From: an uncultured cyanobacterium
Lineage (GTDB): Bacteria; Cyanobacteriota; Cyanobacteriia; Cyanobacteriales; Nostocaceae
NCBI GenBank assembly: GCA_963706595.1
Contig: OY970166.1
Coordinates: 1,088,001-1,152,000, forward strand
Reading direction: 5' to 3'
Length of the DNA stretch: 64,000 bases
Part shown: piece by piece, positions 1-64,000 of the stretch
Layout of the letters: each line of letters begins with the position of its first letter
How positions within the stretch are numbered: the first letter of the stretch is position 1
The notes under the pieces: model-generated
Databases searched by the model: none
The model's input: the letters and a program-made list of their open reading frames with translations, nothing else
What the model was told of the DNA's origin: nothing
Position numbers and translations under genes: made by a program

Positions 1-85
1 TGGTCATCTCGTCAGAAATGATGTCAATACTCTCAGTAGTGCTTAATGCTGAGTGGAAGGTTTGTTCTCAGCACTCAGCACTGGT

Positions 86-1042
86 TTAACCAGCCCAAAT
101 TTTATCCAAAACGGTTTGGGGTGAAATATCCGCCATTTCACCTGTTGGTGATTTAATCGCCAGAAATTTATCGCTTTTTGGCAACAACTGCGCTGGATCT
201 GTGGGTCCAAATAGAGCGATAGTATAAGTTTGCACTGCCACACTGAGGTGAAGTAGTGGATCATCAGTTGATAACATCAAACTCGCGCCGCCAATCATGG
301 CAGCTATTTTGCCAATATTATCAGGAGAAGTCACTTTAATACCTGGAGTTCTTTCCAGAAGCGATCGCCTAATTTCCTCATTTTCAGATCCTTGAATTAC
401 CACCACAGGCAAATCTGGCTGCTTTTGCTGACATTCCTGAATAATTTGCTGCCAATTTTTCACAGGGTAGAGTTTATCCACACCTGTGGGAGATACCTCA
501 CTAGAACCAGCATTAATCAATATGTAGCCTGTTTCATTTACCCCCAAGCGTTTTTGTTCATTTTGTGACCACTCAATGTCTGGTTTCGGTACATTCACTG
601 CTAACTCTGGGCAAGGGGTTTTAATTCCAAACGGTTGCAGCAAATCGTGGTAAACTGCCGCCACGTACTTGTTTGGTTGGTATGGTACAGAATCAGTGAG
701 AAAACCTGCTCCTTTACCTTGGTAGCCAACGCGGGTAGGAATTCCCGTTAACCAGAGCAAAAGACCCATTAACCAGCTTTGTCCCACAGTGATGACGGCA
801 TCATACTCGCGATCGCGAATCGTGCCAACCAGATTGCTCCAATCCGCCAGACTGTTGCGGTCTTGATAATCAAAGGCCAGAACATCATTAACTGACTTGC
901 TCACCCGATAGGCAGCCTTTGACCGGGGTTCCACAACGACATCTAACTGAGCGTTAGGGTAGGAACGCTTCAGATCATCTAGTGTCGGGAAGAAAAGAAT
1001 TTGGTCACCAATTCCACCAGGAACAAGGGCTACTACTCGCAT
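86..1042 (-). CDS. glycosyltransferase family 9 (ADP-heptose:LPS heptosyltransferase-like)
   Basis: N-terminal GGIGDQIL..P motif and C-terminal D...HL..A....TIALFGPTDP motif typical of GT9. Confidence 0.9.
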   Translation of the reverse strand: MRVVALVPGGIGDQILFFPTLDDLKRSYPNAQLDVVVEPRSKAAYRVSKSVNDVLAFDYQDRNSLADWSNLVGTIRDREYDAVITVGQSWLMGLLLWLTGIPTRVGYQGKGAGFLTDSVPYQPNKYVAAVYHDLLQPFGIKTPCPELAVNVPKPDIEWSQNEQKRLGVNETGYILINAGSSEVSPTGVDKLYPVKNWQQIIQECQQKQPDLPVVVIQGSENEEIRRSLLERTPGIKVTSPDNIGKIAAMIGGASLMLSTDDPLLHLSVAVQTYTIALFGPTDPAQLLPKSDKFLAIKSPTGEMADISPQTVLDKIWAG

Positions 1043-1093
1043 AATATTTATTGACGCGTACTCGCTCTTAATTTTAGGTGAATATAGTCAATC

Positions 1094-1252
1094 AATTTTG
1101 GATTTAAGATTTAAGATTTTAGATTTAAGATTGACCCCCATATTCAATTTTAGATTTAAGATTTAGGATTTTAGATTGACCGCCTGATCAAGTAGCACAA
1201 CAAAATTCCGGCTCCCTCTCCTTACTAAGGAGAGGGTTGGGGTGAGGTTCTA
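1094..1252. repeat. repeat unit (TTTA(A/G)GA heptamers plus CCCTCTCCTT..TAAGGAGAGGG hairpin), left copy of an inverted pair flanking ispD
   Basis: Largely the reverse complement of 1976-2090. Confidence 0.85.
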
Positions 1253-1291
1253 TATTATTGGTTATTAGTCGTTAATGTCTTGAGGTTTTCT

Positions 1292-1972
1292 GTGTATTTA
1301 CTCATTCCATCGGCGGGTATTGGCAAAAGAATGGGAGGAACCCGGAATAAACTCCTCCTGGAAGTGCGATCGCAAGCAATCATTGCTTGGACGCTCAAAG
1401 CGGCAGCAGCAGCCAGTAAAATCAAGTGGATCGGGATTATTTCTCAACCTTGTGATTGGCCTGAATTTAAAGAAATTATCGCTGATTTAAATCTGACTAA
1501 ACCAGTGGAGTTTATTGTCGGGGGGGACACCCGTCAAGAATCGGTTTACAACGGCTTGCAGGCGCTCCCAGCCACCGCAGAACAAGTATTAATTCACGAT
1601 GGCGCTCGATGTTTAGCCACACCAGATTTACTCGACTCCTGCGCCGAAGCTATCCGCCAATGTTCTGGTTTAATTGCGGCTGTACCCGTGAAAGATACAA
1701 TCAAAGTTGTGGATGAGCATGGCATTATTCTAAGCACACCCGACCGACGGCAATTATGGGCAGCACAAACACCCCAAGGGTTTAATGTCAAGTTATTGAA
1801 AGAATGTCATGCCCAAGGTGTGCGTCAGGGTTGGGAAGTTACCGATGATGCGGCTTTATTTGAAAAATGCGGTATTGAAGTCCAAATTGTCCCCGGAGAA
1901 GAGACTAATTTAAAAATTACCACTCCTCAAGATTTAGCGATCGCTGAATTTATCCTCAGTAACAGAGAATAG
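1292..1972 (+). CDS. ispD: 2-C-methyl-D-erythritol 4-phosphate cytidylyltransferase
   Basis: LIPSAGIGKRMG..NK, GGDTRQESV, IHDGARC, AQTPQGF, TDDA and NLKITTPQDL motifs; GTG start at 1292 preferred. Confidence 0.97.
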   Translation: MYLLIPSAGIGKRMGGTRNKLLLEVRSQAIIAWTLKAAAAASKIKWIGIISQPCDWPEFKEIIADLNLTKPVEFIVGGDTRQESVYNGLQALPATAEQVLIHDGARCLATPDLLDSCAEAIRQCSGLIAAVPVKDTIKVVDEHGIILSTPDRRQLWAAQTPQGFNVKLLKECHAQGVRQGWEVTDDAALFEKCGIEVQIVPGEETNLKITTPQDLAIAEFILSNRE

Positions 1973-1975
1973 GGA

Positions 1976-2090
1976 TAGAACCTCACCCCAACCCTCTCCT
2001 TGCTAAGGAGAGGGAGCCGGAATTTTGTTGTCCTACTGAATATGGGGGTCAATCCAAAATCTAAAATCTAAAATCTAAAATCTAAAATTG
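1976..2090. repeat. repeat unit, right (inverted) copy flanking ispD, ending in (AAATCTA)n
   Basis: Reverse complement of 1094-1252. Confidence 0.85.
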
Positions 2091-2091
2091 T

Positions 2092-2631
2092 ATGACTACA
2101 GCAACAAAGATAGAAGCGATTCTGTATTTAAAAGGTAAGCCCTTGTCCCTGAGCGAAATCGCCGAGTATGCAGGGTGCGATCGCGCCACAGTCGAAGAAG
2201 GCATAATGGAACTAATGGATAATTATGCTCATAGAGAAACTGCTTTAGAAGTCGTAGAAACTCCCACTGGTTATAGTTTGCAACTGCGGTCTGATTTTCA
2301 TGACTTGGTACAAACGCTGATTCCTGTAGAATTAGGCTTGGGAGCATTAAGGACATTAGCTGCGATCGCACTGCATAATCCCATACTCCAAACTGATTTA
2401 ATTGAACTGCGTGGTTCAGGAGTCTATCAACACGTCCCGGAACTGGTCGAACTTGGTTTTGTGCGGAAACGTCGAGACAATGAGTCTCGCTCCTACTCGC
2501 TACAAGTCACACCGAAATTTCATCAGTATTTTCAACTTGAACAACTGCCCCAAATCCTAGAATACAGCCACAAAGAAGAACAACTAGAATTAGACCTCAC
2601 ACCCAAAGAAGAAGTAAAACCTGCTAGTTAA
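2092..2631 (+). CDS. scpB: SMC-Scp complex subunit ScpB
   Basis: IEAILY..G.PLS, ALRTLAAIA..NPI....LIELRG, T.KF..YF.L..LP. Confidence 0.95.
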   Translation: MTTATKIEAILYLKGKPLSLSEIAEYAGCDRATVEEGIMELMDNYAHRETALEVVETPTGYSLQLRSDFHDLVQTLIPVELGLGALRTLAAIALHNPILQTDLIELRGSGVYQHVPELVELGFVRKRRDNESRSYSLQVTPKFHQYFQLEQLPQILEYSHKEEQLELDLTPKEEVKPAS

Positions 2632-2788
2632 ACAAAATCTCATCCACAAAAGTTTTTTAGGCAAAATTTCTCTGTTGTAGACATAGACAGGGCTTTCCTA
2701 GATTAAAGTCCAACCTATACCAATAGAGAATGCAATAGGCTTGTACTATGGTTTAGAGTAGAATCAGCAACTAAGCTAAAATTTGCCA

Positions 2789-3136
2789 ATGGTGTTTGAC
2801 CCTGACTTTTTGAATGATAACTCCGAGGAAAATCCCAATCAGCTTCTGAACGACCATTTTGAGGAAAATCCGAATCAGTTACTCAAATATTTACAGCATC
2901 AGCCTCCTGAAGTTCTAGCCCGTGTCGCCCAGTCCGTCAGCCCGGAAATTAAGCATATAATTTCGCAAAACGTCCAAGGGCTAGTGGGAATGCTTCCCGC
3001 AGAGAATTTCAACGTGCAGATTACCACAGATAGGGATAACTTAGCTGGGCTTCTAGCATCGGCGATGATGACAGGATACTTCCTCCGCCAGATGGAACAA
3101 AGAATGCAGTTGGAGCATTTGTCTAATAATCAATAG
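2789..3136 (+). CDS. DUF760 domain protein
   Basis: NQLLKYLQ..PE, QNVQGLVGMLP..F.VQITT.RDNLAGLLASAMMTGYFLR. Confidence 0.85.
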   Translation: MVFDPDFLNDNSEENPNQLLNDHFEENPNQLLKYLQHQPPEVLARVAQSVSPEIKHIISQNVQGLVGMLPAENFNVQITTDRDNLAGLLASAMMTGYFLRQMEQRMQLEHLSNNQ

Positions 3137-3148
3137 TCAACAGCACAA

Positions 3149-4363
3149 CTACTTTTTGTCAGGATAGGAGCCTGATTGCACTTTCAAAGTTTGGACTTTA
3201 CCATTGCGGTTAACTTCAATTTCCAGGATATCCCCAACCGTGCTAGACTCTACCAGCTTCTGGACTAGGGCTGCGATTTTGACTGGTTTACCGTTGATTT
3301 TTTGAATCACGTCTCCAGGAAGCAGCCCCGATTCTTCTGCTGGTGAATTTTCCATGACTCCCAAAATCACAACACCCGTTTTCGGCTGAATGTTGAGATT
3401 TTTTGCTTGATTCATCTCTCGTCTTTTAGTGGGAGATAAATCTGTCATTTGAATCCCCAAAAAAGGATGTTCTGCGCGTCCTTTGGTAAATAGTTCATTA
3501 GCAATACGAGCAGCCGTTTCAATCGGAATAGCAAAGCCCAAGCCTTGAGCATCGGCGCGGATAGCAGTGTTAATCCCAATAACTTCACCTTGGGCGTTTA
3601 ACAAAGGACCGCCAGAGTTACCAGGATTAATTGCTGCATCAGTTTGAATAAAACTGACTCGCTTATCTGGGACACCAACTTGAGCGCTGGTGCGACCAGT
3701 AGCGCTAATAATACCGATAGTGACAGTATTATCTAAACCTAAAGGATTGCCAATAGCGATCGCCCATTGTCCGGGAATTAAATTTTGCGAATTGCCTAAC
3801 TTCACTACGGGCAATTTATTTTCGGAAATTTTCACCACGGCGACATCGGTAATCGGATCAACTCCCACCACTCTCCCCTTAAAAGTCCGACCATCTTTGA
3901 GAGTGACTTGTACAGTATCTGTATCCGCCACCACATGGGCATTAGTCAGCAATAGACCATTTTCCCTCAAAATAAATCCTGACCCCGTACCACGCTCAAT
4001 TCGTTCTCTAGGAATGGGTTGCTCATCATCCCCAAAAAAGCGCCGCAAGAGGGGATTTTTCAAAGCGTCTGAAATGGGATTGGGAACCTTGCGGGTAGCA
4101 TTAATGCGTACTACTGCCGGGCCGACTTTCTGCACTGCTGAAGCAATAAAATTCAGGTTATCACCCCCAGTAGCGCCAATAGCTCCGCCCACAGGATTAG
4201 GAACCACAGAGTCTGGAGAAGATGACACCGTAACATTTCTTAATTCTTTAAATGAGCGATTGTATGGCAAAAGATAATGACTGCCCAGCACACCTGCACC
4301 ACTACCAATCGCCAGTAGAGATAGATAAATAGCTAATTGCTTTAAGGGTAAGTTCATAATCAT
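3149..4363 (-). CDS. HtrA/HhoA/HhoB family trypsin-like serine protease with PDZ domain
   Basis: GTGSGFI, LTNAHVV, DVAVVKI and QTDAAINPGNSGGPL motifs; C-terminal PDZ; N-terminal membrane anchor. Confidence 0.95.
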   Translation of the reverse strand: MIMNLPLKQLAIYLSLLAIGSGAGVLGSHYLLPYNRSFKELRNVTVSSSPDSVVPNPVGGAIGATGGDNLNFIASAVQKVGPAVVRINATRKVPNPISDALKNPLLRRFFGDDEQPIPRERIERGTGSGFILRENGLLLTNAHVVADTDTVQVTLKDGRTFKGRVVGVDPITDVAVVKISENKLPVVKLGNSQNLIPGQWAIAIGNPLGLDNTVTIGIISATGRTSAQVGVPDKRVSFIQTDAAINPGNSGGPLLNAQGEVIGINTAIRADAQGLGFAIPIETAARIANELFTKGRAEHPFLGIQMTDLSPTKRREMNQAKNLNIQPKTGVVILGVMENSPAEESGLLPGDVIQKINGKPVKIAALVQKLVESSTVGDILEIEVNRNGKVQTLKVQSGSYPDKK

Positions 4364-4499
4364 CAGGTTTAGACAGCAGTGCAGTTGCTAATTCCTAAGT
4401 GTAGTCAAGCCAACGGCGAGTGAACAGATAAATTTACATAAAACTAGACAATATTTTTGGTAAAAACGGGGATCAGAGTCCAGACAAAGGTAGAAAGGA

Positions 4500-4970
4500 G
4501 AAGAGGCAGGGGAGCAGGGCGCACCGGAGTAAGGGGGGGGGGTTAAGAGGCAGGGGTGCAGGGAGCAGGGGGCAAGGGGGAGTAAGAAATTACTTTAAAC
4601 TTCCAGGACTTACTTAAACAAAATTTGTCATTGCGACCGGAACGCAGAGTAGGGAAGCAATCCCAGAGTTTTAGGCGATTACGTCGCTATCGCTTGTAAT
4701 GACTAATTACGTTAATTTTGCGTAAGTCCTAACTTCCGGTTACTTAACAACCATTCCTCTTCTCCCCTGCACCCTGCCCCCTGCCCCCCTGCCTCTTCTC
4801 CCCCCTGCACCCTGCCCCCTGCCCCCCTGCCTCTTCTCCCCTGCACCCTGCCCCCTGCCCCCCTGCCTCTTCTCTCCCCTGCACCCTGCACCCTGCCCCC
4901 CTGCCTCTTCTCCCCTGCACCCTGCCCCCTGCCCCCGTTCCTCTTCTCCCCTGCCTCTTAACTCCCCACA
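4500..4970. repeat. dispersed element: GGCAGGG/CCCTGCC heptamer arms around a conserved AT-rich core (other copies at ~8560-8700 inverted, ~23975-24150, ~33348-33480)
   Basis: Core GGGGGAGT.A.AAATTA.TTTAAACTTCCGGTTACTTAACAACC shared by four loci. Confidence 0.9.
4605..4730. mobile_element. 126-bp MITE with AGGACTTAC...GTAAGTCCT terminal inverted repeats and 7-bp target duplication AACTTCC
   Basis: AACTTCC at 4598-4604 and 4731-4737; the uninterrupted (empty) site is present in the other three host-repeat copies. Confidence 0.85.
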
Positions 4971-5022
4971 AATCGATTCGCCAACTAAAATCTAAAGTTA
5001 GCGCTCTGTTGACTTTTGATAT

Positions 5023-5901
5023 ATGAATTTTCCCTATCGTCTACTTTTGCTCTGTAGCCTAGTTGGTACTGTCGGGTTAACATCCACACCCCTGAACTCG
5101 AACAGCGCCCATGCAGCCCCTAGTTGTCCAACTCCGGCGTTATCTCGCTTCCAGCGCCATCAAGTTAATCGTGGCGAAACTTTGGAGAGCATAGCACAGC
5201 GTTACAATCTCACGCCTACAACGCTAATCAATATGAATCCTGCTGTCAGAAACGGTAGCGTGACTGTTGGTAGCGAGCTACAAATTCCTCCCTTTAATGG
5301 GTTTGTGGTAGAAGTGCCTCGTGGACAAACTTGGCGAGATATGGCAAAAAAATATGAAGTTCGTGCTGATACGCTGTTTGAAATCAATGGTTGTCAACAA
5401 AATCTCAGGGTTGCTTTTATTCCAGTAGGAAATGTCTCTCCCAGTCGCCCCATAACTGCGTCTCCCGCCCCTGCTGATAGTCAGCCTATATCCATTTCTG
5501 GCTATCCTTTGCAGAAAATGGCCTCTGTGTTACTTCCTTATGGCTGGCAGATTAATCCTACTACTGGTGCGGTGTTTTTCCATAGTGGTGTAGATTTGTT
5601 GGCTGCTGTGGGTAATCCTGTACAAGCGATCGCACCTGGAACTATAGTCTTTGCTAATGACCAAGGGACTTATGGCCAGTTGGTGATTATTAATCATGCT
5701 GGCAATCTGCAAAGCCGTTACGCCCATCTGGGGGAAATTAAGGTTTCTGTAGGTCAAAAAGTGAATGCAGGTGACTTACTAGGAACTGTAGGCACGACTG
5801 GAGAGCCTACCGGAGGTCGGACACACCTCCATTTTGAAATGCGTTCTAGCTCTGATTTGGGTTGGGTGGCTGAAGATCCTAAAGGTTATTTACAGCAGTG
5901 A
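5023..5901 (+). CDS. LysM-domain M23 family peptidoglycan metallopeptidase
   Basis: Signal peptide, LysM (HQVNRGETLESIAQRYNL), HSGVDL, YAHL and HLHFE motifs. Confidence 0.93.
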   Translation: MNFPYRLLLLCSLVGTVGLTSTPLNSNSAHAAPSCPTPALSRFQRHQVNRGETLESIAQRYNLTPTTLINMNPAVRNGSVTVGSELQIPPFNGFVVEVPRGQTWRDMAKKYEVRADTLFEINGCQQNLRVAFIPVGNVSPSRPITASPAPADSQPISISGYPLQKMASVLLPYGWQINPTTGAVFFHSGVDLLAAVGNPVQAIAPGTIVFANDQGTYGQLVIINHAGNLQSRYAHLGEIKVSVGQKVNAGDLLGTVGTTGEPTGGRTHLHFEMRSSSDLGWVAEDPKGYLQQ

Positions 5902-5954
5902 GGATTTTAACGCAAAGGGGCGCAGAGGTGAGCGCAAAGGTACGCGGAGGAATT

Positions 5955-6980
5955 TTAAAGGGTTTGAGTCGATTTGATTATTTGCATTCCGGCTTCTGCA
6001 AATTTTCTAAATGCTCTATCTGCTTGTTCTGTGTAGTCCACTACACCAGGGACGACCACAGGGGATGTGCAGTCTTCTAGTAAATAAATTTTTTGGCTCA
6101 GGGTGCTATCTATCTGTTTAATTTCTGTGAGTAAATCGTCAATTGTCCAGGCTACGCAGTGGCTTTTGGCTTGACCTGCAATTATTACAGCATCAAATTC
6201 TAACAGTTGTTTAATTAGGCGGGTGTTTTTTTGGGCGAGTGGGTTTTGCTTAAAATCTGTTAAAACTTCTGGGCTTAAAACGGAGTAGTTTTCTGTTAAG
6301 GGGTTATCTCCTTTAATTTCAAATTGCGTCTGAGTTTGACGCGCAATGCTATGGAAAAATATTGCTGATTCAACTGATGAAACTAAGGCATGACCAATTC
6401 CGCCTAACATGGAATGATAAGGCCAAACTGTGAGGGGATATTTACCATTTTGGCTGAGTTGTTTAACGTAATGGTAAGCGTGTTTTTCTAATAGTTCATA
6501 ATTGCCATTAGTAATACTGTTAGCCACTGCTGGGTTAACTTTCCAAATACCGTTTTCTATATCGGCTGGGGTAATGTTAGTTGCGGCTGGGGTCGGGTGT
6601 TCACCTGCATCATTTATCCAAAATATGGGATGAAAAATTTGGGTTGCGGTGTGGGTGTCTAATGTGGGAATAATTTTGGTAATTAGTCCTAAGTTATGAT
6701 AAATAAACTCACATATCCGCCGATTATCATCAACTGCCCCAGTCCCAGATTTTCCGCCGACAAATAATTCAAATCCAGGGATACAGAATGTGTTCTGCAC
6801 ATCAATTAAAAGTAAGCAAATATTGGTTTTATCTAAAGCTGCTGGTTGAATATTATATTGTTCTGCCCAAGCTTCGGCTGCTGCGGCTATTTCTTGATAG
6901 GGTACACGCCAAACTTCGCCAACTTTTTCAGCGTTGAAGTAAGGAGGAATTGGTAGTTGAGTTTTTATGAAATTATTCAT
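5955..6980 (-). CDS. isochorismatase/nicotinamidase-like cysteine hydrolase
   Basis: LLIDVQNTFC, TLDTH, WPYH, GQAKSHCV and LLEDCTSPV motifs. Confidence 0.85.
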   Translation of the reverse strand: MNNFIKTQLPIPPYFNAEKVGEVWRVPYQEIAAAAEAWAEQYNIQPAALDKTNICLLLIDVQNTFCIPGFELFVGGKSGTGAVDDNRRICEFIYHNLGLITKIIPTLDTHTATQIFHPIFWINDAGEHPTPAATNITPADIENGIWKVNPAVANSITNGNYELLEKHAYHYVKQLSQNGKYPLTVWPYHSMLGGIGHALVSSVESAIFFHSIARQTQTQFEIKGDNPLTENYSVLSPEVLTDFKQNPLAQKNTRLIKQLLEFDAVIIAGQAKSHCVAWTIDDLLTEIKQIDSTLSQKIYLLEDCTSPVVVPGVVDYTEQADRAFRKFAEAGMQIIKSTQTL

Positions 6981-7332
6981 TTTAAATATTTAATTTAATT
7001 TAAAATCTTAGCAAAAAACATCATCATTTGAACATTCTCACAGAAGCGATTTGAGATTTCTGTTCATTTAATCCAAAATCCAAAATCTAAAATTATTTGA
7101 CTTGGCGTTCTTGGCTTCTTGGCGGTTCGTTATTCAAACCCAGTGCGATCGCCTCCCAGTTCGATTTTAAAGTATTTTTCATAACTCAGTAAACAGGCGA
7201 TCGCTACTCCAATCTAATTTTTATCTACTCTTTTGTCCTCTCATCGCCCAAAAATACTCTGAATGTGGCAATCTGAGAGACAGAGACTTTCAATCTGATA
7301 TTTTAACTACAGCAAATTTACCTAATTAGGTT

Positions 7333-8559
7333 ATGCAAACTCTGCCAACTCCTACAACCATTGACACCACAGCAGATCAACCCATCTTTGACACCAAAAT
7401 TCAGAGGCGTAAAACCCGACCTGTAAAAGTGGGAAATGTCACTATTGGGGGTAACTACCCAGTGGTAGTGCAGTCGATGATTAACGAGGATACACTTGAT
7501 ATTGATGGTTCCGTAGCAGCGATTCGTCGTTTACACGAAATAGGCTGTGAAATTGTCCGCGTCACAGTCCCAAGTATGGCTCATGCTAGAGTCATGGCGG
7601 AAATTAAACAAAGATTAATTAAAACTTACCAAGATGTGCCAATTGTAGCCGATGTGCATCACAATGGCCTGAAAATCGCCTTGGAAGTCGCCAAGCACAT
7701 CGAAAAAGTGCGAATTAATCCGGGGTTGTATGTGTTTGAGAAACCCAACTCCAATAGAAGCGAATACACTAAAACCGAATTTGATGAAATTGGCGACAAA
7801 ATTCGCGAAACTCTAGCACCTTTAGTAGTTTCCTTACGAGATCAAGGTAAAGCCATGCGAATTGGCGTAAATCATGGTTCTCTCGCCGAAAGAATGCTAT
7901 TTACCTACGGCGACACCCCAGAAGGAATGGTGGAATCTGCCTTAGAATTTATTCGCATTTGTGAATCTTTAGATTTCCGTAACTTGGTAATTTCCATGAA
8001 AGCCTCACGAGTGCCGGTGATGATAGCCGCTTATCGAATGATGGCTAAACGCTTGGATGAACTGGGTATGGATTATCCCTTGCATTTAGGGGTAACAGAA
8101 GCTGGCGACGGTGAATATGGACGCATTAAATCCACAGCCGGAATTGCCACATTACTAACTGATGGCATTGGTGATACAATTCGCGTCTCACTTACAGAAG
8201 CCCCAGAAAAAGAAATTCCCGTCTGTTACAGCATTCTGCAAGCTTTGGGATTGCGGAAAACAATGGTTGAGTATGTTGCTTGTCCTTCTTGTGGGCGGAC
8301 TTTATTTAATTTAGAGGAAGTTTTACACAAAGTTAGGGAAGCCACCAAGCACTTAACTGGGTTGGATGTAGCCGTAATGGGTTGCATTGTCAACGGACCG
8401 GGAGAAATGGCAGATGCCGACTACGGTTATGTTGGTAAAACACCAGGTTACATTTCTTTATATCGTGGCCGAGAAGAAATAAAAAAAGTCCCAGAAGCCC
8501 AAGGTGTTGAGGAATTGATTAACCTGATTAAGGCAGATGGACGCTGGCTAGAACCATAA
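7333..8559 (+). CDS. ispG: (E)-4-hydroxy-3-methylbut-2-enyl-diphosphate synthase
   Basis: [41 protein letters not shown] and [10 protein letters not shown] motifs. Confidence 0.98.
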
Positions 8560-8815
8560 AAGGGGAGTGGGGAGAAGAGGAACGGGGGCAGGGGGCAGGG
8601 TGCAGGGGAGAAGAGGAAAGGTTGTTAAGTAACCGGAAGTTTAAAGTAATTTCTAACTCCCCCTTGCTCCCTGCTCCCCGCTCCCCTGCCTCTTCTCCCC
8701 GGATTGTCAAGTATTTTAATGAAATTAGTAACATGAGCTTGGTCTGTACAGTGTAACCCTGTGTTAGATTGGGCATACTGACGATATATTCCTCCCTCTG
8801 ACGCAGTCTGTCATT

Positions 8816-10099
8816 ATGGTGATTACAAAGAGTAGACTTGTTTTGGGTGCTACGGCGGTGACGCTTTCCACGATTGCTGTTACTAGCTTGGGCATTCACT
8901 CGCGAGGTCAAGCTTTATTTAAAGCAAGTCCCAAAGAATTGGTAGATGAGGTTTGGCAAATTGTTCAGCGCCAATATGTAGACGGTACTTTTAATCAAGT
9001 GGATTGGCTGGCTGTGCGGAAGGAGTACTTAGGCAAGTCCTACAGTAGTCAGCAAGATGCCTATACATCCATCCGGGAAATGCTGAAGAAGCTGGATGAT
9101 CCTTATACCCGGTTTATGGACCCAGAAGAGTTCAAGAATATGCAGGTGGATACTTCTGGGGAACTCACTGGTATTGGCATCACCATCAGTCAAGATGAAG
9201 AAACCAAGAAGATTGTGGTGATTTCGCCTATTGATGATACACCCGCATTTAAGGCGGGCATTTTGGCGAAGGATATCATTACAAAAATTAATGGTAAAAG
9301 CACTGAGGGGATGGATACTAACCAAGCCGTATCCCTGATTCGTGGTGAGCCAGGAACGAAAATAAACTTGACAGTTGAACGTGACGGTCAACCTAAAGAG
9401 TTTGAAATCACACGCGCCCGCATTGAAATTCATCCAGTTAAATATTCCACACAGCCAACTCCAGCAGGTAAACTCGGTTACATTCGCTTGAATCAGTTCA
9501 GCGCCAATGCTAGCCGGGAAATGCAAAGCGCGATCAGAGATTTAGAAAGGCAACGGGTAGACGGATATATTCTGGATTTACGTGGGAATCCAGGTGGTTT
9601 ACTCTTCTCTAGTGTGGAAATTGCTCGCATGTGGCTGGATAAAGGGACAATTGTTTCTACGATTGACCGCCAGGGTGAACAAGAACGGGAAGTGGCTAGG
9701 GGTCGGGCTTTGACGAATAAACCTCTGGTGGTTTTAGTTGATAAAGGATCAGCCAGCGCCAGTGAAATTCTTTCTGGAGCTTTGCAGGATAATAAACGTG
9801 CCGTTTTGGTGGGTTCTCAAACTTTCGGTAAAGGTTTAGTGCAGTCTGTGCGTCCTTTAGAAGATGGTTCGGGTTTAGCGGTGACAATTGCTAAATATAT
9901 TACTCCCAATGGTACAGATATCAATAAACACGGCGTTGACCCTGATGTGACTGTGGACTTGTCTGATGAGCAACGTGAGGAATTATGGCTGAAACAGCGT
10001 GAAAAACTGGCTACTCTAGCAGACCCTCAATTTGCTAAAGCTGTAGAAGTTTTGGGTAAACAAATTGCTGGTAGAGGTCTAACGAGTTCAGAGAAATAG
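8816..10099 (+). CDS. S41 family carboxyl-terminal processing protease (CtpC-like)
   Basis: DPYTRF, PDZ domain, LDLRGNPGG, SASASEI and FGKGLVQ motifs. Confidence 0.93.
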   Translation: MVITKSRLVLGATAVTLSTIAVTSLGIHSRGQALFKASPKELVDEVWQIVQRQYVDGTFNQVDWLAVRKEYLGKSYSSQQDAYTSIREMLKKLDDPYTRFMDPEEFKNMQVDTSGELTGIGITISQDEETKKIVVISPIDDTPAFKAGILAKDIITKINGKSTEGMDTNQAVSLIRGEPGTKINLTVERDGQPKEFEITRARIEIHPVKYSTQPTPAGKLGYIRLNQFSANASREMQSAIRDLERQRVDGYILDLRGNPGGLLFSSVEIARMWLDKGTIVSTIDRQGEQEREVARGRALTNKPLVVLVDKGSASASEILSGALQDNKRAVLVGSQTFGKGLVQSVRPLEDGSGLAVTIAKYITPNGTDINKHGVDPDVTVDLSDEQREELWLKQREKLATLADPQFAKAVEVLGKQIAGRGLTSSEK

Positions 10100-10214
10100 T
10101 GAATTTATGGCTGATGCTAAAGGGGTGTAAGGTTTTGCGCCCCTTCGTATCAGGGTTTTCCTAGAAATAAATTAGAGATCGACTTAATTTAAATATGCTT
10201 TTTCCAAAACCCTT

Positions 10215-10242
10215 GTAGAAACGTTTCATGGAACGTCTCTAC
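10215..10242. repeat. REP-like GTAG palindrome (GTAGA.ACGTT.CATGGAACGTCTCTAC); second copy at ~47230-47257
   Basis: Near-perfect inverted repeat, present twice in the window. Confidence 0.75.
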
Positions 10243-10254
10243 TTTGTGGAATAT

Positions 10255-10460
10255 TTGACATACCTCCTCTTCCTGAAGGAGAGAGGATTCCTTAACGCTT
10301 CATTGGGTTGTGCTATCGAAATAGTCTTACCATCCCTCGACGTTCGTTTAAAGTCTCCCAATGCCCTATGGCGACTATATTCCCATTTTACCAGAAAGCC
10401 GTCCTCAAAGGCTTGTACTGAGCTTGTCGAAGTGACGGGGCTTGTATCCCGTTATTCTCG
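10255..10460 (-). mobile_element. non-autonomous IS200/IS605-family mini element with left end, omegaRNA-like scaffold and right end, and no tnpA/tnpB
   Basis: Minus strand: TTGAC target (10461-10465), left-end hairpin AAGCCCCGTC..CTTTGAGGACGGCTTT, GTAAGAC..TGAAGCG..GAATCCTCTCTCCTTCAGGAAGAGGAGGTATGTCAA right end. Confidence 0.75.
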
Positions 10461-10567
10461 GTCAATCTGTCCTCCCGATTGCGGTAAAGTGGCAAATATA
10501 GCAATGGATAAGGGCGTTAGGATATACACTGATAATAAAACTTAGACACCAAGATGCTGTGAGTATC

Positions 10568-10630
10568 GGTAGGGGCGGGTTCATAGATATCATTCAACAT
10601 CAACGAGGATATTAGTAAACCCGCCCCTAC
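10568..10630. repeat. REP-like GTAGGGGCGGGTT...AACCCGCCCCTAC inverted repeat
   Basis: 13-bp arms with GTAG ends; related GTAG palindromes at ~35466-35493, ~42453-42532 and ~57614-57645. Confidence 0.75.
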
Positions 10631-10710
10631 TGTGAATTTGTTTTGGAATTTTGTCATGTCCTAAGCGCCCTGTCCGTTGCACATAACGGTGCATCTAGGA
10701 GGAAAATTTT

Positions 10711-11718
10711 GTGAAAGCAGTTTTAATGACAGCAGCTGGTAGTCCTGAAGTTCTGCAATTACAGGATGTGCCAAAACCTACTTTACCTTTAGGAAATAGT
10801 GAGCTTTTAGTCCGTTTAGTAGCGGCTGGTGTTAACCCCATTGATATAAAACTCCGTCAGCGAGGCACTTTTTATCCTGAGCAAATGCCGGCGATTTTAG
10901 GCTGTGATGGTGCTGGAATTGTTGAGGCTGTGGGTGTTGGTGTTGAAAGATTTCGCGTAGGTGATGAGGTGTTTTTTTGCTATGGTGGCTTGGGCGCACA
11001 TCAGGGTAATTACGCTGAATATACTGTAGTTGATGAAAGGTTTGTGGCACGTAAACCGGCTTCAGTCTCTTTTGCAGAAGCCGCCGCAGCGCCTCTGGTA
11101 TTAATTACTGCGTGGGAAGCTTTGTATGAACGGGGGAGGTTAGCACCTGGAGAACGGGTGTTAATTCATGCGGGTGCTGGTGGTGTTGGTCATGTAGCGA
11201 TACAATTAGCAAAACTGAAGGGTGCTTCTGTCTGCACTACTGTGAGTTCTCAGGAAAAGGCTAATTTTGTGAAAGCACTCGGTGCTGATGAGGTAATTTT
11301 TTACAAAGAAACAGATTTTGTCAATGCGGTGTTAAGTTGGACTGGTGGTGAAGGTGTAGATTTAGCTTTTGATACTGTGGGCGGTGAAACTTTTCACAAA
11401 ACTTTTCCGGCTGTGCGGGTATATGGGGATATTGTGACGATTCTGGAACCAAAGGCTGATACTGTTTGGAAGGCTGCTAGATTACGTAATCTCCGCGTTG
11501 GGTTGGAATTAATGCTGACTCCGATGTTGGAAGGTTTGGAGGAGTGTCTGAAGCATCATGGGGAAATTTTGGCGCAGTGTGCTACTTGGATGGATGAAGG
11601 GAAGTTGAAAGTTGAGGTGAGTCATCGCTTTCCTTTGGCGGAAGCGGCTCAGGCTCATCAAGTTCTTGAGTCTGGTGCGATGATTGGTAAGGTTGTTCTG
11701 TTAATGAGTGATGAGTGA
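10711..11718 (+). CDS. MDR family NADPH:quinone oxidoreductase / zinc-type alcohol dehydrogenase-like protein
   Basis: AAGVNPID, LGCDGAGIV, G.YAEY, VLIHAGAGGVGHVAIQLAK and GKVVL motifs. Confidence 0.92.
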   Translation: MKAVLMTAAGSPEVLQLQDVPKPTLPLGNSELLVRLVAAGVNPIDIKLRQRGTFYPEQMPAILGCDGAGIVEAVGVGVERFRVGDEVFFCYGGLGAHQGNYAEYTVVDERFVARKPASVSFAEAAAAPLVLITAWEALYERGRLAPGERVLIHAGAGGVGHVAIQLAKLKGASVCTTVSSQEKANFVKALGADEVIFYKETDFVNAVLSWTGGEGVDLAFDTVGGETFHKTFPAVRVYGDIVTILEPKADTVWKAARLRNLRVGLELMLTPMLEGLEECLKHHGEILAQCATWMDEGKLKVEVSHRFPLAEAAQAHQVLESGAMIGKVVLLMSDE

Positions 11719-11774
11719 TTGAATTTTTTTTTAAACGCAAAGGGGCGCGGAGGGAACCGCAAAGGGGCGCAGAG

Positions 11775-13952
11775 ATGAAATTATATTTATCTCTGCGTTG
11801 GGTTTGTATGTATGTCTGCGTTATATTAGTTCTACTTTTCTTTTCTTTACCTGCTGGGGCGATCGCAAGTCAACCAGAACGCACTTCTTTAAGTCTGGAG
11901 TTGTTGCAGGAACGATTGCAAGCTCCGGTAATTCGTGAGGGTAATTTGACTGTGGATTTACGGGATATGGTGATTGATTTGCGACCAGAAAATAGGGAAT
12001 TTCGGGATGAGTTTTACCAGTTGCTACGAAAGGAGTTACAAAAGTCGGGGACGAAACCTTTGGGTTTAGACTTGAGTAATTCTCTGATTCAGGGGAATTT
12101 TGTGGGTAGCGATTTGGGTTTGAGAACTCCTCTCTATGCTCCTATTTTGACGAGTGGTGAACAAGCCCAATTGTCACGTTTGCGTTTTGTTTGTTTGCAG
12201 TCTTTAGGAATCGCTTTACCTAATTCTAAGGACTGTCGCGCCCTTTTGGGAAGTCAGCCGACAGCATCTAGTGAAATCAACATCTTTCGTGGTTCTTTAA
12301 TTCTAGTAAAAACTCGCTTTAATGGGGAAGTACAGTTTCCTAATACTTTCTTTTTTCAGCCTGTGAATGCCAAAAATGCTATTTTTTTACAAGCTACTAA
12401 CTGGGCTGAAACTAGGTTTAGCCGTTCGGTACGTTTCACTGGGGCTAATTTTCGGCAATTAAGTAATTTTCAAACGAGTGTTTTTTTTGAGAAGGTTAAT
12501 TTTGAGCAGGTGCAATTTCAGGAAAGGGCTGATTTCCAAGATAGCACTTTTGAAGAGTCTACTAAATTTAATGAGGCTAGTTTTCAGCAATCAGCTAAAT
12601 TTAATCGGGCGCAATGGCGAGGGAATATTGATTTTTCTGGTGTGCAATTTGCTGATACTGCACAGTTTACTCAGGCGAATTTTTATCAGGATGTTTCGCT
12701 CACGGAAGCTATTTTTGAGCAAGCTGTAATTTTTCAAGAAGCTATTTTTAAGCAAGCTGTAAATTTACGTGGGGCTAGTATTTTTAACCAAGCCGATTTT
12801 AGCGATGCGCGGTTTGCTAAAGAGGCTTTTTTAAATGTCCCTGGTTTAACTTTTAATTCTAACCAAGGCAAGATTTTAGGAAATCCCGGCGAAATTGGCA
12901 AGATGTTTCGTGTTCCGACTTCCCAAGGGAATCAAAGTATTTTGCGGAATTTGGGGCAGAATTTCCGTCAGCAGCAGCAAATAGCGGATGCTAATCAGTT
13001 GGAGTATACAAAACAAAAACTGCAATTGCGGGAGTTAAGCCATCGTTTGGTGGATTGGAATATTAATAATGTTACGCAAAAAAGTTTGATTAATTTGGGT
13101 TTTAGTGTGGCTCAGGCGGATGCGATCGCACATCGTCGGATGATTGAACCATTTCGCAATAGCAGCGACTTATTAAGTTTACCAGATATCGATTTAGAAA
13201 CATACAATCAATTGAGCGATCGCCTCGTAATTGCTGAACCTCTTTCCCCTGGTAGTTGGTTCTTACAAGCTGCAAGATGGTTGGCTTTGAGTGTACTATT
13301 GTTGCTTAGTGGCTATGGTACCAGCTTTTGGTTAGTCTTTGGCGTGGGCGGAGTCGCGATCGCTTACTTCGGCGGTTTATTTTGGCTTGTTGATCGCTAT
13401 CGCCGTTTACATCCAGTAGCAATTATTCCTACATACCATGAAACTATGTGGATGTTCACTGGTTTCAGTATTTTAACCCTCTTGAGTTTATTAGCTATCT
13501 TTCGTAATGCTGAACAACCTTGGCTGACTCTCGCTTGTCTTTTAATAATTATTGTCCCCTTACCGATAACTTTATTAATCCGACTTTACCAACAAGGCCG
13601 CTATCACGATTTAATGGATATTTCTTATTTCACAGAAGACGGTACTTTCCGGCAATTACGCTTATTAATTGGACGATTACCAGTCATCCCAAGATATCAA
13701 ATGTTTCGGGAACGATATATGCATTTGTTATGGAATCGCCGTTGGAACTGGCTGAATTATTACGATTTTAGTTTGAACAATTTAGTCAGGCTAGGATTTA
13801 ACGATATTCGCCTGCGAGATGAACATTTACCGGGTATCATCGCCACACTTGCTTGGTATCAGTGGAGTTTGGGTATACTTTACATTACCCTAGTCTTGTG
13901 GACTCTTTCTCGCACTATTCCCGGATTAAATTTACTAATTTATCTCAAGTAA
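11775..13952 (+). CDS. pentapeptide-repeat membrane protein with a helix-hairpin-helix-like segment and C-terminal transmembrane region
   Basis: Many A.F..A.F pentapeptide repeats; NINN.....L..LG....A.AI...R...PF....DL segment; hydrophobic C-terminus. Start uncertain because the first 20 codons of the ORF are repeat DNA. Confidence 0.8.
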   Translation: MKLYLSLRWVCMYVCVILVLLFFSLPAGAIASQPERTSLSLELLQERLQAPVIREGNLTVDLRDMVIDLRPENREFRDEFYQLLRKELQKSGTKPLGLDLSNSLIQGNFVGSDLGLRTPLYAPILTSGEQAQLSRLRFVCLQSLGIALPNSKDCRALLGSQPTASSEINIFRGSLILVKTRFNGEVQFPNTFFFQPVNAKNAIFLQATNWAETRFSRSVRFTGANFRQLSNFQTSVFFEKVNFEQVQFQERADFQDSTFEESTKFNEASFQQSAKFNRAQWRGNIDFSGVQFADTAQFTQANFYQDVSLTEAIFEQAVIFQEAIFKQAVNLRGASIFNQADFSDARFAKEAFLNVPGLTFNSNQGKILGNPGEIGKMFRVPTSQGNQSILRNLGQNFRQQQQIADANQLEYTKQKLQLRELSHRLVDWNINNVTQKSLINLGFSVAQADAIAHRRMIEPFRNSSDLLSLPDIDLETYNQLSDRLVIAEPLSPGSWFLQAARWLALSVLLLLSGYGTSFWLVFGVGGVAIAYFGGLFWLVDRYRRLHPVAIIPTYHETMWMFTGFSILTLLSLLAIFRNAEQPWLTLACLLIIIVPLPITLLIRLYQQGRYHDLMDISYFTEDGTFRQLRLLIGRLPVIPRYQMFRERYMHLLWNRRWNWLNYYDFSLNNLVRLGFNDIRLRDEHLPGIIATLAWYQWSLGILYITLVLWTLSRTIPGLNLLIYLK

Positions 13953-14090
13953 TGTGCAACATCAAACTAAGATAAATTACTTCATGCAGAGACATAAGAT
14001 AAATCCCATACTAGGGGTAGTGTTACGCAATCTGCGATAGATGCAAACTTAATAGTATAGTTTAGCTGTGTTCTACTCCAGAAGACATTT

Positions 14091-14480
14091 ATGATTGACC
14101 ATATTGGGATTAACGTTAGTGACTTTGAGCATAGCAAGAATTTTTATGCCGTTGCCTTAGCTCCATTGGGATATGAGTTAGTCAAAGAGTACGATCATAC
14201 CGCAACTGGGATTAAATATGCAGCTGGTTTTGGCAGAGATGGAAAAGCTGACTTTTGGATTGTTGATGGGGAAGTCAACATTCCACAAATTCATGTAGCT
14301 TTCACAGTTGAATCCTGCGAGAAGGTTAACGCTTTTTACACAAATGCGATCAATGAGGGTGGTAGAGATAATGGCGCACCAAGTTGGCGATCGCATTATT
14401 ACCATTCCCAATACTATGGAGCGTTGGTTTTAGATCCAGATGGTCACAACATTGAAGCAGTATGTTATGCACTGTCATAA
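14091..14480 (+). CDS. VOC/glyoxalase family protein
   Basis: MIDHIGINVSD, HVAF, GG.DNGAP and YYGA.V.DPDGHNIEAVC motifs. Confidence 0.93.
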   Translation: MIDHIGINVSDFEHSKNFYAVALAPLGYELVKEYDHTATGIKYAAGFGRDGKADFWIVDGEVNIPQIHVAFTVESCEKVNAFYTNAINEGGRDNGAPSWRSHYYHSQYYGALVLDPDGHNIEAVCYALS

Positions 14481-14510
14481 TCAGTAATGTAAAGGTAGCA
14501 CTCAAACGGA

Positions 14511-15242
14511 AGCGATCGCCTCGTAATTGCTGATTATATAAGGTACTCTTAGCCCCCTCATCGCTTGCGGGGAGGGGGTTGGGGGTGGGGTTCTTGTACC
14601 TCATAACACCGGGAAGTGCTGTATTGTCTGGTTTTAGCTTTTTAACACTCTTTAGCTTATTAGCCATCTTCCGTAATGCTGAACAACCTTGGCGGACACT
14701 AGTACAAGTCGGCGTAAATAAACACACCATTCAAAATCCATGAAAAGCCCATTTTATAAGCTTTTTGACTTTTGACTTTTGACTTTTGACTTTTGACTTT
14801 TGACTTCCGCCTTGCGGTACTAGGGTGTCTTTTAATAATTATTGTTCCCTTACCTGTAATTTTATTAATGCGACTTTATCAACAAGGCCGCTATCACAAT
14901 TTAATTGATGTTTCTTATTTCACAGAAGATGGTACTTTTCGACAATTAAGATGATTAATTGGGCGATTACCAGTCATACCTAGAAATCAGACATTCCGCG
15001 AACGATATATGCCTCTTTGATGGAATAGTCGTTGGAATTGGTTAAATTACTACGACTTTAGCCTGAACAACTTAGTCAAATTAGGATTTAATGATATTTG
15101 CCTGCGAGATGAACACTTATCCGGTATCATCTCCACACTTGCGTGGTATCAGTGGAGTTTGGGAGTAATTTAGATCACCCTAGTCTTGTGGACTCTTTCT
15201 CGCACTATACCCGGATTGAATTTACTGATGTATCTCAAGTAA
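14511..15242 (+). pseudogene. diverged, disrupted duplicate of the 3' part of the pentapeptide-repeat gene
   Basis: 14511-14533 equals 13215-13237; ~14628-15242 aligns to ~13459-13952 with many substitutions, stops at 15018 (TGA) and 15171 (TAG), and repeat insertions. Confidence 0.9.
14699..14823. mobile_element. MITE-like insertion with CTAGTAC...GTACTAG ends, containing (TTTTGAC)n
   Basis: Interrupts the duplicated coding sequence at a CTAG; absent from the intact copy at ~13530. Confidence 0.8.
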
Positions 15243-15294
15243 TATCTGCGCTATTCTTGCCTATAGATCCAAATTTATTGTGCCATCACAGTAT

Positions 15295-15621
15295 TCAGTT
15301 ACTAGTGTAATTAGTCACAATAATTGCAGTATAAGTATTAAAACTAAAGGAGCGAGATGTTTCGTTATCAGTTCTGGCGAAGGATTTAGCTCGTGCAGAT
15401 GCTACGCCAATAGTCAGGTTTGGGAAATCTCTCACCGTTGATCGAGTGTAAGTATCAGTAGCAGTCTGACGACCTCTAGCAGATGCTATAGCAGTATAGC
15501 CCAAAGATTCAGGCTCTCTGGAGATAGAGGTTTCAGCATAGGTATTACCACCTTTTACAGTATTAGTCTCAGCAACTAGCTGTATATAACTTAAGTCTGC
15601 AATGATTAGTCGCTTTTTCAC
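15295..15621 (-). CDS. double-glycine-leader secreted peptide precursor C (Ser/Thr/Ala/Arg-rich core)
   Basis: Leader ..LIIADLSYIQLVAETNTVKGG; AAGGAAG RBS before the GTG start. Confidence 0.8.
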   Translation of the reverse strand: MKKRLIIADLSYIQLVAETNTVKGGNTYAETSISREPESLGYTAIASARGRQTATDTYTRSTVRDFPNLTIGVASARAKSFARTDNETSRSFSFNTYTAIIVTNYTSN

Positions 15622-15656
15622 AACTTCCTTAATTTAGTAAATTGGGGTCATTTTTT

Positions 15657-15800
15657 CCAACTGGATCGGCGATTTTCTGCCCACTAATGATTTGTGAATA
15701 TGGGTAAATTCTCGCCGCCAACCAGTTGCTGTGTTGAATGCTTCGTAGTTGTTAGCCTAACTATGAATTACAACTTAATTAGATAGACTACGAAGCAAAT
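15657..15800 (-). other. two long imperfect stem-loops between precursor genes B and C
   Basis: CAACTGG..CGGCGA..GCCCA pairs with TGGGT..TCGCCG..CCAGTTG; TGCTTCGTAGT pairs with ACTACGAAGCA. Confidence 0.6.
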
Positions 15801-15814
15801 CAACAAGTTGTTAT

Positions 15815-16156
15815 TTATAAGCTAATCAAAGCAGCAGAACTACTAGATGAGAAGGAATTACCGTAGTAATCTGTAACAGCCAATGTGTCTGCCTTAGTGT
15901 AGCTATAAGCATGATATTCACCAACATCTGCTACACCTTTAGCACCAGCAGAAGCACTGATGTTATGAACATCTTCAGGTGCTTTGATGATTGTTGTAAA
16001 TTTATTTGTGGTATCGAATGTAGTTTCTACTTTGTCATTTTGATAGTAGGATAAATTCCGATTGCCCCTATCTCTTTTCCCTTTTTTCTCACCACCACCT
16101 TGAATTTTAGATGCTTCTTGAATATTTTCTAAAATGCTTAAATCAGAAATGTTCAT
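15815..16156 (-). CDS. double-glycine-leader secreted peptide precursor B
   Basis: Leader MNISDLSILENIQEASKIQGG; charged N-terminal core followed by an Ala/Ser/Thr/Tyr-rich core. Confidence 0.85.
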   Translation of the reverse strand: MNISDLSILENIQEASKIQGGGEKKGKRDRGNRNLSYYQNDKVETTFDTTNKFTTIIKAPEDVHNISASAGAKGVADVGEYHAYSYTKADTLAVTDYYGNSFSSSSSAALISL

Positions 16157-16217
16157 GATTTATTCTTAGTAATTTTCTAGTTGGTTTAGGGATTTTATTA
16201 TAACCAATTCGCTTTGA

Positions 16218-16240
16218 TTGGCTATGTTTATATAATAGCT
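16218..16240 (-). promoter_or_regulatory. putative -10 element plus conserved AAACATAGCCAA motif upstream of precursor B
   Basis: The same 12-mer, preceded by a TAtnnT-like hexamer, occurs upstream of precursor A (16904-16915). Confidence 0.55.
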
Positions 16241-16605
16241 AATTACCTCAAGAAAGTAACTGATTTATTTTTTGTTTTTACCGAAAAATAATTCAAATAA
16301 TTATTTTTATATACTCAATTTATAGGCAAATCTTTGCAGTTTAGTTTAGTAAGTTTCGATATTTTGAATGAAAATAAAAAAATATTGCTGGAACGCTTTT
16401 TAGCTATTCCAACAATATTTGTACTGCCTGATTACAATATGAAATTGACGGGCTTAATCTCAATCATAGGAGAACTACAAGCAAAGATTAAGTTAAAAAT
16501 CCAGACAAAACCCAACCAAAAATGGTTTTATTTATTCTGAGAATCGGGATCAATTTCAAATTGCTGACAGTTTTTTTTGCCAATTGTACTATTTCTTGCA
16601 GTCCA

Positions 16606-16857
16606 TTAAGAGATACTAATCTTTGGCACTACTGTAACTTTAACCTCAGTTTCTTGTGTGATTTTGAAGGTATCATTATCATTTGTGTTGCTAGTATATT
16701 TCTTACTTTCATCATTATCTTTAGTGTATTTTCTGTCGCCATTATTCTTCTTAGTGTATTTTTCTTCTTCCTGACGTTTATTATTTTTCCAACCACAACC
16801 ACCAATAACATTTGCTGCTGTAACGGTTTCTAAGATGTTTAAATCAGAAATGAACAT
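16606..16857 (-). CDS. double-glycine-leader secreted peptide precursor A (three KYT repeats)
   Basis: Leader MFISDLNILETVTAANVIGG; CAGGAGA RBS. Confidence 0.85.
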   Translation of the reverse strand: MFISDLNILETVTAANVIGGCGWKNNKRQEEEKYTKKNNGDRKYTKDNDESKKYTSNTNDNDTFKITQETEVKVTVVPKISIS

Positions 16858-16903
16858 TGAGTTTCTCCTGGGTTATTTACTGTTTTCTAGCCGTCTTTTG
16901 TGT

Positions 16904-16926
16904 TTGGCTATGTTTTTAATATATCC
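16904..16926 (-). promoter_or_regulatory. putative -10 element plus conserved AAACATAGCCAA motif upstream of precursor A
   Basis: Matches the motif upstream of precursor B. Confidence 0.55.
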
Positions 16927-17030
16927 GATTATTCAACTAAGTCAATATCTCATGCAACATCTTTTTTTTGAAAAATAATATTAATAGATGGTGCAATTTA
17001 ATATATTTCTAATAACCTATTCACGCCAAA

Positions 17031-17057
17031 TTTAGGCAATATAATATATTGCCTAAA
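17031..17057. promoter_or_regulatory. perfect 13-1-13 palindrome, possible operator
   Basis: TTTAGGCAATATA-A-TATATTGCCTAAA. Confidence 0.4.
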
Positions 17058-17206
17058 AACAGGAGTTTTTAAATAAATTAATTTTTATCCGGGATTAAAC
17101 AGTGTACAAGCACTATTTATTAGCCATCAGCCAATACACTTTGGTTAAGGCTAACTTTTTTTAAGCGAACCTCAGAGCCGAGAGGCCACAGAGTGTTACA
17201 TACTTA

Positions 17207-17328
17207 TACCAATTCTGTATGAAGATGCGCTGAATTATATGAGTAACGTTAGCGTAGCCTGCGCGTAGCGCATACCGCAAAGGATACAAAGAAAGAAATT
17301 CAGCGCAGCTTTACATAGAAAGGGTATT
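17207..17328. repeat. MITE-like inverted-repeat element carrying a 27-nt SDR-like insert
   Basis: ATACC.ATTCTGTATGAAG.TGCGCTGAATT and AATTCAGCGCAGCTTTACATAGAAAGGGTAT arms. Confidence 0.65.
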
Positions 17329-17361
17329 AGGTTTATTTGTGCCTACTTACTTAACTATAAA

Positions 17362-18141
17362 TTAGGTCTGCGTCAGCAATTCTTTCGGTGACTGTATCGT
17401 ATCTGCATCTAGCTGAGTAATTATTTCTATAGCATCAATTTGTTGCTTTAACCAACCAGTAAATAATTCTGTAATGATTTTTTCGCGTAAGGATTCATCT
17501 AATTGGGGTTGACTAATTTCTTCTACCCAAATTAAGTACACTTCTTTTGTAGTCGCAATTGGCTTGAGAATCTGCGGTGGAGTTGCAGCAAATACAGCAG
17601 CAGCAATTTCTGGGCGAAAATCTTTACGGTGTCGCCGTCCCTGATATCCATAAGTACCCCGATGTTCTGATTCGGGGATATATAGACGAGCAATTTCTGG
17701 AAAACTAATTTCTCCTTCTTCCACCGCATAAAACATTTCTAAAGCCAAGTCTTGATCATCAAAAATCACTTGATATGTTATGGCGGTGATATAATCTAGT
17801 TGATGTTCATAAAAGAATCGTTCCACTTGGGAATTAAATAGAAAATTTGCTAACTTTTTGGCAAGAATTTGGTTGTGGACTAATTCTTCAAACTCATTCA
17901 CAGAAAGATAGTTTTTCTCTAGCCATGTTAATGTATCTTGGGCTTTTACAAGCTTCTTAGCTAAACGTAATTTATCTCCTTCTTCCTGTATTTCTTCTGG
18001 TGTGACTGTAATTCCTGAGCGCTGGGCTACTTCTGCAATAATCTTTTGTGATGCGATCGCCTCTAAAAGAACAGGAACCTGCGATGATAGTTTCAGGCTG
18101 TGAATGATGTCTGAACTAGAAATAGACAAAATTTGAGTCAT
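17362..18141 (-). CDS. parvulin/SurA-PrsA-like peptidylprolyl isomerase of a T1SS peptide cluster
   Basis: GI.VT.EEIQ..GD..R, F.EIAR.Y, G..G......RPEIAAAVFAA.P..ILKPI.T; adjacent to HlyD and C39-ABC genes. Confidence 0.85.
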   Translation of the reverse strand: MTQILSISSSDIIHSLKLSSQVPVLLEAIASQKIIAEVAQRSGITVTPEEIQEEGDKLRLAKKLVKAQDTLTWLEKNYLSVNEFEELVHNQILAKKLANFLFNSQVERFFYEHQLDYITAITYQVIFDDQDLALEMFYAVEEGEISFPEIARLYIPESEHRGTYGYQGRRHRKDFRPEIAAAVFAATPPQILKPIATTKEVYLIWVEEISQPQLDESLREKIITELFTGWLKQQIDAIEIITQLDADTIQSPKELLTQT

Positions 18142-18194
18142 GATTCAATCCTTGTAGTAATTTTGCTATTTTTTGATGGCTCTACAAGCAATGA

Positions 18195-19748
18195 CTAAAG
18201 CTCTAAACCGTTTTTGTGCAATTTCTTAAACGGATCTAAAACAAAATCAATCACGCGTCGCTGACGCAAAATCACTTCAGCATTTGCTGTTTGTCCTGGG
18301 TTTAATGGAATACGTTTTGCACCACTTTGGACATAGTTCTGTTCTAAAACGATTTCTAACTCATAGGTTTCTATATTTCCTTGGGGTGTTTGATTAATTT
18401 TAGAGTCAGGAGAAATCCAAGCCACTTTACCTTCCACAATGCCATATTCCTGGAAAGGAAAGGCATCAAACTTGACTTTCACCGACATTCCCACATTTAA
18501 GAAGCCGCTATCCTGGATTGGTATATTCGCTTTGAGTACGATGGGACTATTTTGAGGTGCAATGTGAGCAATCCTTTGACCGACTTGTACCACCTCTCCC
18601 GGCTTCGTGACTGGTAACTCAAAAATTGTGCCATCAATAGGCGATCGCACCACACGTTGCTGCATTTGTAGATTTAAGGATGTAATTTTGCTCTGAGTTT
18701 GAGCAATTTCAGATTGTAAATTAGTAACCTGCGTCTCTAAACTTTTAAGTTGTTCTTGATATTTAAGCACAGCCAATTTACCAGATTTTAGTAAACTTTG
18801 ATGACTGTTTTTCTCGGCTTGAAGTTGATATTTTGCTTGTTCAATATCAGATTCCAACTGATTCATTGTCACCTGATAGCGGCTCGTTTCTTCAGCCAAG
18901 CGTAATTGTGCTTGTTTGACATCAGATTGCGCTCTGGAGTAAAGTCTTTTACTTTCTTGTTCTTCTTTTTTGAGTTGGTCAACTTGATTCGCCGAAACCG
19001 CACCATTGTTCACAAGTTGCTGAAAACGTTGGACTTGCCGGGAATCTATACTCAAACGACCTTGAGCCGACTGCTGGTCATTTTTAGCCGTTTGAATCTG
19101 CTGCTGTACCTGATTAACTAATGCTTGTATTTCTAACTTTTGCAGGTTATAAGTACTTTGTTTTAACCCTAGGTTTTGCTCTGCCTGGTTCACTTGAGAC
19201 ATTTTTTCTAAAGCTTGAAATTGGTTTTGTTGTTTCTGAATACTTAGTGTCAACTGAAGTTGGTTTTTTAGCACATCAAACTGCGCTTCTTGATTTAGCA
19301 GTGCGGAAAGTTTAGCTTCGGCTTGCTGAAGTTCCGTTTGCAAAATCTCAGTATCAAGTTCCATCAACACCTGTCCCATGGTTACAGTGTCGCCTGCTGT
19401 CACCTTCACAGCTTTGACACTTCCTCCGGCTTGTGAGTCCAATTTTTGTGTTGCACCTTGAGGTTCTATGCGTCCTCTGGCGCTACCAGTTTCATCTACT
19501 TTTGAGAAAGTTGCCCAAGGTAAAGCTAGAGATGCAAAGCCTACCAGCACATAAAACACACCACGAGTCCAGACTTTTGGTAAAGCATCTAGCAGTTCTT
19601 CAGTACCGTAATATAAATCTTCGGTATTACCTTCTGGAATGGTCTTGTTAAATTTAGTAGTTTCTTCGCTGGGTTGAATATAAACTTTATAGTCTTCTTG
19701 CTCTTTTTTGAGAAGTAGAGATGAGGCATTAGGAAAGGTATTAGGCAT
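18195..19748 (-). CDS. HlyD family type I secretion membrane fusion protein
   Basis: Single TM, VDETGSARGRIEP, long coiled coil, VRSPIDGTIF, VKFDAFPFQEYG and PGQTANAEV motifs. Confidence 0.95.
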   Translation of the reverse strand: MPNTFPNASSLLLKKEQEDYKVYIQPSEETTKFNKTIPEGNTEDLYYGTEELLDALPKVWTRGVFYVLVGFASLALPWATFSKVDETGSARGRIEPQGATQKLDSQAGGSVKAVKVTAGDTVTMGQVLMELDTEILQTELQQAEAKLSALLNQEAQFDVLKNQLQLTLSIQKQQNQFQALEKMSQVNQAEQNLGLKQSTYNLQKLEIQALVNQVQQQIQTAKNDQQSAQGRLSIDSRQVQRFQQLVNNGAVSANQVDQLKKEEQESKRLYSRAQSDVKQAQLRLAEETSRYQVTMNQLESDIEQAKYQLQAEKNSHQSLLKSGKLAVLKYQEQLKSLETQVTNLQSEIAQTQSKITSLNLQMQQRVVRSPIDGTIFELPVTKPGEVVQVGQRIAHIAPQNSPIVLKANIPIQDSGFLNVGMSVKVKFDAFPFQEYGIVEGKVAWISPDSKINQTPQGNIETYELEIVLEQNYVQSGAKRIPLNPGQTANAEVILRQRRVIDFVLDPFKKLHKNGLEL

Positions 19749-19844
19749 GATTTTATGGGGAGTGGGGAGTGGGGGGAAGAGGCAGGGGTGCAGGGTGCAG
19801 GGTGCAGGGGGGAAAGAGGCAGAGATGCAATTGTCTGAGTGAAA

Positions 19845-22800
19845 TTAAACTACTTGAGCTAATTGTTGTTGATTGAGATAGTAGTAATGTCCTTGTTTAG
19901 CAATTAGTTCTTCGTGAGTACCGCTTTCTACTAATACGCCTCGATCTAAAACTAAAATTAGATCGGCATTACGGACTGTGGAAAGGCGATGGGCAATAAT
20001 GACGCTGGTACGCCCTTGAAGAATTGTTTTGAGGTTGTTCTGAATAATTCTTTCTGATTCTGAGTCTAGGTGACTGGTGGCTTCATCAAAGAGTAATAGC
20101 CGGGGGTTGCCGAGTAAGGCTCTAGCAATGGCGAGGCGTTGGCGTTGTCCACCAGAAAGCATTCCGCCACTTTCGCCAATTTGGGATTCATAACCCATTG
20201 GCATTTGCTGAATAAATTCATCTGCACCAGCCCATCGTGCGGCTTGTGCAATTTCTTCTAAGGTGGCTTCTGGGTGGGCGATGCCAATGTTTTCTCGAAC
20301 TGTGCCACCAAATAGAAAGGTATCTTGATCAACTACACCTATTTGACATCGCAGCGATCGCAAGGCAATATTATTCACATCAAAGCCATCAATTAAAACT
20401 TTGCCATCTGTTGGTGGGTATAAACCTAAAATCAATTTGCTCAAGGTGGTTTTTCCCGAACCACTCCGCCCCACCACCGCTACCATTTGCTCTGGCTGGA
20501 TTTCAAAGTTGATATTTTCCAGCACGTTAGTCTCACTTTCAGCATGATAACGAAATGTGACATTTTTAAAGCAAATCCGGCCATTTAGTCTCTCTAGAGG
20601 CTTGCGGGGTTTCTTCTGCAAGTCTTCTTCTGGTTCGGCTTCTAAAACATCATTAATCCGTTCTGTAGAAATAATAATTTCCTGTAATCCATTCCACAGC
20701 ATCGATAACCTTTGAAAAGGACTCAAGACGTTACCCACCAACATATTGAAAGCTACTAACTGCCCCATTGTCAGTTCCCCTTGAATGACTTGCCATGCGC
20801 CAAACCACATTAAGGAAGCATTGACAAATGTTTGAATAACGCCACTAAGGATTTGTAGGCGATTACCTATCACTTGGGCATGAAAGCCTTTTTTTACCAA
20901 ATCATTCAGCAACTCTTCCCAATGCCAGCGTACCGTCTGTTCAATGGCTAATGAACGCACTGTGCGAATGCCTGACAGAGATTCAATCAGATAACTGTTT
21001 TCTTTGGCTCCAGCATTAAAAATCTCTCTGGAAATGCGACGCAAAATATTTGTGCTAGCCAGTGCGAGAATAAAAAATGGCGGCACTGTTAATAGTACGA
21101 ATAAGGTCATGCGCCAGCTATACCAAAACATCATGCTCAGATAAATCACTAATGTCAGCAGATCCAGGATGATTGATAAAGTCTCGCCGGTCAGGAAGCG
21201 CTGAATTTTTTGATTTTCTTGAATGCGAGAAACAATATCACCCACATAACGCGACTCGAAATAAGCCAGGGGTAAGCGGAAGGTATGTTTAATAAAACCC
21301 ACAAGTAGGGAGATGCTGACGCGATTGGCTGTGTGATCTAGCAGATATTGCCGCACGGCGTTCATGGCGATCCCAAATAAACCAAAAACGATCATCCCTA
21401 TACCTACGGCGTTTAAAGTAGGAATGCTGCCTTGCACCAGGACTCGATCTAGTAATAGTTGGGTGAAGACTGGCGTTACTAGTCCGAATATTTGCATCAG
21501 CACACTGGCGATGAAGACTTCTATCAGGACTGCATAGTGAGGTTTAATTAACTCAAAGAATTTCCAAAAGTTGGCTTTCTCGTTCTTAGTTTGTTTGAGT
21601 AACTCTGTCGGTTGCAGTAATAAGGCATAACCAGTCCAACCTGCATTAAATTGGCTTCTGGTAAGGCTAACTTGACCGATAGCGGGGTCTCCGACGATTA
21701 CACGCTTTTTGGTGATTTGATAAACGACAATGAAGTGGTTGCCTTCCCAGTGTGCGATCGCAGGTAAAGCTTGTTCGGCAAACTTATCGAAGGTAGCTTT
21801 CACAGGACGGGTGGCAAAACCGAGGTTTTCTCCCACTGTGGCTAAGGCACGTAGAGATGCACCACTGCGGCTAACGTTGGTCATATCCCGCAAGCGATTC
21901 ACACTAAACTGCTTACCCCAATATTTACCAATCATCACTAAGCAAGCAGAGCCACAATCTGCGGCACTTTGTTGAGCATAAAAGGGATAGCGTTTGCTCA
22001 GGCGTTTCCACCAATGCCCCATTTGCACTTTCGGGCTGGGAAAGTAAGGAAGTGGTTTATTTTGCTGTTCTTGTGATTTTGCTTCTCGTTGGGGAAAGGG
22101 GATAACTTTGGCTATGGGGTATGGGCTTGGTTTTTTGGATGGGGAAGAGTCCTTTCTATGGGTCTGATTTCCAGTCTCCGAAGTCGGGTATTGTCTAGAC
22201 TCAGGGACAAATGCCGCTAAGGCTGGGCAGTGTTCCAGTACATTTTGCCAGTTGGAATCTTTGAGAATGTAAGCAATTGTCGGTTGTATGGCCTGCCAAT
22301 GACCCTGTTTTGGTTCCGCAGAGATTTGGGCTGGTGTCAGGGATTTACCCTCAGAATGCAGTAGTTGACCTTTGTACAACAACCATAATTGGGAATCGGG
22401 GAATTGTGTATTTACAGAGCCAATTTCTAGTTGGTGTCGCTCAAACAGGGATAAAGCCTTGAGCATGGAATGAAATTGACTGGGATGTGCAGGAAATTGT
22501 GAGTTTTGGCGACATGAAAGCAGTAAATCCCATATTTCTGCACGAGAGAACAAGCGATCGCGAATTTGAGGATATTTGTCCATCAATCCTTGCAATACCT
22601 CTTGTCTGAGATACCCAAGTTCTAAATTTGTCGAGGCTCTGGCGGTGTAATCACTAAAGTTTGACTCTGGGAACAAAGTCATTTCACCAAATGAAGACCA
22701 TGCTGATAAAGTCGTGATTAAATCATCAGAACTATCTGATAATCTGACTTTACCGGCAAGAATGACATAAATACCAGCCTTCATTTCTGCGGATTGCCAG

Positions 22801-22934
22801 AACTGCTTTGTTACTGGTGGCTCCACAAGTTCCATAGATGCCAAACAGTTTTGCAGTTCTTGTTTTAAAAGCGTCTCTCCCAAAACGTAAGTTAGTTTTT
22901 CACCTAGATGTTGCGGGGAAAATACCGTTGTCAT
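19845..22934 (-). CDS. peptidase C39-containing ABC exporter with N-terminal cNMP-binding-like domain
   Basis: FGEMTLF..ARA (cNMP-like), QQSAADCG / HWEGNHF / GDPA (C39 Cys-His-Asp), TM domain, GRSGSGKTT, LSGGQRQR, FDEATS, IAHRL. Confidence 0.95.
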   Translation of the reverse strand: MTTVFSPQHLGEKLTYVLGETLLKQELQNCLASMELVEPPVTKQFWQSAEMKAGIYVILAGKVRLSDSSDDLITTLSAWSSFGEMTLFPESNFSDYTARASTNLELGYLRQEVLQGLMDKYPQIRDRLFSRAEIWDLLLSCRQNSQFPAHPSQFHSMLKALSLFERHQLEIGSVNTQFPDSQLWLLYKGQLLHSEGKSLTPAQISAEPKQGHWQAIQPTIAYILKDSNWQNVLEHCPALAAFVPESRQYPTSETGNQTHRKDSSPSKKPSPYPIAKVIPFPQREAKSQEQQNKPLPYFPSPKVQMGHWWKRLSKRYPFYAQQSAADCGSACLVMIGKYWGKQFSVNRLRDMTNVSRSGASLRALATVGENLGFATRPVKATFDKFAEQALPAIAHWEGNHFIVVYQITKKRVIVGDPAIGQVSLTRSQFNAGWTGYALLLQPTELLKQTKNEKANFWKFFELIKPHYAVLIEVFIASVLMQIFGLVTPVFTQLLLDRVLVQGSIPTLNAVGIGMIVFGLFGIAMNAVRQYLLDHTANRVSISLLVGFIKHTFRLPLAYFESRYVGDIVSRIQENQKIQRFLTGETLSIILDLLTLVIYLSMMFWYSWRMTLFVLLTVPPFFILALASTNILRRISREIFNAGAKENSYLIESLSGIRTVRSLAIEQTVRWHWEELLNDLVKKGFHAQVIGNRLQILSGVIQTFVNASLMWFGAWQVIQGELTMGQLVAFNMLVGNVLSPFQRLSMLWNGLQEIIISTERINDVLEAEPEEDLQKKPRKPLERLNGRICFKNVTFRYHAESETNVLENINFEIQPEQMVAVVGRSGSGKTTLSKLILGLYPPTDGKVLIDGFDVNNIALRSLRCQIGVVDQDTFLFGGTVRENIGIAHPEATLEEIAQAARWAGADEFIQQMPMGYESQIGESGGMLSGGQRQRLAIARALLGNPRLLLFDEATSHLDSESERIIQNNLKTILQGRTSVIIAHRLSTVRNADLILVLDRGVLVESGTHEELIAKQGHYYYLNQQQLAQVV

Positions 22935-24158
22935 AACCTAACCTCCAAAACAGAATTAGTTACTGGTCTACATCAGACTGAATAACTAATCAAAACTGGG
23001 TGAATGGCAAAAACCTGATTGCGGCTAAAATTTGTGTGTAAATCACAACTATTGAGTTATTCTGATTGATCCTGATCATCTCAACTATTGTCCATTCCGG
23101 GATTTCGCAATCACAAACATCCTCAATTTCCTTATGGGATGGGTGTTATATCGTGTTCGGGGAAAGACTTATCATTAAGGCCGCAGGGGTGCAGGGTGCA
23201 GGGAGCAGGGGGAAAGAGGATTTTACGTTTTTTGCACAGAGGTGGGAATTAGAACTAATTAGGCGAACATGATATTACTACCCGTCCCATTTTTCAGGTT
23301 GGCAAGATGCTCAACGCCACCAAATGGACAATTTATTTGTGAAAAATCCCTAATTCAACAACGATGTTAAGTAAGTGGATAAAAATAAATCAAACTTTGT
23401 TACGAAGGATTTAATCCGGACAATATTAGAAATAACTGTTAAAGCACCCATGACCAGCGATTAGTAAATTTAAGGTTTGTTTTCACCTACTTAGTTAGTT
23501 GATCAAATGAGTATCTCGTCGTTGTATCAGCCTAAAAATTAGATTTCAGTAATTGTAAATTGGATGCTTTTTGCAACCCATAATTGCTAGTAATATTGTC
23601 CTCGACTATCAATTGTTTAACAGGTTTTTAGTCTTTGTGTCATGCCACACTGGCACAACTTTGGTGAATCACCATATTTTTCTTTTTATATAAAATATTT
23701 ATATCTGTTATAGTCTATTTAGAAAAATTTTTATTCAAAATGTTAATAAATCAATTGAAAAAACGTAGAAATATGAATTGAGGGCTACCGTGTACACACA
23801 AGTCGGGAAATATTACCTGCACTCATTTTCTTTTGCTAGGGTGCGTTATGGACTTTAGTCCTAACGCACCGAAAATCTGGGACTTTCAACCCAATTTTTC
23901 GGTAATATTTTTACTTGAAGTGTCGCCGTGGTAGTTGAAGAGAAAAATTCTGAAAACCCTGCCTCAAAATAAGCAGGGGAGCAGGGAGCAGGGGGGAGTT
24001 AAGAGGCAGGGGAGCGGGGAGCGGGGAGCAAGGGGGAGTAATAAATTACTTTAAACTTCCGGTTACTTAACAACCATTCCTCTTCTCCCCTGCCCCCTGC
24101 ACCCTGCCCCCGTTCCCCCTGAACCCTGCACCCTTCCCCTCTGCCTCTTCGGTAACTG

Positions 24159-24677
24159 TTAAACTTTGACTTCTAAAGACTTCAGCAACTCAGTATTTAC
24201 ACCCGATTCACGGGTCAGGGCAATTTTGCCAGTGCGGGCGATTTCCCTCAGACCAAATTTTTGTAACACTTGGACGATGGCTACCATCTTACCAGGATCT
24301 CCCACAACTTCGAGAGTGACAGAATCTTCGGATACATCTACCACTCGCGCCCTGAAAATTTGCGCTAATTCGACTACTTCTGAGCGATTGCTACTAGTAG
24401 CATTCACTTTTAAAAGCATCAATTCTCGCTCTACACAAGGAGTTTCGGTGATGTCTTGGACTTTGAGAACGTTGACCAATTTATACAGTTGCTTGGTGAG
24501 TTGCTCAATCACGCGATCGTCTCCGGGTACAATCATCGTAATGCGGGAAACTCCTCCTTGCTCTGCTGGACCAACGGCGAGGCTTTCTATATTAAAGCCA
24601 CGACGCGCAAATAAACTAGAGATACGGGACAGAACACCCGCCTCATCTTCTACCAAAACGGAAAGGGTATGTTTCAT
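24159..24677 (-). CDS. ilvN: acetolactate synthase small (regulatory) subunit
   Basis: [36 protein letters not shown]...ERELMLLKV...[12 protein letters not shown]. Confidence 0.97.
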
Positions 24678-24909
24678 CTTCGCCAAAACAAGCTCAGGCA
24701 AGCATTCTCAGCTTTGCCATCTATGTATCATAGTAATCCAAAACAAATTTAAACTCAATAGTTCGACTCATGGCATTTTTGTAAAAATCACACCCAAAGC
24801 CGATACCTTTGGGGCTGCATATCTTTTCGCGGGCAGATGTGGATGATTTGTCAAGCTTTTATCCTGGGGATATCATGGGTATTTAACTGAAAGTGGGAGA
24901 AAAGTTGTT

Positions 24910-25278
24910 ATGGCTTGGTTAAAAAGACTTTTTGGATTAGAGAAACCGCAAAATGCTCAAGTAAATCCTACACCGCAGCAAGTACCGCCAAGTTCTACTA
25001 CTAGCGCGGCTCCTGCTACTACCAAATCAATTCCGCCAGAACGTTTAGGATTGAATGGAGAATATGACCAAAGTGGTTTAGCCAAGCGGGTGGCGTTGGC
25101 GTTTGATCAAGATTCGCAACTGGGGGATATTGATACTCTCTGGGTGGCTCAGACAAGCAGCACTGTGGTCCTAAAAGGTAAAGTTCCCAGCCAGGAAATG
25201 CTCAATAAGATGGTTGCTGCGGCGCGTTCAGTTGCTGGTGCTACAGGTGTGAACACCGATGAAGTCACTGTGGGATAA
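24910..25278 (+). CDS. BON domain protein
   Basis: GEYDQSGLAKRV...VVLKGKVP......VAAARSV.G...V. Confidence 0.85.
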   Translation: MAWLKRLFGLEKPQNAQVNPTPQQVPPSSTTSAAPATTKSIPPERLGLNGEYDQSGLAKRVALAFDQDSQLGDIDTLWVAQTSSTVVLKGKVPSQEMLNKMVAAARSVAGATGVNTDEVTVG

Positions 25279-25373
25279 TTCGTAATTCGTAATGCTCCCT
25301 TTGGGAGAGCTACGCTAACGTAATTCGTAATGTCTCTTTTCCTGCGGAGTGTCAAGCTAAAGTAATTACGGTT

Positions 25374-26330
25374 TTATTCATGGGGAATGAGTGGCTTGTC
25401 GGGGCTGTGCTGCGCTGGTGGCTGGGTGTTGTTATGTCTGTTGATCCAGTCTAGAATCACCTGATTAACTTTTTCTGGGCATTCATCATGGGGACAATGG
25501 CCGACATCTTCTAAGCTGAGTAGTTCGAGTTTGTCGTTGTATTGAGTAAATCTCTGTGCAAGTACAGGTGGAACGAATTTGTCCTTTTGTCCCCAAATCA
25601 ACAGCATTGGCACTGTTAAGGTTGGTAGTATGGCTTTAACACTAGGACTAAAGTTAACAGCGATCGCAGCTCTAAACAAGGCACTAAAAGCCCGCGCCGA
25701 ACCTCTATCTTGGGGAGGTCCTGCTAAAATGTCCACCAGTTCATCGGTGATGGCTTCAGGATTAGCATAAGCCAGACTAGCCCAGCGACGCACAAATCCC
25801 GGTCGGCGCACGATGTTAAATATCGGTTTGAGTATCAACGGAGAAGCAACCATCTTTTTAATTCCCATGACCACAGGTCGCAGGAAAGGCGGAATAGCTT
25901 CTTGTTCTAAAGATGGGTCGGGTAAACTCATCATCACTATCCCCTTCACCATTTCTGGATGAGCGGCGGCGGCGGCTAAAGAAATTAGTGAGCCGTTGGA
26001 GTTACCGATTAATATGACAGGTTGACGGATAAATGCTTGCCAAAATTCGTAGACCTGCTCTACCCACAGTTCTATACTGTAATTAGCTGGCGCTTTTTGG
26101 GAAGCCCCAAAACCCAGCATATCGAGGGCGTAAACGGTATGGTGTTCGCCTAAGACTGCTAAATTATGTCGCCAATGACCAATAGAAGCACCAAAACCGT
26201 GTAGCAGGATTAAGGGCGTTGTTGATTTATTTTGGCTCGGTCGGATATAGGTGTAACGCGTTTGCCAGCCTCGCCAAACCCAATCTCTTTGATTACCAAC
26301 CCTTTGTTGCCAGTGTACCGTAGTGGTCAC
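25374..26330 (-). CDS. alpha/beta fold hydrolase
   Basis: LLHGFGASIGHWR, GNSNGS nucleophile elbow, WG..D and GHCPHDE motifs; GTG start at 26330 preferred because the upstream codons are repeat DNA. Confidence 0.92.
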   Translation of the reverse strand: MTTTVHWQQRVGNQRDWVWRGWQTRYTYIRPSQNKSTTPLILLHGFGASIGHWRHNLAVLGEHHTVYALDMLGFGASQKAPANYSIELWVEQVYEFWQAFIRQPVILIGNSNGSLISLAAAAAHPEMVKGIVMMSLPDPSLEQEAIPPFLRPVVMGIKKMVASPLILKPIFNIVRRPGFVRRWASLAYANPEAITDELVDILAGPPQDRGSARAFSALFRAAIAVNFSPSVKAILPTLTVPMLLIWGQKDKFVPPVLAQRFTQYNDKLELLSLEDVGHCPHDECPEKVNQVILDWINRHNNTQPPAQHSPDKPLIPHE

Positions 26331-26520
26331 GTTTGCCTCCGATTTATGAACCCCACCCCCAGCCCCTCCCCGCAAGCGAGGAGGGGGGTTTGAATGAATT
26401 TAATTTGGCGGGTGTGATGAAGTGAGTATGTTACCTATATCTTTAAGATACTGGGATTTTGAGGCTTTTGTTGGGAAAGGTTGCTATTAGTTCGATTCCT
26501 GCAAAGATAAGGGACACTTA

Positions 26521-26656
26521 GGGACTTCTAAGAAATAAATTATCCGGATTAATGTTCGCGAAGCGCATACCGCAGAGGCGCAGAGGACACAGAGGAGTAA
26601 GGGTTTGAGAGATTTTTTACGTTAGGTGGTTGAGTGTTTTTTTATTTGGAAGTCCC
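26521..26656. mobile_element. MITE with GGGACTTC.AA...TTGGAAGTCCC inverted ends and TTA target duplication
   Basis: TTA at 26518-26520 and 26657-26659; imperfect ~18-bp TIRs. Confidence 0.7.
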
Positions 26657-27052
26657 TTATTAGAAATCTTCTCTGGTTCCTATCGGAAATGCTGGGTTGT
26701 GCCGTCGCTAACCTACATTTTTTGGTAAAAGTCTATGGCTTAAGTATATTTGCTGCAATATTTGGAATATGAAGATTTTCAAACTCAATTATAACATTTC
26801 ATGAGAAATTTTAATAAAAATTAATATTTTTTGTGATGTAATTTACATAAACGATCGCAGAGAAATTGGGGCAGAGTGATTAGAATAAAAAATACGGTGA
26901 CGACTAGTTCATGAATTAGTTATCCTATAAAAACAGACTCAAGCTTAAGTCCTTAGTTAAATTCAGTCTTGTGCTTCTGAGGCATCCCAAAGAAGACCAA
27001 GCCAACCAAGTCCAATCCACGTCTGAACTACTAAAGAGCTTCCATAATCATA

Positions 27053-27585
27053 ATGCCTGTGATTGAGAAAAAACGAACTCGCGATCTGCCCCAAATCAAC
27101 GAGCGCATCCGCTTTCCCAAGATTCGGGTCATTGATAATGATGGCACGCAATTAGGAATTATGCCTCCACAAGAAGCATTGCAACTAGCTGACGAGAAAG
27201 AGCTAGACCTAGTATTGCTAAGTGACAAGGCTGACCCACCGTTTGTCGAATCATGGATTACGGGAAGTATAAGTTTGAGCAGGAAAAGAAGGCACGGGAA
27301 GCCCGGAAAAAGCAGCACACGGCTGATGTGAAAGAAGTGAAGATGCGTTATAAAATAGAAGAACATGATTATAATGTGCGTGTTAAGCAAGCCGAGCGCT
27401 TCCTCAAAGATGGTGATAAAGTGAAGGCGACTGTGATGTTCCGGGGTCGAGAGATTCAACACAGTGACTTAGCAGAGCATTTGCTCAAGCGCATGGCTAA
27501 GGATTTGGAGCCGCTTGGTGAACTCCAGCAAGCACCCAAAAGAGAAGGGAGAAATATGATGATGCTGATTTCACCCAAAAAATAA
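27053..27585 (+). CDS. infC: translation initiation factor IF-3, frameshifted by a 1-nt deletion near 27241
   Basis: [13 protein letters not shown]...[12 protein letters not shown] in one frame and MDYGKYKFE...VKEVKMR...FRGRE in the next; adding one G restores [11 protein letters not shown]. Confidence 0.95.
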
Positions 27586-27811
27586 TTCGCCAATTTTTTC
27601 AGATAGCAAGTATAATCTATAACAGAAATTTTCAGTTGACTCCAAGTCATGGAAATTTCTAGAAAATTGATAGTCCTGAGCGCTGAGTGGGAAAGATAAT
27701 ACTCAGTTGCTCAGGATTTTTGCCGTTTATGGGGAATAGAGAGGTGGAGGAATAATCGTTTATTTGATTGTTGATCTGATTTTGAATTCAACTTAGTGTA
27801 ACTTTCAGTGC

Positions 27812-30842
<3,031 letters not shown>

Positions 30843-30949
30843 GTAGGGAGTGGGGAGTAGGACTTTGCTATATTAAGGGGATCTAGAAACCCCATCTTCA
30901 ACGAAGTAAGATGGGGTAGTTCATGAAAGTCTCTCAAAGCAGAATTACT

Positions 30950-31628
30950 ATGTATGTCCTCATAGGTGGAGCCGGTTTAGTGGGGCTAAATTTGGCACAG
31001 AAATTAGTGGAATTGGGGCATACAGTCGCCATAATAGATAAAGATCCTAACGCTTGCCGTTATGCCCGTGAACAAGTGGGAGTCATGGCTTTTGAAGGCA
31101 GCGCTGTGAGTACAGAAACCTTATTAGAAGCCGGGATTCGCAAAGCTGATGCTTTAGCAGTCTGTCCTCAGAAGTGATGCTTTGAATTTAGCAATGGTCA
31201 CTCTGGCCAAACACTATGGTGCGCCTCTGATTTTATCGCGGATGCGCCACCGTGATTTTGCTGAACCTCTGCGGATATCTGGAGCCAATCATATTATCAG
31301 CACGATTGAATTGGCAGTTTCGACAATGGTGAATGCCATTGAGTATCCCCAAGTAGAATCAATGATGCATTTTGAACAAGGGCAAATCGAAGTGCTGAAA
31401 ATGCTCATTCCCAATAATTGCTATGTTGTGGGTCGGAGTGTGGCGGAAATTGCTCAAAATCCTAACTTTCCCAGTGGTTCTTTAATTATTGGTTATCAAT
31501 CTCATCCCCATACTGATTTAATTATTCCTAATGGCAGCACTGTGATTGAACCTAGTTCAACAGTGTTAATTGTGACAAAACCGGGAGTTTTACACCAAGT
31601 TATTGATTTTATTGAAGGTTGTAAGTAA
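30950..31628 (+). CDS. TrkA family RCK (NAD-binding plus TrkA-C) protein, frameshifted by a 1-nt insertion near 31161
   Basis: GGAGLVG Rossmann motif and AGIRKADAL; removing one T gives AAVLRSDALNL in frame with the C-terminal ORF. Confidence 0.88.
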
Positions 31629-31660
31629 GTTGTAATTAATGCGATCGCTTACAAGCAACA

Positions 31661-31693
31661 AGATCCCCGACTTCTTCAAGAAGTCGGGGATCT
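31661..31693. terminator. perfect hairpin between convergent genes (possible bidirectional terminator or repeat)
   Basis: AGATCCCCGACTTCTT-C-AAGAAGTCGGGGATCT. Confidence 0.6.
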
Positions 31694-31708
31694 GAACCTT
31701 TGAACCTT

Positions 31709-33262
31709 TCAATCATCATCTAATTGTAGTAATTGTTGGTCAATAATTTTGATGCGATCGCGGGCAATTTCTTCTGAGAGAATACGCTTACGCATAGCTT
31801 CAGTCAGTGCGCCTTTTTCAGCCAGCAGTAAACGGCGACGGATGGCTTCAAGTTTACTGCTGTCGCTTCTTTTCGTGCCAAACTCCTCTGGGCGACGATT
31901 ATGATATTCTCGGAGTGCTTTTTCTGCGCCGGCAATTCGCACCTGATAAGCTGAACGCATCTCTTCATAGATGGCTTTGGGTAATATCCCCGATTTCAAC
32001 AAACTATCTAACTCATCCTGTGCCGCCTTACCAGTAATTAATTGTGCTTGCATTTCTTCCACTCGGTGGCGAGATGCAGAGAAGTGAGACAGATTTAAAC
32101 GTTTAACCAACCACGGTAAACTCACACCCTGTCCCACCAGAGACAGCAACACCGTACCAAATACAATGGCAATTATGGTTTCTCGTCCTACCAGTCCAAT
32201 GGGTAAACTTAACGCCAACACCATCGACAGCGAACCCTTAATATTACCAAGAAACAAAACGTGCTGCCAACGCCACGGTATAGTCCGGTCAAACCAACCC
32301 ACCATTGCTAACAATGGATACACAGAAACCATCCGTCCCGTTTGGTAAGCCAGAATTGCTAACAACACCGCAGGCAAAGTATACCAAAGAGTTGTGAGGT
32401 TAACTTCTAAACCAATTAACAAAAAAATCAAGCTATTAACACCAAAACCCAGAGATTCCCAAAAAGTCAGTAATGTCAAACGAGTCGAAGCCGAGACATT
32501 ACCCCCAATACCTTTTGTACCCACAATTAAGCCAGCCACCACCACTGCGACCACACCGGATACACCCAGCAACTGCCCAGCTTGAAAAGCTCCCAAAGCT
32601 ACCGCCATTGTCAGTAAAATACTACTAAGCGGCTCATCAGACCGCACAAATAAACCCGTACTCAAATAGCCCAGAATCAAGCCCACCAAAGTACCACCCA
32701 CAATCACCACCAAAAATTCTCGGAATCCATCCAGGATTGTGAGTGAACCAGCCGCATTAAATTGTAAAATTAAGCTAAATAAAACCAACGCCACACCATC
32801 GTTAAATAAGCTTTCTCCTTCCACAATGGTAGAAAGACGCGAAGGAACCGGCACTTCTTTGAACACAGCAATCATGGAAACAGTATCAGTGATTGCTAAA
32901 ATCACCCCAGCTAATAGTGCTTGTATCCAATCGATTCCCAGTCCCCACTTTAAAAGTATTGCTGTCACCCCAGAAGAAATCACAACTCCCGGACCCGCTA
33001 ATAAAGCAATGGGTTTAACGGTGCTACGCAGACGACTGATATCAGTATTAATAGCTGCTTCAAACACCAAAATTGGTAAACACAAATTTAAAATGAGAGA
33101 ATCATTTAAACCAATGCGGAGTGGTAGGAATTCAGTAATTGCCAATCCCGCCAGCACTAAACCCGCGACATAAGGAACTTTTAACCGCCGGGATAGCAGC
33201 GCCACAGCTGTAGCAACCAACAGGAGAATAATTGAAACCTTGACTAATTCGGTAACATTCAC
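31709..33262 (-). CDS. CPA1/NhaP-type Na+/H+ antiporter
   Basis: LPILVFEAA, TDTVS, EGESLFNDG, GVSGVVAVV and KGSLS motifs. Confidence 0.93.
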   Translation of the reverse strand: MNVTELVKVSIILLLVATAVALLSRRLKVPYVAGLVLAGLAITEFLPLRIGLNDSLILNLCLPILVFEAAINTDISRLRSTVKPIALLAGPGVVISSGVTAILLKWGLGIDWIQALLAGVILAITDTVSMIAVFKEVPVPSRLSTIVEGESLFNDGVALVLFSLILQFNAAGSLTILDGFREFLVVIVGGTLVGLILGYLSTGLFVRSDEPLSSILLTMAVALGAFQAGQLLGVSGVVAVVVAGLIVGTKGIGGNVSASTRLTLLTFWESLGFGVNSLIFLLIGLEVNLTTLWYTLPAVLLAILAYQTGRMVSVYPLLAMVGWFDRTIPWRWQHVLFLGNIKGSLSMVLALSLPIGLVGRETIIAIVFGTVLLSLVGQGVSLPWLVKRLNLSHFSASRHRVEEMQAQLITGKAAQDELDSLLKSGILPKAIYEEMRSAYQVRIAGAEKALREYHNRRPEEFGTKRSDSSKLEAIRRRLLLAEKGALTEAMRKRILSEEIARDRIKIIDQQLLQLDDD

Positions 33263-33522
33263 GTAAATTTTGACAAGTTATTTGACTGTGCTGATAAATT
33301 CTAATCTGAAGCGTAGGTTCACAAAGGCAGTTTTTTCCATCTGACTGAAGAGGCAGGGGAGCAGGGAGCAGGGAGCAAGGGGGAGTTAGAAATTATTTTA
33401 AACTTCCGGTTACTTAACAACCATTCTTCTTCTCCCCTGCCCCCTGCCCCCTGCCCCCGTTCCTCTTCTCCCCCATTCCCTCTCAAACAAAGTTAAATGC
33501 AAAAATATACCAAGTTTTACTT

Positions 33523-35088
33523 ATGAACATGGAATCAGCCATTGGTGAAGAAATTATCACCACTAATCTCAAGCAGTTTCTGTTGGTACTTTCGGTATCT
33601 TTAGGGGTAGCGACGTTACCGCAGATATTTAGTTGGTTTCGCCACATACCTTATACATTACTCCTGGTGATTGTCGGCTTAGGGCTGGCCTTTGTTGATG
33701 TCCGCCTTGTCACCCTGTCCCCGGAATTAATTTTGTTCATTTTTTTACCGCCGTTGTTGTTTGAAGCTGCCTGGAATTTGCGCTGGGCGGAGTTAAAGCG
33801 CAATTTGGTGACAATTTGTCTGTATGCAGTTTTGGGGGTAGTAATTTCTATTGCAGGCATCGCGATTGGTCTAAATCAACTAGCGGGGATATCTTTAACT
33901 ACAGCTTTGCTGATTGGTGCGAGTTTATCTGCCACTGACCCGGTTTCTGTGACTGCTTTATTCCGCGAATTGGGCGTGGGTAAAAGTCTCACCACCATGA
34001 TGGAAGGCGAAAGCTTGTTTAATGATGGCATGGCGGTGGTGGCTTTTGGTTTTTTGGTGGCGTTGTCTTTGGGAAATGCCGAATTGGGTTTCCAGCCAAT
34101 TTTGTTGCAGCTGGTGATGGTGATTGGTATTGGCGTAGCCGTGGGAGGATTAATTGGCTTTGGCATTTCTTATCTGACCCAACGCTTTGATTTACCAATG
34201 GTGGAACAGTCTTTAACTCTGGTTTCTGCTTACGGTACTTACTTGGTTATTGAAGAGTTGGGTGGTTCGGGTGTAATTGGAGTTGTCACCACAGGGTTGA
34301 TTTTAGGTAACTTTGGTTCTCGCGTCGGTATGAATCCCCGAACTAGGGTGATTGTTTCGGAATTTTGGGAATTTTTAGCTTATTTTGTCAACTCGATTGT
34401 CTTTTTGTTGATTGGTGACCAAATTCGCTTTGCTGTTTTGGGCGAAAACTTGCAAATCATTGGTATCACAGTAGCGGCCATGATTTTGATGCGGGCTGTG
34501 GCTATTTATCTTCTCAGTAAATTGAGTGCTGCGATTACGCAATATCAAATTCCTTTTCCTGAACAAACCGTTTTATGGTGGGGTGGGGTACGCGGTTCTG
34601 TTTCTATCGCCTTAGCTTTAAGTGTACCCATAGGACTACCAGAGCGAGAAACAATCATTGCGACGGTGTTTGGAGTAGTTTTATTTACTCTCCTTGTCCA
34701 AGGATTGACGATTAAACCTTTGTTACAGAAGCTGAATCTTTTGGGTGATGCACCTCTACGTGAGCGATATTCTGAACTGGCTACCCGTCATGTCGCTTTA
34801 GAACGGGTTTTGCAACACCTCCAGTCAGATAACCGTCCAGGTATTGACCCTGAGTTTTACCGTTATCAAGAGACGCTGATTAAAGGGGAGATGGAAAATC
34901 TGCAAACGAAAATTGATAAGTTACAGGTTGAGTATCCTAATCTCCGCACCTTTATAACTGAACAGTTTCGGGAGGAACTTTTGGCTATTGAGGCTGATAC
35001 TTATGCAGAGTTTGTCAAGGCTGGTCGCTTAAATACGGAATTAGCCCCGATGCTTGAAGATGTTTGGGAAAATGGGGATAGTCATTAA
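33523..35088 (+). CDS. CPA1/NhaP-type Na+/H+ antiporter
   Basis: FLPPLLFEAA, SATDPVSV, EGESLFNDG and GVRGSVSIALAL motifs. Confidence 0.95.
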   Translation: MNMESAIGEEIITTNLKQFLLVLSVSLGVATLPQIFSWFRHIPYTLLLVIVGLGLAFVDVRLVTLSPELILFIFLPPLLFEAAWNLRWAELKRNLVTICLYAVLGVVISIAGIAIGLNQLAGISLTTALLIGASLSATDPVSVTALFRELGVGKSLTTMMEGESLFNDGMAVVAFGFLVALSLGNAELGFQPILLQLVMVIGIGVAVGGLIGFGISYLTQRFDLPMVEQSLTLVSAYGTYLVIEELGGSGVIGVVTTGLILGNFGSRVGMNPRTRVIVSEFWEFLAYFVNSIVFLLIGDQIRFAVLGENLQIIGITVAAMILMRAVAIYLLSKLSAAITQYQIPFPEQTVLWWGGVRGSVSIALALSVPIGLPERETIIATVFGVVLFTLLVQGLTIKPLLQKLNLLGDAPLRERYSELATRHVALERVLQHLQSDNRPGIDPEFYRYQETLIKGEMENLQTKIDKLQVEYPNLRTFITEQFREELLAIEADTYAEFVKAGRLNTELAPMLEDVWENGDSH

Positions 35089-35578
35089 TCAGAGGAGTTT
35101 GGCGATCGCATTATCATCTTGACATCCAATATGGACTCCAACTGCAACAAAATTTCTTTTGAGCAAACTCCTAGTAATGTGCTGTTAGTTAAAGTTTGCC
35201 CATTGTTGATCTAGAGTGTGGGTTTTTAGTTGTTTGAGGGTGCGAGTTAGAAAGAATTTGTTTTCACCAAAGTACAAGTATGTTGGCATGGTAGTACGGC
35301 AATTGTATTGTCGTACATGAGCGTTAGCTATTAGACAAAATCTATGGTATTCCTATAATGTTCGCGTAATTCCTTTACATTAGTCTAAATTTGACATTAT
35401 TTTGAATTTCACGTATTATCACTGTAGATTTACTTACAGCTATTTTCAGGTAAATAGACCACGCGGTAGGGGCGCAAGGCCTTGCGCCCCTACTACAGAT
35501 GTGGTTCAAATAGATGAAAACTGCTGTAAATAAAACTTGTTCACCGAAATTTGCATTAGTAAAAATACTGTAGCACGT

Positions 35579-36631
35579 ATGAAATCAAATTTAGTAAAAG
35601 TTTCTGCTTTGATTGCTGGTTTATCAATAGCAACAGCGACAGTTAGCGTAACTAAAGTTGCTGAAGCTGTACCCCAGGATAGCAAGCTACAGTTTGTCCA
35701 AGATACGCAATCTGAGACTCAACCTGAAGTAATAAAAGAACAAATAGGCAAACTGAAGATTGTTAATAATACCCCTTTTATTGCCATAGTGCAACTGTAT
35801 CAGCCTAACGCAGACCAACCTGATAGATATGCTTACATTCCGCCTTGCTACGAAAGAAGTCTTCTCAATACATATAGTAATTTGTGGCAAGTCAGTTTTA
35901 ATAGTCAGGGGAAAAAAGCTATCGGCGATGTTTCGGAGAAGAAAGGAAACACTTTTGTCGTTAGAACATCTAACCTGAATCAGGATACAAATCGGACTTG
36001 CCTATATAAACTCACAGCAGAACCTGTTGTTGAAATACCATGGCAAGAGTTCTTGGCATTAGGGAAGACTGCATTTAAGAATATCGAGAAGTTACCAATT
36101 CCAGATTGGTTAAAGATGGACAATTTAGCAAGAATAAAAGCAAAATTAGACTTGCATTTCTTCAATTCTTTGCCAATAGAAATACAAATTTTAGGACAAC
36201 CTAAAGTTCAGGAAATTCAAGAATTATTATCATCATTATCACCAAATATTAGTGGAGGCAAAAAGACATTTTATAAAAGCAAAAAGGTATTTGATGAATT
36301 GTGGCAAAAGAATGGATTACCTCCTACTACAGATGAAGAGTTCACAAAAATTTCTAATTTTGCCTCTACAATCAATGACCAAAATCAAACAATAATGGCT
36401 ATGTTACCAAAAAATACAGTTTTTAATGGAAACCCTATTCAACAAGCACAAGGTGGTACAGGTGTTACCAACGTGTCTGCTAAGGAAGCATTAAGTTTCG
36501 CGTCAGTTATTTATAAAAACGATTTATTTCGAGTTTCTTCGATAATAGACTTTTCAAAATGGTATGCCTCTTCTGAATCTCAATCAAAACCCGCATCAGG
36601 AGCGTATAATGTAGCGGCATTAAATAATTAA
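35579..36631 (+). CDS. hypothetical secreted protein
   Basis: 350-aa ORF with a signal-peptide-like N-terminus (MKSNLVKVSALIAGLSIATA...AEA); no recognisable domain. Confidence 0.7.
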   Translation: MKSNLVKVSALIAGLSIATATVSVTKVAEAVPQDSKLQFVQDTQSETQPEVIKEQIGKLKIVNNTPFIAIVQLYQPNADQPDRYAYIPPCYERSLLNTYSNLWQVSFNSQGKKAIGDVSEKKGNTFVVRTSNLNQDTNRTCLYKLTAEPVVEIPWQEFLALGKTAFKNIEKLPIPDWLKMDNLARIKAKLDLHFFNSLPIEIQILGQPKVQEIQELLSSLSPNISGGKKTFYKSKKVFDELWQKNGLPPTTDEEFTKISNFASTINDQNQTIMAMLPKNTVFNGNPIQQAQGGTGVTNVSAKEALSFASVIYKNDLFRVSSIIDFSKWYASSESQSKPASGAYNVAALNN

Positions 36632-36765
36632 TCACTTACTTAATTCAATGCAATAGATATCTCCAAAACTTAGAAGGAGTCCTTGTTTTATAGTATTTCA
36701 TCAGCTTTTTTGAAGATATCTATATTTTTAGTTCCAGGAAAAATAATTAAAAAGGATAGCCAAAC

Positions 36766-37128
36766 ATGACGAGTTATATTCAATTTACAACCGAAGATAA
36801 TGAAACTATTTTAGTTGAGATTGATGCAGCAGAAATTTCTTCTAAAAAAGGAACAACAGTAAAAGTTGGACTAAAAGACAACCTTCAAGGTACTGTTGCA
36901 ATGGCTCAAAGCGTATTCTCAACGGCTATTAAAAGTGCAATTAAATACAATGTTCAAGGCTTGATTGAAGCTGTTCATAGCTTACCAAAACCTCCCAGTG
37001 AAGTTGAGATTACGTTTGGGTTAAAAGTAACAGCGGAAGTTGGGAACGTTGCTGTTGGCAAAATAAATGGCGATACAAATTACGCCGTCAAGTTAGTGTG
37101 GAAGGCAGCTTCAAATGAGTCTAAGTAA
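36766..37128 (+). CDS. Trypco1 / CU044_2847-like trypsin co-occurring domain protein
   Basis: ILVE at the N-terminus; PSEVEITFGLKV.AE.G.....K......Y.VKL.W at the C-terminus; overlaps the downstream trypsin gene; AGGA RBS. Confidence 0.8.
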   Translation: MTSYIQFTTEDNETILVEIDAAEISSKKGTTVKVGLKDNLQGTVAMAQSVFSTAIKSAIKYNVQGLIEAVHSLPKPPSEVEITFGLKVTAEVGNVAVGKINGDTNYAVKLVWKAASNESK

Positions 37129-40100
37129 AACACAAAACGAGCTTCAAGCTGGTATTGTTCGCATTTTAGATTCAGATTCAGATTCAGATACTGCTGGCAC
37201 GGGCTTTATTGTCTCTGATAAATTAGTTGTTACCTGCGCCCATGTAATTAGTCAAGAAGAAACACCACCAGAAACTGTAGATTTAGTTTTCCTCGTAGAT
37301 GATCAGAAAATGTTTACAGCGGTGGTAGTGGCAGAGTATTGGCGTGATCAAGAACACGAAGATTTAGCTATCCTGCGGTTACAAGAACCCTTGCCTGCAA
37401 AAGCTATTCCTTTGAAGTTGGGGACTTCGATACAAATTGAAGGTCATCAATTTAAAGCCTACGGCTTTCCCCAGAGTAAACAAAATAATGGAGTGTGGGG
37501 TAAAGGAGAGATTGTTGGTCAAACTAAACATGAAAAAAATAATTGTGATTTAATTCAATTGAATAGCAATGAAATTACAAAGGGTTTCAGTGGCGGGCCA
37601 GTTTTAGATCAAAACACTAATCGCGTTGTAGGCGTAATAGTAGAGCGGACATCGCCAGATAAAGGTTACGAAGAGATAAGCACCAAAACAGAAAAAATAT
37701 CGTTTCCAGTTTTAACAGGACGAGGAATTGATACCGCGTTTGCTATTCCCACTTCTGTTTTATGCGAAGTTTGCCCCGAATTAAAAATCGCAGATATTTG
37801 TCCCTATGTAGGATTATCTGCATTCACCGAGGCAGATAAAGATTATTTTCATGGACGAAACAAATTAATTACAAATTTAGCCAAGAACTTGCGAGATTAT
37901 CCCTACTTTTTGGCTGTTGTTGGATCTTCTGGTAGTGGGAAGTCCTCAGTTGTTCGGGCAGGATTGTTTGCGGAACTAAAACAAAACTCAATTTTGGGTT
38001 TTGAAAATAGTAGAATTATTCAATTTCGTCCTGGGAATGACCCCAAAGAATCACTGGTAAAGGCTTTACAATCCGAAATTGAAACAAATAACTTTTGGGA
38101 AGAATTTGCAAAATATTTGGACTTACCACACTTACAAAATCGCACTATTATTTTTATCGATCAATTTGAAGAATTATTTGCCCTCTGTTCTCCACCTGTT
38201 CAAAAAGATTTTACAGAAGGATTGTTCAATCAGATAAAAAAATCTTCGTTTATTACCCTGATTATCACAATTCGTGCAGATTTCTATGAACCTTTGCAAA
38301 ATTCATGTTTTGGGGATTGGCTCAAAGGTGGTCAAGTAAATGTAAAATCTATGACTGATGAGGAAGTTAAGTCTGCTATCACCAACCCTGCAAGAAAAGT
38401 AGGATTACAAATACAACCTGGATTAGTAGGGATAATTGCTAGAGATATTAAAAATATAAGGCATTTTTTACCATTATTAGAGTTTACATTAACAGAACTA
38501 TGGAAGAAGGAGCATAAAAATAATTGCTTAACTTATGAAGGTTATTCAAGCATAGGAGGAGTAACAGGATCACTTGTCCAAAAAGCAGAAGAAACTTTTC
38601 ATAAATTGAATCAATTAGAGCGACAATTAACTCGTCAGATTTTTACGCGACTGATTAACTATGGTTCAGCAAATATTCCAGATACCCGACTTCCTCCTTT
38701 GTCTATAGAAGAGCTAGAAGTCAAGAGTAAAGAAAATCAAGACATTCGTAACCTAGTTACAAAGTTTGCAGATGCACGTTTATTAGTTACAAGTTTTGAT
38801 GAGGGGAGTCGTAAAGAAACTGTAGAAATTATTCATGAGGCTTTAATTCTTTACTGGAAACGCTTAGACGATTGGGTGAAAGAAGACCGTGAGAACTTGC
38901 TACTGCGTCAGACTATTGATCAACAAGCTTTAGAATGGGACGATAATAACAGAAACAAAGGAGATTTAGCGTTATCAGAGAAACGCTTAAAATCTGCTGA
39001 GGCTTTATTGGAACAGGAAAACTTTTTAAGTGAAGTTCAGGTTGATTATGTAAAAGCTTGTTTGGATAGGCGCAAGAAAGAGGAAGAACGCCAAGCCCGT
39101 GAAAAGTCTCTGACGCAAGAGAATTTAGAAGAAAAGATTTCTAAACTTGCTGAAGCCGCACGGAATGATTCAAAGGATAACAAAAAGCTGGCTGCGCTTA
39201 CCAAACTAATAAAAGCAGGAAACTTACTTCAAGAATCACCCAATCCTGAAATTTGTGCGGACGTAAAATTGCATTTTCTCATAACTTTTGGGCAAATCTT
39301 TGACGAAATTGCAGAAAAGAATAGTTTTGATGGACATATAAGTTGGATAACCGGAGTAGGCTTCAGTCCAGACAGTCAAACAATTGCTTCTTCTAGTAGT
39401 GATAAAACTGTTAAGCTCTGGAGTTTTGATGGGAATTTGTTGCAAACTTTAGAGGGACATGAAGATGAGGTGATGGATGTTAGTTTCAGCCCTGACGGCG
39501 AAATGATCGCCTCTGTAAGTCAGGATAAAACTATTAGACTTTGGAAAAAATCTACAGACACTAAAATTCAGTGGATACTAGATAAGACTCTAGAAGGTCA
39601 TAGTGGTTGGATTGTTGGTGTTAGTTTCAGTCCAGACAGTCAAATAATTGCTTCTGCTAGTGAAGATAAAACCGTCAAGCTTTGGCACAAAAATGGAAAC
39701 CTGTTACATACTTTTAGTGATCATACAGATGGTGTGATCAATGTGGCGTTTAGTCCAGACGGTAAGCTGATTGCTTCTGCTAGTAAAGACCATACTATTA
39801 AACTTTGGGACTTGGAAAAAAAAGAGCTAAAAAGCAGTTCTGAAGAGCATTGGGCGGAAGTTTCAGCAGTAAGTTTTGGACTTGATAGCAAAACTTTTAT
39901 CTCAAGTGGTTGGGATAAACTTGTCATGTTCTGGAAAATCGACGAAAATGTTCCATCAGTCATACGCAGTGAAGGGCATGAAGCAAAAGTTTACTATGTT
40001 ACGTTCAGTCCAGATGGTGAAACAATCGCCGCAGTTAGCCAAGATAGTCTGATTACTCTCTGGAATAAAAATGGTGATTCTAAAAGAACTTTTAAGGGAC

Positions 40101-41149
40101 ATAAAGACAGCGTTACAAAAGTCAGTTTTAGTGCTGATAGCAAAACTCTTGTTTCTGGTAGTCTTGATGGAACTATAAAAATTTGGGATTGCACTAGGAA
40201 GTTTAATGGACATTCTAGTGAAATTTTAAAGATTGATTTCAGCTTGGATGGTGAGACAATTGCTACAGTCAGTGAAGACGGAACTGTCAAAATTTGGCAT
40301 CGTAATGGTGAACTGCTAAGTAGCTTTCAAGGTAATGATGGCGCGGTTTTTGATATTAAATTTAATCCAGACGGAAAAACTATTGCTACTGCTAGTCAAA
40401 ATAAAGTAAAAATTTGGAATTTTAAAGGCAAGAAGAAAGAAAGCTTTTCAGAATATAACAGCTTTGTTAGTAGCATTAACTTTAATCCAGAAGGAACAGA
40501 GATTGCAATAGGCTATGATGATGGAACGGTAATACTTTGGAATATTGATGATGAAGAAAGTAGAATTTTAACAAACGATACTGAAACAAAGCATATTGAG
40601 AAAGTCTATATGCTCACTTTCAGCCCTCAAGGAACAATGATTGCTACAGCTAGTGCTGACAAGACTGTGAAGCTATGGGATCTTAACGGTGAGTTACTTG
40701 CCCATAGAGAGTATGAAAGTTCTGCTTATTATGTCAGTTTTAGTCACGATGGCAGACTAATTGCTACAGCTAGTATGACAGAAAATTATGCTCACCAAAT
40801 TGAACTTTGGCATCCTAATAATAACTATCAACAAATACTTAAAGGAAATTTTAACAGTCTGGTAATGGGACTCGGTTTTATTGCTGAGGGTAAAATTGTT
40901 GCTGCAATTAGCGATGATCAAACTATAACACTCTGGAATACTGCTGATGGAAAATTGCTACAGACTATTGAGGGAAATCATAATTCCTCCATTAGTGCTG
41001 CTTGTATTTTTAGTTCACAGAATGAAAAAAGTGCGATCACTGTAGCTAATTCTGAAAATAGGATTAGTTTGTGGAGCTTAAGCTTAGATGAATTATTAAG
41101 TAATAGCAACAACCAGATTCAAGATTATCTCTCTCGTGTCTCTCATTAA
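37115..41149 (+). CDS. trypsin-like protease - STAND (nSTAND1-type) NTPase - WD40 repeat protein
   Basis: GTGF, TCAH, EDLAIL and GFSGGPV triad motifs; CPYVGL.AF, GSSGSGKSS, IDQFEELF, LPLLEF.L, VEIIHEAL; about 14 WD40 repeats. Confidence 0.93.
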   Translation: MSLSKTQNELQAGIVRILDSDSDSDTAGTGFIVSDKLVVTCAHVISQEETPPETVDLVFLVDDQKMFTAVVVAEYWRDQEHEDLAILRLQEPLPAKAIPLKLGTSIQIEGHQFKAYGFPQSKQNNGVWGKGEIVGQTKHEKNNCDLIQLNSNEITKGFSGGPVLDQNTNRVVGVIVERTSPDKGYEEISTKTEKISFPVLTGRGIDTAFAIPTSVLCEVCPELKIADICPYVGLSAFTEADKDYFHGRNKLITNLAKNLRDYPYFLAVVGSSGSGKSSVVRAGLFAELKQNSILGFENSRIIQFRPGNDPKESLVKALQSEIETNNFWEEFAKYLDLPHLQNRTIIFIDQFEELFALCSPPVQKDFTEGLFNQIKKSSFITLIITIRADFYEPLQNSCFGDWLKGGQVNVKSMTDEEVKSAITNPARKVGLQIQPGLVGIIARDIKNIRHFLPLLEFTLTELWKKEHKNNCLTYEGYSSIGGVTGSLVQKAEETFHKLNQLERQLTRQIFTRLINYGSANIPDTRLPPLSIEELEVKSKENQDIRNLVTKFADARLLVTSFDEGSRKETVEIIHEALILYWKRLDDWVKEDRENLLLRQTIDQQALEWDDNNRNKGDLALSEKRLKSAEALLEQENFLSEVQVDYVKACLDRRKKEEERQAREKSLTQENLEEKISKLAEAARNDSKDNKKLAALTKLIKAGNLLQESPNPEICADVKLHFLITFGQIFDEIAEKNSFDGHISWITGVGFSPDSQTIASSSSDKTVKLWSFDGNLLQTLEGHEDEVMDVSFSPDGEMIASVSQDKTIRLWKKSTDTKIQWILDKTLEGHSGWIVGVSFSPDSQIIASASEDKTVKLWHKNGNLLHTFSDHTDGVINVAFSPDGKLIASASKDHTIKLWDLEKKELKSSSEEHWAEVSAVSFGLDSKTFISSGWDKLVMFWKIDENVPSVIRSEGHEAKVYYVTFSPDGETIAAVSQDSLITLWNKNGDSKRTFKGHKDSVTKVSFSADSKTLVSGSLDGTIKIWDCTRKFNGHSSEILKIDFSLDGETIATVSEDGTVKIWHRNGELLSSFQGNDGAVFDIKFNPDGKTIATASQNKVKIWNFKGKKKESFSEYNSFVSSINFNPEGTEIAIGYDDGTVILWNIDDEESRILTNDTETKHIEKVYMLTFSPQGTMIATASADKTVKLWDLNGELLAHREYESSAYYVSFSHDGRLIATASMTENYAHQIELWHPNNNYQQILKGNFNSLVMGLGFIAEGKIVAAISDDQTITLWNTADGKLLQTIEGNHNSSISAACIFSSQNEKSAITVANSENRISLWSLSLDELLSNSNNQIQDYLSRVSH

Positions 41150-41372
41150 AATCCCCAGTCTTGAAGTACGTGTATCTACCGTATCCGCGTTGCATTTGAT
41201 TGAAGCGTAACAAGTTAATACGTTAATGTTTTACTTACTTATGTTCCGTACACAATCGCTCTCATTATCAGTATAATCCCCCATTCAAAACAGACTCAAC
41301 TGCGCTTTAGCAAGGATTTCCAAATCAATTTTGATAAGCGATCGCCTAAGTGTAAAAATGAATAAAGTCGAG

Positions 41373-42404
41373 CTAAGAAGATGTTTGTTTCCATTTATCT
41401 AAGACATCTTTAAAGACGAGTTCTTCTATCCAAGTTTTCGCAACTACCGCTAAGGGTAGCGCCATGACTAATCCCAAAGCGCCAAAAAAGCTGGCGAAAA
41501 AGAGTTGGGCTGTGAGGGTAAAGGCTGGTAACAGCGATACTTGTTTGGCCATGACTGTGGGTGTTAGCCAGTAGCTTTCTATGTTCTGAATGATTAGGTA
41601 TAGAATTAAGACTGCGATCGCCTTCCAAGGTGCATCCAGAAAGCCGATGGTCATTGGTAAAATGACGCTTAAGGTGGGACCAATGTTGGGAATAAAGTTG
41701 AGTAATCCTGCTAACACAGCATGAGCTAATGCTAAGGGTACTCGTAAAATTAGCAATCCTAACAGACTCAAAAAGCCAATAAATGCCATTGTAATCAAAG
41801 CCCCAACTGTCCAGTGTCCCAAACCCTCGCCGCACAAAGTGAGAATTTCTTCCACCCGATGGCGGTAAAATGATGGAAAACAGCGTACAAAGACTTTACG
41901 GTAGGGTTGGGGATTAACTAACAGCATTAAAGTTAAAACTATTACTAGTAACAATTCTAAGACCGCAGTAAATCCAGTGGAAAAGAAAGCGATCGCTTGT
42001 CTGAAGAGATTTTCAGTTAATGGCTGAACTTGTTGAATTAAATTGTTAATATCTGGTAAATTTGTGACATAAGGTCCGATAATCGTACCTTCTAACCAAG
42101 TGATCATCTGCTGAATTTGAGCTACTCCACTGGGAAACAACTTCACTAATTCCTGAAACTGGGCGATAAAAGGTGGCACGATTAACACGAAACAACCAAC
42201 TAACAGCGAGAGAACAATCACTACACTTAGCCACACAGCCCAAATTCGCTGCATCCCAGATTGTTGAAACCTTCGCACTAGTTGGTTAATTGCTGTTGCT
42301 AGCACGATGGCTGTAAATAAGAGTAACAATAACTGGCGAATTTGCCAGAGTATATACAGTGAAATAACCAGCGCCAAAAATCCCAGCAATTGCCCAATGT
42401 TCAT
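41373..42404 (-). CDS. AI-2E family transporter
   Basis: LNFIPNIGP, IQNIESYWLTP and FG.LGLVMALPL motifs. Confidence 0.92.
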   Translation of the reverse strand: MNIGQLLGFLALVISLYILWQIRQLLLLLFTAIVLATAINQLVRRFQQSGMQRIWAVWLSVVIVLSLLVGCFVLIVPPFIAQFQELVKLFPSGVAQIQQMITWLEGTIIGPYVTNLPDINNLIQQVQPLTENLFRQAIAFFSTGFTAVLELLLVIVLTLMLLVNPQPYRKVFVRCFPSFYRHRVEEILTLCGEGLGHWTVGALITMAFIGFLSLLGLLILRVPLALAHAVLAGLLNFIPNIGPTLSVILPMTIGFLDAPWKAIAVLILYLIIQNIESYWLTPTVMAKQVSLLPAFTLTAQLFFASFFGALGLVMALPLAVVAKTWIEELVFKDVLDKWKQTSS

Positions 42405-42421
42405 ATTTGAATTTCCTCTGA

Positions 42422-42573
42422 TATAGGACTCATATTTGATTTATGAAACACACGTAGGGTGTGTTATCCAGGAGATTACGGCACCAAGACCCAGAAGACG
42501 GTGCGTTAGGCTAAAGCCATAACACACCCTACATATACTTAGATTTTTTCAATAATCAAATCGGATTCCTATA
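42422..42573. mobile_element. MITE-like element (TATAGGA.TC..ATTTGATT ends) enclosing a REP-like GTAG doublet
   Basis: Imperfect ~25-bp terminal inverted repeats; internal GTAGGGTGTGTTAT...ATAACACACCCTAC. Confidence 0.65.
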
Positions 42574-42831
42574 TCTATTTAATAAATATAAGTTCTTCCA
42601 GACTGATAATCATGGTATATATTTTCTTAGGATATCAGGTGATCCAAAATAACTTGAAAACCAAGCAAGATTAAAAGCCCAAAATATTGCTAAAATACCT
42701 CAAAAGATAGATGCTTAATTAATTTAATTAACTACTAATCATTTATAAAATCAATTGCGTTTTTTGTTTATAAAATTATCTGAGATTATTCTCACTTATG
42801 CGAATTAACCTAAAAGCCTGATAAATCAAGT

Positions 42832-43386
42832 ATGAAAAATCAATTATCCCAGATTTTATGGGTTGTAGGGGCAGCGATGACGGTTGTTTTAACTGGGTGT
42901 GAACAGGTAGTTGAATATTTGCCACCCTTACCTAGAATCGAGATTCCATCAAATCAGCCGCCACAACCGCCACAACCTAAGCAATCTAGCACAACTAACC
43001 AAATGGAGATTGCTGTTCGGCAAAGCATTAATGAGGTGCGTCAAGAAAAAGAACTCCAGCCCCTAGAGCATAATGAGAATTTAGCACAGGTTGCTCGTAA
43101 TTACAGCCGACAAATGGCAGAGAATAACTTTTTTAGTCACACCGGCAATGATGGCAGCACTCTCGAAGAAAGAGTAAGGGCGGGTGGTATCGTCTACTGG
43201 GTAGTAGGTGAAAATCTCTTCAAAAGCACGAATGTTCCTCAACCTGTAAAAGTAGCGGTTGACGGTTGGATGGAAAGCCCCGGACATCGTGAGAATATTC
43301 TCCGTCCGGTGTTTACAGAAACGGGTGTAGGAGTGTGGCAAGTTAACAATACTTATTACATCACTCAGTTGTTTTTGCGGCGTTAA
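42832..43386 (+). CDS. CAP/SCP domain lipoprotein
   Basis: Lipobox LTGC; FFSH, GENL and WM.SPGHRENIL motifs. Confidence 0.92.
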   Translation: MKNQLSQILWVVGAAMTVVLTGCEQVVEYLPPLPRIEIPSNQPPQPPQPKQSSTTNQMEIAVRQSINEVRQEKELQPLEHNENLAQVARNYSRQMAENNFFSHTGNDGSTLEERVRAGGIVYWVVGENLFKSTNVPQPVKVAVDGWMESPGHRENILRPVFTETGVGVWQVNNTYYITQLFLRR

Positions 43387-43390
43387 GACA

Positions 43391-43564
<174 letters not shown>

Positions 43565-43938
43565 CACCCTTCTGAGGTATAAGGTTTTGGTGTGTGTCTT
43601 GGCTGCTAGGCTGATTTTTTAGGTGGTGAAACTTCCGATTAATTCTGTCTGAGGGTGGTAATAAGACTATTTCCTTAAGTGTAAAAAAGTAAGGTAGAAA
43701 TTAAATTTAAATTTTTAATATTTATAATTTTATTTTGGTCTATTTAATCTGTCCCTTTGTGAGCAAAATACGGTTACAAAACCCTGGATTTTGTCTATTT
43801 TCTTTGGAAGAATTAACTTATTAGATAGATAAAATTAAGTTTGACATTAGCGACATCAATTATTTACGAAGTTAGCAATTTTGTATTGCTTAAATTTACT
43901 CTCCATTGCACTTTAAACATGAGATTGGAATTAAGGCT

Positions 43939-44907
43939 ATGGCATTTTTTGGCTATCACGCTTCTCACGAACAATTTAAGCCGAGCGCTCTTTTAGAATA
44001 CGTACAAGCAGCGCATCAAGCTGGATTTAGTCGCATATCTTGTTCTGATCACTTTCATCCGTGGAGCGATCGCCAGGGCGAAAGCGGTTATGCTTGGTCT
44101 TGGCTAGGTGCAGCGATGCAGGCGACACCGTTGAATTTTGGTGTAGTTTGCGCCCCCGGACAGCGCTATCACCCGGCGATTATTGCCCAAGCTGCGGCTA
44201 CTTTGAGTGAAATGTTTCCCGAACGGTTTTGGCTAGCATTGGGCAGTGGACAGGCTTTAAATGAGCAAATTACAGGGGATTTTTGGCCAGCCAAAGCTGT
44301 GCGGAATATGCGGCTGAAGGAGTGCGCTGAGGTGATCCGCGCCCTGTGGACAGGTGAAACGATTACTCACTACGGTCTGGTAAATGTGGAACAAGCAAAG
44401 CTTTATACCATACCAGCAATAGCACCCTTAATTATTGGGGCTGCAATTACCCCAGCCACTGCGGAATGGTTAGGAAGTTGGGCGGATGGATTGATTACTA
44501 TTTCGCACCCTTATGAAAAGCTCAAGGAAGTTGTGGAAGCATTCCGGCGGGGTGGTGGCGCAGGAAAACCAATGTATTTGAAAGTACAGCTTTCCTATGC
44601 AGCCAATGAAACTCTAGCCCTAGAGGGAGCGTATGATCAATGGCGGACAAATATCTTCCCAAGTTATATATTGACAGACTTGCGTCACCCCCAGCAATTT
44701 GAGGCGATCGCACAATTTGTCAAACCAGAAGATATGTATAAATATGTCCGCATATCAGCAGATCCGCAACAGCATATTGATTGGTTGCAGAAAGATATTG
44801 AACTTGGTTTTAACGAAATTTATCTCCATAACGTTAACCGCCAACAGCAGAGTTTTATTGAAGTTTTTGGTAAACAAGTAATCCCAGCCCTTCAAGGTAC
44901 TAACTAA
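43939..44907 (+). CDS. LLM-class flavin-dependent oxidoreductase (TIGR03885-like)
   Basis: GYHASHEQF, SDHFHPWS, RYHPAIIAQAAATL and GSGQALNE motifs. Confidence 0.9.
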   Translation: MAFFGYHASHEQFKPSALLEYVQAAHQAGFSRISCSDHFHPWSDRQGESGYAWSWLGAAMQATPLNFGVVCAPGQRYHPAIIAQAAATLSEMFPERFWLALGSGQALNEQITGDFWPAKAVRNMRLKECAEVIRALWTGETITHYGLVNVEQAKLYTIPAIAPLIIGAAITPATAEWLGSWADGLITISHPYEKLKEVVEAFRRGGGAGKPMYLKVQLSYAANETLALEGAYDQWRTNIFPSYILTDLRHPQQFEAIAQFVKPEDMYKYVRISADPQQHIDWLQKDIELGFNEIYLHNVNRQQQSFIEVFGKQVIPALQGTN

Positions 44908-44924
44908 GGAGTAAATATTCAATT

Positions 44925-47087
44925 ATGCGAGTAACAGTTGGTCCACCCATTCTGATGATTAATCATGGTAGTACCTTTATGGCCACTGACTTGGGGGGAG
45001 AAATTAATCCCCATAGCCATCTGGGAATTTTTTCCGATGATACGCGGTTTTTAAGTCACTATGCTTGTTACGTTGATGGTAAACCCTGGATTCGCTTAAC
45101 TTCCGCCACCACAACATATTATGCCGCTAGGATTTATCTGATCAATCCTCAATTCACTTCTAGAGCAGGTAAAGTTAATCAAGGTGATTTATCCTTAATT
45201 ATTAGCCGGACAGTAGAAGAGGGAATACATGAGGATTTGGACATTACAAATAATGCCTCCCACCCTGTCAACTTTAATCTAGAAATTGCTTTGGGTTCCG
45301 ACTTTGCCGATATTTTTGAAGTGGAATCACAGAAATGTGTGCGTCGGGGACATATTGAAACTAGATGGCGAGAAGCAGAAAATAAGTTAGAAACCAGTTA
45401 TAAAAATGGTAGTTTTTACCGTTGTTTGACTTACCAACCTTGTAACTTTTCATCCCCACCTCATTATGCAAACGGTCGGCTTATTTTTGAGATATCACTA
45501 AAACCGAGTCAAACTTGGCACGCCTGCTGTAAATATAATTTAATTGATCATCAACACGTGCGGGAAGCTGTTGATTTGTGTTATGGAGCAATGCTAGATC
45601 CTAGCAACATTAATACAGAAATTGAAAGGCTACATTGTCAATGGCGAGACTCGGTAACTGGTATTGTCTGCGGTAATGAGGATGTGGTGCGACTTTATCG
45701 CCAGTCAATTGAAGATTTAGGTTCATTGCGATTATATGACTATGATTTTGAACCTGATATTTGGCTACCAGCCGCAGGTGTCCCCAAGTTTGTGACTTTA
45801 TTTGGCCGTGACAGCTTAATTATTAGTCTGCAAAATATGATTGTTCATCCCGGTTTTGCTCGTGGGGCGCTGCAAAAATTAGGACAATTACAAGCGATTG
45901 AATTAGACGATTGGCGCGACGCTCAACCGGGTAAAATTCTGCATGAAGTCCGCCAAGGTGAATTAGCATATTTTGCCAAAGTTCCCCATACTCCTTACTA
46001 CGGTACTGCCGATGCGACACCTTTATTTCTGATTACTTTGCATGAAACTTGGAAGTGGTTGGGAGATGATTTATTATTGCAGAATAACCGGGATAAAGCG
46101 CTGCGTTGTCTGGAATGGATTGATAATTATGGAGATTTAGACGGTGATGGTTTTCAAGAATATCAAACGCAATCATCTGGGGGAATTGAAAATCAAGGTT
46201 GGAAAGACTCAGGTGATGCGGTTGTCTATCCCGATGGAAGTCAAGTAAAAGCACCAAAGGCATTATGTGAGTTACAAGGCTATGTCTTTGATGCTTGGAT
46301 GCGAATGGCGGAGGTGTTTGATGTTCTGGGGGAAGGGAATTTTGCGAGAGAATTACGCACGAAAGCTGCTAAACTACAAGTAAGATTTGAAGAGCATTTC
46401 TGGAGTGAAGATTTAGACTGTTATGTTTTTTGTCTAGATCCAGAGAAGAAACCAGTGCGATCGCTCACTTCAAATGCAGGTCATTGTCTGTGGAGTGGTA
46501 TCGCCAGCCCTGAACGTGCAGCCCGTGTGGTAAAGCGGCTAATGCAACCAGATATGTACAGTGGTTGGGGAATTCGCACCTTAAGCACCAAAAATGAAGC
46601 TTATAATCCTTATTCCTATCACTTAGGTTCCGTATGGCCTCATGACAACGGTATCATTGCCATGGGATTTAAGCGTTATGGTTTTACTGCGGAAGTAGCC
46701 GAAGTTGCTCACGGTATTTTTGATGCTGGAAAGTATTTTGCTAGCTATCGTTTACCAGAACTTTTTGCGGGAATTAAGCGGGAACCGGGAACTTTTCCAG
46801 TTCCTTACATTGAAGCCAATGTGCCTCAAGGCTGGGCTGCTGCGTCAGTTTTTCATCTAATGCAAGCTATGCTGGGTTTAGAAGCCGATGCGCCCAATGG
46901 GTTGCTTTACGTTGATCCACATTTACCAAAATGGCTACCGGAAATCGAACTCCAGCACGTGGAAATTGGTAATTCTCGTGTAGATTTGCAGTTTTGGCTT
47001 GAAGGTGATGTTACCCATTGGGATGCTGTGGTTAAATCTGGGGAGGTTGACGTGAAACAGCAATGTTGGCAACCTTGGAGAAAATAG
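44925..47087 (+). CDS. amylo-alpha-1,6-glucosidase / glycogen debranching enzyme family
   Basis: DTRFLS, DFADIFEV, AAGVP.FVTLFGRD, PGKILHE, NQGWKDS, YH.GSVWPHDN and RLPELF motifs. Confidence 0.92.
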   Translation: MRVTVGPPILMINHGSTFMATDLGGEINPHSHLGIFSDDTRFLSHYACYVDGKPWIRLTSATTTYYAARIYLINPQFTSRAGKVNQGDLSLIISRTVEEGIHEDLDITNNASHPVNFNLEIALGSDFADIFEVESQKCVRRGHIETRWREAENKLETSYKNGSFYRCLTYQPCNFSSPPHYANGRLIFEISLKPSQTWHACCKYNLIDHQHVREAVDLCYGAMLDPSNINTEIERLHCQWRDSVTGIVCGNEDVVRLYRQSIEDLGSLRLYDYDFEPDIWLPAAGVPKFVTLFGRDSLIISLQNMIVHPGFARGALQKLGQLQAIELDDWRDAQPGKILHEVRQGELAYFAKVPHTPYYGTADATPLFLITLHETWKWLGDDLLLQNNRDKALRCLEWIDNYGDLDGDGFQEYQTQSSGGIENQGWKDSGDAVVYPDGSQVKAPKALCELQGYVFDAWMRMAEVFDVLGEGNFARELRTKAAKLQVRFEEHFWSEDLDCYVFCLDPEKKPVRSLTSNAGHCLWSGIASPERAARVVKRLMQPDMYSGWGIRTLSTKNEAYNPYSYHLGSVWPHDNGIIAMGFKRYGFTAEVAEVAHGIFDAGKYFASYRLPELFAGIKREPGTFPVPYIEANVPQGWAAASVFHLMQAMLGLEADAPNGLLYVDPHLPKWLPEIELQHVEIGNSRVDLQFWLEGDVTHWDAVVKSGEVDVKQQCWQPWRK

Positions 47088-47279
47088 ACATCTCCAGAAA
47101 TTATAGCAGGGGGCAGGCAGCAGGGAGCAGGGGGCAGGCTTAAAACTCCTTAATTACAAGGGTTTTATGATCTGTTTTTGTCCTAACCATCTTGGCGGTT
47201 GCTATAAATATGCGTATTCTAGAACCCTTGTAGAGACGTTACATGGAACGTCTCTACATTCTTTTTCACCAGAGGTCTA
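47085..47279. repeat. nested repeat cluster (TAGACATCT...AGAGGTCTA outer arms, TATAGC...GCTATA inner element, REP-like palindrome)
   Basis: Visible inverted ends and shared internal motifs. Confidence 0.55.
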
Positions 47280-47544
47280 ATGATCACACCAGTGAATTAT
47301 CAGGTAAAATTGCTACCTATCCATAATAGTGTGTAAGTGTGTGTATATAGCGGTTATCAGTTAAGTGAGATACAAGAACCCCACCCCGCAAGCGAGGAGG
47401 GGGCTATGATGTACTTCATTGAAGTGGATACCGCTATACTGCCTTTGTGTGCATAAACCGATGACGAGCAATTTCTTTGTTTGTTGTGGCGTGAAAGTAT
47501 CCCATATTGTCACCTTATTTAGGCTCAAGCAAATTAGGAAAAAA

Positions 47545-48636
47545 ATGAAAAAAATTTTAATTATTGAAGATGAAACTCACATCAGAAACAATATCCAAGA
47601 AATCTTGGAACTATCAGACTTTGGGACAGTAGTTGCAGAAAATGGGTTACATGGTTTGCGGTTGGCTAAAGAGACACTTCCTGATTTGATTATCTGTGAT
47701 TTGATGATGCCTGAGTTAGATGGTTATGGTGTTTTAACTCAACTCCGTCAGAATCATGCTACTGCAACAATTCCTTTGATTTTCTTAACTGCTAAATCGG
47801 AATGGTCAGATTTACGTCGAGGGATGGAACTTGGTGCTGATGATTACCTAACTAAGCCTTTTCAACCTGATCAATTATTGCAAGCAATTGCTACTAGGCT
47901 GGATAAACAATCTATATCTGAGCAACAAACTCAGCAAAAATTAAATACTCTTAGTAGTGCTATAAGTCATTCACTACCCCATGAAATAAATACTCCTCTT
48001 AATCATATTTTGGGAATGTCACAATTATTGATGGAAGAGGAGGGAATAGTTGACAATGCAGAAAACTTAGAAATGCTAGAATCTATTCATCAAGCTGCTC
48101 TCAGGCTGCATAGACTTACTATCAATTTCCTGATGTATGCCGACCTGGAATTATTAGCATTTAACCCGGAAAAAGCTGAACTTTTACGCAACAATTGTCT
48201 GCAAAATTCCGTGGAAACAGTAATTAAAAATATAGCTGTAAAAATCGCCAAAGAGGCAAATAGGTCGGCAGATTTAAGTATAGAAATATCGGATGCTATG
48301 GTCAAAATTTCTCCAGACCAAATGAATAAAATTGCTGAGGAAATTATTGATAATGCTTTTAAATTCTCCCAGCCCAATACACCAGTAAAAATTATTGGGC
48401 ATAGCAGTAATAATTCTTTTAATTTATATATAATTGACTTTGGTCGGGGGATGACCAATGAGCAAATTGCTAATGTTGGGGCTTATGTCCAGTTTGAACG
48501 CAAAATGTATGAACAACAAGGTTCTGGTTTAGGACTATTAATTGCTAAGAGGTTGGTGGAATTCTCTGGAGGGGAATTGACAATTGAGAGTTTGGCTGGG
48601 AAGCAAACTACAATTAAGATTGTTCTGCCCCAGTAA
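47545..48636 (+). CDS. hybrid receiver-histidine kinase
   Basis: ILIIEDE, DLIICDLMMP and KPF receiver motifs; HEINTPL, IDNAFKFS, D.GRGM and GSGLGL kinase motifs. Confidence 0.92.
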   Translation: MKKILIIEDETHIRNNIQEILELSDFGTVVAENGLHGLRLAKETLPDLIICDLMMPELDGYGVLTQLRQNHATATIPLIFLTAKSEWSDLRRGMELGADDYLTKPFQPDQLLQAIATRLDKQSISEQQTQQKLNTLSSAISHSLPHEINTPLNHILGMSQLLMEEEGIVDNAENLEMLESIHQAALRLHRLTINFLMYADLELLAFNPEKAELLRNNCLQNSVETVIKNIAVKIAKEANRSADLSIEISDAMVKISPDQMNKIAEEIIDNAFKFSQPNTPVKIIGHSSNNSFNLYIIDFGRGMTNEQIANVGAYVQFERKMYEQQGSGLGLLIAKRLVEFSGGELTIESLAGKQTTIKIVLPQ

Positions 48637-48673
48637 ATTGGCGAAGTTATCAGCATCTCACCTATTTTTACCC

Positions 48674-49876
48674 TTATGAACCAGGAATACTAACTGTAAA
48701 TGTTGTTCCTTCTCCTACTCGACTATCTACGCTAATTTCTCCTTGGTGCAAATCCAGGCATTTTTTGACTATAGCCAATCCTAAACCTATTCCCGGAATC
48801 GTGCCGACGTTAGATCCTCTGGAAAAAGATGTAAATAAGTTACCTTGATCTGCTTCAGGAATACCGATACCGCGATCGCTAATTTCAAAGATCAGTTGAT
48901 TATTCTCTCTCACCATACCAAAGTTAACGACATTGTGATCAGCAGAGTAATTAATCGCATTAATCAGGAGATTAGTCAAAATTTGCCGCAACAGTTTCTG
49001 GTCGCACTGAACAATCAGAGAAGCATTTGGTATTTGCTCATCTAAATCTAAAGAAAAATTAATTGTATGTGTAGGATTGGTAGTTTCTATTTCCTCTTTG
49101 AGATGGCGACAGAAGGCGATTATATCTAATGCTTCTGGTTTAAATTCCATGTTTTCAGCTTCAGCGCGGTTGATGGTCAATACGCCATCCAGAAGTTGAG
49201 TCATGCGCTTGATAGTTTCTTGGATTGTTTGTAGGTGTCCTTGTTTTCTTTCTTCGCTCAGGCGATCGCCAAAATTTTGTAAAATGCCTGTAGATGAGGA
49301 AATAATGGCTAAAGGTGTGCGAAATTCGTGGGATGCTCTAGAAATAAATTGCGATTTTAATTGGTATAATTCCTTTTCCTTTTCCAGCGCCTGACTTAAT
49401 TCTGCTGTGCGTTCAGCAAAGATATTTTCTAACTCCTGTGTCAATTTTAGGAGTTGCTGGTTCTTAATTTCTAAACTTTTATTTAACTGCTGTAAATACA
49501 CATGGGTACGTACACGAGCCAGCAGTTCTTCTTTTTGAAATGGCTTGGTTATATAGTCTACAGCACCTATATTCAAACCTTTAACCTTATCAATGGTATC
49601 AACCAGAGCCGTCATAAAAATTATCGGGATCGACTGAGTGAGAGGATCGGCTTTCAGCTGCTGACAAACTTCAAATCCATTGATATCAGGTAACATAATA
49701 TCTAGCAGTATTAAATCAGGAATAATGCTATGCACTTGTTTAAGGACATTTAGCCCCTGTCCCTCAGTGCGGACGTTGTAACCTGCGATGCTCAAGAAAT
49801 GATTAACAATTTTTAAATTGTTGGGGTCGTCATCAACTACTAAAATTTTGGCGCAACCAGGTGAAGTTTCCAACAT
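48674..49876 (-). CDS. hybrid receiver-histidine kinase
   Basis: ILVVDDD, LILLDIMLP; SHEFRTPL, NLLINAINYS, DRGIGI, GIGLGL. Confidence 0.93.
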   Translation of the reverse strand: MLETSPGCAKILVVDDDPNNLKIVNHFLSIAGYNVRTEGQGLNVLKQVHSIIPDLILLDIMLPDINGFEVCQQLKADPLTQSIPIIFMTALVDTIDKVKGLNIGAVDYITKPFQKEELLARVRTHVYLQQLNKSLEIKNQQLLKLTQELENIFAERTAELSQALEKEKELYQLKSQFISRASHEFRTPLAIISSSTGILQNFGDRLSEERKQGHLQTIQETIKRMTQLLDGVLTINRAEAENMEFKPEALDIIAFCRHLKEEIETTNPTHTINFSLDLDEQIPNASLIVQCDQKLLRQILTNLLINAINYSADHNVVNFGMVRENNQLIFEISDRGIGIPEADQGNLFTSFSRGSNVGTIPGIGLGLAIVKKCLDLHQGEISVDSRVGEGTTFTVSIPGS

Positions 49877-49909
49877 CTTTTAATTTAGGCATTAATTGAA
49901 CGCTGACAG

Positions 49910-50045
49910 GATGTTTTAAAAGTATCCGGCTGTGATTTTATGCACTTAGCGATCCCCCAGAATAGTGATCAAATTCCCCCTTGCTCAGGGGGATGGAGGG
50001 GGGTCTAGAATGTTTTGCTACCGACAATAATACTTTTAAAACATC
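49910..50045. mobile_element. MITE-like element with 16-bp inverted ends GATGTTTTAAAAGTAT
   Basis: Perfect terminal inverted repeat with an internal G/C hairpin. Confidence 0.65.
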
Positions 50046-50617
50046 ATCTAAGGATTCTGTCTATTTTTAGCTTGCGGCACACCTGAATAGCAAACAAAAT
50101 TATCTACAACCTACCGCATCAGTAACTTACCTTAAAGTTTGTATAGCAGGAGTAAACTGTGATATTTTCTATGTGGTAATACTGGATCTAAGCCGAGTTT
50201 ACTTTCTGGTATTTTCACTCATAGGCTACAAACTTTATTATTGTTATGATCTGCTTGAATGTAAAACAGTAGCAATTTCCATTGCATCCGTCATCATATC
50301 CTCAAAAACTGCTAAACAATGTGCAATTAAATCCTAATTTCTGTGTTTGATCAGCATAACCATGACAGCAGCCTAAAAACAGTATCGTTGTTGACCATAA
50401 ATTAGTCATATATCAAACCCCTATCATTGCCGAATTCAGAAAATAAAATGCCAAAATTACGTTTGTTTTTCTTTGAACCTTTGCGCCTAACGCACTTTCA
50501 GCTTCCCTATGGCTAGTCCACGCCAACTATCGCTGCGGGGTGTAGTCCGGTTAATTCATATTTTATACCAGAAACACAAGCCCCCTATTATAGCATTTTT
50601 GTAAATGATTAAGAAGT

Positions 50618-53600
50618 ATGTCTACAAAGTTTTTTTCGGACTCAGATATAGAAAAAAGTATTTTACCTTGTCCTTTGACACTTAGTGGTGAAACTCTGGC
50701 AATTGAAGCAGTCAGGTTAATGAGTCAAGTTCGTGACACTTGTGATCTCACTTCAACATTGGTGGAATCAGATGTTAATCGGCTGAATCATGCAGAACAA
50801 GCCAGTTGTGTTCTAGTATTTGAAAAGAAAAAATTAGTTGGCATCTTCACAGAAAGAGATATTGTTAAATATACAGCACTGGGGCTGAATCTGGAGCAAG
50901 CAACCCTCGCAGAGGTTATGACCCAAATTCCAGTAACTCTGAAAAAATCACAATTTACGAATATTTTTATTGCTCTAAATCTATTCCGTCAATACAAAAT
51001 TCGCCATCTGGTTGTGGTTGATGATCAACATGATGTTGTGGGTTTGGTAACACCTACAACAGCACGTCAATTAATACAGGCGGCTGATATGTTAAAAATC
51101 CGCTCTGTGAATGAGGCCAAGACTTGTGAAGTCATCCAAGCACCACCAACAGCATCTGTATTAAACTTAGCGCAATTAATGGCAAAGTATTCTGTGAGTT
51201 CTGTGGTGATTACAACGTCCGATTCCCAACCCATAGGAATAATCACAGAACGAGATATTGTGCAAATACAGGCGTTGGAGTTAGATATCCGCAACATTGA
51301 AGCTCATATTGTGATGAGTTCACCTTTGTTTTCTCTACATCCTCAGCAGTCTTTATGGGAAGCTCATCAACAAATGCAAGCCCAGCGAATCAGACGTTTG
51401 GTGGTGGTAGGCGATCGCAATGAATTACTAGGAATAGTCACCCAAAACAGTATACTTTATTGCATAGACCCACGGGAGATGTCTGGGACGGTGAGTTTTT
51501 TGCAGGAACAAGTCTATCAATTAGAATCAGAAAAATTGCAGATCCTGAAAAAGCAAAATATAGAATTAGAAATACAAGTTCAGGAACGTACTGCACAATT
51601 AATCCAACAGGCAAATTCCGACCGACTTCTGGCTACCCTCTCTCAACAGATTCGCAAATCCTTGGATCTCAAGTCTATTCTGCACACTACTGTCTCAGAA
51701 ATTCGGGGATATCTGCAAACAGAACGAGTAGTAATTTACCAATTTGAACCAGAATGGACGGGAAGAATTGTGGCTGAGTCCTTAGCACCAAAAACAACTT
51801 CTCTCCTCGGTCGTGCCATTGATGATCCATGCTTTGGAAGCAATTGGTTAGAAGCCTACGCCAAGGGGCGAGTGCGAAAGATAGAAGATATTTATACTTC
51901 TGGGTTTGCTGATTGTCAGATCCAGCTTTTAGAAACAGCTGAAATCCGCGCCAATTTAATTATCCCGATTGTCTATAATCAGCAGCTTTGGGGTTTGTTG
52001 TGCGCTCATCAATCCTCCCAACCACGAGCTTGGGACACTTTAGAAGTTGAATTACTAGAAAAATTATCCAACCAAATAGCGATCGCTATTCAACAATCTC
52101 AACTCTATGAACAAGCCCAACAGCAATGGACAGAACGTAAGCGCATGGAAGAAGCCTTACGAAATATTGCATTAGGAGTTTCGGCACAAACAGGAGAAGT
52201 TTTTTTCCAATCCTTGGTGCAGTATTTAGCCAAAGCCTTAACAGTTGATTATGCCCTTGTTGGTCGGTTGGTAAATGAAGGAACTGATTACATTCAAACT
52301 ATAGCAATTTGTGCAGATGGGGAAATTCGGGAAAATTTTAATTATTCTTTGCAGGACAGTCCTTGTTACCAAGCAATTAACAACAATGTTAAAGGTGTTT
52401 ATTTTCAGCCCTCGCAGGTACAGCAACAATTTCCCTTGAATAGAAATATGGCAGAGATGGAAGCAGAAGGTTATATGGGAATAACTATTTATGATTCTAC
52501 AGGTAAAGTATTAGGAATATTGGCTGTAGTTAGTCGGCAACCTCTCCATGATATCGAGTTCATAAGTGAAATTCTGCAAATTTTCTCTGTACGAATTGCC
52601 TCAGAACTAGAACGTACTCAAGCAGAAAGAAACCTAAAAAAGCTCAATGAGGAATTAGAAATCCGTATAGCGGAACGTACAGCAGAATTACAGAAAATTA
52701 ATCAAAATTTGCTACTAGAAGTTAAAGAGCGTAAACAAGCAGAAAAAACACTGCAAAAACAGTTAACAGCTATTGAAGCAACTATTGACGGCATCGCCAT
52801 TCTTGATAGTGAAAAATATGTATATTTAAATAAATCTCACGTCCAAATGTTTGGATATGACACAGCCGAAGAATTAATCAGTAAATCCTGGAAAAAATTC
52901 TATAACCCAGACGAAATAGCACGTTTTGAACGTGAAATTATTCCTATTGCGACCCAAGCAAAAAACTGGCGAGGTGAGGCTATAGCAAAGCGACGTGATG
53001 GTAGTACCTTCCATCAAGAAGTCTCACTCACCTTAACTAAAGATGGCGAGTTAATTTGTGTTTCTCGGGACATGACTGAAAGTAAACAAGCACAAGCCCA
53101 ACTACAAAAGTTACTTCTGGAATTGTCAAACTTCAAATACGCTTTAGATCAATCTGCTATTGTGGCTATTACAAATCCCCAAGGACAGATTACCTATGCC
53201 AATGATAAGTTCTGTGAAATCTCCCAATATTCGAGAGCAGAACTCATTGGTAGCAGCCATCGCATCATTAATTCTGGTTATCACTCCCACAAATATTTTC
53301 AACAGCTTTGGTCAACTATTACGAAAGGCCAAGTTTGGCGGGGAGAAATTAAAAACCGGGCTAAGGATGGAACTTACTATTGGGTGGATACAACCATCGT
53401 TCCTTTTTTGGATAATAATCGTAAACCTTGGCAGTATTTAGCCATTCGTAATGATATTACTAATCGCAAACAGGCAAAATCTGACCTCCAACATAGTGAG
53501 CAGAAGTTCCGTCAATTTGCAGAAAATCTGCATCAAGTTTTCTGGATGACTGACCCAGAACAATTTGAAATGCTCTATATCAGTCCTGCTTACGAAGAAA

Positions 53601-54952
53601 TTTGGGGTCGTTCCTGTGAAAGTCTTTATGAAAATCCCAGGTCTTTTATGGATTCTGTCTATGCTGACGATAGACAGCAAGTTACCATTGCAATGCAGAA
53701 TAAAAAACAAGGGTTTGATCTCGAATATCGCATTATTCGACCTGACGGTTCAATGCGTTGGATTCGGGATCGAGCTTTCCCCGTCAAGGATCAAACTGGG
53801 GAAGTATATCGAGTGATTGGTATTGCTGAAGACTTCACCCAGAGCAAAGAAGCCGCAGTCGCCCTTGAGCAAAGTCAAAATTTTCTCCGCCAGGTGATTG
53901 AGACCAATCCCAATCTCATTTTTGTCAAAGATTTGCAGGGAAGATATGTTCTAGCTAATCAAAATTTAGCAGCCATTTATGGGACAACAGTTAAAGAATT
54001 AATTGGTAAAACTGATGCAGATTTCCATCTTGATCCCGTTGAGTTGGCATACTTAGAATCAATAAATCAGCAGGTGATAACGACGTTGCAACCTCATACC
54101 ATACCCGAAAGAATAATCATTTCTGCTACCGGAGAAGTTCGCTATTTCCAAATTATTAAATCTCCTTTGATAGCTGCTGATGGTAAAGCCTATAGAATTC
54201 TCGGAGTATTCACTGATATCACCGAACGGAAGCGAGCCGAACTAGAAATTTGCAAAGCTTTAGAACGAGAAAAAGAACTCGGTGAACTGAAGTCGCGTTT
54301 TGTATCTATGACTTCCCATGAGTTCCGCACCCCTTTAGCTGTAATTTCTTCTTCAGCCGGCATTTTGAAAGATTTTGGTCACAAAATCGACGACGAGAGA
54401 AAGAAAAAACACTTGGATTGTATCCAAACCTATGTCAAACACACGACGCAACTATTAGATGATATTTTATTAATTAATAAAGCAGAGAATGGTAAGCTAG
54501 CTTTTGAGCCTGCTCCCTTAGATTTAATTCCTTTCTGCCAAAAGTTAACTGAGGAAATACAATTGAGTTCGCCCAATCACACCATTATTTTTTCTAGTAA
54601 TCTCCAGGCTGCTGTTAATAGGAATTTGGATAAAAAACTACTCCGGCAAATTTTAATCAATTTACTTTCCAATGCTATTAAATATTCACCCGACTGTGCT
54701 ACAGTAAAATTTGACCTGAATATTACAGATTCCAATGTGGTTTTTAGTATTCAAGACCAAGGTATTGGTATTCCGGAAGTAGACAAAGTTAAATTATTTG
54801 AATCTTTTCACCGTGCAAGCAATGTAGGTAATATTCCCGGTACAGGCTTAGGGTTATCAATTGTGGTCAAATGTGTTGAATTACACAACGGAACAATTTC
54901 GATTAATAGCACAGTGGGTAGGGGGACGACTTTTATTGTGGCAATTTCCTGA
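50618..54952 (+). CDS. multi-sensor histidine kinase: CBS pairs, cyanobacteriochrome GAF (DXCF), GAF, four PAS, HisKA/HATPase
   Basis: GIFTERD and GIITERD (CBS); DDPCF, DCQ and LWGLLCAHQ (CBCR-type GAF); PAS/PAC motifs; SHEFRTPL, GTGLGL. Confidence 0.92.
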   Translation: MSTKFFSDSDIEKSILPCPLTLSGETLAIEAVRLMSQVRDTCDLTSTLVESDVNRLNHAEQASCVLVFEKKKLVGIFTERDIVKYTALGLNLEQATLAEVMTQIPVTLKKSQFTNIFIALNLFRQYKIRHLVVVDDQHDVVGLVTPTTARQLIQAADMLKIRSVNEAKTCEVIQAPPTASVLNLAQLMAKYSVSSVVITTSDSQPIGIITERDIVQIQALELDIRNIEAHIVMSSPLFSLHPQQSLWEAHQQMQAQRIRRLVVVGDRNELLGIVTQNSILYCIDPREMSGTVSFLQEQVYQLESEKLQILKKQNIELEIQVQERTAQLIQQANSDRLLATLSQQIRKSLDLKSILHTTVSEIRGYLQTERVVIYQFEPEWTGRIVAESLAPKTTSLLGRAIDDPCFGSNWLEAYAKGRVRKIEDIYTSGFADCQIQLLETAEIRANLIIPIVYNQQLWGLLCAHQSSQPRAWDTLEVELLEKLSNQIAIAIQQSQLYEQAQQQWTERKRMEEALRNIALGVSAQTGEVFFQSLVQYLAKALTVDYALVGRLVNEGTDYIQTIAICADGEIRENFNYSLQDSPCYQAINNNVKGVYFQPSQVQQQFPLNRNMAEMEAEGYMGITIYDSTGKVLGILAVVSRQPLHDIEFISEILQIFSVRIASELERTQAERNLKKLNEELEIRIAERTAELQKINQNLLLEVKERKQAEKTLQKQLTAIEATIDGIAILDSEKYVYLNKSHVQMFGYDTAEELISKSWKKFYNPDEIARFEREIIPIATQAKNWRGEAIAKRRDGSTFHQEVSLTLTKDGELICVSRDMTESKQAQAQLQKLLLELSNFKYALDQSAIVAITNPQGQITYANDKFCEISQYSRAELIGSSHRIINSGYHSHKYFQQLWSTITKGQVWRGEIKNRAKDGTYYWVDTTIVPFLDNNRKPWQYLAIRNDITNRKQAKSDLQHSEQKFRQFAENLHQVFWMTDPEQFEMLYISPAYEEIWGRSCESLYENPRSFMDSVYADDRQQVTIAMQNKKQGFDLEYRIIRPDGSMRWIRDRAFPVKDQTGEVYRVIGIAEDFTQSKEAAVALEQSQNFLRQVIETNPNLIFVKDLQGRYVLANQNLAAIYGTTVKELIGKTDADFHLDPVELAYLESINQQVITTLQPHTIPERIIISATGEVRYFQIIKSPLIAADGKAYRILGVFTDITERKRAELEICKALEREKELGELKSRFVSMTSHEFRTPLAVISSSAGILKDFGHKIDDERKKKHLDCIQTYVKHTTQLLDDILLINKAENGKLAFEPAPLDLIPFCQKLTEEIQLSSPNHTIIFSSNLQAAVNRNLDKKLLRQILINLLSNAIKYSPDCATVKFDLNITDSNVVFSIQDQGIGIPEVDKVKLFESFHRASNVGNIPGTGLGLSIVVKCVELHNGTISINSTVGRGTTFIVAIS

Positions 54953-55025
54953 GTATATCTAACTTTTTTGCCCAAGTTTATCAACAATACTCTTAGATAG
55001 GTCTATATGAGGTTACTTTTCAGTT

Positions 55026-55400
55026 ATGAGCTTAATTCTAGTAATTGAAGACGAAACTCAAATTCTGTTAAATCTGCAAGAAATTTTAGAACTAGGAGAT
55101 TTCTCCGTTATTACCGCCGCAGACGGCACAATCGGCTTACAGTTAGCTAAAAGCCAAAATCCTGATTTGATTATCTGTGACATTATGATGCCAGGGTTAA
55201 ATGGCTATGAAGTGTTACAAGAATTGCGACGAGATCCTACGGTTGCTGATATCCCTCTGATTTTTCTCACCGCTAAAGCAGAACGTAATGATTTGCTTCA
55301 AGGTATGGATTTAGGGGCTGATGCTTATATTACCAAACCTTTTGAGCCGTTGGAAATCTTAGAAGCGGTAAAAGCAAGTTTAGAAAGACATGAAAATTAA
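55026..55400 (+). CDS. single-domain response regulator
   Basis: LVIEDE, DLIICDIMMP, FLTA and KPF motifs. Confidence 0.92.
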   Translation: MSLILVIEDETQILLNLQEILELGDFSVITAADGTIGLQLAKSQNPDLIICDIMMPGLNGYEVLQELRRDPTVADIPLIFLTAKAERNDLLQGMDLGADAYITKPFEPLEILEAVKASLERHEN

Positions 55401-55423
55401 GCACCTTTGAAAGAGGCTCATAT

Positions 55424-56773
55424 TTAGGCGATGCGCTTTCTCAAAGGTAACTTGACAGTAAAATTACTACCTGTTGCTAATTCACTGTGTACATCTATAC
55501 TGCCATTGTGGGCATGAACAATTGCTTGAGCGATCGCCAATCCTAATCCAGAACCGCCAGTTTTACGAGAGCGATCGCTATTAACTCGATAGAAGCGATC
55601 AAAAATTCTGGGAATCTCCGACTGGGGAATCCCAATACCTGTATCCTGCACCTGAATTACAGCATAATGGTCATTGCGACCTAAATCAATAGTAACTTTT
55701 CCCCCTGCTGGTGTGTATTGAATAGCATTAACAATTAAATTAGAAAATAGCCGATAAAGCTGATCTTCATTACCCATAACATTTAGAGATGCAGACATTC
55801 CGACCTGAGAAATTAATTTTATATCAGAGGCGATCGCTAATGCTGCAAATTCCTCAATCAAGTCACTAATAATATCATTCAAACAACACAAATTATATTG
55901 TATAGATACAGCTTGACGGTCTAAACGAGTCAGTAATAATAAATCTGTCACCAAAGTAGTAAGTCGTTGATTCTGACGTTGTATAGTTTTGAGAATCTCC
56001 CGCGCCTCCATCTCATCAAGTTGGGACATAAACAGCGTTGATTCCACCGTCGCCTGTGTTGCGGCTAAAGGTGTGCGTAACTCGTGCGCTGCGTCGGCTG
56101 TAAATTGCTGAACTTGTTGGTATGAAAGATAAATTGGCTGCATAGCTAAACCAGCTAACCACCAACTAGCAAAACCCACCAAACCCAAAGCTATTGGTAA
56201 ACCCAAAGCCAAAGTTAATTTTATAGTTTCCAAATATGTATTAAAATCTTCAAGACTTCGCCCAACTTGAATATAACCCCAATCGAGATTATCTTGAGTG
56301 TGCAGAACAAAAGAAATTTGTTGATAAATAACACCTTGATTGTCCTTCAAAGTTTGCCAATTTTCCTGATTAAACTCTGAAGATAAACCCTTTGGATAAG
56401 CGCCAGCAATAGCAATCAAACGTTTAGAATTATCAAAAAACCGCACATAATAATTACTTTGATTAATAGCACTCAAAACATGACGCTGAGAACGTGACTC
56501 TACTTGAATACAACCTTCACCAACTGCACAAATATTAGGTAAAAGCTGCTCCATTACAGGTGACAACTTCCCTGGTTCCTGTAACTTCAGTTCAATACTA
56601 TCATGTAGAGTTCCCGCAACAGATTCCAACTCACGATTTAAAGTTACCCATTGAGTATGAGAAACCACCCTATAAACCCCATACTCGCACAGGCTAAAAA
56701 TCACAGCCATCACCAGCGCATACCACAAACTCAAACGTAACCGCGTCTGCCAAAACAGCTTATTCTCATTCAT
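55424..56773 (-). CDS. rppB: RppB/NrsS-like sensor histidine kinase
   Basis: LFWQTRLRLSLWY, two TMs, QFTADAAHELRTPL, FDRFYRV..DRSR.TGGSGLGL. Confidence 0.8.
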   Translation of the reverse strand: MNENKLFWQTRLRLSLWYALVMAVIFSLCEYGVYRVVSHTQWVTLNRELESVAGTLHDSIELKLQEPGKLSPVMEQLLPNICAVGEGCIQVESRSQRHVLSAINQSNYYVRFFDNSKRLIAIAGAYPKGLSSEFNQENWQTLKDNQGVIYQQISFVLHTQDNLDWGYIQVGRSLEDFNTYLETIKLTLALGLPIALGLVGFASWWLAGLAMQPIYLSYQQVQQFTADAAHELRTPLAATQATVESTLFMSQLDEMEAREILKTIQRQNQRLTTLVTDLLLLTRLDRQAVSIQYNLCCLNDIISDLIEEFAALAIASDIKLISQVGMSASLNVMGNEDQLYRLFSNLIVNAIQYTPAGGKVTIDLGRNDHYAVIQVQDTGIGIPQSEIPRIFDRFYRVNSDRSRKTGGSGLGLAIAQAIVHAHNGSIDVHSELATGSNFTVKLPLRKRIA

Positions 56774-56875
56774 AAAACCATGCAATAAGCCCTTCTCTAA
56801 CTCTTATCTTTGCGCCTAACGCACTTCGTGCTTCGCTTCGCTGATGCGCCTTTGCGTGAAACCAATCCATATTCA

Positions 56876-57568
56876 TCAATTAAAATTAAACCGATAACCC
56901 AAACCATGTAAAGTTTCAATCATATTTTCACACCCACCATTAACCAACTTCCGCCGCAACAAACGCATTTGAGCCGCCACCACATTACTAACAGGTTCAG
57001 CACTCACCTCCCAAAGCTGATGACGAATTTGTTCAGTAGTCAGAATTTGGTTTGGGTGCTTCATAAAATACTCTAATAACTGAAACTCCTTATAAGTCAG
57101 AATAATTTCCTGAAAATTCCCCACAGCATCTTGACTACAAACTACATTATTACCGTAATCTAAAGTCAGATTACCCACAGTTAATTTCTGGGGCTGAAAT
57201 TGAGGAGACCTTCTTTGCAAAGCGCGTAACCGTGCTAACAATTCCGCCATCCCAAAAGGCTTAACTAAATAATCATCAGCCCCTGCATCTAACCCAGTAA
57301 CTTTATCCTCCATACTGTCCTTAGCAGTCAGCATCAATACAGGTAGAGAATTCTGATGTTTACGCAACCTTTTACACAATTCCAAACCAGAAATTTTAGG
57401 TAACATCCAATCAAAAATAGCTAAAGTATACTCAGTCCAGCTATCTTCTAAATATACCCATGCTGCATCTCCATCAATTACCCAATCAACTAAATACTTG
57501 TGTTGAGTAAGAGTCCGTTTAATAGCAGCACCTAAATCTGGTTCATCCTCGACAAGTAAAACCCTCAT
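56876..57568 (-). CDS. rppA: RppA/NrsR-like OmpR family response regulator
   Basis: MRVLLVEDEPDLG, AIFDWMLP, SNVVAAQMRLLRRKL and IET..G.GYR motifs. Confidence 0.82.
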   Translation of the reverse strand: MRVLLVEDEPDLGAAIKRTLTQHKYLVDWVIDGDAAWVYLEDSWTEYTLAIFDWMLPKISGLELCKRLRKHQNSLPVLMLTAKDSMEDKVTGLDAGADDYLVKPFGMAELLARLRALQRRSPQFQPQKLTVGNLTLDYGNNVVCSQDAVGNFQEIILTYKEFQLLEYFMKHPNQILTTEQIRHQLWEVSAEPVSNVVAAQMRLLRRKLVNGGCENMIETLHGLGYRFNFN

Positions 57569-57654
57569 TAGCCTTTTATTTATGTAAAAATCGGTTGTCC
57601 ATTTAAAGTTATTGTAGGTTGGGTAGAACAAAGTGAAACCCAACAAATCCGCAT

Positions 57655-57760
57655 TATAGCAATTCCCCTTCAAGTGAGGTACAAGCAGTAATAATTAAAC
57701 GCAGATGGACGCAGATAAACGCAGATAATTTTGTACTTTATTAGACTAGGAAATGCTATA
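57655..57760. repeat. TATAGCA...TGCTATA element with internal (A/G)ACGCAGAT repeats
   Basis: Inverted ends shared with other TATAGC-ended elements in the window. Confidence 0.6.
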
Positions 57761-57801
57761 GGGAATAAAGGACTAAAGTCCTTACTACGAACAAATGCTT
57801 T

Positions 57802-58380
57802 TTATGCCAAAATTTGTTGTAAATTTAAGGTGAAATCGGGAAGTACATCTTCACCTGATAAACTTGTAGGAGATTGTAAAACTTCTGGTGGTTGATGAGG
57901 ACGATAAACTTCTACTTGTTGGTCATGGGGATTAATTAACCAACCAAGTTGTAAACCATTGGCTAAATATTCACGCATTTTGGCTTGAGTGTCTGCTAAA
58001 TCATCAGTTTCAGAAACCAATTCCACAGCAAAATCAGGACACAGAGGCAGAAATTTCTTTCTTTGTTGAGGTGTGAGACTATCCCATTTTTCCATCCTTA
58101 TCCAAGCAGCATCAGGAGAACGAGTTGCACCATTAGGAAGTTTAAAGCCAGTGGAAGAATCAAAAGCTTTACCCAAATTATATTGACGGTTCCAAAACCA
58201 TACTTGACCTAATAAATCAAAATTCCGGTTTCCCGTTTCTCCCCCAGTTGGTGACATGATAACTAATTCCCCTTCAGCAGATAATTCCAAACGTAAATCC
58301 TTGTTAGCAGCAACAACCTGAGCAAATTCGTCATCAGTAAATTGGAGATTAGCAGGTAATTGTAAAGTTAAAGCGCTCAT
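57802..58380 (-). CDS. Uma2 family endonuclease-fold protein
   Basis: MSPTGG, FDSSTGFKLPNGA.RSPD, PDFAVELVS, KM.EY..NG..LGWLI motifs. Confidence 0.95.
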   Translation of the reverse strand: MSALTLQLPANLQFTDDEFAQVVAANKDLRLELSAEGELVIMSPTGGETGNRNFDLLGQVWFWNRQYNLGKAFDSSTGFKLPNGATRSPDAAWIRMEKWDSLTPQQRKKFLPLCPDFAVELVSETDDLADTQAKMREYLANGLQLGWLINPHDQQVEVYRPHQPPEVLQSPTSLSGEDVLPDFTLNLQQILA

Positions 58381-58594
58381 AATTACTTCCTCCAGCCTCT
58401 AAAACATAGGAACTGCATCTTCTAACCATTATCGGTTAAAACTAAAACGCCCGTTGAGCTTTTCACCTTGAACATCTGCAAATAATTGGTAAAATATTCC
58501 TCCTCTTTTCTTGGCGTTCTTGGCGACTTGGCGGTTCGTTCATCTTTCTAACTCATTTAAACTTGCCATACATACAAATGAAGATTTACGTAAC

Positions 58595-61500
58595 TTACCA
58601 CTCCCAAACTGCGCCCACAGCCTTACCATTTTCCACATTCCCAGAAAGCTGTATTTCCTGCGGAATTAGGAACCTACCAAATTGAGCATATAAAGCAGGT
58701 AAAACCAACAAAGTTAAAGCTGTAGAAGTAAACAAACCACCCAAGACAACCACAGCCAAAGGCTGCAAAATTTCCTTACCAGCACCCGTTCCAACCACCA
58801 AAGGAACCATTCCTAAAGCCGAAGTTAAAGCCGTCATTAAAATAGCAACTAAACGCTCCATTGAACCCTGAAAAATCACCTCCTTTAAAGGCATTCCCTC
58901 CGCCAACTTGTGATTATAATTATCTACTAACAACAAACCGTTACGTGTCGCCACCCCAAACAAAGTAATAAACCCCACCAACGAAGCCACAGAAATAATT
59001 CCCCCTCCCAGCGCAATAGAAAAGATACCCCCCACCAGTGCTAGAGGTAAATTAACCATAATCATCAACATAGCCGCAACAGACTTAACAGCAAAATACA
59101 TTAAAACTGCAATAATTAAAAATGCTATGCCCCCAAATAACAGTAGATTTGCGGTGGCGCGTTGTTCTGATTCAAACTGTCCGCCGTATTGGATAAAGTA
59201 ACCTGTGGGTAACTGTATTGACTGACTAATTTTGGTTTGAATTTCATCTACCACAGAACCTAAATCTCGACCAGATACGTTTGCAGATATGACTATCAAA
59301 CGTGAAACATTTTCGCGGTTAATCGTATTCGGTCCAGTCCCATAGTTTATACTGGCGACTTGAGCGAGGGGGATTTTTTGACCTGTGGGAGTATCTACTA
59401 ATAAGTTACGAATAATGTCTAAATTATTGCGTGATTCCGGCTGTAACCACACCACCAAATCAAATAATTGTTGTCCTTCCAGCACTTGAGACACAACTCG
59501 CCCATTCAGTGCTGTTTCTAACGTATGACTCAAATTTCCCACAGTTAAGCCATAACGGGCGGCGGCTTCTCTGCTAAATTTAATTTGCACCTGTCTAATG
59601 GGGACTTGGGGTTCGAGTTGTAAATCTACCAGTCCGGGAACATCCCCCATGACAGCTTCAATTTCTGACCCCAAACGGCGCAATTCTGGTAAATCATGGC
59701 CAAATATTTTGACTGCGATCGCACTTCTTACTCCTGATAATACCTCATCCATGCGATGGGAAATAAAACCGCCAATACTCGGCGCAACTCCGGGAATCTT
59801 AGCAAACTCAGCGCGTAGCTTCTCAATACTGGCTTCCCGATTCTGCAAACCCTCATCACTGAGTTCCACATCTAAATGACCCAAATTCACCCCTCCTGCA
59901 TCTGCATCACCAGGGGCGCGTCCAGACCTTAACTGCACAGTTTTAAATCGTTTGTCGTCCTTGAGTGCATCCTGTAAAGCAAATCCCACTTGATTAGTCG
60001 CTTCCAGGGAACTTCCAGGATAAAGCACCATCGCATTCACTAAAGATGATTCCTGAAACTCAGGTAAAAACACCCGTCCCAGAGTCGGCAAAATTACCAA
60101 GGAGGCTATTAAGGAAGCTGTAGCTACAACTAAAATCACTTTGGGAAAACCCGTAGCAAAACTGAGGAGAGGTCGATAAAAGCGCTGTGCTAAAGCACTC
60201 ACCCAAGTATCATCTGTGGGTAGTTGTCGATTTGCTAATAAAATCGCGCAAAGTGCCGGGGATAGAGTCATAGCCACGAAAGTTGAAGCAAAAATTGATA
60301 CCAAATAGGCGACTCCCATCGGTGCAAAGATTCGACCTTCTACACCTGTGAAGGTGAAAATAGGGGCAAAGACAACGGCAATAATTACTGTAGAAAAAAT
60401 TACGCTGACTCTCACAGCCACAGAGGTATCATAAACCACCTTAAAAGGATGCACCGGATTTTTGGCTACTTGGTTCTGGCGTAAACCCCGGTAACAATTT
60501 TCCATGTCCACAATGGAGTCATCCACCACCGAACCAATAGCCACGGCTAAACCTCCCAGAGTCATAGTATTGATACCTTGACCAAACCAGCCAAGAATCA
60601 TCATCCCAATTAATACTGATAGAGGAATGGCGCTTAGAGTAATGATGGCGGTACGCCAGTTCATTAAAAACATTAACAGGATAATGCAAACGATAATTAT
60701 CCCATCTCTGAGGGAACTGGTAACATTTTGAATCGCAGCTGTAATAAAGTTTTCTTGGCGAAAGGTTTCTGTAACTGTGATATCTGCGGGTAAGCCAGCT
60801 TTGACTTCTGTCATCGCTTGTTCGATGGCTTTCGTGACTGTCGGCGTGTCATTCTGCGGTTGCTTATTAATTAACACTACAACGGCTGGCTGACCATCCA
60901 AACTACCATCCCCACGCTTTAAACCTGCACCAATACGGACATCTGCCACATCTTGCAGTAACACAGGTGTATTATTACGAGAGGTTATGGCTGATTTCCC
61001 TAGTTCCTCAATAGACTCAATGCGCCCCAATCCCCGAATAATTAGCTCTTGGTCGGGATTTATCAAAAAACCACCCGCAGCGTTAACGTTAGCTTCCCTA
61101 GTGGCTGCTGTGACTTCATCCAAGGTGACATTAAAGGCTTGCAGTTTGTCCGGATTTACTAAAACCTGATATTGGCGCACATCTCCACCATAAGCAATGA
61201 CTTGGGATACTCCAGGTACAGCTAACAGCCGATTGGTAATATCTCTGTCTACTAAGCGCCGCACTTCCATGAGTGGGAGAGTTTTGGAGGTGAAGGCGTA
61301 TTGTAGAACTGTGGCGATGGGGGAAGTGATGGGGGAAATTTGCGGGTTTTCTACACCTTCTGGTAGTTTTTGTTGTGCTTGTTGTAACCTTTCTGTGACT
61401 AGTTGTCGAGCTTGATAAACGTCTGTGTTCCAGTTGAAGATGACTTTGACGACGGATATTCCTACGGCTGAGGCGGAACGGACGGTTTCTACTCCTGGTG

Positions 61501-61726
61501 TGCCATTGACGGCGCTTTCTATGGGTAGGGTGATTAAGGTTTCTATTTCTTCTGGTGCTAGTCCTGGGGCTTCTGTTTGAATTTCTACTTGGGGTGGGGC
61601 GAAGTCGGGGAGGACATCTAGGGGCATCTGGGTGAGGTTATATACTCCTAAGCAGGTGATTATGATGGCGCTGAGGACTACTAGCCAGCGTTGGATTATT
61701 GACCATTTGAGGATTGTGTTGAGCAT
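58595..61726 (-). CDS. CusA/CzcA/NrsA family heavy-metal RND efflux transporter
   Basis: PQVEIQTEAPG, INTMTLGGLAVAIGSVVDDSIV..EN, VGFITLFGVATRNG and ERL.AILMTA motifs. Confidence 0.95.
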   Translation of the reverse strand: MLNTILKWSIIQRWLVVLSAIIITCLGVYNLTQMPLDVLPDFAPPQVEIQTEAPGLAPEEIETLITLPIESAVNGTPGVETVRSASAVGISVVKVIFNWNTDVYQARQLVTERLQQAQQKLPEGVENPQISPITSPIATVLQYAFTSKTLPLMEVRRLVDRDITNRLLAVPGVSQVIAYGGDVRQYQVLVNPDKLQAFNVTLDEVTAATREANVNAAGGFLINPDQELIIRGLGRIESIEELGKSAITSRNNTPVLLQDVADVRIGAGLKRGDGSLDGQPAVVVLINKQPQNDTPTVTKAIEQAMTEVKAGLPADITVTETFRQENFITAAIQNVTSSLRDGIIIVCIILLMFLMNWRTAIITLSAIPLSVLIGMMILGWFGQGINTMTLGGLAVAIGSVVDDSIVDMENCYRGLRQNQVAKNPVHPFKVVYDTSVAVRVSVIFSTVIIAVVFAPIFTFTGVEGRIFAPMGVAYLVSIFASTFVAMTLSPALCAILLANRQLPTDDTWVSALAQRFYRPLLSFATGFPKVILVVATASLIASLVILPTLGRVFLPEFQESSLVNAMVLYPGSSLEATNQVGFALQDALKDDKRFKTVQLRSGRAPGDADAGGVNLGHLDVELSDEGLQNREASIEKLRAEFAKIPGVAPSIGGFISHRMDEVLSGVRSAIAVKIFGHDLPELRRLGSEIEAVMGDVPGLVDLQLEPQVPIRQVQIKFSREAAARYGLTVGNLSHTLETALNGRVVSQVLEGQQLFDLVVWLQPESRNNLDIIRNLLVDTPTGQKIPLAQVASINYGTGPNTINRENVSRLIVISANVSGRDLGSVVDEIQTKISQSIQLPTGYFIQYGGQFESEQRATANLLLFGGIAFLIIAVLMYFAVKSVAAMLMIMVNLPLALVGGIFSIALGGGIISVASLVGFITLFGVATRNGLLLVDNYNHKLAEGMPLKEVIFQGSMERLVAILMTALTSALGMVPLVVGTGAGKEILQPLAVVVLGGLFTSTALTLLVLPALYAQFGRFLIPQEIQLSGNVENGKAVGAVWEW

Positions 61727-61896
61727 GGAGGTGGAGGAGGATTTTTAACGCAAAGGGGCGCGGAGGTTAGCGCAAAGGTACGCGGAGAGTTATTTGGTGT
61801 TTTATTTGGAGGAGTAACGTTCGCGTAGCGTGCGCGAAGCGCATACCGCAGAGGCACAGAGGACTTAGAGGAATGAGGTTTTAGAGAGTTTTTGCG

Positions 61897-63450
61897 TTAT
61901 TTCTGTATTTCTTGGTCTAGGTGGGGGTTGGCTGCTGGTAGTAAATGCGACTGGCGGCGGTGTGTCCAGATGGCTCCTGTGATGAAGGCTAAACAGGCGA
62001 TCGCACTTCCTCCAATTCCTATCAGCCACAGTGGTAAACTTGATGTTGTGATCACAGGTGTGTGTTCATGTTCTGCGGTTGTGGTTGGACTTCCACCCCG
62101 CAAGGTTTGAGCATACAGTTGGGGCGCACGTTGAGTAACTATTAAGTCTCCTTCAAATAAGCCTGTTTTGATTTCTACCATGTCGCCGGAGGTTTGACCC
62201 AAGGTGACTTCTACTGGTTGATAGGCGTTACCATTTTGTATATATACTTGTTTGATATTATTGGCTTCTACTACAGCTGAACTGGGTATGACTAAGATGG
62301 GTGCAGATGTTTGGTCTGTGAGAACTTCTAATTCTGCAAACATCCCTGGTTTCAGGATTCCCCCTGGGTTACTAATTTCAGCTTTCACAGGGATAACTCG
62401 CGTTTCACCTTTGACTACAAAATCAATCACGGTAATGCGTCCAGTAAATGTCCGGTCAGGTAAAGATGCAATTCTGACTAATATCTGTTGTCCGTTTCTG
62501 ACTCGCTCTAAATCTTTTTCATATATATTCGCTGTGGCAAATACCCGACTGTCGTTGACAATGGTCATGAGTGTGTCCCCTGCATCTTGGAATGATTGAC
62601 CAAGGGTAACTTCTCGGTTTGCCACTGTACCAGAAATTGGGGCTGTAATTGTGACTAATCCTTTAGCATTACCACGAATACCTAATTGTTGCAGCCGAGT
62701 TTCATAGATATTATTACTGAGACTCACTCGTGATTTAGCTACTTCCACAGCAGCTTGGGCGCGTTGGACTTGATTTTGAGCCGCAATTACATCACGACTG
62801 CTGTTAGCTGTAGCTAGTTGTGATTTAGCTTGAGCGAGTTGAGTTTGGGACTCTAAAGCATTACGCTGTGGTAAAGCCCCCGCATCAGCTAATTCTTGGT
62901 CTTTGCTGTACTTTTCTTGAGCAAAGGCGATTTGAGTTTGGGCTTCGGCGATTTCGGCGGCGGAAATTTCTTGCAAGCGAATATAATTTTGTTGAGCCAA
63001 TTTTAAATCAGCTTGGGCTTGTTGTAACTCCGCCCGACCTTGTGCCAACTTTTCCTCAGACTCCACCCGCAGCGATACCAACTCAGGACTAGACACCACA
63101 GCCACCGGTTGACCACGTTTAACCACAGTCCCAGGTTCAACCAATAACTCTACCACTTTCGCCCCAGCAATAGGAGTCGTCACTTGAGCTTCTTGACTAG
63201 GTAAAGTTTCTATCTGTCCAGTGGATTTCATACTCACAGCTAATGGCTGGCGTTTCACTGGTTCAACTTTAATACCTAGCCGTTGAGAAGTTTGAGCATC
63301 AACTTGAATTGGAGTCACAGAAGGAGTAGCATCACCTCCACTATGAAACTCATCACCATGTCCAGGATGAGCCACAACTACTACAGGATTAGCCAATAAC
63401 AACAAACTCAGCACCGCTAAAAATGCTGGGGAACGCAGAGAATTAGGCAT
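61897..63450 (-). CDS. RND efflux periplasmic adaptor (MFP) subunit with His-rich N-terminus
   Basis: Signal peptide then HPGHGDEFH; ITAPISG, LKPGMFA, IP.SAVV and GL.EGD motifs. Confidence 0.93.
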   Translation of the reverse strand: MPNSLRSPAFLAVLSLLLLANPVVVVAHPGHGDEFHSGGDATPSVTPIQVDAQTSQRLGIKVEPVKRQPLAVSMKSTGQIETLPSQEAQVTTPIAGAKVVELLVEPGTVVKRGQPVAVVSSPELVSLRVESEEKLAQGRAELQQAQADLKLAQQNYIRLQEISAAEIAEAQTQIAFAQEKYSKDQELADAGALPQRNALESQTQLAQAKSQLATANSSRDVIAAQNQVQRAQAAVEVAKSRVSLSNNIYETRLQQLGIRGNAKGLVTITAPISGTVANREVTLGQSFQDAGDTLMTIVNDSRVFATANIYEKDLERVRNGQQILVRIASLPDRTFTGRITVIDFVVKGETRVIPVKAEISNPGGILKPGMFAELEVLTDQTSAPILVIPSSAVVEANNIKQVYIQNGNAYQPVEVTLGQTSGDMVEIKTGLFEGDLIVTQRAPQLYAQTLRGGSPTTTAEHEHTPVITTSSLPLWLIGIGGSAIACLAFITGAIWTHRRQSHLLPAANPHLDQEIQK

Positions 63451-63586
63451 CGCAATCAAAAATCCTTACACCACGTCTTACTTACTTCTTCCTTCCTCAC
63501 TTGGCGCTCTTGGCGGCTTGGCGGTATGCGCTTCGCGCACGCTACGCGAACGATAATAAAATCCAAAACTTCATACACAACAGGTA

Positions 63587-64000
63587 TTACTGGTTATACC
63601 AAGCTTGTCGCCACTGCTTCATTTGGTTAATTTCCGTTTCTTGCGCCTTGATAATTTCTTGAGCCAATTTCTTCATTTCCGGGCGCTGAGACTTCTCCAA
63701 AGCATCTTGAGCCATAACTAAAGCCCCTTCATGGTGAGGAATCATCCCATTAATAAAGCGCAAATCAAACTCAGCATCAGCCGCACCCAAATCCATGCTC
63801 ATCATCATGGCTTGCTTTTGCTCAGGAGTCATCTCCATCGCATGACCCATTTCGGCATGATAAGCCATTGCTTTATCCCCAGCATTAGGATACCAAGCTG
63901 AACGCCACTGCTGCATCTGAGCAATTTCCTGATTTTGGGCTTTAATGATTTCGTCTGCTAGCTCCTTAATTTCAGGACGTTGTGATTTTTCCTGTGCATC
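63587..64000 (-). CDS. DUF305 / CopM-like metal-binding protein (5' end outside the window)
   Basis: FDLRFINGMIPHHEGA..MA..AL.KS.RPE...LA.EIIKAQ..EI.QM..W; frame stays open to the window edge with a repeat of the same motif. Confidence 0.9.
   Translation of the reverse strand, partial: DAQEKSQRPEIKELADEIIKAQNQEIAQMQQWRSAWYPNAGDKAMAYHAEMGHAMEMTPEQKQAMMMSMDLGAADAEFDLRFINGMIPHHEGALVMAQDALEKSQRPEMKKLAQEIIKAQETEINQMKQWRQAWYNQ

Follow-up and report, generated by a model that had tools for sequence, protein, structure and literature searches.

A cyanobacterial secretion locus with three double-glycine leader proteins that may be subunits of a beta-sheet surface structure

We examined a type I secretion locus within a 64,000-nucleotide stretch of DNA (the window) from an uncultured cyanobacterium (GCA_963706595.1, OY970166.1:1088001-1152000). 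Six co-oriented genes on the minus strand encode an exporter, an adaptor, a SurA-like protein and three small cargo proteins, ORF1 to ORF3 (Table 1). All six are present where the original prediction had placed them, and the three leaders are the sequences that it quoted. Every reading frame is intact. The intergenic gaps among the cargo genes span 193-504 bp, and a scan of the locus for promoters and terminators stayed at chance level (25 promoter-like sites against a shuffle mean of 24.3).

Table 1. Genes of the secretion locus, with positions counted from the first nucleotide of the window.
Feature	Position	Strand	Supporting match
Long-type peptidase-containing ABC exporter (PCAT), 1029 aa	19845..22934	-	Pfam PF00027, PF03412, PF00664, PF00005
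HlyD-family type I secretion adaptor, 517 aa	18195..19748	-	TIGR01843, 229 bits (cut-off 208.65)
SurA-N/rotamase-like protein, 259 aa	17362..18141	-	Matches below Pfam and NCBIfam cut-offs
ORF1 cargo, 83 aa (20-aa leader, 63-aa core)	16606..16857	-	Leader HMM, E 1.4e-7
ORF2 cargo, 113 aa (21-aa leader, 92-aa core)	15815..16156	-	Leader HMM, E 7.9e-6
ORF3 cargo, 108 aa, GTG start (25-aa leader, 83-aa core)	15295..15621	-	Leader HMM, E 5.2e-4

The exporter combines a cNMP-binding domain, a C39 peptidase, an ABC membrane domain and an ATPase, in that order. The N-terminal cNMP-binding domain (PF00027, residues 51-121) was absent from the first description of the locus. The C39 catalytic triad is intact, as had been claimed: Gln321, Cys327, His400 and Asp416 are all in place, as are the Walker A/B and signature motifs. 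Relatives of this exporter that are 88-89% identical occur in Nodularia sp. and Anabaena sp. CCY 0017. The neighboring SurA-like protein had been called a parvulin PPIase, an assignment that fits poorly, since the domain looks degenerate. Its scores lie below the Pfam rotamase cut-offs (26.6 against 27 and 20.9 against 21.7) and below that of TIGR04500 (63 against 180), and the two positions that we take to be the parvulin histidines are not His in this protein, nor in the consensus of 76 orthologues. The cargo cores, moreover, contain only about 1-3% Pro. No N-terminal signal peptide was seen by inspection, and the protein probably acts as a holdase in the cytoplasm, not as an active isomerase.

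Members of the cargo family have in common a leader of 20-25 residues with the motif IxDLxYLE...GG. A leader HMM seeded with 79 distinct leaders, all from other genomes, was run against all 64,240 stop-to-stop frames in the six-frame translation of the genome and matched only the three ORFs (next E 0.47), although this test is not fully independent because the pattern by which the seeds were chosen had itself been derived from the window leaders. Of the 64 related exporter loci with 4.5 kb or more of sequence past the SurA-like gene, 59 carry leader ORFs, and four of the remaining five are a 65%-identical sister paralogue. Among 24 genomes of the same family, cargo matches were found in all 14 whose SurA orthologue is 61% identical or more, a threshold chosen after the data were seen, and in none of the other 10. 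Outside genome G000, a SurA-like gene is found no more than 10 kb away from 46 of the 52 cargo matches. The leader family is thus tightly linked to this exporter clade, and these linkage tests back the proposal that the small proteins are dedicated double-glycine (GG) cargo of the exporter. With N-terminal GG leaders linked to an intact C39 exporter, the sequences suggest that the leaders are likely cut after GG and the cores secreted.

The cargo family comprises at least 787 clusters at 50% identity. No Pfam or NCBIfam model was found for it: 133 members gave scattered weak matches, at most five of the 133 to any one family. Most cores (110 of 140) fit one of the classes A, A2 and B, and a class A core is present in 63 of 65 cargo loci, counts for which the class A profile overlaps the set that was classified. 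ORF2 belongs to A2, a subfamily of the main class A in which a long strand is followed by three small-residue strands; it scores 116.6 bits against the A2 core HMM and 13.7 bits against that of class A (0/500 shuffles as high), and has 15 homologues. ORF3 is a class B protein (24.9 bits, 0/300 shuffles as high; 49.8 bits with a larger profile). The hairpin AxAxAxAxG-xx-TxTxT recurs in the two profile-related classes to which ORF2 and ORF3 belong. In core-only profile comparisons, class B matched class A with probability 89.7 and A2 matched A with 92.0, with 0/40 column-shuffled controls as high, although such shuffles cannot tell homology from common beta-periodicity. The direct comparison of B with A2 was not significant (probability 7; 3/40 controls as high), and class A is thus the only link between ORF2 and ORF3. 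The cores, originally described as unrelated, are so in pairwise comparison, but not at the level of the family, where the classes of ORF2 and ORF3 are both profile-related to the main class.

Small residues alternate along the cores with period 2 (autocorrelation 0.24-0.32 at lag 2), and besides being poor in Pro the cores hold 21-28% Ser+Thr and <0.5% Cys. ORF1 stands apart. It has no small-residue meander and no match to the class A, A2 or B core profiles; its core contains one Cys, repeats rich in Lys, Asp, Glu and Tyr, and one terminal beta-strand. The same class occupies the first cargo position in five congeners (G002, G003, G006, G008 and G009), and ORF1 is a genus-conserved charged variant. 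We rejected the idea that it is a truncated class A pseudogene, given the same short class and terminal strand in these five genomes and dN/dS values of 0.27-0.58. Tandem cargo copies at least 85% identical are found in 12 of 31 multi-cargo loci, which suggests dosage rather than diversification. Alignment A1 leaves out one member, the second copy of L032, which is truncated at a contig end. Nitrococcus mobilis encodes a 46%-identical A2 core preceded by a Sec-type signal peptide. The gene context of this homologue was not recovered by two metagenome scans and a plasmid search; all 18 loci returned in one search looked cyanobacterial.

The best AlphaFold2 model of ORF3 is a five-strand antiparallel single-layer beta-meander (pLDDT 88.9, pTM 0.70; range of the five models, pLDDT 63-89). 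One face of the predicted sheet is mostly Ala, Ser, Thr and Gly; the other, bulkier face bears Arg, Lys and Asp, and neither is lipid-facing. The ORF2 core was poorly modeled as a monomer (pLDDT 53.6), and a four-copy complex prediction scored 0.01, with the fold of the subunit itself uncertain. Foldseek returned no match to the ORF3 model in the PDB at E<=0.001, the best PDB match by VIA (Z 4.5, rmsd 2.6, 58 aligned) is at background level, and comparison with viral models gave nothing over background. A PDB sequence search with both class profiles yielded nothing credible. The family composition and the ORF3 model are those of a beta-only, Cys- and Pro-poor subunit with a small-residue face, ORF1 excepted. 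A one-layer meander that leaves both edges open and lacks a hydrophobic core would be unlikely to be stable alone.

All three ORFs are under purifying selection, with dN/dS of 0.14-0.76 in each of 14 pairwise comparisons with homologues. Congeners have a three-gene cargo layout at the same chromosomal site, where their genes differ from the ORF2 and ORF3 found here. Modifying enzymes had been described as lacking, which holds for the locus itself: no LanM, YcaO, rSAM or immunity-like gene adjoins it, no maturase of modified RiPPs (lanthipeptide, YcaO, rSAM, graspetide) was found within the window, and no MvdD-type match in the whole genome. It does not hold for the system, as 37 of the 64 related loci encode a TPR-GT41-TPR glycosyltransferase, roughly half of these being loci of closely related Nostoc genomes. 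This gene is co-oriented in 36/36 ORF hits and lies 0.1-3.2 kb past the last cargo gene. In 27 of the 64 loci there is a gene for a beta-domain joined to RTX repeats or to a PEP-CTERM-like tail, and the RTX proteins, instead of the cargo, could be the GT41 target. Neither the linked type of GT41 nor the RTX/PEP-CTERM partners were found in this genome. Among 98 related loci, Nif11/rSAM RiPP genes occur in 24-25 and microviridin/ATP-grasp genes in eight. These rSAM and ATP-grasp enzymes come with Nif11 or microviridin precursors of their own, and we rejected the cores as graspetide or rSAM substrates on that ground.

The gene architecture and the leader motif have been known since 2011. The group I and II "bacteriocin" clusters of Wang 2011 (PMC3140520) have the same organization, with a long CAP_ED/cNMP-C39-ABC exporter, HlyD, a SurA/rotamase protein and several small GG precursors; such clusters are also treated by Micallef 2015 (PMC4558948). 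The window locus has the long-type exporter and the HlyD and SurA/rotamase genes of groups I, II and VI, the rotamase and SurA_N matches being just below cut-off. None of the extra group II genes (HetP, M16 peptidase, APH, COG3415) adjoins the locus in the window, which is thus group I by organization or a reduced group II. Wang 2011 filed most group II precursors (58 of 87) as "Other"; its tables, as available to us, give no sequences for these, which may overlap with the cargo family. The motif KIxDLxYLEx10GG is printed there for HetP-family proteins only; nothing in the text available presents it as a leader at the N-terminus of a distinct family of cargo, which is how it occurs here. In the literature covered, from which subscription journals are mostly absent, we found the motif only in these two papers, and the available text of neither describes the core classes, the fold or the GT41 and RTX links (PMC3140520; PMC4558948).

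An amyloid or biofilm role for Anabaena GG clusters was proposed in print in 2025. There is an experimental precedent in EbfG1-4/PteB of Synechococcus elongatus and the CTB-family precursors (NF038167), where several small unmodified GG proteins are likewise exported by a C39 ABC transporter with HlyD (PMC4997328; PMC12267927). In a reporter system EbfG1-3 form amyloid, and biofilm formation requires them (PMC4997328; bioRxiv 2022.07.13.498973), and EbfG4 is a surface protein that does not form amyloid alone (bioRxiv 2022.07.13.498973). An extracellular beta-type matrix role has been demonstrated for EbfG itself and for the window cargo is only predicted. The comparison drawn originally with EbfG/PteB is an analogy: EbfG/CTB-type loci have another leader and a short-type exporter, and this genome has a separate CTB/EbfG4-type locus (C1, about 1.906-1.914 Mb; two of five tested ORFs pass NF038167) with an exporter 33% identical to that of the window. 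No window ORF and none of 133 family members matches NF038167, and the EbfG4-type CTB cores of this genome mostly have no match to the class core profiles. Orthology with EbfG was rejected accordingly. A CTB cluster is listed in the Atlas only at 0.85, as a lead.

The functional amyloids curli and Fap are multi-subunit, beta-rich extracellular fibers, in which a helper that counters aggregation accompanies major and minor subunits, and the Fap system includes a C39-family protein. The system proposed below resembles them in its beta-rich subunits and helper. They differ in using Sec and a dedicated outer-membrane pore, in place of export by a type I PCAT, and the Pfam/NCBIfam, PDB-sequence and fold searches gave no match between them and the cargo family.

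A beta-rich structural role is the best-supported reading of the cargo, and we give roughly even chances to these proteins being secreted subunits of a beta-sheet surface fiber or matrix. The reasons are the linkage, the conserved core architecture, the period-2 small residues, the ORF3 model, the tandem dosage, the surface-type neighbors, the Sec-type Nitrococcus homologue and the EbfG precedent; by analogy, amyloid formation is a candidate property of the cores. The SurA-like protein would keep aggregation-prone strands unfolded in the cytoplasm, the leader would dock on the C39 domain and be cut after GG, and HlyD with a TolC-type channel (not located here) would export the core. Released cores, predicted to be flat beta-sheets, may then assemble outside the cell into a fiber or surface coat, with class A (ORF2) as putative bulk subunit, class B (ORF3) as minor subunit and ORF1, with its one strand and charged coil, as a cap or decorating subunit. 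In many relatives the linked GT41 may glycosylate the Ser/Thr-rich cores before export; this genome yielded no such gene, so its own cargo would be left unmodified. Cassette exchange among congeners, which is also typical of conflict systems, counts against a structural role. Hundreds of cyanobacterial genes have been called "bacteriocin precursors" from the GG motif alone; the cargo family appears instead to be a class of secreted, structural beta-sheet proteins that is widespread and has no model, and it supplies specific candidates for the proteins that filamentous cyanobacteria use in their sheath or biofilm matrix. The window locus is a stripped version (exporter, adaptor, chaperone and three cargo proteins, with no linked glycosyltransferase), and thus simple to reconstitute.

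It is unlikely that the cargo instead kill competitors as bacteriocins or microcins, perhaps by forming beta-barrel pores, in unmodified form or, in relatives, in glycosylated form. A GG leader with PCAT and HlyD is the classic bacteriocin route, under which Wang 2011 filed such clusters, and the cargo cassette varies among congeners; yet no immunity-like gene is seen here or among the recurring neighbor families examined (a very small or distant one is possible), and the near-identical tandem copies also argue against this role. The cargo match no characterized antimicrobial family in the Pfam/NCBIfam and PDB searches, and no bacteriocin model matches any of the 133 members. RiPP genes do occur in related loci, but with their own precursors. 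The weak top structural matches of ORF3 are long hairpins of pore formers, but their Z of 4.5 is background and neither face of the sheet suits a lipid environment.

We think it quite unlikely that the cargo form no polymer of their own and work as adhesins, soluble or attached to the cell, or as glycoproteins that decorate the sheath, with polysaccharide, minerals or the RTX/PEP-CTERM partners as their ligands. The GT41, RTX and PEP-CTERM-like neighbors, the strongly charged low-complexity coils of the ORF1 class and the behavior of EbfG4 would suit such proteins, but the open-edged meander is unlikely to be stable alone, and the cargo are under purifying selection in a genome where those partners were not found.

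A role in signaling between cells or in regulating development, of the kind proposed for the exported product of the related exporter HetC, seems distinctly improbable. HetC has the same cNMP-C39-ABC layout as the window exporter, and its cNMP domain binds ppGpp (PMC10986499); hetC-hetP lies directly upstream of the module in 17 of 80 related loci, and HetP contains the leader motif of the cargo. At 60-90 aa, and given their regular beta-periodicity and tandem dosage, the cores nevertheless do not resemble short pheromones, the neighbors include no recurring receptor or two-component genes, and the 10 of 24 same-family genomes without a cargo match indicate that the cargo are not generally needed for heterocyst development. 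It is highly improbable that the locus is in decay, a relic with small ORFs that have ceased to be expressed or exported: the missing GT41 and RTX/PEP-CTERM partners, the wide cargo gene gaps and the chance-level promoter scan would fit, but the frames and catalytic triad are intact, dN/dS is below 1 throughout and congeners keep the three-gene layout in place.

The reading of the cargo as structural subunits can be extended, in a form that we consider rather doubtful as a whole: the IxDLxYLE...GG family would be undescribed filament or sheath subunits (A, B and an ORF1 cap) served by a dedicated PCAT and a holdase, in many cases with O-linked sugars added by GT41 and with RTX/PEP-CTERM proteins as the anchor, and hetC/hetP would have been recruited from it, with HetC cutting the HetP leader. 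The window exporter differs from HetC in being only 38% identical to the HetC-like protein of this genome, in belonging to another clade, and in having its own HlyD and free-standing cargo. The exporter tree is a quick version of 46 rows with no bootstrap, in which five picked loci gave no usable row and L014 and L016 represent the HetC-like genes located upstream in these two loci. A 2024 paper gives the HetC substrate as unknown and states that there is no GG-leader gene close to hetC (PMC10986499). The common leader bears on this question, as HetP itself carries it internally.

A short N-terminal part of HetP reportedly suffices for commitment, which would argue that the HetP tail is dispensable. 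The internal leader site of HetP is better kept where the catalytic Cys of HetC is intact and erodes where it is lost. In 18 of 80 related loci hetP is adjacent, upstream and co-oriented, and HetC-clade exporters also occur in operons of the order ABC-HlyD-hetP-cargo-SurA, within apparently non-heterocystous metagenome loci.

The predicted type I secretion locus is real: a cNMP-C39-ABC exporter, HlyD, a SurA/rotamase-like gene and three small GG-leader ORFs follow one another (table below) in a genome assembled as a single contig (C1) of 5.57 Mb, of which the window is C1:1088001-1152000. From the exporter to ORF3 the intergenic gaps are 96, 53, 504, 449, and 193 bp. The exporter has an intact C39 site (Gln321/Cys327/His400/Asp416), is 88-89% identical to the exporters of Nodularia sp. 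and Anabaena sp. CCY 0017, and clusters with Nodulariaceae in a quick tree. A leader HMM seeded with 79 distinct leaders, all from other genomes, matched exactly ORF1, ORF2 and ORF3 in 64,240 genome frames (E 1.4e-7 to 5.2e-4), a test that is not fully independent because the seeds were chosen by a window-derived pattern; the next-best match had E 0.47, and HetP was a weak match lower in the ranking.

Genes of the exporter locus (positions in the window)
Feature	Position	Strand	Remarks
Exporter	19845-22934	-	cNMP, C39, membrane and ATPase domains
HlyD	18195-19748	-	
SurA/rotamase-like gene	17362-18141	-	
ORF1	16606-16857	-	small ORF
ORF2	15815-16156	-	small ORF
ORF3	15295-15621	-	small ORF

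Directly downstream of ORF3 is a degenerate, stop-containing partial duplicate (14620-15243, +) of the 3' end of a pentapeptide-repeat membrane gene (11715-13952), 86% identical to it over 418 and 73 bp; a glyoxalase/VOC gene (14091-14480) separates the two. Short heptamer tandem repeats, which we take to be STRR-like, occupy flanking spacers (14760-14805, 19750-19820, and 23980-24140). Farther away, an IF-3-like gene recognized by eye (27053-27585, +) appears split over two overlapping frames (27053-27331 and 27253-27585), through a frameshift or sequencing error.

The neighborhoods of 80 related exporters yielded 140 ORFs with the leader, spread over 65 loci. Where at least 4.5 kb of sequence follows the SurA-like gene, 59 of 64 loci contain cargo, and four of the five cargo-less loci represent a sister paralogue (65% identical). 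Among 24 same-family genomes, cargo matches occur in 14/14 with a SurA orthologue (at least 61% identity) and 0/10 without one, and 46 of 52 matches lie within 10 kb of a SurA-like gene; these counts are our own, the 61% threshold was set afterwards, and kin genomes are not independent. The leader family is thus linked to the exporter module, the check that the original prediction had proposed. A profile of 133 family members matched 787 clusters at 50% identity, and no Pfam or NCBIfam family covers those members. Tandem copies at least 85% identical occur in 12 of 31 multi-cargo loci. Congeners carry at the same chromosomal site (L128:11172-12521, versus 15295-16156 in the window) another class A subfamily and an opposite-strand class B gene, and ORF2 is closest to metagenome proteins (86 and 68%), then Thermocoleostomius (61%), together suggesting cassette exchange at the ORF2/ORF3 site.

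Wang et al. (2011; PMC3140520) described, as groups I, II, and VI, clusters that encode a long CAP_ED-C39 exporter together with HlyD and SurA, left 58 of 87 group II precursors unclassified, and gave KIxDLxYLEx10GG as a motif of HetP proteins, which Micallef (2015) repeats. An amyloid or biofilm role was proposed in 2025 for Anabaena GG clusters, with short-type CTB clusters favored (PMC12267927). Our literature search, with most subscription journals and all figures outside its coverage, located the leader motif only in these two mining papers and no description of the cargo family. Both the architecture of the locus and its leader motif are already published; the cargo family, with its conserved beta-meander classes and GT41/RTX context, appears undescribed in searchable papers.

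The cores had been called unrelated, which holds pairwise and for ORF1, but not at the profile level for ORF2 and ORF3. Three classes take in 110 of 140 cores. Class A, found in 63/65 loci and usually the first cargo gene (59/64), has one long alternating strand followed by GN and by three further strands, of the AxAxAxAxG/TxTxT/SxSxS type. ORF2 belongs to subfamily A2 (116.6 bits; 13.7 bits against class A, 0/500 shuffles as high) and ORF3 to class B (24.9 bits; 0/300 shuffles as high). Core-only profiles match at probability 89.7 (B-A) and 92.0 (A2-A), with 0/40 column-shuffled controls as high, though common beta-periodicity could contribute; the direct B-A2 comparison was not significant. 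The ORF1 core matches none of A, A2 or B; its class, with Cys, charged repeats and a single terminal strand, is first-position cargo in five congeners. For mature ORF3, the best AlphaFold2 model (pLDDT 88.9, pTM 0.70; remaining models, pLDDT 63-76) predicts five antiparallel strands, with one face mostly Ala/Ser/Thr/Gly and the other bulky and charged, and no above-background match among solved or viral folds. The ORF2 monomer model was poor.

An A2 core from Nitrococcus mobilis, 46% identical to ORF2, is preceded by a Sec-type signal peptide and then by a short propeptide whose last residues are AG, so this core works as a secreted module apart from the PCAT exporter. N. mobilis and its relatives share this layout (P0173, P0166, P0174-P0176), their hairpin loop carrying a Cys-Gly-Cys insert, and the Atlas shows look-alike Pseudomonadota clusters (0.93).

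Gene anatomy, selection, linkage and core classes are direct results; beyond them, we infer that chaperoned precursors would dock on the C39 domain via the leader, be cut after GG, and exit via HlyD and a TolC-type channel, whereupon open-edged, core-less sheets may polymerize outside the cell, with class A putatively supplying the bulk subunit, class B a minor one, and ORF1 a cap or decoration. We consider this mechanism as a whole evenly poised between right and wrong. The predicted parvulin PPIase chaperone is present as a SurA/rotamase-like gene, but the protein falls below model cut-offs and lacks the histidines of the parvulin consensus, and the cores contain 1-3% Pro, making a holdase role more likely than an isomerase one.

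The expected lack of modifying enzymes holds at the window locus, and the best GT41 of its genome is 43% identical, so that the orthologue is counted as not found. It does not hold in relatives: 37/64 loci encode a TPR-GT41-TPR glycosyltransferase (catalytic region 64-82% identical to the query; PF13844 in 17/21 scanned TPR proteins), co-oriented in 36/36 ORF matches, 0.1-3.2 kb past the last cargo gene. As part of the mechanism above, cargo would be glycosylated there before export. The rSAM and ATP-grasp genes of relatives accompany their own Nif11 and microviridin precursors. In 27/64 loci, by eye and with no model match, a beta-domain is joined either to RTX repeats or to a PEP-CTERM-like tail; a genome search found no such gene in the window genome. 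Among the alternatives, a bacteriocin ranks first but is unlikely. A non-polymeric adhesin or sheath glycoprotein ranks second and is also improbable, a signal is third and slightly less probable still, and a relic is very improbable, the small ORFs being under purifying-type selection (dN/dS 0.14-0.76 in 14/14 homologue comparisons).

A GNAT (Acetyltransf_6)-TPR protein, domain-scanned in two of four loci, replaces GT41 after cargo in L014, L015, L017, and L018 (about 18300-20270), near a microviridin cluster. In the window genome, C1 2474305-2487412 holds three GT41-like TPR genes, the first apparently broken across two frames, and a methyltransferase-like gene beside a type IV pilin-like gene whose product has, by eye, an N-terminal methylation motif.

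This genome has its EbfG4/CTB-type system at another locus, whose short exporter is 33% identical to that in the window. That locus (L124, C1 1905500-1915000) contains seven small ORFs of GG type, of which two pass NF038167 (CTB) and one has Gly/Arg/Trp repeats; six of the seven proteins match no cargo core profile, and one is borderline.

In 17/80 loci, the module has a HetC-like exporter gene and hetP immediately upstream. In 5/5 such genomes tested, the upstream exporter is the protein most similar by identity to the HetC-like protein of the window genome, and two such sequences cluster with it (99% SH-aLRT, quick tree). HetC-clade or similarly distant exporters also occur in ABC-HlyD-hetP-cargo-SurA operons (e.g., L109, L112, L113, L126, L127). 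Among 40 same-family hetP regions, chosen from 59 matches by host contig size, the module, always with cargo, lies downstream in eight and the cargo-less sister paralogue in 17. PMC10986499 describes the substrate of HetC as unknown. In 20 regions hetP lies beside a Cys-intact HetC domain, and there GG closes the HetP site in 18/20, with 13-40 residues following; in three related genomes with Cys to Ser, including that of the window, only four follow, and GG is retained in 6/17 regions with no HetC C39 domain in the stretch retrieved, a comparison covering few independent events and 5.5 kb upstream, with one region ambiguous. The window genome's HetC-HetP pair (L129:770-3826 and 5145-5507; C1 about 3.245-3.250 Mb) shares both changes with G009 and G050. 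The sister paralogue of the module in this genome (C1 3305811-3311849; exporter 66% identical) has no leader-bearing cargo at this locus, an HTH gene upstream, and a divergent S8-type peptidase, labeled from reading the sequence.

Follow-up and report, generated by a model that had tools for sequence, protein, structure and literature searches.

A Trypco1 and trypsin-nSTAND1-WD40 gene pair in a variable cyanobacterial slot: a candidate protease-activated cell-death module

The window, i.e., the whole 64,000-nucleotide stretch of DNA analyzed, carries a small gene that overlaps by 14 nt the start of a much longer one on the same strand (Table 1), as a first-pass annotation had noted. The small product is a Trypco1 protein, and the Pfam match that the annotation had called for bears this out (55.6 bits to PF19493 against a cut-off of 24.6). 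Its gene sits immediately upstream of the protease-STAND gene, whose trypsin-like peptidase is intact. This pairing is fixed, with related trypsin-STAND genes directly downstream of Trypco1 at loci of Cyanobacteria, Chloroflexota, Acidobacteriota, and Bacteroidota. The pair is a member of a recently described bacterial class of protease-activated pore (self-destruct) systems; the kind of module is already known and common, and the locus adds a further copy.

Table 1. Positions of genes, domains, and proposed functional elements in the window.
Feature	Position	Strand	Basis
Variable slot, Na+/H+ antiporter gene to AI-2E transporter gene, holding a 364-aa orphan gene and the pair	35089..41372	.	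Congener comparison
364-aa gene, signal-peptide-like start, no family	35537..36631	+	No Pfam/PADLOC/NCBIfam match
Trypco1 (Pepco-class) small protein, predicted latent pore-forming effector, 120 aa	36766..37128	+	PF19493, NF041216, ESM Atlas Trypco1 clusters 0.94
Proposed pro-piece: N-terminal beta-hairpin particular to Trypco1, aa 3-19	36772..36822	+	AF2 strands 3-8, 14-19
Linker motif K33-V34-G35-L36, proposed cut between V34 and G35	36862..36873	+	Disordered segment; conservation vs shuffled linkers
Amphipathic helix aa 40-71 and beta-hairpin aa 79-113, predicted barrel-forming core	36883..37104	+	AF2, sequence pattern
Trypsin-nSTAND1-14×WD40 protein, 1344 aa	37115..41149	+	
Trypsin-like (HtrA/Deg-fold) serine protease domain, triad H43/D83/S159	37115..37780	+	Trypsin_2, Foldseek
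nSTAND1 NTPase module, intact Walker A/B	37802..38959	+	PF20703
Helical arm/long helix, STAND to repeats	38960..39319	+	AF2 helices 622-633, 640-684, 689-707, 715-729
Presumed sensor of 14 WD40 repeats, probably folding as two propellers of seven blades each	39320..41074	+	Repeat count, Pfam

The protease domain of the long protein matches Trypsin_2 over aa 28-174 (76.8 bits), and its best Foldseek matches are Deg1, MucD, DegP, DegQ, and HtrA2. The triad motifs TCAH (40-43), EDLA (82-85), and GFSGG (157-161) read earlier from the sequence hold up on alignment, the three catalytic residues being kept in 46/46 homologs, and I154 occupies the S1-pocket position equivalent to DegP I205. The nSTAND1 module is full length (345 bits to PF20703, aa 230-615, model positions 1-378 of 379), and its Walker motifs are likewise confirmed (GSSGSGKSS, 270-278; IDQFEE, 348-353), with K276 and D349/E352 invariant among aligned homologs. 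AF2 modeled aa 1-730 with a pLDDT of 87, a region for which the search of solved structures returned no match by sequence. The estimate of about 14 WD40 repeats is supported: repeat ends of the WD type number 14 from residue 766 to residue 1320, and 11 stretches pass the Pfam WD40 model individually. Among three close homologs, WD40 identity is 78-91% and STAND identity 83-93%; the WD40 part is thus no more divergent than the rest of the protein and gives no sign of sensor diversification. Hypervariability of the WD40 part and repeat shuffling at the DNA level were also looked for, and none was seen.

Of the NLR/Avs/Apaf-1 layout originally assigned to this protein, the predicted propellers do follow the NTPase, but the STAND is of the nSTAND1 type and no Avs family model was matched: the PADLOC and NCBIfam models, from libraries that lack the newer Avs families, gave no whole-protein match, and the Avs1b model covered the protease only (aa 24-179, 50 bits against a cut-off of 1500). 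Elsewhere, the same trypsin-nSTAND1 front is joined to WD40, pentapeptide, FGE, HEAT, or kinase ends, i.e., modules are swapped. For example, the protein P0025 shares the STAND (64%) and WD40 repeats of the window protein yet has a Trypco2-clade protease (20%), and from that clade a Trypco2 partner may be inferred for it; the window protease falls in a clade separate from the Trypco2-linked proteases (100/100).

For the Trypco1 protein, the AF2 monomer model is modest (pLDDT 67.6). Its N-terminal hairpin is absent from Trypco2 proteins, which begin at the helix. In the C-terminal hairpin, which the first-pass annotation had described as amphipathic, polar and apolar residues indeed alternate (predicted strands 79-88, 95-98, and 106-113), and the model places in Trypco1 the amphipathic helix followed by an alternating beta-hairpin that marks the characterized Pepco protein. 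The core elements come in the same order as in Trypco2, with a weak profile match in that register (hhalign probability 0.8-2.2%, P 0.02-0.07, over helix and hairpin), and a profile search with the window protein gave no match to PF19631 (Trypco2). For a possible circular permutation between the N-terminal hairpin of Trypco1 and the tail hairpin of Trypco2, the hhalign comparison showed no corresponding alignment. Solved structures gave no match by sequence or fold (best Z 3.3), and the viral contigs searched gave no Trypco1 relative. Complex prediction with protease aa 1-226 scored 0.00 (mark 0.32), which is evidence neither way.

Recently, Evans et al. grouped Trypco1 and Trypco2 as Pepco and showed that a trypsin fused to a STAND activates this β-barrel toxin (bioRxiv 2025, 10.1101/2025.11.14.688446). 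The Pepco tested in that preprint was SsPepco of Streptomyces subrutilus, which is of the Trypco2 type (a look-alike scores 76.6 bits to PF19631) and is cleaved after Ile97 in its C-terminal tail; Avs trypsins cut between Ile and Ser as well as after Ile97. SsPepco is characterized as an SDS-resistant 9-10-mer barrel that is toxic after cleavage, and its deletion abolished toxicity; its ring is pre-formed, and that of EACC1 is induced by the cut. The case for a pore draws on images of the barrel, on models, and on mutants of the helix; the text available contains no leakage assay. In both the SsPepco-SsAvs4 pair and the window pair, a small gene of the Pepco class immediately precedes one for a trypsin-STAND-repeat protein, the core is an amphipathic helix with a beta-hairpin (predicted, for the window protein), and the cut is expected after a small aliphatic residue. 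The window protein lacks an Ile tail and instead carries an additional hairpin and a linker at its N-terminus, whereas SsPepco begins at the helix and carries a 20-residue cleavable tail; moreover, SsAvs4 is described as sensing portal, whereas the window sensor is nSTAND1-WD40. Because Trypco1-Trypco2 homology is weak in the present comparison, applying the barrel mechanism to Trypco1 depends on the grouping by Evans et al. and on shared topology.

Other known systems share part of this design. In EACC1-KrAvs12, described in the same preprint, a cut in an internal linker separates an autoinhibitory N-terminal piece from a pore-forming C-terminal piece, and Trypco1 is proposed, by analogy, to work like EACC1; however, EACC1 is of another family (no EACC1 match was found here), its protease is of the caspase type, and the cut lies at Asp49. 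The VMAP/iSTAND ternary systems likewise contain a Trypco1-trypsin effector pair and occur in multicellular hosts (Kaur et al., 2020, PMC7159879), but their MoxR and vWA genes are absent from the window slot, and the window protease is fused to intact nSTAND1 and WD40 repeats. The same effector-STAND-propeller layout, cyanobacteria included, is reported for nSTAND1 counter-invaders (Kaur et al., 2021, PMC8195603) and Apaf-1-like WD40 STANDs (PMC13581612), with caspase or EAD N-termini and no ligand given in the portions available, whereas the window protein combines trypsin with a dedicated small partner. By repeat count, two beta-propellers would follow the NTPase as in Apaf-1-like STANDs; a CARD or caspase N-terminus is missing, a trypsin fold being found in its place. 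The accessible literature describes no tested WD40/nSTAND1 sensor and no ligand for this sensor type, and the accessible part of the PMC13581612 supplement has no rows on nSTAND, Trypco, or Pepco.

The ends of Trypco1 bear on where it would be cut. In a register taken from the weak Trypco1-Trypco2 hhalign alignment, SsPepco has a conserved Ile some 10 residues beyond its final barrel strand and a removable tail of about 2 kDa; neither is seen in the window Trypco1, which stops 8 residues past W112 in the last strand with no Ile in that tail. Across Trypco1 relatives, the corresponding tail has a median of 9 aa, is three residues or shorter in 19/135, and contains Ile in 15/135. The linker offers a different candidate, as its K-V-G-L motif lies within aa 23-43, where AF2 pLDDT is below 50. 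The pattern [KR][IVA][GAS][LIVM] is present in 70/138 Trypco1 linkers (shuffles: mean 7, maximum 17). An aliphatic-then-small pair, [IVA][GAS], occurs in 62 of the 63 trypsin-linked linkers, a permissive pattern for which shuffled linkers average 47.2 but reached 62 in 0/1000 shuffles. In caspase-linked Trypco1, [KR]G is present in 12/17 linkers and missing from five (shuffle mean 4.1, equaled in 0/1000); the window linker itself also contains a K-G dipeptide. Neither motif was enriched in the opposite class among these 63 and 17 linkers. The caspase-linked proteins form one clade, and the covariation of motif and protease therefore amounts to a single switch. Protease specificities fit the motifs, given I154 at the DegP I205 position, the Ile-Ser cuts of Avs trypsins, and the cleavage of LcCaspase between R and G. 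The sequence comparisons thus suggest that the activating cut of Trypco1 probably falls near the N-terminal end, in the linker, and not in a C-terminal tail. A reading of K-V-G-L as a homolog of the I-G-L helix cap at the Trypco2 N-terminus was rejected, since the weak hhalign alignment puts the beginning of Trypco2 at residue 51, which lies 16 residues further on.

The slot housing the pair, flanked by Na_H_Exchanger and AI-2E genes, is near-empty (<1 kb) in 5/10 congeners. In one other congener (G005) it holds type III-D CRISPR, WYL, and Card1, in another (G002) a PLD-SNF2-type IIG restriction enzyme, and in a third (G004) non-defense cargo, apparently metal-efflux and other genes. The slot is thus one used by defense systems, which upholds the defense setting suggested earlier. 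Distribution is patchy: a STAND match at E<=1e-75 was found in 0/10 congeners and 5/388 family genomes, and GC3 is low, at 0.27 (about the 10th percentile). Terminal repeats or target duplications were not found at the slot edges; HIP1 sites number 2 in the 6.3 kb of the slot versus 0.78 per kb, too few to count. The 364-aa gene gave no match in Atlas, plasmid, or family searches and has partial homologs in 10/200 family genomes, with no Trypco1 nearby at the 9/9 such loci examined; it was co-inserted and is probably not part of the mechanism.

For the window pair, we infer cleavage, pore formation, and defense as follows. A ligand, most likely a phage protein, would bind the WD40 propellers; nSTAND1 would then oligomerize with ATP, and the clustered HtrA-like protease domains would turn active, steps drawn from STAND biology and SsPepco-SsAvs4. 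From the comparisons made here, the protease would cut Trypco1 past a small aliphatic residue in the disordered N-terminal linker, between V34 and G35, freeing a hairpin piece of about 34 residues from the core, which could then kill the cell by forming, or opening, a beta-barrel oligomer in the membrane. We give this two-gene, protease-gated module of the abortive-infection type, with the linker cut licensing a membrane pore, slightly better than even standing. The initial interpretation is therefore supported in part: its protease-activated cell-death or pore reading agrees, by analogy, with the Pepco class as Evans et al. describe it, and its defense setting is sustained, but its Avs assignment found no family match. 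It had named no cut site in the small partner.

The linker motif could instead be a docking or pseudo-substrate site by which Trypco1 inhibits or adapts a protease that itself kills or signals through host-protein cleavage. A motif matched to the S1 preference of the partner would be expected of an inhibitor too, an effector-less caspase defending alone is reported in the Evans et al. preprint, and Trypco1-Trypco2 homology is weak; against this, toxicity was lost on deletion of SsPepco in the sister system, and the core with its strict polar/apolar alternation is conserved far beyond what an inhibitor loop needs, making the idea unlikely, if worth keeping in view. We also rate as improbable an outcome in which the linker is cut as proposed but the product is something other than a membrane pore, such as a filament in the cytosol or a protein that activates another effector. 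The lack of a solved-structure match for the Trypco1 model and an SsPepco pore argued from images, models, and mutants would suit it, whereas the SsPepco-like helix and hairpin, and a slot that holds no other candidate effector, speak for a pore.

A further question concerns the trigger: the same protease-effector chemistry might answer to stress, damage, or filament development rather than to a phage protein. The genome encodes four more long proteins with nSTAND1, and the N-termini of three of these are caspase-like; close chassis relatives carry kinase, GAF, or PAS ends; the WD40 sensors show no excess divergence; and stress triggers are raised for related modules by Evans et al. Patchy presence, low GC3, and the occurrence of CRISPR and restriction genes in the corresponding slot of congeners are, on the other hand, typical of defense cargo, and a cellular trigger is accordingly judged rather unlikely.

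Beyond the locus, Pepco, which outnumbers every other protease-linked effector class, may have two opposite activation routes: loss of a C-terminal tail in Trypco2, and removal of an N-terminal hairpin in Trypco1 in the manner of gasdermin or EACC1, with the linker rewritten from Val-Gly to Lys-Gly at the switch from trypsin to caspase, and here under a putative Apaf-1-like double-propeller sensor. We hold this generalization tentatively, at a little under even confidence; if true, it would describe a minimal bacterial apoptosome-to-pore circuit. The published Pepco mechanism is inapplicable to Trypco1 as written, as it rests on one Trypco2-type protein and Trypco1 has no such tail. Since the linker analysis points to one residue pair, the way in which the larger half of this class is activated becomes directly testable, and a pair of only two genes whose read-out would be cell death provides a good handle for finding the ligand of the WD40 sensor in bloom-forming filamentous cyanobacteria. 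In this cyanobacterial order, Trypco1 is present in 97/201 genomes and Trypco2 in 15/201. A first search of genome contigs with the protease as query gave no match. RNA-library contigs from one metatranscriptome study, which do not show transcription, cover a copy about 91% identical, and a single contig carries both Trypco1 and the protease.

The gene pair is real and intact. The first-pass annotation had described a small gene overlapping a large trypsin-STAND gene by 14 nt, and both ORFs, the overlap and all of the motifs quoted from the two proteins are present in the window sequence. As proposed, the small gene encodes Trypco1 (55.6 bits in an HMM scan, against a cut-off of 24.6), and the large protein comprises a Trypsin_2 domain (aa 28–174), a full nSTAND1 domain (aa 230–615) and 14 WD-type repeats. 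The catalytic triad is kept in 46/46 aligned homologues, a subset of the 120 listed matches, and the Walker residues are invariant in the same set. A confident AF2 model of aa 1–730 (pLDDT 87) has HtrA/Deg proteases as its best fold matches. HtrA-type enzymes cleave after Val/Ile, and I205 lines S1 of DegP (PMC6509562); in the window protease, I154 (I or V in 44/46 homologues) sits five residues before S159, a spacing that suggests equivalence to DegP I205. Among close homologues, conservation is lowest in the protease (69–76% vs 83–93% for STAND), which bears a long, variable hairpin loop; both features could reflect pressure from inhibitors.

The pair belongs to a class that is already known and common. 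Trypco1 and Trypco2 were named by Kaur et al. (2020; PMC7159879), as was nSTAND1 (Kaur et al., 2021; PMC8195603); both Trypco types were reported near DGRs (Dore et al., 10.1101/2023.09.22.558884) and grouped as Pepco (Evans et al., 10.1101/2025.11.14.688446). The latter study shows that SsPepco, a Trypco2 type starting with its helix, forms 9–10-mer barrels that are lethal after SsAvs4 removes a 2-kDa tail behind Ile97. A literature search found no experimental study of any Trypco1, and the supplementary figures of Evans et al. may hold a relevant Pepco alignment. By analogy with SsPepco-SsAvs4, the window pair may work in the same way, with Trypco1 as its small protein.

Judging from sequence, however, the published C-terminal cut of SsPepco cannot apply to this Trypco1, which lacks the C-terminal tail that defines characterised Pepco. 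An SsPepco look-alike, judged so by eye (L104), scores 76.6 bits to Trypco2, and trypsin-linked Trypco2 proteins carry tails of at least 17 residues beyond the domain (13 proteins). The Trypco1 core aligns only weakly with Trypco2 (probability 0.8–2.2%), and in this alignment the last strand closes with W112, so that the Ile97 equivalent would fall past the end of the 120-aa protein. Of 139 aligned homologues, 135 have this Trp; the median length of their tails after it is 9 residues, with 19 tails of at most 3 residues and 15 that contain Ile. The proteases linked to Trypco1 and Trypco2 form clean separate groups (31 vs 9 rows, 100/100 support; 9/47 loci yielded no row).

The N-terminal linker offers a candidate site instead. 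In the Trypco1 model, a predicted hairpin (3–19) is followed by a disordered linker (23–43), a helix (40–71) and a second hairpin (79–113). Positions 33–36 are conserved within the otherwise variable linker (K 67%; A 63%/V 15%; G 85%; L 60%/I 19%). Without alignment, [KR][IVA][GAS][LIVM] occurs in 70/138 linkers, whereas shuffled ones give a mean of 7, and in a broader set [RKP][IVA][GAS] occurs in 38/57 against 14 expected; this set left out ten duplicate, truncated or atypical loci, which were restored in the next step. The pooled 117 Trypco1 loci, from searches of which one supplied the ~70 best-scoring of 183 matches, gave 110 distinct linkers classed by neighbour gene: 63 trypsin-linked, 17 caspase-linked and 30 without class (contig ends, partner >1.5 kb away or missed). 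Eleven of 18 caspase neighbours were scanned, with Peptidase_C14 in 11/11 and nSTAND1 in 10/11. The motif [IVA][GAS] is present in 62/63 trypsin-linked linkers (shuffle mean 47.2; 0/1000 reach the observed count) vs 12/17 caspase-linked ones (mean 12.7, no enrichment), whereas [KR]G shows the reverse, with 12/17 caspase-linked (mean 4.1; 0/1000) and 11/63 trypsin-linked (mean 16.2, no enrichment). Orthocaspases cleave after basic residues (PMC6426788), and LcCaspase cleaves R|G (Evans et al., 10.1101/2025.11.14.688446); the two motif classes would thus match the specificities of aliphatic-cutting trypsin and basic-cutting caspase partners. Five of the 17 caspase-linked proteins lack the basic motif. 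When the linker is left out of the tree, all caspase-linked proteins fall into a single clade, whose sister group consists of four trypsin-linked proteins carrying Val-Gly/Ser motifs; the caspase-linked set therefore represents one partner switch, not 17.

The proteins of one Trypco1 clade end in V-x-C-x-F rather than the usual Trp, and their genes are arranged head-to-head with caspase-nSTAND1 genes encoded on the other strand. The linkers of this clade mostly carry Lys/Arg-Gly; a sub-branch has Met-Gly or Tyr-Gly, which may point to a caspase of altered specificity. Separately, cyanobacterial Trypco2 proteins with apparently helical tails of 35–58 residues (L055–L065) adjoin CHAT-like or unassigned non-trypsin genes.

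The pair is most likely defensive. A ligand would bind the WD40 repeats and the STAND would oligomerise, as is established for other STANDs; the protease would then become active and cut Trypco1 at V34|G35, the site suggested by the linker comparison. The N-terminal hairpin would come off and a helix-footed β-barrel would form or open, by analogy with SsPepco and with EACC1, a pore-forming partner of KrAvs12 cut in an internal linker, and the infected cell of the filament would die. The host is taken to be a filamentous cyanobacterium because close relatives at the protein level bear the names Nostoc, Aphanizomenon and Dolichospermum. We regard this whole chain as slightly better than an even bet. 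Trypco1 might instead be an inhibitor or adaptor of the protease, whose docking motif would covary with the partner just as a cut site does; although the linker classes are open to this reading, we consider it unlikely. A trigger other than phage is less likely, and a product other than a pore the least likely. With a proposed cut at V34|G35, the pair offers an inexpensive and clear-cut way to learn what activates the commoner Pepco type. Its sensor is of further interest: Apaf-1-like WD40 sensors in cyanobacteria are listed in a STAND survey whose relevant passages give no ligand for them (10.64898/2026.01.04.697583, PMC13581612).

Trypco1 occurs in 97/201 genomes of the order vs 15/201 for Trypco2. 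Five of 15 loci (L035, L036, L038, L039, L043), spanning four phyla, repeat precisely the window's combination of Trypco1 with trypsin-nSTAND1-WD40. A close STAND match (E ≤ 1e-75) was found in 0/10 congeners and 5/388 family genomes, with a Trypco1 gene directly upstream in 5/5; the two of these STAND proteins that were scanned end in pentapeptide repeats or a region without assignment. The homologue P0025 has the WD40 repeats in common and a 64% identical STAND, but its protease is only 20% identical and groups with Trypco2-linked trypsins. By sequence comparison, both ends of the nSTAND1 chassis are swapped, as in other modular defence systems. P0025 itself, an nSTAND1-WD40 chassis with a Trypco2-clade trypsin, represents an effector-module swap. 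Decayed copies were also observed: one Trypco1-linked trypsin gene ends early at 109 aa with an inserted IS607-like element (by reading, a resolvase and a TnpB-like ORF), and Trypco1 is broken or fused in L091, L093, L157 and L166, a deletion in L091 fusing it in frame with mid-protease.

The slot lies between Na+/H+ antiporter and AI-2E genes; besides the pair, it contains an orphan gene of 364 aa. The gap is only ~0.1–1 kb in 5/10 congeners (G003, G006–G009); G002 holds a type IIG-like restriction gene encoding a 1496-aa PLD-SNF2-methyltransferase fusion, G005 the effector genes of a type III-D CRISPR locus together with WYL and the CARF-nuclease Card1 (no cas1/cas2 among the ORFs scanned), and G004 ~16 kb of apparently non-defence genes, judged by reading the ORFs. 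The slot was unreadable in G001, owing to rearrangement, and in G010, owing to contig ends. The two genes of the pair have a GC3 of 0.26–0.27 vs a genome median of 0.36, which ranks them near the 10th percentile among 2026 long ORFs.

Coordinates of features in the window, its genome and the retrieved loci
Feature	Location	Remark
Variable slot	35089–41372	window
Least conserved domain (protease) with variable hairpin loop	37507–37714	window; also aa 180–205 of large protein
Orphan 364-aa gene	35537–36631	window
Short dispersed repeats	35434–35529, 33347–33485, 42421–42575	window
Perfect 28-nt palindrome	35466–35493	inside one dispersed repeat
Inverted repeat	36653–36723	16 nt, 94%, 39-nt spacer
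Further nSTAND1 proteins	G000:C1:743057–751952, 1311482–1316755, 3589516–3594798	window's own genome
G002 slot gene	L023:793–5283	
G005 slot genes	L024:1193–12026	
Interrupted trypsin gene	L004:1814–3317	
V-x-C-x-F clade, first part	L088, L092, L094, L140–L144, L151, L152	small gene ~1500–1850 per locus
V-x-C-x-F clade, remainder	L169, L171, L172, L174–L176	small gene ~1500–1850 per locus

The window's genome yielded no second Trypco1 and no Trypco2; it encodes four further long nSTAND1 proteins, of which three start with a caspase-like region and two lie in tandem. The 364-aa product is probably secreted, and a ~90-aa domain of it is common to peptidoglycan-binding-like secreted proteins in 10/200 family genomes; in a related strain (RNA-library contigs), a homologue with its middle part replaced adjoins Trypco1. 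The dispersed repeats have many copies in the genome and in congeners. The inverted repeat directly upstream of Trypco1 is unique in the genome and is possibly an operator or terminator.
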